Positions 1 to 64,000 of a stretch of 64,000 bases of DNA are shown here, one piece after another. A program made the translations under genes and the position numbers. Under the pieces are notes generated by a model that saw only the letters and a list, made by a program, of their open reading frames with translations, was not told where the DNA came from and ran no database searches. The stretch lies in assembly GCA_964106915.2 (NCBI GenBank), contig OZ066915.1. The stretch is one strand, 5' to 3'. Origin of the DNA: Podarcis gaigeae. Lineage: Eukaryota. Position 1 is the stretch's first letter, and the number at the start of each line of letters is the position of its first letter.

Positions 1-2229
1 ATCCTTAAAAGTATTATCCAAAGTTAATTACTGACTGATGCACACATGCAAGATGCAAATCGTACTGATGCGTTATTGTTGGGAATGTCAATTTTCAGCA
101 AAAAAAAAAAATTATGCTGACTTTAGCATTTGGAAATATAGAAAATTTCCCAACACATCATGAAAAATATACTGTTGCCCATTTCAAACCTTCAGGATAG
201 GTGGGAGATACGTTAAAAATAAATTTAAAAACCCCTTCCATGGATATAACTAAAAAAAGGCTGCTATTGTCTTTCTACCTCTAGTTGCTTAGAACTGCCA
301 TTCCATTAAACATGAAAGGGATATTTAGGCATTTTGGGTGCTCTGTGTGTGCGAGAGAGAGAGAAAAGAAGGAAAATAATTTGTGAGATACTATTGAGAT
401 ACTTACTCGCTTTTCCAACATCAAGAGTTTATACTATTTTTAGTGGCCCAGTGAAAATATATTGACATGTGATATCCACTGAAAGTTGTGCAGATCACGT
501 CTCCCTTTTGGATGGTACTTCACAGCTGTGCACCAGACAAAGCAGCTGGATTCCCTAAAATGATCACTTCAGTTAATGTCCTCTGAAACAGAACCTGAGT
601 CCCATTATTCCCTCCTCCACCCCACCCCCCGGCAAAAAAAACTTCTTACCACTTTTCGAAGAAAACCATTAAGTGCTTTGCAAATCAAATTGCTGTGAAT
701 CCGTTGTCTCTGCTCTTTTGCATCTTCAGGTAGAGATATATGTTATATATACCACTAACCCCAAACTTCTGATTCTTTTCATGTTTAGCGTTTCCCTGTT
801 TTCATTAGAAGAAAATAGTTTTGGCAGTTAATGCAGGGATCTGTGAAATTTCTTAAAATGCCAACCTGTCGGTTAATTGCTGAGAGTTTTGTTCCTGGAA
901 ATAATGCACTTTTGATTCAGTGATAGACACTTCCTTTAAAAAGGAGCCTGTTGTGTTGCACAGAAGCAACTTTCTTAGTCACCCACGTACAAAAATAGCT
1001 AGAGCTGCAATTGATTTTATTATGAGTGTCCAGAATAAACTCTGAAGTCTCCCAAGGCAGCCTGTGTATTCTATACTGCTGAAGAGGAAGGCGGTTTCTG
1101 TGGGGAGGAAAGTGAAATCTTTGCTGTTCAGCCTTCAATGTGCCAATTCCTAGTTAGGAGGTGCCCCGCCTTTCCTCCTCCTGTTGCATCTGATACGGAG
1201 GAAGGGAAAAGGTGGGACATGTTTTGGGAGTATCTGTTGGCACAAGGGAATGTATTTAGAAAGCAGCAGCAGGGTTGTTTTTATAGGCCTGTCTTGTGAC
1301 TTCCTACCTTTGAAGGAATCTGTTCTAAATTTACACGTCAACACACACAAACATTGCAAAATAAAAACCCTAACCCAGTTCGCCCCTTCCTAAAAATGTA
1401 ATATGCCTTTGTAGAGTCCTCAGTTCTAACAGAGATCTATGCTTTAAGTTTACCCATAAATGCTCAGCTATTTTTTGTGGGCTTCTCATTTTCCCCCTTT
1501 GGTAGCACGAGAGAAGTATGAAAGCCCTCTGAGAAATTGGGTTATATATTATCGTCAGTGAAGTTGGGGCTTTTTCAAACCTAAGTTAATCATGTCTATT
1601 AACTTCAGTGGGTCTACTCAGAGTAGGACCAGCATTGAATAGAAGCCTTAATTTTCATTCACGCCAAAATTCAATTTTCTTCTGAAGATGAACCCACCAC
1701 CCCACACATTTGCTTTGAATATTACTTTAGCAAAATTTTGCTAGCAACTATACTTACTACATTTATTTCTCACAGGCTTTTTTTGTCTTTTGCTAGCTAC
1801 AGGACAGGCAGAAATTAAAGTTTTGAAGCTTTCCTCCCATGATCTCTGTCATTCAAAGCCATGTCTGTTGAACTTTTGCCTGCTATCTAACTTTTGAGGG
1901 CATAGAAATCTTTATAGAAAAAAGTGACATCTCTATTATCTGTTACATTACTTTTTCACAAATCTTCTGAAATAAGCACATTGTTTCAGTGTTTTTATTA
2001 GAAAAATGAGAAATAAAATGCTGGGTCTTTCTAGTAGACAACAGTAACCTTAGATAACATATTCTACACCCACAGAAACTTGCTTTACAGAAATTAGTCT
2101 CACCGTTAGGTTGGATTATATTTGATTTTTTCCCTGTGTGTGTGTTCCATCAATAACAAGCCTGCATTTATAACCACTGTTTGAAGAGGATGTTCCTTTT
2201 CCCAAAACACAGGCTTTGTTGGGATATAA

Positions 2230-2600
2230 TGCCAAACCATAGTTTAGCGCTATGAGAACAAAGCTTCCCCTTATCTAGCCCAACTGCAAGGAGGAGTTCA
2301 GAAAATTACTTCTTTTTTATGATTAACCACAGCTTCCCCTGGCAGCAGTAACTGGAAAACCTGTGATTATTTTTAACCATGGTTAATGGAAACAACTTCA
2401 AATTACAGTTTATGAAGCTGCTTTATGGTTTGCTTTCACGAACTATTGTTAAGGTTAACCACGGTATACTGTTTGCATGACACTAAACTGCTGTTAATCT
2501 AAAATGGATGCAGAAAACGGGGGGGGGGGGACAGGACATGTGAATCTGGAGGAAGGAAGGCTGCTACTTGTAATTCTAAACATTTTTTTTAGTGTTACAT
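2230..2600. mobile_element. Old degenerate foldback/MITE-like repeat rich in AACCATGGTT-type palindromes (copy 1 of 3)
   Basis: aaaccatagtttagc, ttaaccatggttaa and ttaaccacggt motifs shared with 28570-28975 and 53765-54172; boundaries approximate. Confidence 0.45.
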
Positions 2601-2690
2601 CATTATGTAGGGAATCACAAACCTTTGCAATTACAGATGTTCCCCATTTTCTTGTATGAGGTGGGGTGAACTGAACTCTCCATCCATATA

Positions 2691-2879
2691 CAGTGGTACC
2701 TCGGGTTAATTACTTAATTCGTTCCGGAGGTCCGTTCTTAACCTGAAACTGTTCTTAACACTTTAGCTAATGGGGCCTCCTGCTGCCGGAGCGCAATTTC
2801 TGTTCTCATCCTGAAGCAAAGTTCTTAACCTGAAGCACTATTTCTGGGTTAGCGGAGTCTGTAACCTGAAGCACCACTG
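2691..2879 (+). mobile_element. Tc1/mariner (pogo/Tigger-like) MITE, family A, internally deleted near the right end
   Basis: TA|cagtggtacctcgggtta ... caccactg|TA; interior nearly identical to 6982-7222. Confidence 0.9.
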
Positions 2880-3851
2880 TACCTTGGAAAAACCCATATG
2901 GTACATCAGTGATAGTTGTGAGTCTAGTGATTCTTACTATTACTTTTATAATTTTAACTCTCTTCACAACATAATTCCTGATTACTAGCCCAAACGATGG
3001 GTAAGTGGTTCCATTTTAAAAGAGTTTCCGCAAATTATTAAACATGTTCTCCTAAGGTTCTTGAGATGCCAGCACCTGTTCCCAGTAAAATGGCGCCTGT
3101 GTAATCAAAGCTGTGATTTGAAAAAGGATGCTTTGTGTAAGGAGATGTGCTGCTGCCTCTGATCCCCAAATTGCCAACATGATTATCATGTTCGCTATGT
3201 GTGGCAGATTTCATCTTTGCCACATTGCATCCCACAAAACTCCTAGGAGAGGAGGGAAGAATGAGGGAGTTGGACTAGGTGTTAGCAAACAATTAGTGTA
3301 CAATATTAGAAAATAGATGGGTTCTGGTAGGCAGTTTGTTAGGAATTCATGAGATGTGTCCATATTCTTGTATCGGAGCCAAGACGTTTTAATTTCTTCT
3401 GTGTTTGATGCTATATTTTGTAACATTTTAAATTATACTTAGTTTAATTTATTCATCATTTAATGCTGGCTTATTTTATCATTTTTAAAAGAAAGAATTC
3501 CATTGGGCCAAAATTTTAAATGTATATACACATCCATGTAAAATATATTTGACATAGAATAAGTTGAGGTGACAGGTTGTTGTTTTTATCTAGAAAGGCC
3601 AGCCTACTATGACAATGATGGGAACTTGCCTTTTAATGCAGTATAATATAAAACAGGGCCACGACTTTTAGTAGCAGTAAATGTATTAAGATTATACATT
3701 GAGCTTCATTTAAAAATGGGATTCCCAGTGTTTGTTTGTAGAAAGCAATAGGTCCAGGCTTGGAAAGTTCTTAATGATTTATTTTTATGTATTCATTTTT
3801 AATATTTGTGTACCACCCTTCGTTATAAAAGATCCCAGGGCAGTGTACAAC

Positions 3852-4350
3852 CCGGTGGAGTACAGGGTCAGGTTTAAGGTGCTGGTTTTAACCTTCAAAG
3901 CCCTATACGGCCTAGGACCCTTGTACCTACGGGACCGCCTCTCCTGGTATGTCCCACAGAGGAACCTATGGTCCTCAAATAAAAACATCTTGAAGGTCCT
4001 AGGCCACAGAGAGGTTAGGCTGGCCTCAACTAGAGCCAGGGCCTTCTCAGCTGCGGCTCCAATCTGGTGGAACGCTCTGTCACAAGAGACTAGGGCCCTG
4101 CAGGACCTGACATCTTTCCACAGGGCCTGCAAGACAGAGCTGTTCCACCAGGCCTTTGGTCAGGGCGCAGCCTGACTCCCTCCTCTGGCAGTCTTTACAG
4201 AACTTTAGTTTATGGTTGCCATCAATTTGATTTTAATTAATTTTTATAATGTTTTTAGAATGATGCACTATTTTAGTGTTGTTAGCCGCCCTGAGCCCGG
4301 CTTCGGCTGGGGAGGGCAGGATATAAATAAAATTTATTAATATTATTATT
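3852..4350 (+). mobile_element. L2-clade LINE, 5'-truncated 3' fragment
   Basis: Encodes PVEYRVRFKVLVLTFKALYGLGP...RARAFSAAAPIWWNAL...KTELF (L2 ORF2 C-terminus), then 3' UTR ttagccgccctgagccc...ataaataaa and a (TTA)n tail; matches 47725-48502. Confidence 0.9.
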
Positions 4351-6646
4351 ATATGTAATATGTAGTGTAAGTGAAACATCACAAAATAAAATGAACAAGA
4401 CTAAGCAGAATAATTTGTTTTTTATGCCATGGAAACTCCTGGAGCAGCACATTCAATAAAACTTTCCATTAAATGCCAGGGGAAACAGAAGAATTTTTAA
4501 TTTTTTCTTAGAAACCTAAAGTAATAGAACCAGCCACATATCTTTCAGAATGGAATTCTGTAGGATAGAAGCAGCCAGAAAGAAGGCCCTATCTCTTGTG
4601 CCTGTGTGCCTGAGTGTTCTTTAAGGTGACAAGTAGGATGTCAAAATCTACTCTTCAAGCACAGGCAGGTTCATATGGATATGGCTGGTACTTTTCTTCT
4701 GAACATTCCTCTGAGGCCCTATGAATATTATAATTTTCCCACCAAGACTGATCTGTGGTGAGATAGGGAGTGATTCCACAACGCTCATAATATTTTCTTC
4801 GGATCCTTCCTCCTTCCACCCCCGTAAAGCGAGCAACAAAACTGGACAACCCATACTTTCAGTGCAATCTATTCATAAGTAACTGTTTGACACTGCCTCA
4901 GTAGAAACCATGCTGTGGCACACACTGTTCCTGGGCATTTGCTCCTCCCTTTCAGTTTTGGAGCTAACTCTGCTTGGCATTTCACTTGCACTTAAAATTA
5001 GTGCTGTCAAGGCACAGATTGAAACCATGATCAGAAGCAGGTTTGCAAATCATTCTAGATAATTCGTAACAGTGTCATGCAATTGCTGAGAGTGGGGCCA
5101 CAGAACCAGATGACCACACATTGGCAGGGGGCAGTCTGCATAGGGGAAATCCACATGTAAGTAATAGTGCTGGAGTTCTGATTGCGCAGAAACCTATGAT
5201 TCACAAATGAAGGGGCTAGCAATGGCTTTCCATCCAATTTGGAGGATTTGCTGTGCACCTCTGCAAAACAAGGAACGGAAGTAGAAGTGCAGTTTTCCAA
5301 TGGCCCAGTGATGTCCACTGCAGTTCCCTGGGTTGATCAGACTGGCCTAAAAATGATAACCTCTGATTTGTCTTTATTTGCAAATATTTGCACCGGTGTT
5401 GTTGCATCAGTGTGTTCTCGTAAGAAAAAAAAAAGTTGACACCAACCTATGCGCAAATGGATTGACACATGGAGATATTTGCCATAGGGAACAATGTAAA
5501 GTGCCCTTTGTGTAGTATTTGGTTCACAGGCCTTTATATGTTAGGCACATATAAAGTATGTGACAGAAATAAACTGAAGCCAATAAATTCTAAGGCTCGG
5601 CCAACTCAACTTAACTCATGTGGTTGTTGTGATGGCTTCCTACAGTGTCTTTTTTTTTTAATGCAAGATAGCAGTGATTTCAGTTTGGAATTTCCTCATT
5701 CTCTGAGGGGCAGTGAAAGCAGAACAGAGGGGAAATGGGGGCAGAGGTAAAGTGTTTCTTCAGCACACATTATGATTATTATTTGTAAGAATTGTGAAAA
5801 GAGCTTGTGAAAGACAGGCCCAGAACGCTTGTGTGCATTTCCCTGCAACACTGTTGTGAAAGAGCACTAACACTGGTATGATTACCGTGATATCTGATTC
5901 TAATTAAAACGAGCAACACTTGCCTCTGGTATAATGTAACATTGTTTGTAATGAAGTATACACACCCTCTCTGTGTCACACAGAGTCTCTTGAAGTTTAG
6001 TCTAATTATTAAATGTATTCCAAAAAGGAAACATGCTTTTCTTTCTTTGGGGTATTTTCGTTAGTTAAATCCAGTTATTATATATTGCAATATGTGTATT
6101 GCCTGTTGACTACAAATATGGTCTGCAGGGGCTTTTTGTCCTCAGAAGACCTTTTAAAATTCTGAGAATACTAGTTATTAAATTTTTACACTACAAAGTT
6201 TCCAAGATGAAATTAGAAAGAAAAGAAAAAAATACGGTAACAAACTCTGCCAAAGGTTCTGAAGCTAGATGGTAAGTGAAAAGAACTTCAGGGTCATTAA
6301 ACTTCTTTCTAAATCTCATGATTTCTCAATTTTATCATGAGATTTCCGAATTATATCATGAGAAACTGGGCCTGTGGTCATGGTTTTCCCACAGTGAGAT
6401 TCCACTGTGGTTCTGTGATTAGCATGTATGCACATTAACAAACTCTGCATATTAGTCCTAGACTTTGTAGTATATTTCCAACATATTCCTTGTAATTTAA
6501 GGAACTGCTTCAGTTTCAGTCTGATGCGTCCTAGGAAAGCTTTATAGGAAATAAATTCTGCATTTTTATCAGTGTTTCTAGGAATTAATATTATATATTT
6601 AAGTATGTTTTGCATGAATAGTTTTCGGCTGGCATTCATCATTGTA

Positions 6647-6854
6647 CAGTGGTACCTCTGGTTTCAAACGCTTCAGGTTTCGAAGTAGCTTCCCTTGGTT
6701 GCAAACTTTGCCCCAGGATGTTAACAGAAATTGTGTGCTAGAGGCACGCGCAGCAGGAGGCCCCATTAGTGAAAGAGCACCTCAGGATAAGAACGGTTTC
6801 AGCTTAAGAACGGACCTCCGGAACGAATTAAGTTTGTAACCAGAAGTACCACTG
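6647..6854 (-). mobile_element. Tc1/mariner MITE, family A-related
   Basis: TA|cagtggtacctc ... gtaccactg|TA; shares ggccccattag and aagaacggacctccggaacgaattaag with family A in the opposite orientation. Confidence 0.85.
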
Positions 6855-6981
6855 TATTTTATTCTTCCTGGCTTTCTTTGACACATCTTTAAATGTTGGA
6901 CACAACAGCAGACTATGAAGAGGGATGGAGTTGCTTACCAGGTGACAGAGGGTGGGAGGGGCAAGGCGCTGTTTACACATA

Positions 6982-7222
6982 CAGTGGTACCTCGGGTTAA
7001 GTACTTAATTCATTCCGGAGGTCCGTACTTAACCTGAAACACCACTTTAGCTAATGGGGCTTCCTGCTGCTGCTGCGCCGCCAGAGCACGATTTCTGTTC
7101 TCATCCTGAAGCAAAGTTCTTAACCTGAAGCACTATTCCTGGGTTAGCGGAGTCTGTAACCTGAAGCGTATGTAACCTGAAGCGTATGTAACCTGAAGCA
7201 TATGTAACTTGAGGTACCACTG
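6982..7222 (+). mobile_element. Tc1/mariner MITE, family A, with three 16-bp subterminal repeats
   Basis: TA|cagtggtacctc ... gaggtaccactg|TA; (gtaacctgaagcrtat)x3. Confidence 0.92.
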
Positions 7223-9135
7223 TACTGGCAGGAGTGCCATAGTGGCTCCACTGGTGCTTTTGCACAGTGCTGACCTCCCCATTGCCTTCCCCTTCCCCCT
7301 TCAGGTAAGCTGCAGTGAAACACCTGTTGGGAGGTCAGGTGGGCAGTGCTGCCACGCTTCACAGTCTGCTGCTGGTTGGTCTTGTTACTTTTATCTGCTG
7401 GTTGGTAGGACTATGCCCATGACTAGGCATTATTTATGTTAATTACAACAGCATAACCCTAACAGTGGAACCCATGTGTATGTCGAAATGGGTTGTGCAC
7501 ATGGGACTCCACAGAAAAGCTCTGTGAGCAGTTTTATACAATAATCTAATCCCTTACTCACGGATAGTTTTTTGCAGATTTCACATGGATTTTGTATTCC
7601 AACAGAACATCTTTTTTCATGAAGATTCCAGGGGGAATACAGTCCAATGACATTGGCTCCTCATCTCTGTTTTACAGTCTATATTATTTTTATCTTAAGA
7701 GACAATAATAACATGCCTTTGCTTGCTCATTTAATTTTTTAAAAGAAATATATTTTTAATCCCTTTTGCAGTAAAAAGTACTCAGGGCAGTTTACAAGAT
7801 AAGAAACCAGTCGAAACAATACAAAGCAAATACAGTACAACAATACAAAACAAATCATAACTAAAGAGAGAGAAAGAAATCTATCGATTACTAAGCCAGA
7901 GAGATTAAAATTTATAACTCAGCCAATAAAGAATGGCCTTGGTGTAATGACAGAAGATCATCAGAGAGAGAGAGAGAGCAAGTTTGTGTGTGAGAGGGAA
8001 TGCTTAAAGAGTTTAATGGAAGTTTGTTTGAAAAGTCAAACTTTCTTTGACCATAGTAAGGGTGTTTCTCCATAAACAACTGAATAAGAGTTGTAAGTAA
8101 TGATCCACATTTCCGATTCATGTGTTCCTTCCTGCACAGCATTTCCTCTCAGCATGCCTCCAAAACATTCAACCAGGATCAAATATTCTCATGTGCTTAC
8201 ACAATTTGTTTTTCTTACTCTGTGATCTTAGGTTGAGTTGGCAGTGGAAGCCTTACTTCTCCCGTTAAGCTAATTCAGAGCTGTTGATCATCTTCTTTTA
8301 CATTATCTTTGTCAGTGCTTCAGTGGCAGAGAAGTGTATGGTTACCAAAAAAACCCCAACCACTTTAAAACTTCATCTTCTAACTCACATATTAGAACAA
8401 AGTTCCTTTTGTCTCATATGGAACATGTTTAAATACCAGTAAATAATGCTTATAATGGACTTTAGGTTCAAAAGGAAGACAAAAAGAGCTCCTGTCCCAT
8501 TTCCCAAACAACCGTAGGCAATTATCATGTTTGGTCAAAGTGTTTGACTTGGGAAAACAGAACAGAAATATATTCCCCAAGGTATTCAGAATAAAGCAAA
8601 ACAACAACTACTTGCTACCATTCTTCCCATATTATCTGACTATCTTTACTAGGAATTTCTTAAATCTATCTCAGCCAGTGTTAAGGCAGAAAGAGTCATC
8701 CAAGGAAACAAAAGCAGTAGTAACAATAAGATTCCACAGCTTCTTCCACAACTACACCCATATACTGCCATTCGTCCTACATTATCTCACTGTCTTTGGT
8801 AAGAATCCTTCCATTTTCTCAGTGGGTATTAAGGTAGACTCTACCCTGTAGAGTGCTCTGAGGAAACAACTGAAACCTGCTCCTTCTTTGTTTTACTGAA
8901 CATTATGTATTTTGTGGTTTTATATCTTGATTTTATTCTGTGAGCTACCCTGAGACCCCTGGGTATAGGGCAGTATATAAATAAAATAAAATAAAAAATA
9001 AGCATGCATGCAGCATAGTACTGTTTCTTACTTCATTTTCCTGAAAGGTACCTGTACCATCTCAAATACAAATATTTCCGCTTAATTTCAAAATAATTTG
9101 TATTCCAATGACCTAATACCATAGAGGTCAAATAA

Positions 9136-9177
9136 ATGTATGTATGTATGTATGTATGTATGTATGTATGTATGTAT
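9136..9177. repeat. (TATG)n microsatellite
   Basis: About 10 perfect units. Confidence 0.97.
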
Positions 9178-9179
9178 AA

Positions 9180-9603
9180 AATTGGAATAACAATAAATTC
9201 AGAATTCAAAAATCAATTTAGGGGGGAAATCCATGCAATAAACATTAGATTATCACCAGGGCTAGCTGGCTAAATTAGTCCTATTTGGGCCACCGGGGAA
9301 TTAGCTGTGGGATCCAGAGCTGGTAATCTTCATAGAAAGGGGAGGGGGAGGGAAGGAACAGGAATAAAAGATCAGGCTAAGTTCAAATTGAAAGCCAGGC
9401 AGAATAGCTCTGCCTTAGAGGCCCTGCGGAAGGAAGTTGAATCCTGCAGGGCCCTGGTGTCATGGGACAGAGCATTCCACCAGGTCGGAGCCATCACCAA
9501 GAAGGCCCTGGCCCTGATGGAGGTTAATTTGTCTTCCATAGGGCCCGGGACCTCTAAACTATTATTATTCATGGACCTTAAGGTCCACTGCATGAAATAC
9601 CAG
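9180..9603 (-). mobile_element. L2-clade LINE 3' fragment, more diverged
   Basis: ORF 9372..9692 contains LEVPGP..RARAFLVMAPTWWNALSHDTRALQD..FRRASKAELF, homologous to the other two L2 copies. Confidence 0.85.
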
Positions 9604-10323
9604 TAATGAAGCTCCATTACTGATAGTCTTATCTGTAGCTGCTTCTGTGTTGGATCATGTCCACTGTGGAGTAAGAAGGCAAACACACACACCTTTGTTT
9701 GGTCGCTGGGCTATCCTGATCATTCAAGCATCCCAAATAGTCATATTCCAGAAAGCGCCTTGACCCATCATGGATTCTTCAGTAGTACTCATGGCCGTCT
9801 TGATATGGACAGCACTAAGTTCACCTGTTGCAACTGGAATCCCCATCCACCTTTGTCTGGTCATTAATGACAAATAAAAATTGCCATCCCCACAAACTGA
9901 GTAATTTTAAAACTGAGAATTCAGCTTTGAAATCTGTTGTTATTCTGGAAGTTCCCAAATGCATTTATTGTTCTCTGTTCTTGTTCTGAATTCATGCGTA
10001 GTGAAGAACATGTACGTGAAACCTTGCATATGCAAGCATTTGTGTTGATGAATGAGTGCTGCAGTTGAAAATCATTTGTTTCTGGTCTGTCATTGCAAAC
10101 ACAAGAAGTGTTTACATCAGTGGACTGTTTCCCATGTTAAAATTTACGGACTCAGGAGCATTCCTGAGAATCACATCAAGTCTGAAGAATCTCTGCTTAG
10201 CAGTGGCTACTAGGTAGGTCATACTGCCTTAGAGATAGGGAAGTCGAAGGAGTTTCAGAGTACATAAGTTAGTTACATATATTGACCATATGGGAACTTA
10301 AGCGTTTCTCAGTTGTACTAAAG

Positions 10324-10459
10324 CAGGCATGGCCAAACTTGGCCCTCCAGATGTTTTGGGACTACAACTCCCATCATCCCTAGCTAACAGGACCAGTGGT
10401 CAGGGATGATAGGAGTTGTAGTCCCAAAATATCTGGAGGGCCAAGTTTGGCAATGTCTG
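10324..10459. mobile_element. Palindromic hAT-type MITE (136 bp)
   Basis: Perfect 8-bp TSD tactaaag (10316-10323, 10460-10467); arms ccaaacttggccctccagatgttttgggactacaactccc / ggagttgtagtcccaaaatatctggagggccaagtttgg. Confidence 0.93.
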
Positions 10460-11262
10460 TACTAAAGGAAACATTCCCAAAGATTCAGTTGCTAGCTAAT
10501 ATAAGAACAGTAAACACAATATTCAAGATACAAAATTCAGTAATGATCCGTGAGCCCTTATTAATTTAGGAGACTGTGCTGCAACATTTTACGCTTGTTA
10601 CTGTCATGAGTTTTTAAGCTTCCTTTCTGGAATGCCTTATACACAAACAAATACGCCCCAAGGTGCAGATATATGTATATTATGCAACTGTTTCTTTGAT
10701 CTCAATTTTTAAAATGATTATTCCATTCCTAGGCAGCTGCTACCCACCTCTCAGTTCCCTATGCTTTTTGTACCTTTTGTACTTTCTATAAACTGAACAG
10801 TTCTTCTTTATTTTTTAATGCCAGAAAACATTTCCCTTCCCTCAGGTGTGAGTGGGTGAACCTGTTCTCAGTTGAGACAATGGATGCCTAGCTTGTAGAA
10901 GAATTATGGCTTTTTTGCTTTATGCCTGTTTGTAACAGCCTAGCCATCAACTCCCTCCCCCCATGAGATTTTAAAAATTGGTATGTTGACATAACCTTTG
11001 TTGCATGTATGTCCTGCGTGCATAGTGACATATTGCATGCATTTACATGCTTACTGTTTTCCTGATTAGGATAAATGTACCTGACATAACATAAAAAACA
11101 TTGATTTGATTAAAAAAAGAAAACCTAGTTCCATTGTATGGTAGAAGAAACCTTCTCCTTCTCCTGCTCCTTTTTTAACCCTCTTTATAGTCGGAGAGAA
11201 ATACAATTTTCATTCAACATTGATGTTTCCTTTTCATCCTTAAAAGCTAATTTTTTTTCCTG

Positions 11263-11450
11263 NNNNNNNNNNNNNNNNNNNNNNNNNNNNNNNNNNNNNN
11301 NNNNNNNNNNNNNNNNNNNNNNNNNNNNNNNNNNNNNNNNNNNNNNNNNNNNNNNNNNNNNNNNNNNNNNNNNNNNNNNNNNNNNNNNNNNNNNNNNNNN
11401 NNNNNNNNNNNNNNNNNNNNNNNNNNNNNNNNNNNNNNNNNNNNNNNNNN
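11263..11450. other. N block (188 bp)
   Basis: Run of N. Confidence 0.99.
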
Positions 11451-11598
11451 TTGAGTAATAAAGGCTGAATCATGGGGGCTTTAATTCTTAATCGCTGTGA
11501 GGATTGTTATCTGTGGGATGTGAGCTGTCTTAGTGGTATTCAATCAAGTGTCCACTTAGCCGTGACCAGAAGTAATTGCTCCCAAGTGGGTTGCACAA

Positions 11599-11707
11599 TG
11601 ACCTGTTAATACTTGCTTTGACCCTGTGACCTTGTCTGCCCCATTGTTTAGGATTTTATAGCAAGCGAGTCTGCATTTCTGTAGGGTCAAGTAGATATCT
11701 GAGGTCA
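11599..11707. promoter_or_regulatory. Nuclear-receptor half-site cluster including a DR2 (candidate RARE / COUP-TF element)
   Basis: TGACCT 11599-11604; TGACCC-tg-TGACCT 11619-11632; GGGTCA 11684-11689; AGGTCA 11702-11707. Confidence 0.45.
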
Positions 11708-12284
11708 AACATTTTCTGATTACTACACAGTGTACACTGTAATGTTAGTAGAGACTCTGGCACAGAAAGAGTCGCTGCTTTGTAGTATACACAAGGCAAA
11801 CAATTTGAATGTTCTCTCCCTTACTGCTTGTAAACAGTTTAATATTTTACCAAAAGAACTTCATCTTGTAAATTAGCTATGAATAATACATACATAATTA
11901 CTACTCATGTCTTTATAAACACTTGTGTCTTAATTGGCTTGGATGTTTTTAAGATATTTGCATTTTGTTGGAGAAGTTAATTTTAATTTACTCTGGTAAT
12001 TTGGAAAGTTGTTTTACTAAGGTCTAGATTTTCCCTTCTGTATTCCAGAGCTTAACTTGTTGCCGGATTACAGGAAAGCAAAGTGCAAAGTTCAACATGT
12101 ATTTGCTTTCCATTCAGCAATTTTTAACTTTTTTACCCATATCCTAGTAAACTTTCAAGAACTGATGTTATGTTCTTCTTTTAACTTACTGTTCATCTGT
12201 ACATAATGTATTTTATTAATCACATTTAGTACACAACCATGATCGTCTTTTATTTCGAAAAGTTTGATAATGGGTAAATTACCT

Positions 12285-12437
12285 AGAGGGTCAGTGGGCT
12301 CTCTCTCCCTGGAGGTCTTCAAGTAGAGGCCCCAACAGCCATATGTTGGGAGTACCTTGATGCTGTGTTTCCTGCATCAATTATAATATAGGACTAAGGT
12401 GGCCTACAAGCTCATCTCCAACGCTCTGATTCTATTA
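12285..12437 (+). mobile_element. CR1 LINE 3' end remnant
   Basis: ctctccctggaggtcttcaagtagagg ... ggactaaggtggcc ... tccaacgctctgattctat resembles the CR1 end at 41716-41852. Confidence 0.65.
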
Positions 12438-12689
12438 TAGTCGTACCTTGGATCCCGAATGCCTTACGAGTCAGAACGTTTTGGCACCCAAACGCTGCAA
12501 ACCCAGAAGTGAGTGTTCCAGTTTGCAAATGTTCTTTGGAACCTGAACATCTGACATGGCAGTCCACGGCTTCCAATTGGCTGCAGGAGCTTCCTGCAGC
12601 CAATCGGAAGTTGTGCCTTGGTTTCCGAAAGTTTTGGAAGTCGAACGGATTTCCAGAACAGATTCTGTTCGACTTCCGAGGTACAACTG
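12438..12689. mobile_element. Tc1/mariner (Tigger-like) MITE, family B
   Basis: TA|tagtcgtaccttgga ... tccgaggtacaactg|TA; internal palindrome attggctgcaggagcttcctgcagccaat. Confidence 0.85.
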
Positions 12690-12946
12690 TATTCTTTAAA
12701 GAGCTAGATTTTTCTTTTCTAAAAGCACAAAGCTCTCTTAAGGATCTCCTATGTAGTCAACTCCTGAAATTTTAACATGAAGACTTATTTAAAAGTTTCA
12801 ATTTATGCATAAAAACTAATTTTACTGATCTCACATTGCGCTACCGGAGATATGATTTACCTGCCATGTTGGTTGCTATGGGGTAAGCAAGGAGTAGGTA
12901 TCATTGTGGCTGGCGTTCTCTCACACTTACCTTGATGCACATTGTA

Positions 12947-13175
12947 CAATGGTATCTCGGATTACAAACTTAAATCATTTTGGAGGTCTGTTCTTAACCC
13001 GAAATCGTTCTTAACCTTGCTAATGGGGCCTCCCTCTGCCACTGTGCTGCCAGTGTACGATTTCAAATCTCATCCTGAGGCAAAGTTCTCAACCCGAGGT
13101 ACTACTTCTGGGTTAGTGGAGTTTGTAATCTGAAGTGTTTGTAACCTGAAGTGTTTGTAACCCGAGGTACCACTG
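12947..13175 (+). mobile_element. Tc1/mariner MITE, family A, older copy
   Basis: TA|caatggtatctcgg ... cccgaggtaccactg|TA; two 16-bp subterminal units. Confidence 0.88.
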
Positions 13176-13689
13176 TACTGGCGACTGAATATTCTGAATA
13201 TTCAGATTATACCATTTTGTTGGCAATATAGGCTTTTGAGTTAAAGATTTCTGGTTCACAGGTTCACAGTAATGTTAAATAGTGAATTGTGAGCAAGTCC
13301 CATAATTCATCTGGGTGGGTACATTGTAAAAAAAGAAAGTCAGCGAGTAGGAGGTGTAGCACAGGAGGAGAAATGGGAGATTTTCAAGCAGCTCTCTTTT
13401 TCCAAAACTGATTTGCACTTATTGTTGAGTGAGGAACATGTTGCATCCTCAAGTAGAGATAGCTTCATATGCTGACTGTCAGAAATATCCAGAACATTGC
13501 AAGACAGAAAAAAGGAGATTCCATATTTAGTAGTCCAGATGACTGATGCTGGTTCTTTCCTTTGTCACAGGCTTCCTGTGTGATATTTGTTTCTTGGTAT
13601 CATAAATGTAAAATGGATGATATGGCACTGTCTTAGTACTTAACAGAGATTCTGTGTGGTTGTGTTAGATGTTGCAAGATGTTCTAGGT

Positions 13690-13827
13690 CACCGGTTCTC
13701 AACCTGTGGGCCCCCAGATGTTGTTGGACTACAACTCCCATCACCCCTGAGCTCTGGCCTTGCTAGCTAGGGGTGATGGGAGTTGTAGTTCAACAACATC
13801 TGGGGACCCACAGGTTGAGAAAGGCTG
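13690..13827. mobile_element. Palindromic hAT-type MITE (138 bp)
   Basis: Perfect 8-bp TSD ttctaggt (13682-13689, 13828-13835); near-perfect hairpin; core cagatgttgttggactacaactcccatca shared with 10324. Confidence 0.93.
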
Positions 13828-15599
13828 TTCTAGGTAGTACAGCACTGACAGCCATGCCAGTCCATAATTCACATGAGGAGAACCTATAAGAACTGTGAAT
13901 TTCAACTTGGAAATTTGTATTTAGAGCCCTTAAAAATGCCAGTACATTTTTCTCTCAAAACACACACACACACCATATTCCAGAGACTTCACTTCTATCA
14001 GTGATGCAGTCTAGCTTCTTTCCAGCAGAGGCAACGCAGGATTTGTTAATGAAGCGGAAAAAGCTGGATCTGTGTGGGCAATGTGGAGTCCATATAGGTG
14101 GATTTAATTTCTTCTGAGGGTCCAAACGATGCAACCGCATGACAGATTCCTCATTAACGAGATGGATTAGAATGTGTATCATGACTGATGCCTACCCTGA
14201 GTAATACTTTAAAGAGCTCATTCCACTAGAGCTATTGGACACATCTTGGGTGGAGGAGAGAAATTGGCGCATGTAGAGGATATTTGCAGAAAGTTACACT
14301 TCCACCATATGTCACTAGAAGTCTCTTTAGATGTAAATTTTGGATGGAGTTTTCAGTGTTGCTGTAGTCTGGTTTGTCCTTTTTCTACCACCCACTCTGA
14401 ATAATACCCAACTACTTGGGTTCTTTGCTTTATTTTTCCCTGAAGGATTATAGGAAGCTTTCTTTCCCCACACCCCCAGCCTTACTTATGACTTTACCTT
14501 TTCTTTCTTCTGTCCCTCTCGCTTCTGTTTTGCTAAATGATTAACTATGTGGAGCATTAGCATCTTGTTAGTAGCGCTGGGGAAACATTGGGTCAAAAAT
14601 CTGAAGCTTTTTCACAATTACTAAATTGATGGAGATGCTAGTAAAGAGGAGGGAAGTTACCAGGTCCAATCAGTTTGGTACTTCTGACTTGCAACAAATC
14701 ATTTTGTAGGAAAGAAAATGTCCTTTTAATTTTTAATAGCTTTGCCATGAACTTTTATGAGGTAATAATCTGGTTCCTGAGTGGATAAAGGATGAGGTTA
14801 CAGGCCAAGTACCTTGTTTCCCTCAAGGGTAAAGGTGAAATTGATAACAAAAAAGAAGCATACCGTGTTTCACGTTCCCTCTCTTTTATTCCCCCAATTG
14901 TTGAAATTGCTGCTTCAAAGGAAGTGAGCAGTATGTGACATATATAAGACATATCATAGTGAAAAGAGGAGACGACTATGTGAGTAAAGACAAAAAGAGA
15001 GGTGGTATGAGGAAAGGGCTTGGAAACTGTGCTACTGATAATTTGATTATCCTCAAGATGACAGGTGGGATTTGAAGAATCACTGAAGTGACTAACACTC
15101 AGCTCTACTAGAGATGTATACCCACCATGGTGCAGTTAGTGGCTCGTGCTGACATAAATGCAAGGGATCTGAAACTTGGCAAATGGAGTAAACCAGTCCT
15201 GTTATTACGCTCATCATTTTGAAAGGTTACTGCCAAGTACACACAGTTCCCACATACCGCCCACAAAGCACTCCCTGAAAATAGTTGGATAAGTGAGTGT
15301 TTGCCTAACGAGTCCATGATTTCCATTGAATCCTATGGTAATCAGTGATCGCTCTCCCACTCCTGCCATGGTTTCTTGCTAAAATGGCTGTAGCCAAGCA
15401 GCAAAAGAGTAACAAAGGAAAAAACCGATTTGTCTGATCACTCTTTCCCCACTGTTCTCTGATTCTTCCGATCTCTTCCTGACCATGGTTTCTGTCCCAA
15501 AATGGCTGCCTCTGACCGTCAAAACATAACAAGTAGGGAAGTGGGCAAGCTATGGCTCTTTGGATATCTGAATCTGCATAACAAGGTTTGGGCATAATT

Positions 15600-15890
15600 C
15601 TTTATGTTTGGATAAGTGAATTGGCAGATAACAAATGAGCTGAGAGCTGGATCCAGATGTTCTGATGACACCTCACTCCAATATGACTTCTCGCAGAGAA
15701 TTCATGTGGGTGTTAAAAAGCATGAGGAATTATGTTTATAAAACTCCATAGGATAATTCTAATGGAGACAACCAGTAGTTTCCTCACACCTTAGAAATAT
15801 GAAGAACCACCATGAATTGCATTTATGAACTTGACTTCGTAAAGGCTTTTTGAAACTCCAGGTATGCAATATCTACTTGACATTCTGCAA
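15600..15890 (-). mobile_element. Degraded CR1 ORF2 (reverse transcriptase) fragment
   Basis: Minus-strand translation VDIAYLEFQKAF resembles the CR1 RT motif VDxxYLDFxKAFD; left boundary approximate. Confidence 0.6.
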
Positions 15891-17177
15891 GTGTAATACT
15901 AGCAGATTCTTTGCTTTCAGCACTGCTGCAGAACAGATCCACAAATAGGTTCCAAACTGCATTTGATTGGATTAATTGTGAATTTTCCACCTGTGCTATA
16001 TGTCTCAGTGGATCAGTTTTTAGCAGATATCTAGAAAACGAGGGCACTGTCTTGATTCTTGTCAGTTGAAGAGGCCATTTGGGAACAATCACGTCAACCA
16101 CTTACAATCTTAGTATTTCATAAATAGGTAAGAGCATCAACAGGGTCAATTGTCGAGTCAGCTGAAAAATCCCTAAGAGCAAGCTGGGAAACCTGCAGTA
16201 TTCATTCAGCACCTTCTGATGATGGACCACCTTAATGAGTTTCACACATGCCCACATTTCATTGCTTGCCAGGATTTAATTGCCACCCTCCTAACAGTTC
16301 TGGAGCAGTGCAAAGAGCTGCTCTCTGTGAGCTAGTGCGACATTGGCTGATATAGGTACTCCTTCCCCCATTTATTGCAGGAGGGTATGCTAGCACAATT
16401 CTGTGGTCCTGTTTCTCCTCTTTTAGATGAGGCAGCCATTTTGTGTTATGCCATCTCCCCCCATCCATTTTGTGATATGCTATGTCCCCATAACAGACAT
16501 TTTATAACTGGCTTTTCTGCTTGGTGACCTCTGCTGTAGAAGCTAGAGAATTCTGTGCCCCCATATTAATAGGTAAAGATCTGCCCATGACAAAGCAATC
16601 ACTAAGACTCTCTCCCCAAACGTCGCATTCTTCTTGTCCAGAGCAGAAAACCAAATCAGGTAGGCATATGCCCAACTGAATGCATTACGACAACTGGTGA
16701 AGCCCATAGGGTTGTTGTGTGGACTGGAACTTCGCCGGAAAGTCGAGCTCAGTTCTGATGTTGGAAGTCCTCCAAAGTAAAGCATGGAGGTCCTCAAAAC
16801 TATACCAGATCTCACTTCAATGTCATGGTGAGCAGAATCCCTAGACCATCCTTGGATTCCAATATTTGGTGCAAAAGCCCAATAAATATGGTTTAATGGG
16901 CTGAAGAACTAGTGAGTGAAATGGAATATCTTTGGATCTTAACAACTTCACTTCCCCACACATTGTCCTGTGCTTTCATTACATGGAATACTTGGCTGAA
17001 ATTCACTAAACCAGAGTAGAATCTGTAGGTTCTCCCCACCTGTTCTGCTTTTAACCAGTTCTAAGTCCTCAGTTATTGTTGTTTTGTTACAGTAATTGGC
17101 CTCCACAGTCAGTTACAGACTCACTGTTAAAACTGTGTTCATGGAAGACAATCTTACTTGGCTACGAGTGATTGCCA

Positions 17178-17236
17178 AAGAAGAAGAAGAAGAAGAAGAA
17201 GAAGAAGAAGAAGAAGAAGAAGAAGAAGAAGAAGAA
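17178..17236. repeat. (GAA)n microsatellite
   Basis: About 19 perfect units; source of the poly-E and poly-S ORFs. Confidence 0.97.
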
Positions 17237-19111
17237 AGGAGTAACCAACATGGAACCTTCCTGGTTGGACTCAAACTTCCACCAGTCTCAGCCAGCATGG
17301 CCAATTGCCGGAGATTATGGGAGTTGTAGTCTCAACAATATATGAATGGCACCACATTGGTTACCTGTGCACTAGGACAACACTGACATACCCAAGTTAC
17401 CTGTCACTATTAGGGACTAGTACTATTTTAATTGATCTTGACCAGACAAAATTACTTTTAAAAAGTTCTTTTGGAAAGGGGGAAATAACAATTATTTCTT
17501 AATTCATGACAATATAATAGACTACTTTTTTCTTTTTTTAAAAAATAGAACTGTTCATTTTGAGAAACACTTTGAGTTATTTGCTCAAGTTATTGTATTC
17601 TAGCTTCACGGAAAGACACAACTTCCATACAAACATGCTTTCATTCTGATATTTCTTTGAATTTTCCATTATGATGGTGGATAGAATGTTGATGGTGTAC
17701 CCTTGTTTTGATAACAGTAATGAATTAGCCATCTGTTAGTTGCTGCCTGAGTGGACAGCTATAAAGACGAGATTGATTGGGCAGTTTCATATGTAACATT
17801 GTCTTCAAACCTGTGTATGTATGCTGTACTGTCATTGAATGCAATAGGTGTTTTACTGGCAGTTAATAAAACAGTGTAAACTACTGGACAATAATATAAA
17901 CCTTGTGCAAGTTTAGTTGCTAAACCCAGTTGCCCCCTTGGGCAATTGTGGACAAATACATTTTGCATTGTTACTTTATTTTATGGTTGTCTCAGATGAC
18001 TAGGCAGAACTTCAATCATTTTGTGACACTGGGCTATTTGATATGATACGAATCTGCATAAAATCATAACACAGACTGAACTGGATACTGGCTGGAAAAA
18101 TATTTATTTATTTGTGACTTGATGTTTTTAGAGTACTGCCAAGTAAATCCCATCTTCTCATAAATCAGGTGTGTGTGTACATGTGCCTAACTTCAGAAAT
18201 AGGGAATTGGCAGAAAAGGCATGGGAGAAAACATGCAAGGCTATGTGGTGAGAAGTCCCAGTCCCTGCAACATAGCCAAAATTATCCCAAGACATTTTTC
18301 ATCTTAGGGCAAATAATTACCTGCAGTAGATGCTGGCTCTGTTACCTGGGTTACTAGGAGGCCTTTAGGGAACCAGACCTCTCACAGTTCTAGAGTCACA
18401 AGACTCTCCTTTTCAGGCATCCCTTTTGTATTGGGAGCCACTGGGCAGAATAGTTCAACTCTCGATACTTTCACCCTTTATCTAGTCAACTATGGTATAT
18501 ATTAATAGAGCACTACTGTTGTCTAATTAGTAACTGAGTTTCTGCTGTTACTGGAGAACCTCCAGTTGCAGATTTTAATGGAAAACTCCCTCGTTTTTCA
18601 GAAGCTTCTCCATGGCTTATGTTTCCATTCAGTCACTCTGCCACCATAATTTGCCTTACCCTTGTTTTCATTCACATGCCAGGCATGAAATGAAGGCACA
18701 GCGTAATGGTGTATTAACTTGCAAATCTTCCAAGAAGTTACATGACAGCCAGATGCTGGTGTTGGCTATTTTAGGTGCAACTAATTGACTACAGATGCAT
18801 GGGTCCTTTTGGACTCAGGGGGCAGAATGGGGGCAGAACAGGGGTGGAGTGGGGCGGGGCATGCTTATATGCACTCCTTTGACATGCACAGGGGCTGGGA
18901 ATGGAACTCCTGTGCGAAATGGTTGCGGCCTGTACCATTATTTGATTCAGATGTAAGAAGGGGGGAATCACACAGTGGGCCTTTTAGTAAGAGCAATAAA
19001 ACTTGCCTTATGTAGATGAACAAATTCAGAGTAAGGTACTTTTTCTGGATGATATTACTTCAAAGCACTTCAAAAGTAGTGCAGAGTCAACTGCTGGAAT
19101 AAAAGTACACT

Positions 19112-19468
19112 AAGGTAAAGGGTAAAGGGACCCCTGGCCATTAGATCCAGTCGTGACCGACTCTGGGGTTGCGGTGCTCATCGCGTTTTATTGGCCGAGG
19201 GAGCCGGCATACAACTTTCGGGTCATGTGGCTAGCATGACTAAGCTGCTTCTGGCGAACCAGAGCAGCGCACGGAAACGCCGCTTACCTTCCCACCGGAG
19301 CGGTACCTATTTATCTACTTGCACTTTGACGTGCTTTCGAACTGCTAGATTGGCAGGAGCAGGGACCAAGCAACGGGAGCTCACCCCATCACAGGGATTC
19401 AATCCGCCGACCTTCTGATCAGCAAGTCCTAGGCTCTGTGGTTTAACCCACAGCACCACCCGCATCCC
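19112..19468 (-). mobile_element. Sauria SINE, full length
   Basis: Reverse complement begins gggatgcgggtggtgctgtgggttaaaccacagagcctaggacttg and ends ggggtccctttaccctttacc; colinear with 52196-52549. Confidence 0.93.
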
Positions 19469-20516
19469 TAAAAAACTCTATACTAGCTGAGACTAATTTC
19501 GCCCCTTAAATTTCCTTTTTGACCTAATGAGGACCGGTTTTGGATATTCTTAGACTTGGTGGAAGCAGGAAGTTGAAAGTACCTTGTAGTTCCTGTTCCC
19601 TAGTATTGGGTCTTAGGAGACACATTGCATCTCCACCTGTGGAGAGCTCTGCCATCTGTAATGACACCAGCAATCCAGCTGCCCCACTTGGCAAGCCACG
19701 TCTGGCAAGCGCTGATGGAAGTTGGGAGTGCTGACAGCTTCTGATGGGTCATAAGTTCCCAACCCCTGGTATAGACAGTACTGAACTAGGTGGACCAATG
19801 GCCTGACTTCAGCACGGCAGGTATTTATCTTCATTTGGGAATCTTTGGACTTCTCTGAATGGAAGTGGGTAGTAGCAACTTTTGTCTTAACATCCATTCC
19901 TGCACCGTTCCTGTTGCATCAGTTATGCCCTGAACTGAGTGCATTAATCTTCAGTAATTGTCCCAATGCCATGTTTACACACAAGTCTAGCAATTTCAGT
20001 TTATATGTATGATAGACTATGTATATAGTGATTAATAGCTCAACTGCATAGCTTTGTAACCAGCGGTAGCCTGACATTCTGCTTGGAATGTGGTAGTGGC
20101 AGGATTCTAGAACTCGGAGGAGGCTGTTGCAGTCAAATTCCACACACATGAATTATGACAAGTTAGGCTGACTGTACTGTGGTTTGTTGTGTCTGGTTTG
20201 GTTCCTACTTTTAAAGCTGCAGTTGCATTTGGTCATTTGAAGCTTATTTTCGTAGTCTGGCCAAACCAGCTGGATCCCCGTGCACTGCAGGGAAACATAA
20301 AACGTTCAGCGTTTGAGCTAAAGTGCTCGACAGATAAGAAGACTCTTGTTACATCATGCACACTGTCTTGTGGGGTTACTAACTTCATTTTATTTGATTG
20401 GATGCTGAACAAGGCAAAGGAACACTCTTAATGGAAAGAAGAAAACACTTTGGGTACAATCCAGATTGATTATATCAGTGGAAAAATTGCCTTGACTCTA
20501 GTGGGAGCTGTATTGC

Positions 20517-20561
20517 TGTATGTATGTATGTATGTATGTATGTATGTATGTATGTATGTAT
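20517..20561. repeat. (TGTA)n microsatellite
   Basis: About 11 perfect units. Confidence 0.97.
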
Positions 20562-21086
20562 ACAGTAATTTCTAAACTAAATGAGAGATCAAGAATAACT
20601 AAGGAATGAATTGGATCAGTCCCGCTGTTTTGGTGCAGTGGGTAGGTAGGATAGAGAATGCTGTGTATAAATATCTCACAGTTGGGTTTGCACACAGATT
20701 GTGGATTTCTGAAATCTATATATTAAACAACTTATGCCAGCTGCCTGAAATGAAATGGGAAATCCTGCCCTCTACACTCATATGCCAACACTGTGTCTGG
20801 TCTTTTGGCCTAATTGTATACCAAGGTTAGAGTAGTGTGCACACTTAGCTGGGAACAGTTCCCTTGAAAACAGGAAGACTTATTTCCAAGTAGAAATATA
20901 TAGGATTGCACTGTAAGAGATGGCAAGTAACAATAGGTAAATAATAACCTGATTGTAAGAGGTGATGTGATCATAATTAAAATAAATAGTAATTTTAAAA
21001 AATTAATTTCTATATAGCCCTTACAAGTATCCAAAACACTTCACATGCATTATCTAGCTGTAATCCTTACCGTATGAGCCCCAGTT

Positions 21087-21290
21087 ATGTATTTATTAGA
21101 TTTCCATCCCACCATTCCTCTAAGGTGGCTTACACAGTTCTCCCACTCCTTAACTTGTTCCCACAACAACCCTGTGAGGTAGTTTAGGCTAAGAGACAGT
21201 GACTGGCTCACCCAGTGAGCTTCATGGCTGAGTGAGAAATTGAACCCTGGTGTCCAAGGGTGCAGCATGCGAACCACCACACCACATTGG
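21087..21290 (-). mobile_element. Old tRNA-derived SINE (Squam3-like)
   Basis: Reverse complement ccaatgtggtgtggtggtt ... gggttcaattt ... ctgggtgagccagtcac ... tacctcacagggttgttgtggg ... aataaata. Confidence 0.75.
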
Positions 21291-22399
21291 CATATCTGAG
21301 GGTTGAGGGTTGGTTGCGAGGGGACTTCCCCAGGGACTTCCTATGGCCACTACGCTGCAACTGTTCTCTTTGAAGGAGACTGTGAAACCAGCAGCAAAGG
21401 CATAATAATGGGCCAGTGTGGCATGAAGGTGTGCTGAACTCTGCTCCCTTCATCTCGGTATGTACAGCTGGTTCTGGGAGACTCCGCACACATCAGGGTT
21501 CTTTTTAATTATTTGGAAGGGGATGTTGCATGGTTATTTAAAGAAAAGAAAAGAAAATCCCCTTTTCTGCACCCCCCATCCTCATTTGCTAAATGTGAAG
21601 GATAAATAATTTAATCTGGTGAAGAATGATAAATCTGGGTATCAGAGGGAGTCAACATGGTTGATAAATGACTGGGTTTCCCCCCTCCCCTCTGCAGGGT
21701 TGCCTAAACAAAATGTGGAAACACGAGTTGTATTATACATAGAAGTGTGTAACCAAGTGGCTGTGAATGTTGCCTCTGTTGCCAGTATGTGGAAACCGTA
21801 TCTCGTTAAATACTTCCTCGGTGTACTTCTTGTTTGTACTGGTAACGCTGGAAATCACATGGGAGGCAGAGGTGCTCTTTAGATGACTTTTCTGGGAGAT
21901 AAAGAAAACCAGAGGGATGTGGCATGCTTGCGTTGTGTGCCAGGAATGCTGAATGTTTGGGCGGTTCGCCTTTGGTGGGGCGCTGCTGTTGTCATTGGTT
22001 CTAAAGAGAGTTTGACAAGTGACAGAGCTGGGTTCACAACATACAGTAGATTAAAAGGATAAGAAACTGAAGAGAGAAAACCCGGCTACAAAAGGTTTTA
22101 CTGTTAACAATAGCAAAGAGGGATCTTGAAAGGACGAGTAAAATGCTTCTTGGTCATAAAGGTAATGTGTTTGTATGTTCTGAATTGGCATTTACTTATT
22201 TGGAAATATATTTTGACCAGCAGAGATGAGTATCTCAGGACCCATTTTTGTTCCACCATTCACACAGCCCCATTGCTATTGACTGCCTGTCTCCCCAAAA
22301 GATTTTTAATAATAGGCTCCTGAGATGCAATAAGGCCTTCAGTTTGAGATCCTAAAGTGCTTCATAAATATTATTTAAACCTATTAAATACTATTTAAT

Positions 22400-22525
22400 C
22401 CCCGGAACCACCAGGATGGGGTGGGAAAGAAAGTCCTGCCTGATACTGTGGAGAGCTGCTGCCATTCATTGTGAGCAATAGATGGACCAACTGATCTGAT
22501 TCAGCTTATTTCCCTGTGCTCCCAC
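22400..22525 (+). mobile_element. Degraded LINE 3'-end remnant (CR1-like)
   Basis: cctgcctga..ggagagctgctgcca..tagatggaccaa..tctga; related remnants near 19770-19830 (+) and 50870-50915 (-). Confidence 0.5.
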
Positions 22526-23087
22526 GTTCCTGAAAAATCAGCAGCTGTTGGAGGGTACATCTGTACCCAGCCTTGCTTCTAGGTGTGCAGGTGATGGCTA
22601 TGGACAGGAGTGCCTTTTTCCAGCTGTGATAGGTGCCACTGATGAGCAAGGATGGGGAGCCTCTGCCTCACAGACCTCATTAAGCCCTCCAGGCTATTTT
22701 GGCTAGGCTATGTTCACTTGGCCCTCAAGTATGGGGTAGGTAAACTCGCCGCTGGGCCAAAAAAGGGGTCGCATGTGCTGCTGATCACTGCTTGTCTGCT
22801 TCTGCATAGCCCTTTGGAATGAAGCCCCAACTTTCAGCTGATTGTTGGGGCTTCAAAGCACAATGCGGTGCTCGCTGCAAACATCAATGATGAACTGATA
22901 GTTGCAGCCTAAGCAACAATTCCAGTGAGCTGGAATTAGGGGCACTAGGGAGTTCCCCTTCAGGAATTTCCAAGGAAGCTGGAGGAATCACTTTGAATAC
23001 AAATCACATTCTCTGCAGATAGGAAAATAATCCTTTTTAAGGAACGTTTCCCACCTCTGAAGAGACCTCAAAGAGCCTCCCTGTTGT

Positions 23088-23112
23088 AACAACAACAACA
23101 ACAACAACAACA
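23088..23112. repeat. (AAC)n microsatellite
   Basis: About 8 units. Confidence 0.95.
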
Positions 23113-23197
23113 GCTGATAATCAGATCAGTGGTTACAGAGAATCTCTGTGACGGTTGCTAGTAGTCTGATCTTATATCATGAAATTTCAGAGAACTA

Positions 23198-23492
23198 CAG
23201 TGGTGCCTCGCAAGATGAAAAGAATCCGTTCTGCGAGTCTCTTCGTCTAGCGGTTTTTTCGTCTTGCGAAGCAAGCCCATTGACGGATTAGCGCTTTTAG
23301 CGGCTTATCGGCTTAGCGGATAAGCGGCTTATCGGTTTAGAAAAGGGGGGGGGGGAGGAAAAAAAACCTGCAGGAACTTGCAAGACATTTTCGCATAGGA
23401 AATTCGTTTTGCGAAGCACCTCCAAAACGGAAAACTCTTTCGTCTAGCGAGTTTTCCGTCTTGCGAGGCATTCGTCTTGCGGGGCACCACTG
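23198..23492. mobile_element. Tc1/mariner MITE, family C
   Basis: TA|cagtggtgcctcgcaaga ... tcttgcggggcaccactg|TA; repeated ttcgtcttgcga motifs; CpG-rich. Confidence 0.9.
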
Positions 23493-23657
23493 TATATGTT
23501 TTGTTACTTCAGCTTCACATTGTTACCCTTTGAGCACTGATGACTTACCAAGAAGTGAGGGAAGGCTTTGACCTATCTTACTCAGGCCTAGTGATAGTTG
23601 GTTAGATGCATTCCTGAATTGTTCGGAAAGGATCACCATTAAGAAAACTGGAGTGTA

Positions 23658-23876
23658 CAGTGGTACCTCGGGTTACAAACACCTCGGGTTACAGACTCCG
23701 CTAACCTGGAAGTAGTACCTTGGGTTAAGAACTTTACCTCAGGATGAGAACAGAAATCGCATGCCGGCAGCAGTGGGAGGCCCCATTAGCTAAAGTGGTA
23801 CCTCAGGTTAAGAACGGTTTCAGATTAAGAACGGACCTCCAGAACAAATGTAAGTTCGTAACCAGAGGTACCACTA
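23658..23876 (-). mobile_element. Tc1/mariner MITE, family A
   Basis: TA|cagtggtacctcgggttac ... gaggtaccacta|TA. Confidence 0.9.
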
Positions 23877-26800
23877 TAGGGTAATTAACAAATGGCCTGT
23901 GGCAATGTATGCACTTTTTTCACTCAAAACTAAACATAGAGGGCTCATTCCAGATTGGGACAACAGTGTACAGGGAGAGAAGGTTTACTGCTTCCCTCCC
24001 CTGCCACAACTCTTACCCTCCCCTAACACATATCCTAAGGGGCAAATTCCAGGAGTAAAAAAAGTGTCCCACTAATAACCGTAGGATTTTAATTTTTTTT
24101 AAGCTATTGGGAACAGTGGAGGTCAAGTTTTCAAAGAGTTGTGGAAGCTCTTTCTCTTTCCTCCTCCCCCCACGTGGCCCCCACCTACCCACTATGTGCT
24201 GTAACCCAATCCATATAATTGCAGCATGTAATTTTGAGTAACAAAAAAAGAACATATATGTAGCTTCAGGCTACGTATTAAACCCCATGCCAGAGGTCTT
24301 TCCCAGTCTTGCTATCTGACATCCTTTAATTGGAGATGCCATGGATTGAATGGGGGGGGGGGGCTTTCTGCATGTATCACACAAGATATTGTGGCACTCC
24401 CTACTCATTGTGTGCGGTATAATGCTGGAGAAAAGTCTTAACATGCCCATAACACACATTTGAACCCATGCAAATGTCTTCCCAGTACTGGAGTCAGCTG
24501 TGGCTGACTTGGCAAAAGCCCAAAATTGTGGAAGCCCCTCCACAAAAAGGTTCAACTGGCACCTTCACTATACAGTTTTGGGCAAATGCTGAATACTTTC
24601 CTCTTTACATTGGCTTTTGACACTGGAGATGTGTGTTTTCAGTGCCGACCCTGTTCTTGTTCTTGCAATTTAATTTAACAGTTTTTAGTACTGAATTTTA
24701 AATTGTAACTTGCACTGGGTCCTGTTGGGCAGATAATAAATATGACAGTAACAATAATATCATTTATAATAATAACATGACAGTGCAAATGTTCCTTTGT
24801 TGAGGTAATGCTAACACTCTCAAAATTGCTTCCCCCCCCTTCCTGCCTTTGTCCAATACCATTTGTACTTTCTGTTTCTTAAAAGAAAATAAGGGAAAGG
24901 GAAGTATATTGCGCTACTTCATGCAATGCTACACAACATGTTTGGAAAAACAGAGTCCTGTTACCTTGTGGGACCCAAGAATATGAGATCCTTGGCTTCG
25001 TTTACTTTCAATTCCAAGCTATTATTTTTTGAAATACTTTCAGGTTCTCCCAGAAGGACCCGGTTCATGATATAAACCACTTTTACCTCTTCTTTATTTC
25101 CAAGAAATCATTGTGTCAAGTTTCCAATAAGCAATAGGCAGCAGTGTTGAGAAGATTAAGCTCCTATATCGCTTCATTCATAACTTCCCCAAACAGCTCA
25201 TTTATCAAAGGGCCGTGTCACAAATGACATGGGCATTCACTAAAATTAAACTTGTTTGGATTAAAATATATGACTTAACATTTAACTTCACTTAAAGATA
25301 TATGAGCGAGGTGCAGGGTTTTTTTTTTTTTAACTGCAAGTTGTACTGAATTCTAGCAAAGAAGAACAAAATGTTTTCTTTTGTTTTGTTGCTTGGTGGT
25401 AGGACTGTTTTGTAAACAACCTGATGCCTTGGCCTTGGGGACCTTGCAGCTGCTCCATTCAGGTTCCCTGTAGACATTTTGACAAAGTGGGGATTGTTGA
25501 AGAAGGAAAGTAAACAAGAAAATAAGAGTATATTTGATCATCTCCTAACCTGTTTGAACACACACCAGTTGTTTTTAAGGGCTGATTCCCAGACATGCAC
25601 TTAAAATCTGACTGGGGGCAGGAGGCAGGTTCCACCTGCTCCATGCAGACAGTTGTTGTTTTGAACAGACTCTCAGAATTAACAAGCTGAATATTACCTA
25701 CCATGTGTGCATGCATCCTCAAATATGTAAATCAGAAAGTGTGATGGTGTCATCTTTTCCCCAATGATATAAAACTTTGATAATACCCTGTTTCCAATCC
25801 CTTTGAGGAAGGACTATCTAATTTGATTACTTTTGTTGTCCTTGCACTTGTTTTTATTTCAACATGTGCATATGTACGCTGATCCCCTTAGACTGCAAAA
25901 TGTTTTTCAGCTGGAGAGGCCTCATTTTACGCACATGTGGATAGCAGCAGTGCTACCCTAACATGTTGTTTACACATGTCCATGTTAATAATATGTTCAA
26001 ACAAAAATTTCTTGTAGAGATAAGTATTTAAGAGCAGTAGAGCCTAAAATGTTTTAGCTTCACCTTTGATCATCACTTGATAACCCCTCTTTAATAAAAT
26101 GCAGCAGCTGTCCTTGAGTCCATGGTCTATATGATAAAATACGTGGGCTCCATGTGCTTTCGGTTCTTTCCTTGGTCATGGATTTTTGGGGAACAACTGT
26201 AAAATGGGCATTAGAGTGACACTGAGTTGGGAGGGACTACTGGATTGTCTAATCCCAACTTTTTTTGTAAACAGCTTAGAGGCTTTATTGCAATCAAGCA
26301 GTACATAAATAGATTTTAAAAACTGCAACTGCCTGCCTTTAAAAATATGCTCGTTGAAAAGCAGCTTGCTGCAAGTCTCAAAAAAAGATTAGAAGCCTTG
26401 TTTGTGCCTCAACTACCCGCTGTTATTATTTAGATTTATTGGTCATTTTTGTTACCAAGGTTTCCAAGCGGCTTATATTTAAAAACATAAACATAAATGT
26501 ATTGTTGTCCTCTGTCCTCCAGTGTCTGAGCTGTAGGTATTTTGTATTCATGGCTAGCTTATACTCTGCCAGAAAGGTGCTTTTTTAAAACAATGGTAAG
26601 ATGAACGAACCTTTGTTCCTTCTTGCTAGCATGTTTGGTGATGTGGTTTTTTAAACACACTGTGAACATGTAGTCATGGCTTCCTTTCATGCATACTGTT
26701 GTGTACTTACAAACAAGTACCTGCTTCATCTTTTATGGTGTTTACTGCTGCAAACTTTGATGTGTATGTGAGCTTCCTTAAAATGGAACGACATGGGTGC

Positions 26801-27139
26801 TGGGCCTTCTGCCCTCCAACGCTTCCATTCATTTCAATAAGCAAACTCTTTTCCTTGCTGCATTGTTAACATCTAGGCCAAATTAGCTGCAAGCAAACAT
26901 TTCCACTCACAGATAGGAAACTATCTGAATAGGTCTGCAACATTTAGTCAATTAATCAAGTAGAGTAATGGATTTAAAAGTTACGAATTTTTGTTACAAT
27001 CAGCAGATTTTACAAAAAATCATTAAAAACAAATGTTTTCAAGTCAGTTGCTTAGAAAAATGTGGGTGCTAGATCCAGCACGATCTTAGAGGAAACATTA
27101 CTCCTTTCCTTTCTTATAGGAGGGAATTCTAAGATGGAG

Positions 27140-27266
27140 AACAAAAGCAGGAGAGGGCTGTTGCGCTCATGTCCTATTTGTGGGCTTCTCATTGGTTGGG
27201 CTACTGTGGGAAACAGGACACCAGACTAGATAGGCCTTTGGCAGCAGAGCTCCCCTAATGTTCTTA
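27140..27266 (+). mobile_element. LINE (CR1-like) 3'-end remnant
   Basis: gcaggagagggctgttgcgctcatgtcct ... ctactgtgggaaacagg ... actagataggcc ... atgttctta; similar remnant at about 39775-39855. Confidence 0.55.
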
Positions 27267-28031
27267 CCAATAGAGCCTGTAATATATGTGCCGTATAAAA
27301 GCAAAGAATGAGAATGTGTTGAATAGGTCTTCAAACAATCCTCTCACACCGAAAACTGTGTGTTAAGGAGAAGGGGGCAGGCGTCCATCCAAGAAAAAAA
27401 GACTTTGGCAACCCCACCTGCCGCTTTACCCATTGTGCTTTGACTATACACGATTTGAGATTAAGGCACGCTCCCCATAACTTGTGGGGGATCTGCGTAA
27501 CTTGTGAGCTTACGGTAGTGGTAAATTTACTGTTTAACAAAGAAACATATTGAAACCAGAATACATTTTGATGAAGTTTTAGGCAATGTTTCTGTTTATA
27601 ACAGCAAAAAATGACTGTTAGATAAAATTACATACTGTGACAATTTCCCCCCTTCCCTCATTGGTGATGCTTCTTGTGAAAGGAACCAATCCACCAAGCA
27701 TTCTTCTGATCCAGAGTTTTTTCCTGTTACAGCATGCTGTGAATCACTTACCTGAGTGAATCTGGCTTCTGAATACGCTGGAAATGAAAAGGGGTCAATC
27801 CCTTCCAAAACTTCATCAGCCATGAACGAAAATGCATAATAACCACAACTAAAACTGGTAAGTCAATAATGTAAATGTAAGTAGTCTCAGTAATTTAAAA
27901 CTCAGTTCCTAAGAACTTACAGAGACGCTTAAAAATGAGCCCAAAACTTTCCCCCTTCCACTTTTGTCATTAATAGTGTTTATTTTGTTAATCATCTCAA
28001 ACATTGGTCTTCCATTAGCAGGTTGGGACCT

Positions 28032-28270
28032 GGTGAGCCAGTGTGGTGTAGTGATTAAGAGCGGTAGTCTCGTAATCTGGGGAACCGGGTTCGCGTCTCC
28101 GCTCCTCCACATGCAGCTGCTGGGTGACCTTGGACCAGTCACACTTCTCTGAAGTCTCTCAGCCTCACTCACCTCACAGAGTGTTTGTTGTGGGGGAGGA
28201 AGGGAAAGGAGAACGTTAGCTGCTTTGAGGCTCCTTAGGGTAGTGATAAAGCGGGATATCAAATCCAAAT
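28032..28270 (+). mobile_element. Squam3-type tRNA-derived SINE, near full length, young
   Basis: Pol III A box tggtgtagtga and B box-like ggttcgcgtctcc; body ctgggtgaccttgg..cagtcac..cacctcacagagtgtttgttgtggggg; L2-like 3' end gctttgag...aaagcgggatatc. Confidence 0.88.
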
Positions 28271-28569
28271 CCTACTGGTTCCAAGCTCATCTAAGGTGGG
28301 TTGCAACAGCAGCACAACCTCATAATAATATATGGTAAAAAAGAGAGAAATTGAGGTGGCTCCCAGGTTGGAAAAGGTTGGAAACTACTGATCTAGAACA
28401 TTGTTGGCATTATAACAGTGATAGAAGAGCTGGTGTAGTGTTATTGCTAAGAATGTGAGCTGTGAATCAAGTTCCTTTAAACCACATGACTGTAGATAAG
28501 TCATCTTCCTTGAATAGCCCCACGTGCAAACTAAACTACTTTATAGGTTTGTGAAGATTGCAGAGAATT

Positions 28570-28975
28570 CAAACATCATGCTCAACCATGGTTTAACATG
28601 ATGGGAACAACCTGCTGTTAGCCTTAGCCTTTCACTCCCGCTTTCTGCTGTTTGGCCATAAGTAAGAGTTTGGAAGCTTCCACTTTGAGTTAAATACAGC
28701 TTTCCATGTCTTCTGGTTCTAAAGCTTGTTATTGTTAACTATGATTACTTTAAACTAGCCAGCTGTTGAAATCATAATTTAAAGTTGGCTTCTTTTAAAT
28801 AACCATAGTTAAAGTGAACCGCAGTCCGTTGGTCGGTACCACATGACAAATTGTGGTTAACCAAAGGAGGAAGAGGAAGCTTTCAAACTCTTCTTTGTGA
28901 GGACAGGAGAACCCAAGAGTCTCTACAGACTGTTCGTATTGTGTTAACCCAAGGTTTAGTGTGATATTTCGGTTC
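28570..28975. mobile_element. AACCATGGTT-rich foldback repeat (copy 2)
   Basis: caaccatggtttaac ... aaccatagttaa ... ttaacccaaggtttag; similar to 2230 and 53765. Confidence 0.45.
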
Positions 28976-29519
28976 AGCCAGTATATTGGAAACTCTTTGA
29001 ACACTGAAAATGTGCTAAATAGATAATGAATGTTGTAATTGTGACAAAATATAGCTGCAACTCAGTAATTTATAGACGGTTCCCAGTACATTTCATTTTA
29101 TTAAACTATTTAGAATAAAAATAGTTTCATAATGAAAGTTGATAATGTTTTTCACCTGTAAAGTCAGCACAGAAAGATCTAAGGCTTATTGGGAATCGGT
29201 TGATCAGCAGTGCTTGTGGATGCCTCACTTGTAATAGTAACTTAAAATGAATGTATAGGAACTTCAGTATCTTATACTTTGGGTCCCAAAATAGACAATA
29301 CACAAAGAATATTCATCATTTTAGTATACTTCTGTCCTATTGACAAAATGATGTCACTGACCATAGATTCATAGAATCAGGAGTGCCAGCAGGGAAGGGC
29401 CAGCTCCCCCCCCCCGCTGAAATTTTCAAGGAGGGGATGGGCCCCCTCAATATCTGGGGGGACATGCATATGCCATGTGCGCATACCATGTGACATGATC
29501 AAGTCACTCACACATATCC

Positions 29520-29605
29520 TGCTACTTCCACTCAAGACTGCCTCTGTCCCCCTCAAGTGGGAGTCACCTAGCACCACCATACGTCTCTTCCTTCTCTGGG
29601 GAGTG
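29520..29605 (-). mobile_element. CR1 ORF1 (SGNH/GDSL esterase) fragment
   Basis: Translation KRRMVVLGDSHLRGTEAVL matches the CR1 ORF1 esterase motif VVVGDSLLRGTE. Confidence 0.75.
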
Positions 29606-32600
29606 GCAGGAATTGTTCTGTAGAATTACTTTGTTGTAGTTACTTTTGCTCCATAATCTGCCTGGTGCAGATGTAATACTCCCTGATCACCTCACCATGG
29701 CTAGACTATCAGGAAAACTCCAGCAGCTCATACGTGCCTTATTTCATTTTGCAAACAGGCTGGTGATTAGTCCTGTGTGATTGGTACTGCCAGACCTCTG
29801 AATTACTAGCTTAGGTCTAAAGCAATTCCATCATTCATATTATAATTATTTTTATTTATCAAATATTTTGCACTGGAAGAAATACAATTATTCTTTAGTC
29901 AGAAGAATGAAAATTGAGCTCAGTTTTTGGTTTCTAGATTAAACAGAAAAGAAAGGCTTTTCAACTAGGAGTTTGCTTAAAGTATATGGAATCCCCCCCC
30001 CACTTCCTTTTAAATAATAACTTTGCATTGCTGGCATGTAATCAATAACCCTCTTTGCCTATTATAAATCCACTTTCATTCAAAAATAAAATTAACACAT
30101 ATTTTAAAGGGGCTGTGCTTTTATTTTCCAGGCGTCACCCTGCCATTAAACATGGATTATCATAACTTCATGTTTTACTGGCTGACACAGTAAACAGTTG
30201 AATAGATCGATTTTGCTAAATTCACATGCAAGTATGTTTATGTGGAAGTTATACATAAATCCCAAGTATTTATACTTAAATCTTTATTTGTTAAACCATC
30301 ATATTGAGAAATCAAAGTATGCAGCTTTGCAATCCAGTATATACACCCAGATTCAGTGAGAGGGATTTTTATGTATTCTCCTCAGATCTCCAAAAATATA
30401 TCAGCATTGTTCATTTGTTTAGCAGCATAAAGGGAAATCTTGCTGTGCAAGAATATCTCCTAAGACTGGGGCTGGTGCTAAGGATCCCCCCCCCCATTTT
30501 AATGTAGTTGCACACAATTTTTTAAGCATGAAGATGGCAAAAGCTTTCCCTGTGTTTGTAAACATTCGCTTAATAACCCCAAATAATAGGAAAGCTCCAC
30601 AGTTTTATCCTGCAGAACATCGGAAGAGGCCTGGGTGTTACTCTGATACAAACGTGGTATGATGAAAATCTGAATGATGCATTTGGCTTCCCCACTCCTT
30701 GCTCCATTTTGGTGTCCTTTGGCAAATAGACAGTTACTTATTTTGTGTCAAAACTATTGGCTCTTTGCTTAATATTTGTATGATTTAACTTATATGTGAC
30801 TATCTCTACAAACAGAGAATGTGTCCTAAAATGGCGTCAAAAGCAAAGATGTAGTTCTGGCCCAGAATGCAAACTCTGATCGCTTTGATGCCAGTATTGG
30901 ATGGCAGACAATGGCCTGCTATAACTTTGTCCTGCACTTTGACAGCAATCCAAGAAAACTTCGTTCTGTCTTCTTTTTCCTCTTCATCATGAAACTTTTT
31001 TACGTGGGGGGTGGAATGCAATTTTAGCAATTTAATATATACTGCCTAATGTGTTTTATAAGCCTTGTGTGCTCAGTCCTAGCTATTTTGGTTTTCCTCC
31101 TAACACAATGAACCAAATATTGGGGGGAAATGCCGCTCTTTGCTGCCATCATAAAGGACGGCTAGATTTCATAAACAGTTATGGATGTTGGCAGGTGCCT
31201 ATCATACTGTATAACATCCTGTACAGCACATGAAGACGGTGTCAACTTACATTTTATCTCTGAAGTAGTTTCAAAGCATTTATTTGCTTTCTCTTGAGTC
31301 CTTAACCTAATTCAAGTAACATAATTGGCTGAATATTTTTCCACATAACTAATTGGCTAGTTGCCAGTGTGGAAACCATTGTCTGACTTGATGATGATCA
31401 GAAATTAACATGACATTTGCGTGGTGGTAATGGAATATATTAGTAATGTAATTCTCGACTGTAAAAAAGAGTCCATCATTTCCCCTAACCTATGATCAGC
31501 AGGATGGGCTGAAAGAATGATGAAACGTTCCCAGCAGGCAGATCCCAACACTGGCTAGCCAATCTCTGTGTCAAATTTTGTTTTAAATTCTTCAGACAAA
31601 GCTGTAATGCTTACCAATTAATTACCACAAATGTCAATTAAAAATCTACCAAATAATGCAGTAAGATTAAAATTCAATTAAAAGAATTACATTTAACAAG
31701 GAGGGATATAACATTATTTTAATGAATTCTGCTGAAGGTGACAGATTATATAGATATGTTTGTGCGCTGTAGGTGGATTAGGATTCACTGGGCAGTGTGA
31801 ACTCCGTAACTTCATACATATATTAATTGTGAGAATTATTTCCACCACAGTCATGTCCTTAAGGAGTTGAGAGCCTCAAAATATCACATGCCACAAAGCT
31901 AAGGAGACCTTTTGTATTGTTCCAATACTGCTTTGTCACATGTAGAAAGGCATTTTGAATCTTTGTTTTGTTTCTCTATAGCCTTCTCCCAACAAATACA
32001 TTTACAGTATTTTTCAGTAGTTGCATCTGTGAAATTGACTTCGTCAGTTGGGGCGGCGGGAACTCTTCTCATTAACAGTTGTCCCCTCTCCCATTTCACT
32101 CACCCTTCATTCATCTCCCAAAGTAACCAATTATTTTCCATTTGTTCTGCAAGGCTCCTAATGGGATTGTGCTATACCAAGGGCAGGCAAAATAAGGACT
32201 ACAAGTCGTATCTCTACCAGAGGACTTTTTTTTTAAAACCAGGTTGCAAGAGAAAAAAAAAGCTTTGATGGGCTTGCCACAGTTTGCCAGTCTAGTGTTG
32301 TCTCCCATTATTTTTTTATTTAACTGAAGTAACCTTGCGAGAAACAAGCATGGATCTAGGTATACCTTGCAGGTGTCCAGGTTCAGGTAGGGGGCCACCT
32401 GTATACAAGACTGTGCAAGGCTTACAGCCCAATCCTCACAACACCAGCAAATAAGTGCTGTGGCTGGGATCCAGCAGCCACTTGGACCAGTGTACCAAAC
32501 TAAGTCACTGCCTTGCGTGCAAGTTATAATAAGAGGCAGCATGGAGCTGAGGCATAAGGTGACTCTGCGTTGTGGAAGTGATGCAGAAACAAGTATAGAT

Positions 32601-34156
32601 GTGATGGTTATCTGTGCACCACCTTCTAGTGGCATTGTAGTTACTGTACCTACCTCAGCACAAAGTGTTAAATATGTAATTTCAAGGTTGAAATGGTATT
32701 GGGTTGCACTGCACAGTTGGACGAACTCACCCCTATTTCCTCGCATAGGAGGCTAGAGTCCTTATGCATGCTGAACCCTCTGACATGCATATGGAACTCC
32801 TGCCCCATGACCAGTGCTTTCTCTGCCGATTTCTCTGCACACGCATCTCCTGGAGCATGTATGATACTATTTCCAACTATTCATTCAGTAAAGAAGCCTG
32901 CTTGGCTGGCAGTCCTGAGTGTACACTTCTGGATTGAAACGCTAATGCATACCCTCCCCAGGAATCACTTTATGTAAGACTATTGCTGTGCTGTTACAAA
33001 AGAGCAATATTTGCATTTGGATGTAACAGAGAGCTAATTTTAAACGGTACTTTAATGGAATGGTTTTGTAAAGCATTTTTCATGCTTTCCTCATATGGTT
33101 GTCTGCAGCAGGTAGCAGGGTGGATAGAATATTTTTAAGTGCATTGTTTGCTGAATACAGTGAGCAAAAGTTTTTTGAGCTGAAAGCAAAATGTTCTCAA
33201 CAGGTTCTGCAGTTTTAGATGTGCACAAGTTCTCTTTAGAGGGGAAAAAAGGGGCGTTACAGGTCTGCAACAGATAACGGCTCTGAATTTCCACACAGCG
33301 CAGAGTGTTTTAAGAAGAAACACGTCTGCTTATTTGTACATTTACCATCTCTTTATCAAATGTGGTTGGTTTTCACACTGCTATATCTGAAAAGGTGCAG
33401 AAGGAGAAGCGGGGGGTGGGGTGGGGGGAGCATCTGCTTATTGCTACCAACAGGTAGTTCTACAGCACATTTCGCTTTTTGTCAAGTGCTGGTAGAATTA
33501 AACTTATAGGAGTCAACTGTTCCCCTTTCTGTACCTGATTGCTGAAGACTGCTTCTTCATACCAACAGTCAGTAAAGCTAGAGAAGGAGAGAGGGTGAAC
33601 TTTTACAGGAGGCACTGAATGGCAAGGAGCATGAGATCTGAAAGAAGTACCTACTTGTTAAATAGGTTATAAAGCTAGCTTCATTCTGTTTTGCCTGGGG
33701 AATTTACGTCTTTCTTCTCCATTTGAGCAGCCACGACTGTCCTCAGGAACAAAGGTGCAGCTAGGACTGGGCCTTGGGGTTGAAGTGTAGGGCCTGTAAA
33801 TGACCCCCAAGATGTTGAGGGCAGTAGCAAAGAGGCGCCATCTCAGTGCATGGGTGTGCAGAAGCCCACCAGGACTGACTCTAGCTGCTGCGGCAACCTT
33901 TCTCTCCCCTACTTCCCAATATTCAGGGCTATTTTTCTCCAGCCAGAACTTGCCAGAACTTAGCTCCAGCACCTCTCAGTCTATATGAATTGCCCCTCAA
34001 GAGCTCCAATCTATGTGGAAGGCTGTGCCTTGTGGAAGCTAACCCTGTTTCAAAAAAAGTGCCAAAAAATGAGAAAGCAATTTTCCAGGAGTCTTGAGCT
34101 TTTACCTCAACCTTGTTTTGTGGCTTTGATCCTTTTGGAAAACTGCTGTTCTGAAG

Positions 34157-34357
34157 CACTGGCAGAGGAAGAGGAGTGCAGGGGGAGCGCACCTCCCCCG
34201 GCAGCGCGACCCCAGTGGGGTGCCATCGTGGCAGCCCCCCTGCCCGCTCTGGGTGCCATGCCCCCTCAGGCGATGCACCACGCTCCCAGGAAGTGCGCCA
34301 GCCCTGCCCCCGCCAGCTCTCCGCCCCCCGGTGCCAGAGCATGAATCTCTGCCACTG
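34157..34357. mobile_element. GC-rich hAT-type MITE
   Basis: Perfect 8-bp TSD ttctgaag (34149-34156, 34358-34365); TIRs cactggcagag / ctctgccactg. Confidence 0.9.
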
Positions 34358-36436
34358 TTCTGAAGGCGAGCTGGTTTCAGAGGGTTATACTTTCTGTCAG
34401 TCCCAGAGAACATGTCTTAGTATTGCTCACTTTGTCCATTTACTCTGAACCCTGGCTCGCAGCCAAATTACTGGGAACCAACAGCTTTAACCCATAGCAT
34501 TGTTCCTTAACTGGGTGGTAGAGAGGCTTTTAGAAAGATATTTTCCAAATTAAGAAAAGAAGAACTCAATTTCTGGCTATTTTATACAGGCTACTTTTGG
34601 GCTTTCAGTACTCAGAACTGCCCTTTTTAATCCAAGTTATATGCTCTCAGAAGTAGGTCTTGAAGAGCTTTGTAACCAGGAAAGCATGGGTCATAAATGT
34701 GTAATGTTCATACAGGGCCACATTCATTGAATCAATGCATAGGTTTCCACTGCTACCCTCCATTAATACTCCCTTCCTACAAAGCCCCTAAGAATTACTT
34801 AAAATCTCAATGCATGAGGAAATAGTTAGCTGTGGACTATTTGCCAGCAAAATCTCCTTTGTGAATTCTGACTCTAATGTCCTGGATGTTCTTTGCACAG
34901 GAACATTAAATGGTCTTCAAACAGTTGAGAGGGTTTTTAAACTGTCCAGCAGTCATAGGCACTTGCCATATAGCATTCAAGTATAAATGTCTCATCAGTG
35001 CTACTTCTGAAGCCAGATATTCTACAAATTTGCGATCTGATGTTTCATAAGCTGAGAATATGGGCCCATGCTTTGAATTAGAAGGTGATAACCTTTTCCA
35101 CAAGATTTCAACATACCCTTGCCTTTTTGGCATCCATTCCAGATTCGCAAAGTCAATCCTCTTTTAAAAGGGGCACTTAGATCATTAGTGCATCACAGCA
35201 ACAGAGACAGCTGCAGAGGCCTGGTGATATTTGACTCAACTGGGGGTTGGGTGGGTGTGCTGGAACCAGGTGGATTTGCTTGTGAATTTTGGTGAGTATT
35301 TTTTTTAAAATGCAGTTTGTTGTACTTCTTTGCTGATTTTATTCGATTTTGGTAGCAGCCCTCGTTGTATGTCTTATGGGTGTGATCTAACATTGCACCA
35401 GTGGATGCAATGGAATTCTCCTTCCTCCCCTCTCCACTGCAGTCCCCCATTTCCCTAAATGTGTTTTAGAGAATTCCCCAAGCCTCCAGATCAACTTGTG
35501 GGGGTACAGTGTGGGGCTGTAGGGGGTATGGGTGGCAGGGGAATTCACATTTGACGAAGCAGAAATCCATTGTGTAAGTGGAACACCTCAATTGAACATC
35601 ACCTTATAATTCCACTTTTAGGTTTTCAAACTGATTCCTTATTTTATTTGTTGGATTTCTTCAGACTTGACATTGTTCAGTGAGTTAAAGATATTTTCTT
35701 TCTTTAGAGTTTTGTCTTTAAATGTAACATTTCCCAGTTTTGTATGTTAGACAGAACTGACCCCCCCAGTATATTGTGTTGTCGTTGTTTGTTCTTACAG
35801 GTTTTTTTTAAAAAAAACATTTCTTTTAAATTATGTCACTGAAGTATACAAGAGCTGACATGTGCAAATATGTAGTTAGACAACTGCAAAAGTATATTAT
35901 TTGCTGATCGACCATAATGGTTCCACAGAAGCCATTATACTCAATCATATCATGTCAATCTGTGGTAGTTATTATGATGGTAATGCAAATATGCATTCTT
36001 TTTTTCTTTTCTTTTCTTATAAAAGGGGAAAGAAACCATTATTGTACATATGCAATAGCTGCTGATAATCATCAGTATTGTTGTCTTCCTTGCAGTAATA
36101 AAAGAACTTTGACTATGCTATAGTAAAGACTGTAATACCATTAGTAACTACCACTGCTGCCACCGTTACTACTAATGTGTAATCTGAAAAAGTGAAAACC
36201 AAGTTTGAGTTCTCTGTGGAACTAATCTTATTACTGATTTGGTGGGCAGCTGTTTAGTCTGAGCAGCAAATTTCATACAAACTGAGTTATATCCCTTCTG
36301 AGCTAGATCCTTTCACAGACTGAAGGTAGGTAGGTCTGAGCTTCCATCATGGCTAGGTTGGGAAGATGTTGGATCTGAACATTAACTGCAAGTTAATCTG
36401 GGCTTTATTTTAGCCCACCTGAATTAGTCAAGTGTT

Positions 36437-36683
36437 AGGCTAAGGTTGTAACCTTTTTCAGACGAGGGCTGGTCCCTCAGACCATGTGGTGGGCTGGACT
36501 ATATTTTGAAAAAAAATATATGAACGAATTCCTATGCCCCACAAATAACCCAGAGATGCATTTTAAATAAAAGGACACATTCTACTCATGTGAAAACACG
36601 CTGATTTCTGGACCATCTGTGGGCCAGATTGAGAAGGTGATTGGGCCTCATCCGGCCCATGGGCCTTAGGTTGCCTACCCCTG
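36437..36683. mobile_element. hAT (Charlie-like) non-autonomous element
   Basis: Right end ccggcccatgggccttaggttgcctacccctg is typical of hAT MITEs; left end degraded. Confidence 0.55.
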
Positions 36684-37219
36684 CTCTAAAGCATACTGTT
36701 GTAAGTTAGGCATTGGCTTTATCCTGTCTAAGCTGGACAAATTCTGACGCTTTGTTGCAATACAGGGATTCTGCTCAATGGCTTGATTCAAATGAAAGAA
36801 AACAACAACACAGGGCTACAGTACACTACAATACAAAATGTGGTACCAGGAGAGGCAAGAAAGGGGAAAAAATAAGGTATATAATTTAAAAGAAAATAAG
36901 TGAAGTATTTTGGTTGAGATTCAAGTATTTTAATAAGCAATTTGCTGTAATTAAGTAAGGATGAAATGGACAGAATGATATTTAGATTTGTTGTCCATTG
37001 TGAGATAAAGTTTTTTTAAAAAGCCTTTAGTACTAGAAATCAGAGAGGAACACATGCTAGCTGAGAGCACTATACAGAAAGTTTCACATAGACAAGAAAT
37101 CTAAGGTGGAATCTACAAATATCTAATAAACGCTGTGAAAATGCTTTTTTTAAAAAAAATGTTTTGAAAAATATTTTGAATTTGCTATAGCTCAACATCG
37201 CCATCTAGTTTCACATTTT

Positions 37220-38352
37220 TAAAAAAATAGTTTTTATTAACCGACCAATCAAATCAAATCGCATCACATAAATTCCGAATCACAAAGCCAAATTTTAAAT
37301 TTTTGTTGGGGGGACCCATATTTCAAGTTCCGAAGGGGGATTCCGATCATCTTCTTGCTGCTGCGTCAATATCCACAAATATGTCCAAAAAATGTTCATA
37401 ATTCTATCCAGTCTTATCTTGCTGTTTCCACATCTCTTCTTGTTCGTATATTTTTCTTTTTTTCTTTATGATCTCTTCTGATAATCTCCTTAAGCAGGTA
37501 AACACCAATTATAATCCTGTGTGAATTTTTCTGTTCGTCCAATCATCATATCAAGATGGTTTCCATATATCATCACTTTCATAAATAACAGCACTCTTTC
37601 CATCATTAATCTCGCAAATCTGTCGCTCTTTAGTCCCTCTGAGGAGGCTCACCCACAATATAAAAACAGCTCTGTTCCTCCTCCCAGACTTAACTCTTCT
37701 GACAGAAATTGCCAAAATGGCGACGGTATTTTTTGCTGCGTCATTCCAAAGCTCTTATGCTTTCCACGATCTTCTTAAAACATGCTTTGGTTAGAAAATT
37801 ATCTCCACACAGTCTTAAATCCACAGCTTAAGTCATTTAAACGGCATTTCTGACTTGTGACTTGGTGGGGGGGGGGATTCTTGGTTAATCACATAGAGAA
37901 AAGAAAGGAAAGTTTCCCCCCCTTCCCCATCCAGTCCCATTGCCGAACATACCGAGCCTTGGTGTGTCTTCTCATGATTTATTCTTGTTCCTCCGACCCG
38001 TCTTGTTTATCAGAGATCTCTTCAGTTAGCAGTCTTTACTCCCCCCCCCTCTTCCTAGAAATATGTGCATTAGCTTCCTCCTAATTGTTTCTTTTGAAGT
38101 TGCTGTAGCTAGAGGCGCGAATCAGAGACAGCGTCCAGGAGCACCGAGATCCGCACAAGGGCTTTCTGCCTAGTGCCCCCACCCCCACAAATTCGGGGGT
38201 GGTATAGGGCACAGCAGGCAAGGGCAGTCCCCCCCCCCACACGCTTGGGGGGGCAGGGAGGCTGTTTACTCCCATCACAGCCTCTTAATTACCTTGTGTG
38301 GGTCGGAGAGATGTTATTGTCAGCCATCTTCCGATGCGCCCCTAGTGGCCCC
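37220..38352 (-). mobile_element. Apparently complete ~1.13-kb non-coding L1-style retroelement
   Basis: 21-bp TSD cgccat(c/a)tagtttcacatttt at 37199-37219 and 38353-38373; minus-strand 5' end ggggccactaggggcgcatcggaagatggctg; minus-strand AATAAA at about 37233-37238 near the 3' end; no long ORF. Confidence 0.75.
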
Positions 38353-39407
38353 CGCCATATAGTTTCACATTTTATGGTTTTTACTCAGGGATTATAGATT
38401 TTGTTTTTGTCTGTGGTTTGATTAAATAAAACAAAATTGAAAAGTAAATTGAGTTTAGTTCCCATTGACATTGACAAGATATCACTAAGCTTTGACTTAA
38501 TTTTCACATTGATTTAAAATAGGATCTAAATAGGACTAGCGTACTGTGGACCCAGTCCTTTGATTTGGGTCCTAAGAACAATGGGGCTCTCTCACCTCCT
38601 TCCCACTGCGCTCCTTGGACACTTAAAAGGCCACTCCTGAAAAACAGGGGAACCTCTGGAATAGTATTCACAGTAGCATGAGGGACTGCATCTGTGGAGA
38701 TGGGAACTGGCAGAAATCTCCCCTAATCAGAAGTGCATTCCACTCAAGCAAGTTTTCCATTGGATCAATAATTATAGTACTGTGTTGACACAAAGGAGAT
38801 TGGAATCTTTTACTATAATCATCAATGTTTTTATTTTGAAACATTGTGAATTTAAAGTTTGTTCCTCAAAGATACAAAATGACCAGAAATCTGCAAAACA
38901 GTTGGCTTCCTTTTTTCTTTTCTTTTCTGGTCTCTCTCATCCTGAGTTTTAGATTCGTGGCTATATGTTTGTGGTGGAAACTGAATCTTACATTTGTGGA
39001 CAGAACTTGGACAGGCAAAGTCAACTCTTTGTCTTCCTTCTCTTATTAGAATCTGAATGACTTTCAGTGCTGCAATTAAGGTCTTTTTTGAGGTAGCTGT
39101 TTAAATATTTATTAGCATTGGAGTATTGGGTTTTCTAAATAACTCTTAAGGCATTTGCATGCACACACACAAAACTGTTGACAATTCTGTAGTGGAATAG
39201 ACTAATTCATTTTTATTTATTTTTTTGGGACTCAGTCAAGTGTGATTGGCTTAGTTACTGAGGAATTTATTTTAGGGAAAAGTCAGTGTCAACTGAAAAA
39301 TGGTTCCATTCTGAAAAGACAAAAATTCCCTTACTTGTGAAAATGTGTCTTGGCAGCCAATTTGACTTCTGATACAAGATTTAACACTTCTCTTGAAACA
39401 TGAATAT

Positions 39408-39420
39408 TTGCCATGGCAAC
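39408..39420. promoter_or_regulatory. RFX X-box-like palindrome
   Basis: ttgccatggcaac; 13/14 match to GTTGCCATGGCAAC. Confidence 0.4.
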
Positions 39421-39881
39421 AGCAACATTGAGCACCACATGTTGAAGATTTGTTTTCTGTGCTCCCTGGTTAGCTTTGGCAGCATGGACTTTTGGTAACT
39501 GCCCCTTGCACAGTTCCTTAATCTACCTCTGCTCAAGAGTCGATGCCTTGTCCTGCAGAAGTCAGTGTTCAGATTGCAGAAGAATGCCGTGCATTTTTTA
39601 AAATGGATACATTACCGATATCTGTGGCTAGTAGGCTATTTTGTGCCTGTTACGTTTGAACAACATCAGCAGAGGGCCTGGTTTACATGCTTGCCCTCTA
39701 AATGTCGATGGCAGAAGACCTCGACCTCCGGGCTGAGAGGTAACGTGCCTCTGACTACCTGTGCTGAAGAACAATGGCAGAAGAGAGCTATTCCACACAT
39801 GTCCTGCTTGAAGCATCTGGTCGGCCACTAGAAGAAATAGGGTGTTGGACTAGAAAAATCGGTAGGGTACTTATTCTATTA

Positions 39882-40123
39882 CAGTGGTACCTCAGGTTAC
39901 ATATGCTTCAGGTTACATATGCTTCAGGTTACAGACTCCGCTAACCCAGAAATAGTGCTTCATGTTAAGAACTTTGCTTCAGGATGAGAACAGAAATTGT
40001 GCTCTGGTGGCGTGGCAGCAGCAGGAGGCCCCATTAGCTAAAGTGGTGCTTCTGGTTAAGAACAGTTTCAGGTTAAGTACGGACCTCCAGAATGAATTAA
40101 GTACTTAACCTGGGGTACCACTG
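39882..40123 (-). mobile_element. Tc1/mariner MITE, family A
   Basis: TA|cagtggtacctcaggttac ... ggggtaccactg|TA; reverse of 6982-7222 with two 16-bp units. Confidence 0.92.
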
Positions 40124-40959
40124 TATTATATTCCCCAAAATATTGATAATAAAAAGCTCAGAATGCAACCTTTTCAGAAGTATGAGTTGTGTAGCAGGTT
40201 TTCTCTTTTGGAGACCTTTTATGCCAAGTCTTCATTCTTATTTTCAAGCTCCAAAGGAATTCAAAGAGATATTTGGGGTGAGGAGCTGAAAGGAACAGGG
40301 CTGTGCTGTCTGGGGCTGATGGGAGTCGTAGTTCAAAACATCTGGAGGGCAGCAGCTTAGCAAAGAATGATCTAAGCTCTTTCTGATCTTATCTAAACCA
40401 TCTGATGAATAGTTTCAGTTCACTCCCAGCAGTGCATCTACCTAGATTAGACCAAATCGGCATATGATAGTCCTCATTTTACAGAAAAGTAACCTGCAAT
40501 CCACCTGCTCCTAATCTGTAATATTGTGTGTGTGTGTGAGAGAGAGAGAAATTATGACACAGTGGTGACAATAGAACACTCAGGTAATTTAAAGTTATAA
40601 TAGTAACCAGTGATAGTAGAATCTGGTTACTGTTATAATCAGTATATAATTTTTACACAAACACTTTATAATTTGGCTGTGGAATTTTCCAGGTTTTCAG
40701 TTTTAAACAGAGTGTGGACTTCTCAAAAGTGGCATTCTTGTTTCCATTTTGCAGTAACATGAAGCAGTTCAATGCTGGATTTTATCCTGTTGAAATACTA
40801 TCTATTTAAATTCATTTTAACCTATCTATGTATTAAATTGAATATCCTATTGAGATTTCAATTATGCATGAATATGGTACACTTGTTTGTTACTAAGGTG
40901 ACTAATGTGTCAAGGTTATGTTGATGCTGTACCATTAAAAATGAAATAATAATACAAAA

Positions 40960-41852
40960 AAGATGTTGACAAGCTGGAACGTGTGCAGAAGAAGGCAACC
41001 AAGATGTTCAGGGGTCTGGAAACTAAGCCTTATGAGGAGCGCTTGAAGGAGCTGGGTATGCTTAGCCTGGAAAAGAGGAGACTAGATGTTGCTGTTGTTT
41101 AGTCGTTTAGTCATGTCCGACTCTTCGTGACCCCATGGACCAGAGCACGCCAGGCACTCCTGTCTTTCACTGCCTCCCGCAGTTTGGTCAGACTCTATGT
41201 TTGTAGCTTCGAGAACACTGTCCAACCATCTCGTCCTCTGTCGTCCCCTTCTTCTTGTGCCCTCCATCTTTTCCAACATCAGGGTCTTTTCCAAGGAGTC
41301 TTCTCTTCTCATGAGGTGGCCAAAGTATTGGAGCCTCAGCTTCACGATCTGTCCTTCCAGTGAGCACTCAGGGCTGATTTCCTTCAGAATGGATACATTT
41401 GATCTTCTTGCAGTCCATGGGACTCTCAAGAGTCTCCTCCAGCACCATAATTCAAAAGCATCAATTCTTCGGCGATCAGCATTCTTTATGGTCCAGCTCT
41501 CACTTCCATACATCACTAGGAGATAAGATAGCCATCTTCAAATAACTGAAGAGCTGTTGTATGGAAGAAGGAGCGTGCTTGTTTTCTCTTGCTCTGGAGG
41601 GTAGGACTCGTACCAATGGCTTCAATTTGCAAGAAATGAGATTTCGACTGAACATTCAGAAAAACTTTTTGACAGTAAGCTGTTCAGCCGTGGAACAGAC
41701 TCCTACGAGAAGTGGGACTCTCCTTCCTTGGAGGTTTTTAAGCAGAGGTTGGATGGCCATCTGTCATGGATGCTCTAGCTGAGATTCCTGCAGAGCAGGG
41801 GTTGGACTAGATGACCCTTGGAGGCACTTCCAACTCTAAGACTCTATGATTC
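40960..41852 (+). mobile_element. CR1 LINE 3' fragment interrupted by BovB
   Basis: Left part encodes [40 protein letters not shown]; right part continues (..LFSLALEGRTRTNGFNLQEMRFRLNIQKNFLTV) to the CR1 3' end ggactagatgaccc...tccaactc...ctatgattc. Confidence 0.92.
41087..41517 (-). mobile_element. BovB (RTE clade) LINE 3' fragment nested in CR1
   Basis: MYGSESWTIKNADRRRIDAFELWCWRRLLRVPWTARRSN...LQYFGHLMRREDSLEKTLML; 3' end gtcacgaagagtcggacatgactaaacgactaaacaac. Confidence 0.95.
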
Positions 41853-44029
41853 CTTGAAAAAGAAAGAATGTAATGCTGTCTAAAATCATTACATCCTATA
41901 GAATAAAGTTTGGACAGCATCCTTCAGTTCAGATGTAGTTCTGTGAAATTACCTGTTTCATAGCTTAAATCTAATGTTGTTTTTGCATTGCACTGCAAAT
42001 GTATCACTGGGAGGCTATTTTAAGATATATTTATTAAGGGAGTAGGTACAGTTACACAAGTTATTGCAGCCCACATTTTCTTCTTTGGCTTTTCCTTTTA
42101 TGCTGTTTCGGTTGATTACTGAATGCAAGTTTCTAACTTTTACTGGGGTTTATTGGACCCATATTTTTATTGAGGCCAATAGTACAGAAAGTGATTTTAA
42201 TAATTGTAAATATGAACATATCAATGGCTTGTGAGCTGATCTGTATATCAGGAAAAAATAGCCTTCTTGCACCACTTTAGAAGGCTGATAGAAGATCACT
42301 TGTCTAAACGTTCTTCTTGTATAAACTTAACTCCTTGTACATAGAAAACTTGATTCATTAGGAAATATTAGCTAACATTCTTTTCCACGTCATATTAGCT
42401 TTACTCAGACATGTGGGGGGAACATTTAATCATGCAACCCTCTTCCTATATTCTTCAGTTGTACAGTCCCAGCAGAGTTCTGCCTCATGTTAAAAAACAA
42501 GGCTGGCCCTCCGCTAGAACTGCACCTTAGTCTCACAGAAGCAAGTGAAAAGAGAAAACTGAATAGCTTGATATATAACTCTTCCCAGTAATAATAATGT
42601 TCAGCACTGCTGAAGATTTAGAGCAGGTTTGATGGCCACTAGCAATTAAGTTGTGTATGGTTGCGAACTCCTTTCCTGACAGAGCTCCCCTCACCTACAT
42701 TACAGAGAAATAAATAGAATACTAAACTATCAATGAACAGTAATGCCACAACTGTTGTGTTTGTGTCCCTGTCATGCAGCCATTAAAAGGCACAGGAAGC
42801 TGTTTCCTACCTTTATGGGAACTTTGATGTTGGGCTGGTGAACTGTCTTCTTACAATGTCTGCATGAAGCAGATATTGTTGGTGGAAAGGTGCTCTGATA
42901 GAAAATTTTAGCAGAATAATTTCAGATAAAGCAATTAACCTTTTCCATTAAGCTAAGTAAGGAAGAGGATTATTGTGAGTGGGGAGGAGGCTGGAAGATA
43001 TTTTATTAAGTTCTTATCCCCACATTTTTTTTAAAGTAAGTTCACATATTTCATGTCATTCTGGACACTTGGCCCGTTTTTGCAAATCCGCTTCATTGAA
43101 CAACCAAGCCATGGTAATTTGTGCCGTTGTAACATCCGCTTTGGCTACTGTCACACATGTGGATATGCTTTTAGAGCAGTCCTGTATTTAAGCTCTCGCT
43201 CATCTGTTAGCAATGGCAACAAGAAATTCCATGCTGGCGAGGTCATACAAGAGAGGAAGCAGGCTGGTGGAAGAGGGACCAAGCTCTTCTTGGTTTCTGT
43301 GCTTCTGTTTCTCCCTTTGGTGCCAATGAGAATTCCTGCCTGCCCGCCTCCACCTCATAGCTGTTTGGATGTGTGCATGATTGTCCTGATCATGGCTGCA
43401 AATGCTCCAGTTCCCACATGCTGTGTGCCCAGTAACTATTGGGGAAATCACCTTCTATAATTGATTCAAGAGAACACACTGGATGTAGTTGCACACTAAA
43501 CAGTAAGCATAACATGTGGTTTGGCCCTCCATCAATAGGCAGGGCAGAATGTTTAAATAAATAAGCAAGTAAAATGAAAGCTCTTTTTTAATTTGAGATG
43601 TAGTCATTAGTCTAAAAATGTAATTCAAGATTTAACATCTGAGTGATGTGCTGATCTCGTTACATTTCTGCCCTTGAAAATACAGTGGCTGTCAATGATA
43701 ATGGCTGATATTAAGCTACGTTTTGAACTCCCTTCCATTTTTTATCCAGACACCATCTCTATTATGGTAAAATATGGTAGACTTCATCATAAGCTTTACG
43801 GAAATTAGGATACATTATGTCCACAGCATTCCTGTGATGCACCAATCTTGTAACACTATCAAAGAAGATAAGAGATCTGTCAGTTATAAGAAACCCATGC
43901 TTTAGTACCATTGGGTGCAACTCATCAGGCCTGGATATTTGAATTCATTTAAAATAGCTAGGTGTTCTCTTACCACCTCTTTTCATATCATGGGCTGCAG
44001 CTCCCTCTTTGCATAATTTAGTCTGTTAT

Positions 44030-44370
44030 CACTAGGTTGGGCATCACTTTCCTTTTGTGTGAAGAACAAGGCAGAGTACTTGTTGAGCAATTCCACCTTT
44101 TCTCTGTCACCCAATAGCATTTCTCCTTGCTTGCTCTTTCTCTTGCTGTGAACTTATCCAAAGAAACCTTCTAAAATTAATTTTAACTTCTCTTGCAAGC
44201 CTGAGCTCATTCTGAGCTTTGGCCTGCCTGACCTTCTCCCTGCAACTGTTGGTTACTTGTGTATACTCCTCCTTTGTAATTTCCCCTTTCTTTCATTTCT
44301 TATACATGCCCGTCTTAAATCACAGATCATCTGTCAGCTTATGCAGACACTGGTTTCTTTAGGTGCTTCC
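44030..44370 (-). mobile_element. Degraded CR1 ORF2 internal fragment
   Basis: Minus-strand translation ..KGEITKEEYTQVTNSCREKVRQAKAQNELRLAREVK.., typical of the CR1 ORF2 region between endonuclease and RT. Confidence 0.8.
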
Positions 44371-44533
44371 TATAGTCTTGGCTTCCCCCAAAGAATCCTG
44401 GATACTGCCATTTGTTAAGGGTGCTGAGAGTTGTTAGGCCCCTATTTCCTTCCCAAAGCTAAAATTGTGTAGGCAGAGGCTTATATTATATCATTCATTT
44501 TATATATATTGTAGGAGATTGAATTGCCATAGG

Positions 44534-44640
44534 AAGAAGTTTTAGACTTGATACCCCGCCTTTCACTCCCCTTAAGGAGTCTCAAAGCGGCTAACAATCT
44601 CCTTTCCCTTCCTCCTCCGCAACAAACTCTCTGTGGGATA
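44534..44640 (-). mobile_element. Squam3-type SINE 3' half
   Basis: Reverse complement matches 28178-28265. Confidence 0.8.
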
Positions 44641-44666
44641 GGGATGGTTGAGATTTGGATTCCAAA

Positions 44667-44821
44667 CTTACGAGAAGAATAAGGAATCTGGAAGAAATAA
44701 TTTTTAATAAAGACTGGGGGAAATTATTGAATATTTGAAAATTTATTGTAAGCAACTTAAAACATTAGCAGAGTTAATGTAAAACGAGCAGTAAAGATAA
44801 CTTAAGGAAATTTAGAGAAAA

Positions 44822-44872
<51 letters not shown>

Positions 44873-45032
44873 GGAATTAATCTGGATATGCAGCAATAAA
44901 TATAAAATGGAATGAACCACAGATTGGGGGGGGGGGAGTTGATTTGAAGTTATTTTCTGTTTTGTTAATTTGTATGATTTGTTGTAAAATGGGAAAATAA
45001 TAAATAAACTTATTAATAAAAGTAATAAAAAA
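44667..45032 (+). mobile_element. L1-clade LINE, 5'-truncated 3' end
   Basis: Encodes LTRRIRNLEEIIFNKDWG (frameshift) ..EYLKIYCKQLKTLAELM*, then an AT-rich UTR with a G-run and aataaa; flanked by tggattccaaa (44656-44666, 45039-45049). Confidence 0.75.
44818..44872. repeat. (AAAT)n microsatellite within the L1 3' UTR
   Basis: About 13 units. Confidence 0.96.
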
Positions 45033-46123
45033 GAGAGATGGATTCCAAAGCATTTATATACTACAACTTCTGTGTAAGGGATGAAGTGGTGAATTCAGGC
45101 TCACATTTTTTTGTGAATAACCAAATCCCAAATGCTTCCCATATTCTTCAATTTGCTTTTAGTCTGTAATGGACATCCTTTTATTTACCACAAATGACAT
45201 GTTCTCTTTGATCATTACTTTAAAATACAGCTAATATGAAATAAGAAGGGTGGGTTCTTTTCGTTTTTTGGTTTGCAGCACAAGGTACTGCTTAGTGTCA
45301 CATCCCAATCTCATCCCCAGACAAGTGGTTTGTCCAAAGTTACAACACCTCCCACTACGAGAAAAAAGGAGCCCAAAAGCAACGAAGCACACAATTACAT
45401 GATGAAAAACAATAAAATGTACCTTCTAACACATACCTCCAGTGATTGTATGACTTTATTATAAAAATTAAATGTAATTGCATTTCCAGGCCTTGCATGA
45501 AAAACACCTTACAGAGAAAAGTCTTTGTTTAACTTCAGATTTCCAAAAGGAGCAGCTCACTTGCTGCATAGCAGCCATATCTTAAATGGGATTTGAGAAG
45601 TTTCAGTCAGAATAATTGAAAGCCATGGCTCTGAAACATATGAAATAAGTTATTGGAGATGTCTTGAACTTGTACCCGTCTCTTGTTTTCCTAACAAAGA
45701 ATACTGGGCGAAGCATGGTTGTGGACACATGAAAAGAGAGGCAATGCAGAAGGAGATACCTTTAGGCAGGGGGTGCATCTGTGGATCTTACTATGTGCAC
45801 TGTGACAGGAAGCAGGTGCTTCAATGCCTCACACTTATTCTTGATGTCCAAGTGGGATTATTTTTTTTTAGCTCCCTCCCCATCTTCAGTGGTGAGATGT
45901 GAAAGTTATCTATGAATCAGAACCTATTCATTTCATTAGTGATGAGGGTGGGAAGAGAAGACGGGCAAGTTCTCCTTTTGACATGATAAAACAGTGTGGC
46001 AAGCAGCTAAGGTCCTTGTGATTCCTGTTGTCTGTGCATCTCGTACAGCCTGAAGCTTATTTGAATGAAGAGATAAGCTTGTAAGAACAGTGGGCTGAAA
46101 ATGTCCATCACCACATTTGTTGG

Positions 46124-46585
46124 CAGGGCCGGATTTAGGTTTGATGAGGCCCTAAGCTACTGAAGGTAATGGGGCCCTTTATATGTCCAGCTGTCCTTTG
46201 GCAACAACAAATTGTTGCTGTTTTTTGTGTTGAAGAGTCGGACACGACTAAATGACTAAACAAAAACAACAAAAAATAGGTATCTAAAGCCATTTGCACA
46301 TGTTGCCATGTAACCAGTCCATGCAGAATGTAGGAACCCTATATATAGAAATGAGCAAACCAGTGATATTTTTAAGGAGCAGGCTAGCAGGCAGGGCCTA
46401 TTACTTACATCATATGAGCCTATACAACACAAAACACTGTTGCTGTATGTAGGTTTTATTTTGTTTTTATCTTACATTTTGGAGATGTACATCCAGTCCC
46501 CCCCCCCATTAATGTTTTTGGGGGCACCGAAGAGAGTGGGGCCCTAATCTATAGCTTGTTTAGCTTATACGTAAATCTGGTACTG
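46124..46585. mobile_element. hAT-like non-autonomous DNA transposon
   Basis: Imperfect TIRs cagggccggattta / taaatctggtactg; subterminal ggccctaa motifs; no clear TSD. Confidence 0.65.
46232..46272 (+). mobile_element. Ultra-short BovB-type 3' tail inside the hAT-like element
   Basis: gaagagtcggacacgactaaatgactaaacaaaaacaac is nearly the reverse complement of 41087-41126. Confidence 0.75.
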
Positions 46586-47723
46586 TTCTTCATATCATTC
46601 ATTTGTGAAAGTAGGGACCGTTTTTGGAGGCTTTTGTGTGGTGGGGGCTTAGTATAATAGATATGAGATGGCATAGAGGAATGTCAAACTCTCTTAAAAA
46701 AAAACAACGGTTGAAAACTTTGTCAGTGCTTCTAGCGGTGGCAAACAGACAAAATGTGTGAGTTTAGCCACTGATCTGTTCCCCGAAAGGAACACTTCTC
46801 ATAATCTCTGTTGCCTTTTGAAGTGGTGGCTTTCAGTCTTTCTTTTCTTTCTTTTTTAAGAGGAAGAAAAAAGACTTGATTCTTTCCTCTGCCACCTCAT
46901 ACTGTAACTGCTGTGGTAAGTCTCCTTTCTTAACAACATTTTAAAGAAATAGATGCTCCCCACTGACTATCAAAATCGTTCCAGGCCAGCTTTCCCTCAG
47001 CCACTGAAAACACAAGAAAATGCTGAAGTGAAAACTGCAGCCCAGAACTAACTTACTAACCATCACCACAGTATCTTAAATAGATTGGAAATGAGTATAT
47101 TGATACTTGAAAATGAGAAGGGAAGATGCACAGGCCTAGAAGAGATTCTGATGCCCAGAAGAAGGAAACTACTAAAATATGTATGGTGTGAAAATATAGA
47201 CGTGAAGTTTTCAAGGAAAGTATTTGTATATGACTCACGTGGGAGGTGGGGAAAAGGCAGATTCTGTAACTGTGGAAAGGGAGAAGAATGACAGGATTGC
47301 ACTAGTATCCAGGAGTTGTTAAATAAAATAATATGCTTATTTGAATGGGGTATTACTCTGTAGCAGGAAAGATTGTGGATAGCATCCTGCCATTCTTTCA
47401 TGCTAAAGATCTGTATTTCATTCCCAAATTAAGAGACTAAGTATTACCACAATACTTTGCTTCCCCTTGTGTTCGTTTTCAATCCGCATTTCCTGTTACC
47501 AAGCCGGATCGCTTAATCTCACACTTACCCTTAACTTGCTTTTTATCCTTATCCTTTGCAATTGATATGTTCCTCTTCAATTGACCTCTCCCCAAGTTCT
47601 CCTCAACTGCCTTTTTTCCTGAAGCATACAGCTTTGGATATGATCCATAGTGAATTGCTTACTCTGCAATCAAATGCAGAATTAAACAGATTTATTCTCC
47701 TTCATATGAAAAACTCAGGATTT

Positions 47724-47724
<1 letters not shown>

Positions 47725-47773
<49 letters not shown>

Positions 47774-47957
47774 TTTTTATTTATACCCCGCCCTCCCCAG
47801 CCAAGGCCGGGCTCAGAGCGTCTTACAAGCAATAATAAAAACAAGATGAATTATTACAACTTAAAAACAAAAATAAAATACAACATTCAAATAATGGAAC
47901 ATTAAAATATTAAAATGTAGCCTCATCGCAGGAGGAGAAGGAAAAGAAAGAAAGAGG

Positions 47958-47997
<40 letters not shown>

Positions 47998-48502
47998 AGG
48001 GAATCAAACTGGCTCCAAGCCAAAGGCCAGGCGGAACAACTCTGTCTTACAGGCCCTGCGGAAAGAAATCAGATCCTGCAGGGCCCTGGTCTCATGAGGC
48101 AGAGCGTTCCACCAGGCCGGAGCCAGAGTTGAAAAGGCCCTGGCTCTGGTTGAAGCCAATCTAACTTCCTTAGGGCCCGGGACCACTAGGGTGTTATTAT
48201 TTATGGACCTTGAGGCTCTCCGTGGGGCATACCAGGAGAGGCGGTCCCGTAGGTACGAGGGTCCTAGGCCGTGAAGGGCTTTAAAGGTCAAAAGCAGCAC
48301 CTTAAATCTGACCCTGTACTCCACCGGGAGCCAGTGCAGCTTGAAAAGCACTGGGTGAATATGCTCCCATGGCAGAGACCCCGTGAGGAGCCTCGCTGCA
48401 GCATTCTGTACCCGCTGGAGTTTCTGGGACAGCTTCAAGGGCAGCCCCGCATAGAGCGAATTACAGTAGTCAAGCCTGGAGATGACCGTCGCATGGATCA
48501 GC
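47725..48502 (-). mobile_element. L2-clade LINE 3' fragment, young, with (TTA)n tail
   Basis: Open ORF 48004..48504 LIHATVISRLDYCNSLYAGLPLKLSQKLQRVQNAAARLL...LHWLPVEYRVRFK; the 3' UTR ends in (AAT)x16 on the + strand (47725-47773). Confidence 0.95.
47962..47991. repeat. (GA)n microsatellite within the L2 3' UTR
   Basis: About 15 units. Confidence 0.95.
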
Positions 48503-49019
48503 AAAAATGCACTTTGGTTATTCAGACGTCTAAAATGTGTGGGGCTACAGAGTAAAAAAATATGAAATAGTGTTTTTCACCTTCAAAGATGTAACTAGTA
48601 ATAATTTGTTGGACTTCAAGAGGAATTCATTTAGTTTATATAAATATTTACAGGTGCTTTTTGACCCCACATGGGCCTCCAAAGCAACCCAGAGAACACA
48701 ATAAGAACAATTAAAAATAAAATAACCAGTTAAAATTTAATCAAATTATTCAGTTATGTGAATTAGATATACAAGCCCAGAAACAGAAGGTAAAAAAGAA
48801 TATTTTCATTTTAATAGTGCTTCTCAATCTCTCTTACTTTAGTGTGCCTTCTAAGGAATGGGAACTAGGCGCAACTAAGTTACAGCACAATATTATGCAT
48901 GACTAGTCAGAAGTAATGAATTTAATTAGGCTTCCCCTTACATATGTGGATATAGGACTGTACACTTACCTGGGAGTTAGCGTCATTCAAAACTAATAGC
49001 TTATAAGTAAACATACACA

Positions 49020-49390
49020 AGAGGGGTGGGAAACCCCTTTGGCTCTGTGGGGTCAGATCCTTTTCTGGTCCCACTGTGAGGCAAACCTTGACAGGTGGGT
49101 TGCCTCATCCACTTGTCGAAATACCTTGTGTGGGGTTCTGAAGCACCACATTGCCTGGCCTGTGCTTGTTGATTCCTTCCTGCTTGCAGCCAGTTCCTAC
49201 AAAGGCATCTTTATTTCTCCCCTCTCCATCAGCTCACAGGGAGGTGAGAAAGAAGTAAGCTACCAACGTAGAATTGCAGTCTATCCTCCTGCCCATCAGC
49301 TGATGTCACAAGTGACAGGTGAGCATGGTTGGGGGAAATGGCATCTCAGGCCAAATTTGATCCATGGCAAGCCCAGGTTCCCCACCCCTG
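49020..49390. mobile_element. Old hAT-like non-autonomous element
   Basis: Ends aggggtgggaaacc / ggttccccacccctg are inverted repeats. Confidence 0.6.
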
Positions 49391-51295
49391 ATGTACAGGA
49401 TTTTATTATTAGTCCATAGTGTTTTTGTGCATGACTGTATATACATATATGATCACATACATGATTTTCAAATTGCTGGCAAGCTTTTTTAAAAGAAGTG
49501 GTGGATAAATTTTATGGCAAATAGGTCGTAAGTGGACAGTGAATTGCAGGTATGTGTAGCAACATAGCTGCCGTTTCCCATTAATATATAAGTATTGCCA
49601 ATGTTATTCAGTAGTTCCCAGCCATTCTAAGGCTGATTTTTGTTCTTCTGTTGTCCGGTAGAGTCCAGGAAAGGAGTAAAATTGGATTAGCATTGATAAT
49701 GCATTAAACCAGCCTATTAATATCGACAAGCTGTCAGTGTTGTTATAATGCTATTGTAGTAACCTGAGTAAACTGGTAACATTTTTATACGGCCACATAG
49801 TAATCTCAAAATTATCAGGCCACAAAGGTGATCTTCGTTTTGATCCTTCCATCTTCACCCAATTTCCTTCGTAATCTTACCACACTTACGGATTTGCTCC
49901 CATCCCACCATTTATTTATTTATTTATTTAAACCTTACTGACATTCCTCTCCACCCCACCCACACAAATCCCAAGGCAGCGCTTTCAGAATGTTTAATAG
50001 CAGTACTTAGCATTTATAAGCTGCTTTCAAAGTGCTTCACATATATTACCTCAGTGATTTTATAAAGCAGGTGTATATTGTATATCTATATTGTATATAG
50101 AGGATGGAGGCCAAGAGAAGATAGCTTATTGGAGACTATTTAAGCTGCAATTCTTTATGCATTTTCCTGTGAGTAAGTCCTTTTCAACTCAGCGGAGCTT
50201 ACTTCTGAGTAGATGTGCCATAGGCAGGCTGGCATAATGAATTCATATATGAGGCAGGATTTGAACTGACGGCTTCCCAGCTATCAGGTTATACTCTTAG
50301 CCATGTGGTAGGGGACAGTGGGGTCGGGTGGCGGTGATCCCGCTGGTGAATTTGCACTAAACTGACCTTGCCACTGCCTGGACCCTTTCGTCCCAGTATG
50401 CAGCAGCAACACAGGCAACTGTGGAGGCCTGGTGAATGCCAACACTCCCACCTGCTATCTGTTACTATCCACGCCACTCAAAACCTACAAAAATTACTGG
50501 GCCCAAATTCTTCAGCTCAGTCCTGGTCAAAATAGATTTCTGTTTCTTTTGAGAACACTTCTCAAAGTTCCCCTGGGGGGTCCTTTCAATGGAAATTCCT
50601 AAGATCAACAGCTGACTTTTGCTGTGTTCTTCTCCTTAATTCTTTATCATCTGTTTGTCAAACTGATGGCCACTGAATTAATAGGCGTCTCAGGCAGGAT
50701 GCTATGGGCTGCAGAAAAGGGCAAAGTAGGTATTTTCTTCAGTGTTTATCTCCAGTTTCCTTATGAAAATTTGTTGCAAATGGGAAATGAAAAAAAGGGC
50801 TGCTTTTTCATAGCCAGAAAAGGCCATCAAAGTAAGGGATCACTTAATGCAAAAGAAATCTGTGCAAAGATTAGGAAGCCACCTTATACTGAGTCAGATC
50901 ATTGGTCCATCTACCTCAGGGCAGGATTGGAGAATTATATAGTAGAAATGGTGCAAAAAATAAGGAAAGGTATAGCTATATGGTGCTGCAAGCAACCCTT
51001 CCTTGCACATTTTAACAAGCATTTTTAGAAAAACGTTAGATGAAGATTAAGTGATGTCCTATCATTCGAATAAACCTGCTCACTGGAGCTAAAGTTATTC
51101 GTTAAATGGTGTAAAAACTATGAATTATGTAATGATGATTACTATGATCAACAATCGCAGATAAGTTGAATGCTGTGCAGTTGGTTTTTATTAATGATTA
51201 TTATGTGTGTGCGTTTTTGTTTAGATTTTTAACTCACCCTGTCTTAAGGTGGGTCAGAGCTGGAAACTGCATATTATAATATTTAATCGGGGGAA

Positions 51296-51489
51296 NNNNN
51301 NNNNNNNNNNNNNNNNNNNNNNNNNNNNNNNNNNNNNNNNNNNNNNNNNNNNNNNNNNNNNNNNNNNNNNNNNNNNNNNNNNNNNNNNNNNNNNNNNNNN
51401 NNNNNNNNNNNNNNNNNNNNNNNNNNNNNNNNNNNNNNNNNNNNNNNNNNNNNNNNNNNNNNNNNNNNNNNNNNNNNNNNNNNNNNNNN
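51296..51489. other. N block (194 bp)
   Basis: Run of N. Confidence 0.99.
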
Positions 51490-52195
51490 TTAAAGAGGAT
51501 GGTTGTCACCCACTATATATAAGCATAATTAGCTTATATGTGTTTTGTAGAGGTACCATATAGACAGGGCTTCCATTTTATCCCATGAACTGTTTTTATT
51601 CTGAGCATAGATTCCTGAAGCCTTTGGAACTGTTGATGCCTTCTCACTACACAGGTAAAGCAGTTTCAAATCTGTTTCATCCTTCATGGCTCTCAAATAA
51701 TAAAATCATAATCCTTAATATTGTAGTTTTGTGAAAGGGCTAGAGGAACACCATTCAAAAATTCAGAGCATTGTCACAGAAGAAAATGTTTTCAGGGTTT
51801 TGAGTTGTCAGAAACCATTCGGTGAGAACTAGAACTGCTGCTCACTCCCTTGCTGTAATTGTATGCAGCACCAGCTGGGAATATTGTGAGACTGGTACAA
51901 CTGCAGTTGTATATGCTGATGGTATCTAGCTATACATCTTGTTAATGATGAAGGCGGTGATAATGGCCTTTTGCATTGTTCTGACATAATAAGTTTGATG
52001 CAAGATTTTAGCAACAGTAGTGCATTCACCTGCAGGCTGGAACATCCAGTCTGGAGGGCCCTACCCTCAACTTCACTGCCTCCTCATCCCACTGCATCCT
52101 GATAAACACATTCAACTATCACTGCCAGGAGGGTGCCACACTGCTCCCCTCCTCTGCACAGCTGCTGGTTTTTAACCAGGCCTAAGTGATGCTAA

Positions 52196-52549
52196 GGGAC
52201 GTGGGTGGCGCTGTGGGTTAAAGCACAGAGCCTAGGACTTGCCGATCAGAAAGTTGGCAGTTCAGATCCCCGCGACGGGGTGTGCTCCTGTAGCTCGGTC
52301 CCAGCTCCTGCCAACCTAGCAATTCGAAAGCACGTCAAAGTGCAAGTAGATAAATAGGTACCACTCCGGTGGGAAGGTAAACAGCGTTTCCGTGCGCTGC
52401 TCTGGTTCGCCAGAAGCGGCTTAGTCATGCTGGCCACATGACCCGGAAGCTGTACGCCGACTCCCTCAGCCAATAAAGCGAGATGAGCGCCGCAACCCCA
52501 GAGTCAGTCACGACCGGACCTAATGGTCAGGGGTCCCTTTAACTTTACT
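52196..52549 (+). mobile_element. Sauria SINE, full length, with TSD
   Basis: gggacgtgggtggcgctgtgggttaaa ... ggggtccctttaactttac; TSD taagtgatgct at 52183-52193 and 52550-52560. Confidence 0.95.
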
Positions 52550-53764
52550 TAAGTGATGCTGAATAGAGGAAAACAGCCAAATAATGATTTGAAGGTAGCC
52601 TCTGAGCTGATTCAGACATTATGTTTAGTTGATGTGAAAACTAAGCCCCACTGAACTCAATAGGACTTCTGAGTACGCATGCATAGGATGGATTGCAATG
52701 TTAATGTTTCTGTTCAGTGTTCGGGCACCTATGACTCCACAGATGTTGGACTCCAGCTCTCATCAATGCAGCCAGCACAGCCAAAAGCCACACAACATCT
52801 GGAGGGCCACAGATTCCCCACCACAGTTGGATCAATGCGTGCAAACGATGACCAAGGAGATATTGCTGGTCAGCTTCCCACCTGTTTGGCCGATAGCCTA
52901 TTTTGCCATGAGACCTCTCAGTCTAATAAAAGTCCACCACCCAGCAGAAGGGGGGGCGGAGGGGTCGATTGCTCTTTCTGATTGGTAAGGGGACAATTTT
53001 TTAGAGGGTGAGAATATCTTTAATGCCTCTCTAACAGCACACTAGGTGTCCATAGAATTATTATTCAGATCAATGGATCTAGCCTGAATCCATAAGATGT
53101 TACTTTAATATTCCGATTTTAACTATTATAAGCCACCTTAAATAACACATATATATGAGAAAGGTGTGGGATGTAATTCCTCATATAAATAAATAGTTAG
53201 CAGTCAGAACACCATAAATTACTTGTATTCATAAACATCCCTTATCTTCTCAGTTTGAAATTACTAATAAGAAGCCCAGAGCTGTAAATGTATGTCCCCT
53301 GTTTATATTTATAGGGCTATCTAGTTTGTTCTGATGAATGCATCACAATCTTTAACACACGCCTTTCCAACTAACACCCAGGACATTAAGAGACCTTTTC
53401 CAAGCTATAAAAATATATTTATTCATTAAATTATCACTCAACAGAAATGTCAGATTAGTAACATGGTATTTTTTGTATGGCATCAAAAATAATAAAAAAA
53501 TTAAATCCGCTCATGTCTCCTGGTTGCACTTCTGTGTCACATGAGGACAATATAAGAATTTTGATTGGAGCCAAACACATGATGTTTTATACCATGAGGC
53601 AAACGTTTCCTTTCCTTTGTGCAGAAAATGTTGATATAGGGACACTGTCAAACCAGCAATTTCTCTCATCAGGTCAAAGTAGTGCAGCTTCCAGTGCCAA
53701 TTGTTGTTGATTAGTCCTAATCGGTAGGGAGGGTGTCATTAGTTTTAGTATCCCTAGTGCTATG

Positions 53765-54172
53765 GTTCTCCTGTTAGGCTAAACCACGGTTTAGCAGTAC
53801 ATGCATGAGCAGGTAACCCGAGTGAAGCCTTAGGTTCATGTGCTACCCCTCCCCCTGACCACATGAACGAGAAAGCTTTACTAGGATTTAGTTCCACAAA
53901 AGCATGAGTTGCTATTTAGTTTGAACCAGAAACAAACTCCTATTAGTTAAACAAGTAAGGTTAATAAACCATGTTTTGAAGTTAGCTAGCTTAGAAACTA
54001 ACCAGAGTGTATTTTAAACTACAATTTATTGTTTGTATGTCAAATGAACATTAGTGGCAATCTGGTAAAGACCTTGCCATGGAAAGAAAAAGAAGCCAAA
54101 GCGTAATTCAAGCATGTTCCTGCTTGTGCACTTCATGCTAAACCATGGTTTAGGTTTAGCATTATGTAACAG
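53765..54172. mobile_element. AACCATGGTT-rich foldback repeat (copy 3)
   Basis: Inverted arms aaaccacggtttagca..gcatgagcagg / cctgcttgtgc..tgctaaaccatggttt. Confidence 0.55.
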
Positions 54173-57100
54173 TACAGCCAAACTTTGAATTACTTCCTGT
54201 TCGGTGAAGGACATGTCAGGAAAGTTCTATCTGCTTGATTTCAGACTTGATGAAACTTAACGTTTACCAATAATGTTAACAATCATAGATAATATCTATA
54301 AAGATTAGGAAAGCCATTTATAATATTTCATCTTAGCTCTGTTCTTAAATTAATAATATTTTCATTTGCACTCACACCTACAGTCTTCATCTGTTTGTGT
54401 GGCCACTGCCCAATAGCAGGATAATAAGTCCATCTTAAAAAGTCAGGAAAGGGAACTGTAAGACTACACAAATCGGAGAGGCCCCCGAAAACAGGTGCAA
54501 TGCTTGAAACTATTTTAAACTTTGGGTGAACATTTATTGATTTCAAGCTCCTGGCATTTTGTTAAACTTAAAGTAAAAAATTCTGCATGGAGTTTAAAAA
54601 TACGCAGGATATCGGATTTCTGAAATCCACATCTTTGAACTTATGTTAATTGCTTTGTAATATACTTAGAACAAATGCTTCTTGGTAGCTTAGCAAGCTG
54701 CATTTAACCCGTGAGATAAAATTTAAACCAGCCCACCTGCTCTAGCATATTTTTATTTATGCGTGGCATAATGCCATATGGTCCATGTTAGAGGTCCTCC
54801 AAAATATATTGCTAACTTTATAGTTAAGCAATCAAGCAAATCCAGATCGGCTGTTGCCAACTCAACGCATTTCATGTGATTTCTTGTCAATATTTATTTA
54901 TTTAAAATATTTTAAGTCTCCTTTTAGAGCTAAGCTCTCACATAGTTGCTTCCGGAAAATAGAACACAAAATAATTCATCAACATTGAAATCTAACCATA
55001 GACACTAATAAACACGAAGGAGCAGCAATAAATTCAACAGTATTAATAGCATTAAGAAAACAGTTATTTTATTTGAAAATGCATTTTTATACGTTTTGAA
55101 TTTGTTATGCAATAAATGTGGCCAAAACAGCCACAGGACTTCCTGCCTTTTCAGCCAGTGTGTATATTCAGATGTCACATCACCAAGTCATCAGATCAAG
55201 CCTTAAGAATTTGTACAACCATTTGCATTCCTTGTCTTCTGTCCCATGCAAATGTGCGCCTCTCTTTGGTGGTTACTGATAAGGTTTTTGTGAGATGCCT
55301 TCACCCAGTGTAACTGCAGTTCACTCTCAAACTAGAGATTGAAACCAGCTAAACTATTTTTATGATAATTCTGACAGCACAGTAAATCATAGCTTGCTGA
55401 TAATCACAAAAAAGATGTGGTAAATGCATGGACTGAGGGGGGAGGAAGAATGCACAAACCTGTGAGGTACTCTAAATAGCAAAATAATGGTTTGTGGTTG
55501 ATTTTGCGGTTGATGTCTGAAACAGGCCTTGGCAACACTTGAATATAATCAGTTTTAATTTACAGAATCCGTGGCCAGAAGTATTTAATAATCCACTGTC
55601 CCCTAAAAAAGGACCCCTATAAAATGTTTAATTGAGTTCAACCATATTCTGAGAAATTAAACACATATCCATTTATTTTTCTTGTTTGACATAGCTTCAG
55701 CAAAACAAACATGGCAGTTAAGAATTAACAGATGGAAGTGTGAACCCTTCACAGTACTTGAAGCATTGCTCAAGAGTATTTGATCAACGCAGATTCAAAA
55801 ACATTTCCCAACATAATATCTATTGAATTCATGTTATTCAAGGTCTGTTTGGCCTTTAATTTTTCATGGGTAACGTAGATGTTAGGAGCCCATGCATACC
55901 TGCTAAAAATGAGCAGTGCAAATTGCTGGCATACAGTTCTTGCTTTAGGACACATCTCTGAAAGCAGCTGAGAAGAGATACCTAGGTTAGCGATTCACTC
56001 TTTGTGTTGTAACAGTTAGGCAATGATGTGAGGGATGCATCTGAAATACCTGCTAAAAAGTAAGATCTAAATTCTACTGGTCTGTGCAGTTTTGGGTCCA
56101 AATATTATATGGTTTTGTGAGATTTAGAAGAAGTGATAAGCGGATGCCCTGTCTCCTTCCAATATGCACAGGGAATAATTTGGGGGAGCAGATTATTTTA
56201 CTGGGTGACTTCTAGATATTTGGCAAAATAATATGGGCTCTTAATTGGCACTGGTGTGTATTTATTCCCTATTGTCAGGGGACAGAAAAGTCTGCATATC
56301 AGCAGATTTGGGTTAGCATCTTCACTGTCTTGCCAGCCCCTGGATCTACCTGCAGTTTTGCTAGCCCCACTCTCCAGAGTGAAGAGCCAGAAACCTCAAC
56401 ATTGTCCTCAGATATCGGGGCCGGAAAGAAATGCCATGCAAGTTCCATTCCTAGGATAACTTGGGGAGTGGGCCCACATTCCTGGCCTCGCCTGAGCCTG
56501 TGAAACCTTACTGATGCCCACACATTGAGTATGGATTTATGCAATAGAGAAGTCTACGTGTGTAAACTTACATGAAAGCTGAAACACTGTGTTTTGGCTC
56601 TTGGGAAAGCTACATGCATAGAGGTTGAAGTATAGGTCTCTCTGCAGATATCCATTCTGAATGTATGGAAGTCAGAGGCAGGGCAAGGAAGCTACGTAAG
56701 CTCAGGGGCATGGCTAGTGGTGTGGCTCTGCTCCCCAGTAATTATGTGGCACAGGTTCCGCACCCTCATGTACCCATAATATCTTCCATTTTGTGATAAA
56801 TTATAACCATTGTCAGGCACGCTGGTAACAATTCTTGGCAGAAAAGTGGTGATAAATTAGTAAATAATAATACTGCAGCATCCTGACATGAGCCCCACTG
56901 TTGTTTTCACCACATTTTTGCATGTGGTGGCAGAGGGGAGAGCTCAGAACAGGCAGTGTAATAAGGTCTTAATTGGGCCATAGGGTCTGTCACAAATTTC
57001 TAGAGATAGTAAGCATCTTAGGGTGTGTGTGTAGTTTTTGCGATCCACAACATTTCTGGATGCTGTGGCAAACATACACAGCAGTGCCCTAAGGTTCCTG

Positions 57101-58034
57101 TTGTCCCTGGATACTTCTTAGCATGCTTGCAGCAGCACCTATAAACTCCGAGAACCCTGGATGCTGCAGAGCATAACTGTAGAAGCATCCAAGGCTTATT
57201 ACAGCAACAGAGCTCTGGCACTTTCCATGTTGCCCTGTTGCCAAGGAATTATTGGAAAAGGAATGGGAGATGGAGAAGGGCACTATGTAAGTATGTGTCA
57301 AAACAAACCCATTTAGGATTGGCCCAAACTCCAGGGAGGTTTGGATCCAGTCCTAAGTGGATCTGGGAAGGGCAGACCTGGTGTCTGACCCTCAACATAC
57401 CATTTTTAAACACCATCCCATAGCTTGTTTCTGTGTCCTATAGACACACAGCCATTCTATTTTAAGAGCACATACAGTAGTATTTTCTACCAGCTCACAG
57501 CCAGATTGTCATGCTTGGAAGTGAAATTTGTTCAAGGAATCTAGCTTTTTCTCCCCTCTTAGGAATTGCCTCTGGTCTCTCTCCAATTATTTTGTATGCC
57601 AACTATGTGAGAAACTCTGTAGAATATGCCTGGCACTGTGGGTTGAATGTCTAGGCAGGCTTGAAGAGCTACACTAAGGGCTGGAAGACGAAGTACAAAT
57701 CATCTACACTCTGGGTGGTTGCAGCGCCTTATTGGGATTGCATTTATCTAGCAGCATTAAACTGTTGCAGAAATTTTGCATCCCCATAGCTTTTGATCTC
57801 TAAATTGCACGTCTTAACAAACCCTATGTCTTAACAATACAGATTAAAGTAAGAAAACAGATGTCAATGGCATGACATCTGTGATGCCAATAGGGAGAAT
57901 GCAGCCTTGCCAAGATGTTCTGTGGTTTGAATTCTCATACAGCCAATGTTTCTTACACAGACTCCACATATCTGAATCCCAGATTTGGATCTAAGATGTG
58001 GTACTGCTGAATGTCTGGAACTAATGGCTGACCA

Positions 58035-58370
58035 GGCACTGTGGTCTAAACCCCTGAGCCTCTTGGGCTTGCCAGTCCGAAGGTTGGTGGTTCGAATATG
58101 CGTGATAGGGTGAGCTCCCGTTACTCTGTCCCAGCTTTTGCCAACCTAGCATTTCGAAAGCAGACCAGTGCAAGTAGATAAATAGGTACCACTGTGTTTC
58201 CGTGTGCTCGGCTTCTGTCACGGTGTTCCATCGTGCCAGAAGCTGTTTAGTCATGTGGTCTGCAGTCAAACACTGGCTTCCTCGGCCTGAAAACGAGATG
58301 AGCACCGCATCCCATAGTCGTATTTGACTGGACTTAATTGTCTAGGGGTCCTTTGCCATTTTAACTTTAC
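58035..58370 (+). mobile_element. Sauria SINE, older subfamily
   Basis: gcactgtggtctaaa..ccaacctagc..tcgaaagca..gtgcaagtagataaataggtacc..gagatgagcaccgca..ggggtcctttg. Confidence 0.88.
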
Positions 58371-61300
58371 AATTAATATTGATTGCCTATTACATGCTGA
58401 TAACAAGTAGTTATCATCCCCGTCAGCCAGCTATAGCTCTCTGCCCTGAGAGACTTGCAGTATTAATTCTGGCATGGGAAACAACAGAGGATGGGGTGTA
58501 ATGGAAGCAGGGCATAAACAGGGAGCAGTAAGGCCTGTTTCATGGGAGGGGGCTGGCCTCTTTGCATATTTTAGCTTATAGTTTGCACATTCAAAATTAC
58601 CCACTGGTTAATACTGCAGCGTAGTTGTAGGGGTGGGTTTCTATGAAGCAAGCGGATATCTTCCTTAGATTTCAAATATCTAACTCCTACTCAGAAGTAT
58701 GGCTTATTGTGGCCTTTTTCCTATGCACTTTTCCTCAGGAATAAGTCTCTTTTATTGTTTAAAATTCATATGCACACATACTTTGTTCAGAGTGTTGATC
58801 ATTTTCCCTAGCCTCCAAGGAGACCCTTTTCTTCCTCATATTCTCTACTGTAAACTTAGAACTAGCCAACCGAGTCCAATGAATCCTGTGGTTATAGGAC
58901 AAAAAAAGCCCCAACAGAGGACATAGTGGTAAGCCATTAACTATGATTAGGAAAATTAGCCATTGCACAAGGTGCGTGCTAGCTGGTGCATGTATCCCAA
59001 GGAGTCCTGCTCTTCTAGTGGGGAAACAAATCACAGAGCATCTCTGGCTTATTGTTATGCCTGAACTAGCACTCACGGCTTGTGTCTTCAAAGTAAGCAG
59101 CGACTGGGAACCCAAGAACTAGCCTTCTGCTGGAGAAGGGAGGCATGAAGTGAGAGATCTCAGTGTTCAGCCCCTTCGCAGGCCAGTTTGCTTAACAATA
59201 GTTAAGTGTTACATCTGAATGCAGCCAGTGTGTAAACTAACTTGCTTGCTTACATGCTATTTCTCATTCTGTTCTCGAATGGAAGACATCTCATATACAG
59301 ATATGTTCTATGTACTTTCTCAGCAGCCACTGTGAACCCTGTTTGCTCATTTATATATGGCTTTTAAAAGTCTCATAACCTGGGATGGAGTTGTTATTTT
59401 TTTACCTATGTGCATATGTAGTGTTTTTACAAAAAGGTGTCAGACTGGGGACATGTCAACCCTGGACCATGGGAAGAAGTGTGCTTCTAGAAGTACAGGG
59501 GATTTTCAGGAAGGTGTTGTTTGAAGTTAACCATTTTTTAATATTTCCACAAGCATTTCTTGAGTCAAAATATATAGTTGCTGTGATAGATACATCTAAA
59601 CACTGTAATCGGATTACAATGTGAGTAAAAATAGGTAGAACTCCCCTTTTCTTCTTTGTCTGTTTCTTTCTTTTGCACGATAAAACCCTAAAAGATTCTG
59701 CTGCCTTGCTAATAAAATTCACATTTCTTTTATGAGCTTGGCTTATTTTAATGAACATTTTACATTTACCGTGCTACATTAGCAAAGTGTCTCCTGATTT
59801 TATGTAACAAAGGTTTACATAGTGGTTTTCAGATTACTTTCTATACCCCTCAAAGCTCTTAAAATGCAGTATTTCAGTCAACAATTATCAACCCAAGATG
59901 GTGATGCTGCCGCTGCAATAAAAAGACAGAGGCCTGCTAAGTATCTTTTAGGGAGCTGTAATAGAATGTAATTGTTGGAAAAGAGAGTTTGTTCTCACAA
60001 GGAGCAAGAATAAGGAATCCCTACCAGCTCATCAGTCCTGAGTTATTTTACAGTAGTAAAACTAGATGCTTGCTTTGTCAAACACCATTGGAGTTAGCAA
60101 AGTAGGCTATACCGTGTTGTATTCTTGACTAATGGCCCTTACTTGAATGCTGTAACAAGTTAGAAAGATTAAAAGCCTTACCACTGTAATAATACTTCTG
60201 TCTTAGACAATACTTAGAAGGATGTTCTGATGTAGCTTACATTTTGCATTGCACTGTAGGGCAATTACAGCTTTCCCCGTATCATAATTTTTAGACAAAA
60301 GTTCCTGACAATGACCCATTCCAGAGCGATTTTCATTTATGAGCTTTACTCATGACCTGCCTTTTCCAGTCTCCAAATCCCTCTTTGGTCTCTTGATACC
60401 CTCTACCAAAATGTTTTTGCCATTCTTCATTAGGCCTGGGCAATGTATTGACCGGTGTGAGGGCCAGAGCATTATGACGCCTTCACCCAGTGGCATATCA
60501 CAGGTGGGGCTTGACTCTGCCTAGCACCCTCCTCCACCAGCCCCTGGCACGCGGAGGAACAAGCCGCATTGGCTGTTGGGGTGAAACCACTGCTTCTCCT
60601 GCTGAGGGAGCTGAGAAAGAAGCAGGTTGACAAACTGACGTGGAAAACGTATGTACTGTACGTCAACCGCTGCCATACTCACAGAGAGACACTGTTTGAC
60701 CCCCTTTTCTCTGTTCGGAAGGGAAGGGAAGGGAAGGTGGTTGTCCAATCCTGAGATCCAGTGAAATCTGGGCATGTTCAATGTGGTAGAGTTTAAGGCT
60801 CCAGTGGTGCCTTTTTTCAAACTTTTTTCAAAGAGGGCCAGATTTGATGAAGTGAAGGGCCGTGAGGGCCGATCAAAGGGCCAACCAAAGTTGCTGACCC
60901 TTTTTTATGTTTAAGCCATTGAAAACAGGAACTGAACAGGAAGAGCAAGCAGTCCCTTGTGCACTGTGGCTATTTGAGGGGATATTTACTAAGAACTACT
61001 GTGGACACCATAGGAAGTGTTGGTGGGCCCATGGGAACCACAATGGCCACCCATGTGCTAGGCCCTTATCCCTGGCACCCTGTAGAGGTAAGTGCTTATC
61101 TCATGCTCAATATCTTGTTTACCTGTTGGGCAAGTCTTTAGCATGGTACATAGGCAAACTGATTCTTCTTACACACACAGTAAACTTTCTTCACTGAAGA
61201 ACAGCCAAATTCTCCATGGATTTTTCATTTTGATATTACATTTCTTACATATATTCACCCACAATCATTGCAGGGAGGAAGCAATATCATTGTTGTATGC

Positions 61301-61372
61301 CAGTGTTACAACACAGCAGTAGTAGCAACAGCGGTAGTACCTGGAAAAAACCCCCCTCTCAAGAGGTGAGCA

Positions 61373-61633
61373 CAGTGGACGCTCGGGTTGTGAACGTGAT
61401 CCTTGCAGAAGGCACGTTTGCAACCCACAGCGTTCGCAACCTGCAGCGCCACGTCTGTGCACGCGCAGGTTGTGATTTGGAGCTTCTGCGCATGTGCAAA
61501 GTGCGATTTAGCGCTTCTGCACATGTGCGAGCCCCGAAACCCGGAAGTAAGCCATTCCGGTACCTCCGGGTTTTGGCACATCCGTAACCCGAAAACACGC
61601 AACTTGAAGCGTCTGTAACCCAAGGTATGACTG
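61373..61633. mobile_element. Tc1/mariner (Tigger-like) MITE, family D
   Basis: cagtggacgctcgggttg ... taacccaaggtatgactg|TA; CpG-rich; subterminal gtaaccc repeats. Confidence 0.8.
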
Positions 61634-63062
61634 TATTGCCAAAGTGATTCTTCATGATTGCTGTAGAACAGTTTATCAAAAAGCACAGTACAGATACTTG
61701 GGCCTTTCACCTCCTCTTGCTGGCTCCATCATCTGTAGGTAGTAGTCTTTAAGACATTCTCTCCCAACCAGCATGCCAGTTTTGAATTTAATACAGCCTT
61801 AGCAGGAATCATATCCCCTTTTCTTCATCCTGCTGGAGCAAAGCTTTTCCTGCTGCTTAAAACTGTAATTTTGGATAAAAGGATATGTAATAACTTCAAA
61901 AAAAAAAATGTGAGAAGATCTTCTGTTAATACAGGATAAACTCCCTTTAACTTCAGAAAGCTTAAAGTCAAATTTGGCAGAGCTTACAAGGGTGGTATAT
62001 ATGGAGGCTGGATTGTAGTAACCACCAATATATCCAGGGGAGAAAAAAAAAACTTTTTATCTGTTTTGGATTATGTTAGACGTCTGCTGGACTGCCCTGT
62101 CTTATTCTGCACATGCCTGGCAGGTACGAGGCAAGAGTTCCCCTGGTGCTTGCTACTTTCTAGAGGGCTTCAGTATATGAATTTGGCATTTTACAATCTC
62201 TGACTCTTCCTCCTCTACCACCTCTGAGCTGCGTGTTACATTGGTATAAAATGTGGTAACTTTTTCTAAAGAAGAATTCTGGGCAATAAGTCTTCAAGAT
62301 TGTAACTAAGACCAAGAGCTATCATTTGTTTCTGTCATTTCACCCTTTATGGAAATAAAATAAACCAATAGGCTAACATAATGCCTAACTGAAGCGTGAT
62401 TCAACCAATTGTCTTCTTATTTTTATTTTTAAATGTGTGTGTTGGTTAAATCTTGTAATGAAAGGGGAGCTGTTGTTGTTGTTTAATGCTGGAACCTGAT
62501 TTTGAATTCTTCTAAAACAAAATAATTGGGATTACTTTAGAAATCAGAATAAAACCCATCTGCAATTGAAGTTTCGTGATCTATAGTAAGATTGCATAAG
62601 GGCACAGAATGAGGCATCTGATTAATTATGGTTTTTTCCGGCTTTTTTGGCATTCTGTTTATGACAATTACACGACTCTTTATTAACTCTCTGGAAGAAA
62701 GCAGTGTTACAGGATGAGAAGAGACTTCCTTCATCTGTTACCCCGTAGGTAATTTTTGTGCTTTTTCCAATATTTAAGTGCCTCTTAACTGCTTGCTGTC
62801 CATCTGTATACCATTCATAGTACTGTAAACTAGTATATGTAGCATGACCTTGTAACTTGCTTTGTTTGTGCATCTGCCAGGACAATATGTTGCCTTTCCT
62901 TAAAATGCAAATATGCTGCATACGGCAGAGAGCTCCTTAGTCAATAAATAAATTGAGGTTAAAAAAAAAAGCCCTGTACCTAATACCCATTTAATTTAAA
63001 TTCATTTTATAAACATAAAGACGCCTTTTAAGAGAAGCTTTAATTCAGACTAGCACCTTGAT

Positions 63063-63331
63063 NNNNNNNNNNNNNNNNNNNNNNNNNNNNNNNNNNNNNN
63101 NNNNNNNNNNNNNNNNNNNNNNNNNNNNNNNNNNNNNNNNNNNNNNNNNNNNNNNNNNNNNNNNNNNNNNNNNNNNNNNNNNNNNNNNNNNNNNNNNNNN
63201 NNNNNNNNNNNNNNNNNNNNNNNNNNNNNNNNNNNNNNNNNNNNNNNNNNNNNNNNNNNNNNNNNNNNNNNNNNNNNNNNNNNNNNNNNNNNNNNNNNNN
63301 NNNNNNNNNNNNNNNNNNNNNNNNNNNNNNN
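63063..63331. other. N block (269 bp)
   Basis: Run of N. Confidence 0.99.
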
Positions 63332-64000
63332 TGTCAGAGCTGTGAAGTCTGGCAAGAAATAGTGTTATTAGATAAACCCACAGTGCCCAAATCCCATTTT
63401 CTTTTCATTACAGTGTCAAAATAATTATACCTGTGTAATTTGGGTAAGAAATTGTAGAATAAGTAAAATGGTCCATCGTAACAGATTGCTTTAAGGCTGT
63501 GTTATTATGGGGTGGGGTTTTCGTCAGGCTGTAGGAAAAGAAAACGGCGTTATAAAAAAGTATTCAAAATTTCATTTGAATAACGATAATGTAGCTAACC
63601 TATCATATTATTTGCAGGAACATGAGAAGGCAAATGCTGTATTCCATATATCTCTATCTATATAGTTATATAGCCGTGCAGTCTTTTACAGAAGAGAGTT
63701 AAAAGGTGAAGGGTTTTTCCCCCCCTTTCTTTTTCTTTTAACACTTCAGAGATTCTGACCTGAGATTCATCAAAAGAATTCCAGAGGTATTGCGTGAAAT
63801 CTTGTGCGATCAAGGACTCTTGGAAAGTGATTGTATATTGAAAGGCTTAAGAGTAATAAGAATTGAGTAATTCTTGGAATGTGGCCAGAAGTTATAAGTG
63901 TTTACGAATGTGTGTTTATATTTAGCGCATCTACACACCAAATCTGTCTCAGGGGCATAAGTGATATTTCTTTTTACAGTGAGTCCTAGAACGCTGTTTA

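Follow-up and report, generated by a model that had tools for sequence, protein, structure and literature searches.

The window, a stretch of 64,000 nucleotides from the lizard Podarcis gaigeae, carries on its minus strand one complete copy of a multicopy family of non-coding retroelements. The element is protein-free, 1.13 kb long and present in about a thousand copies in the lizard genome; it is likely to be mobilised in trans by L1 and appears to be transcribed by Pol II. The first-pass annotation of the window had described a non-coding retroelement of about 1.1 kb flanked by a target site duplication (TSD), and this observation is confirmed. The window copy belongs to lineage A and its boundaries are common to copies genome-wide; its features are as follows.

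38353..38373, minus strand: 5' copy of the TSD, 21-bp direct repeat
37220..38352, minus strand: body of the retroelement, non-coding, complete, 1,133 bp
38323..38352, minus strand: conserved head with the G-run and the YY1-like AAGATGGC (38323-38330), putative promoter core
38289..38327, minus strand: micro-ORF of 12 codons; its start, the first ATG, overlaps the YY1-like site
38287..38294, minus strand: splice-donor-like AGGTAATT, found in 8 of 8 group majorities
38113..38292, minus strand: predicted multi-hairpin RNA domain, nt ~61-240, from folding z-scores
37331..38112, minus strand: non-coding middle, rich in A, fast-drifting and roughly constant in length
37300..37330, minus strand: conserved 3' motif, 918 matches at three mismatches or fewer, 0 in the control
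37247..37267, minus strand: short (GATTT/GATGT)n repeat of varying length
37220..37238, minus strand: AATAAA (37233-37238) and A/T-rich tail running into the TSD
37199..37219, minus strand: 3' copy of the TSD, 21-bp direct repeat

Most of the initial description of this copy was reproduced. The two copies of the TSD are identical at 20 of 21 positions, and the minus strand reads t/AAAATG at the junction. The single mismatch is a later substitution, since contigs of two other organisms (runs X3 and X7) have C at 38359 and with it a perfect repeat (21/21). The contigs of organisms A, B and D run from the element head into the same right flank, and therefore the window insertion is common to the three; those of B and D carry the perfect TSD. 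No empty site was seen, run X14 spanning the left flank only and no element-crossing joint being present among the joints listed. The YY1-like AAGATGGC, placed by the first-pass annotation about 22 nt in, occupies nt 23-30 of the body, AATAAA lies near the 3' end, both 5' hairpins named earlier are found in the copy, and A is abundant in the sense strand (355 of 1133 bases). The 5' end had been called G-rich and CpG-retaining; it is indeed G+C-rich (57% in lineage A), but the observed-to-expected CpG ratio is lower in the first 300 nt (0.42) than in the rest (0.63). The tRNA search of the element was negative, in agreement with the first-pass annotation, and no long ORF that could represent ORF1 or ORF2 occurs in the window copy. 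The Rfam scan of the element yielded a sole sub-threshold match at E<=1, and a self-cleaving ribozyme was rejected for lack of an Rfam match. From the majority sequence of its lineage, the window copy differs by 28 mismatches in 1,128 aligned bases (2.5%).

Several other repeats lie in the window. Beside the element, positions 36480-36690 belong to a very high-copy repeat, possibly a MITE, with a unit of about 63 bp, which other copies carry in duplicate. Positions 37100-37165, part of a different repeat, are covered by RNA reads as well. Frames at 3714-4175, 9372-9710, 48004-48576 and 41082-41537 resemble C-terminal parts of reverse transcriptases, judged by eye to be of the L2/CR1 type (three) and the Bov-B/RTE type (one).

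The genome-wide search for colinear copies of about 1.1 kb with their own TSDs revealed a multicopy family, which refutes both a single copy and a one-off deletion of an ordinary L1. Degenerate patterns of the head and tail motifs gave 1,034 and 918 matches genome-wide, and the reversed controls gave 0. In the similarity search, 34 of the best 40 of 1,635 candidates, the window copy included, were single-piece and near-full-length; among these best 40, the other near-full-length copies are 89-95% identical to the window copy. The completeness of copies was assessed at 142 distinct head loci followed by a sufficient length of DNA; this sample leans to well-preserved copies, because the loci were picked by similarity or as the best motif matches, and it includes 118 copies complete in one piece, 12 reaching the 3' end in pieces and 12 that break off. 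Anchoring by the tail gave 22 full-length copies, seven 5'-truncated ones and one with a disrupted head (30 loci).

Some loci have a more complex structure. Internally deleted copies with differing breakpoints were found at L094, L106, L121 and L125, and in three of them the TSD spans the shortened copy. At locus L179 the tail is 5'-truncated, and a family head in opposite orientation lies about 400 bp upstream of it, which represents either two neighbouring copies or an inversion. At L125 / L247 (G000:C2:41715550-41724050) a full-length L1 has inserted into a member of the 1.13-kb family. On C2, three heads of the family are spaced about 34 kb apart, which suggests a tandem segmental duplication, and at L129 / L297 a family copy directly adjoins a long tandem-repeat frame resembling a reverse-strand zinc-finger gene.

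The tree of 104 complete copies contains several lineages, and eight groups were delimited on it by eye. The group majority sequences are 1,125-1,153 bp long and 72-96% identical to each other; copies differ on average by 2.3-6.3% from the majority of their own group, the groups are distinguished by diagnostic changes, and young copies are present in all eight. A plain processed pseudogene of one gene, which the first-pass annotation had named as a possible refutation, is ruled out because eight groups with 72-96% mutual identity each hold young copies. Conservation across the eight group majorities is highest in the first 100 nt (43 and 39 invariant columns of 50), intermediate in the last 200 nt (26-33 per 50) and lowest in the middle (17-33 per 50-column window). 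The body is non-coding: only 1-8 of the 24-41 indels between any pair of groups are multiples of three, which indicates the absence of coding constraint. No encoded reverse transcriptase or endonuclease was found by ORF, Pfam and profile tests. The ORF remnants of up to 167 aa seen in the 3' half of single copies were also rejected as candidates. None of the three tried had a Pfam match beyond one at E 0.086, and none scored above shuffles against the L1 ORF1/ORF2 profiles. The 3'-half frames are not kept between groups, and of the eight groups that of group E alone (113 aa) exceeded the 95th percentile of shuffled sequences (106).

The insertion signature was surveyed at 91 loci, 72 of which had a recognisable 3' end. 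Of the 72 copies with both ends, 65 are flanked by a TSD of at least 12 bp, mostly 16-18 bp; chance repeats are excluded, since a repeat of at least 12 bp was absent from all 300 mispaired flanks. The position before the TSD (-1) is T in 42 of the 65 copies, and the first five bases of the TSD are mainly A or G. The resident L1s have a TSD in 24 of 40 loci, with a mode of 17-18 and the same purine-rich start. Bov-B insertions, according to the available part of PMC13295347, have a microsatellite at their 3' end and are preceded by a T stretch that lies about 10 nt before the TSD; such a stretch is absent from the family, T occurring in 15-19 of 75 sites at positions -11 to -9. The combination of 5'-truncated copies, an A-rich tail, a T/purine-rich target and a long TSD is that of the resident L1s, and this resemblance makes it likely that the family is mobilised in trans by L1. 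Because the L1 sample was of clade 1 only, the mobilising LINE is identified by the insertion signature alone, and a clade-2 L1 or Tx1 may be the partner instead.

The conserved head is likely to be the core of an internal promoter. The 12-codon micro-ORF that opens in it is equally long in all 8 group majorities and in 131 of 142 head loci, ends at the donor-like GGTAATT in all eight groups and shows silent as well as replacement changes. Further downstream, nt 61-180 are predicted to fold better than shuffled sequences in all five groups compared (z -2.0 to -3.7), and the 5' domain of the window copy has a folding z of -4.0; the 3' region has no folding signal. The consensus 5' fold has 42 pairs, of which 23 are invariant, 9 change on both sides and 9 fail to pair in at least one group; most of the two-sided changes map to one deep split of the tree, the counts having been made without a tree-aware null. 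The A and B boxes are the internal motifs of Pol III promoters. No exact B box and no near A box were found in the eight group majorities, each of which contains 4-6 internal runs of four or more T and AATAAA. The 3' end is A-rich and carries no (CAA)n or (ACCTTT)n, and an extra G of variable occurrence is seen at the element 5' ends. The missing boxes, the T runs, AATAAA and the variable 5' G point to Pol II rather than Pol III as the polymerase.

Raw RNA reads of a related organism, derived from other copies, cover the whole body, with a strand bias in one of two bulk runs. In that run (X23), 646 reads were placed, and the depth is 49-76 on one strand versus 0-12 on the other by first-mate strand; the majority strand is sense if the library is of the dUTP type. 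Run X24 of the same study is weaker and less strand-biased, and two single-cell runs have no strand bias. The RNA reads contain neither a pile-up of starts at the element 5' end nor a spliced joint from the donor-like AGGTAATT. Read-through contributes to the X23 signal, since 23 reads extend into the flanking DNA at the 5' end. The family as a whole is transcribed in the related organism, and it may be self-promoted there.

The observed family structure, insertion signature and non-coding status can be joined with a putative promoter, polymerase and partner into one scheme, to which we give a probability of about 80%: a capped, polyadenylated Pol II RNA, started from the element's own head, would be reverse-transcribed by ORF2p acting in trans, at a nick made by the L1 endonuclease. 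The G-run and the YY1-like site of the head would start the capped transcript, and AATAAA would supply its poly(A) tail. The ORF2p of resident clade-1 L1s would nick a T/purine-rich site and prime on this tail, and cutting of the second strand 16-18 bp away would produce the TSD. Owing to the short length of the element, most copies would retain the head, so that new source copies could found new lineages. Speculatively, the 5' hairpins and the micro-ORF might help the RNA to reach the ribosomes making ORF2p.

The same mobility would be expected of an ancient bipartite or HAL1-decay derivative of an extinct or unsampled L1/Tx1 lineage, an origin for which the chances appear slightly below even. 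In the available parts of PMC5381506 and its supplement, the mammalian L1 start consensus and zebrafish L1-1D resemble the head of the family, and the layout of the body, with a structured, G+C-rich 5' part ahead of A-rich sequence, is L1-like. The clade-1 L1s of the lizard (L061-L080, L228-L247) also share with the family the TSD length, the target signature, the extra 5' G and a AATAAAAATTAT-type tail; unlike the family, they are 6-7 kb long, encode ORF1 and ORF2 and begin with GACTTCCGG, the clade-1 type of start as given in the available part of PMC5381506, and no sequence is alignable between the two. The L1 sample comprised 40 long loci and 39 shorter L1-candidate loci (L031-L080, L219-L247), and its identifiable lineage was clade 1; all sampled L1s with an identifiable start bear GACTTCCGG and not a G-run with AAGATGGC. 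Against descent from L1, neither the head nor the body nor the tail showed homology to the sampled L1s in blastn, tblastx and nhmmer searches, made with profiles of the whole element, the head and the tail, the matches inside L242 and L247 being resident family copies. None of the 142 head loci runs into ORF1/ORF2, so no autonomous element sharing the head is present among them. Nine broken-off heads read 9 kb onward contained no L1 ORF1/ORF2, one broken-off head runs into an L2/CR1-type reverse transcriptase fragment, and none of the 30 tail-anchored loci follows an ORF2. Frameshift-tolerant alignment to the ORF2 C-terminus scored 25-30, within the null maxima of 32-39 (control 60 versus 38). 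In the ORF1 profile test, one of five groups slightly exceeded the shuffles (41 versus a maximum of 36), which favours L1 ancestry, in a test that is insensitive, its positive control scoring 37 versus 37.

The genome is rich in intact L1 ORF2s of about 1,250 aa. Among the RVT_1 and endonuclease candidates retrieved (best 150 of 33,781 and 7,802), clade-1 L1 was the only L1 found. The search for clade-2 L1 with PF02994 gave no match and was silent in the controls too; PF17490 gave weak matches only, seven of nine having a frame length and place like those of clade-1 ORF1, and none of the eight matches of the clade-2 head pattern is an L1. These negative results do not imply absence. Tx1 was likewise not found in the genome by the searches tried. 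The first-pass annotation had assumed that both L1 ends were kept with the coding core gone, yet neither end matches any sampled L1; its suggestion of a HAL1-derived element fares no better, there being no conserved long ORF and no detectable homology to the sampled L1s. Its G-run/YY1 argument rests on mammalian L1. What stands of its proposal is a multicopy, non-coding and non-autonomous family with an L1-like insertion signature; the L1 or HAL1 origin is unsupported by the sampled loci. The sequence comparisons indicate that no sampled L1 gave rise to the family by a recent deletion.

The genome does produce L1 deletion families, as can be seen from a separate 2.1-kb multicopy HAL1-like family (L133:290-2390, minus strand; L248-L259), and this speaks for an L1/Tx1 origin of the 1.13-kb family. 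The 2.1-kb family has 5,385 candidates, and most of the best 40 are near full length at 87-94% identity. It combines the head of a clade-1 L1 with a frame of 253 aa derived from ORF1, the last ORF2 codons, an L1 3' UTR and TSDs, and it matches parts of the L1 in L247 at 67-76% identity. Tests like those applied to the 1.13-kb family readily traced this family to L1.

It is less probable, and on balance unlikely, that the family originated as a cellular Pol II transcript, either a host promoter with a first exon and intron start or an lncRNA, that was retroposed together with its promoter and became self-amplifying. The ATG within the YY1-like site and the fixed 12-codon frame ending at GGTAATT resemble a first exon, and the failure to find LINE homology agrees with such an origin; but no parent gene was present among the best 40 genome matches of each search, the micro-ORF has accumulated silent and replacement changes alike, spliced reads were not seen, and a plain processed pseudogene is refuted. 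A Pol III SINE, or mobilisation by Bov-B/RTE or CR1/L2, is highly improbable: there is a short microsatellite close to the 3' end, and the window contains elements of the Bov-B and L2/CR1 types, but the family has no tRNA or other small-RNA head, no B box, internal T runs, an A-rich tail with AATAAA in place of (CAA)n or (ACCTTT)n, and no T stretch upstream of the TSD.

The L1-mobilised Pol II element preferred here can be compared with several known systems. ORF-absent bipartite LINEs (RIME, NARTc, Bov-A, RTESINE and Vingi derivatives) are likewise non-coding, with a presumed Pol II internal promoter and mobilisation in trans, and in the available part of PMC5786205 they are reported, as of 2018, solely from RTE, Ingi, Vingi and R2, not from L1. 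They are defined by ends matching those of a partner LINE, whereas no such partner was found among the clade-1 L1 loci. SVA of hominoids is a long non-coding retroelement moved by L1 and a composite of known repeats with a VNTR; the lizard family is also long and non-coding, but composite repeats and a VNTR were not seen in it. HAL1, as far as described in the available parts of PMC5753468 and PMC5786205, is also non-autonomous, with an L1-type TSD and an A tail, but encodes ORF1p, while the lizard family has neither a conserved long ORF nor detectable L1 homology. For Anolis, U6-L1 chimeras only are described in the available part of PMC4476161, and no pertinent statement was found in PMC7983390. 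No published description of such a lizard family was found in a search whose scope left out subscription papers, Repbase Reports and Dfam, and supplementary repeat libraries may hold an unnamed or L1-labelled entry.

The closest likeness, by description and not by sequence comparison, and with no claim of shared ancestry, is to Sadhu of Arabidopsis, for which the available part of PMC2848041 gives 39 related sequences and TSDs of 7-16 bp. Both are non-coding, with a poly(A) tract, a TSD, no small-RNA head and no Pol III boxes, and they share a conserved 5' motif, divergent subfamilies and LINE-type target sites (PMC2848041, available part); Sadhu is transcribed in sense, as the lizard family would be if the X23 library is of the dUTP type. 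Unlike Sadhu, the lizard family has about 1,000 copies, TSDs of 16-18 bp, a YY1-like head and AATAAA. By analogy, it seems that the family works like Sadhu or an ORF-less bipartite LINE. Tentatively, and with odds short of those for an L1/Tx1 derivative, the family may represent the vertebrate equivalent of Sadhu. It would then be a Pol II retroelement that is long-lived, encodes no protein, drives its own transcription, lacks both a small-RNA head and a LINE parent, and rides L1 as successfully as a SINE does, with the fixed 1.13-kb size, the YY1-type head, the 12-codon micro-ORF and the co-varying 5' RNA fold kept across lineages up to 28% diverged.

The successful non-coding passengers of L1 in vertebrates are mostly Pol III SINEs, and L1 prefers its own RNA. 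An element with about 1,000 mostly full-length copies, likely of Pol II type and with parallel lineages, would represent another way to parasitise L1, and the family would show that reptile L1 is efficient in trans. The conserved ends and the drifting middle map the cis-signals that are needed, and thus the way in which a non-coding RNA overcomes the preference of L1 for its own RNA becomes directly testable. The insertions provide presence/absence markers for these lizards, and the family may scatter about a thousand putative promoters.
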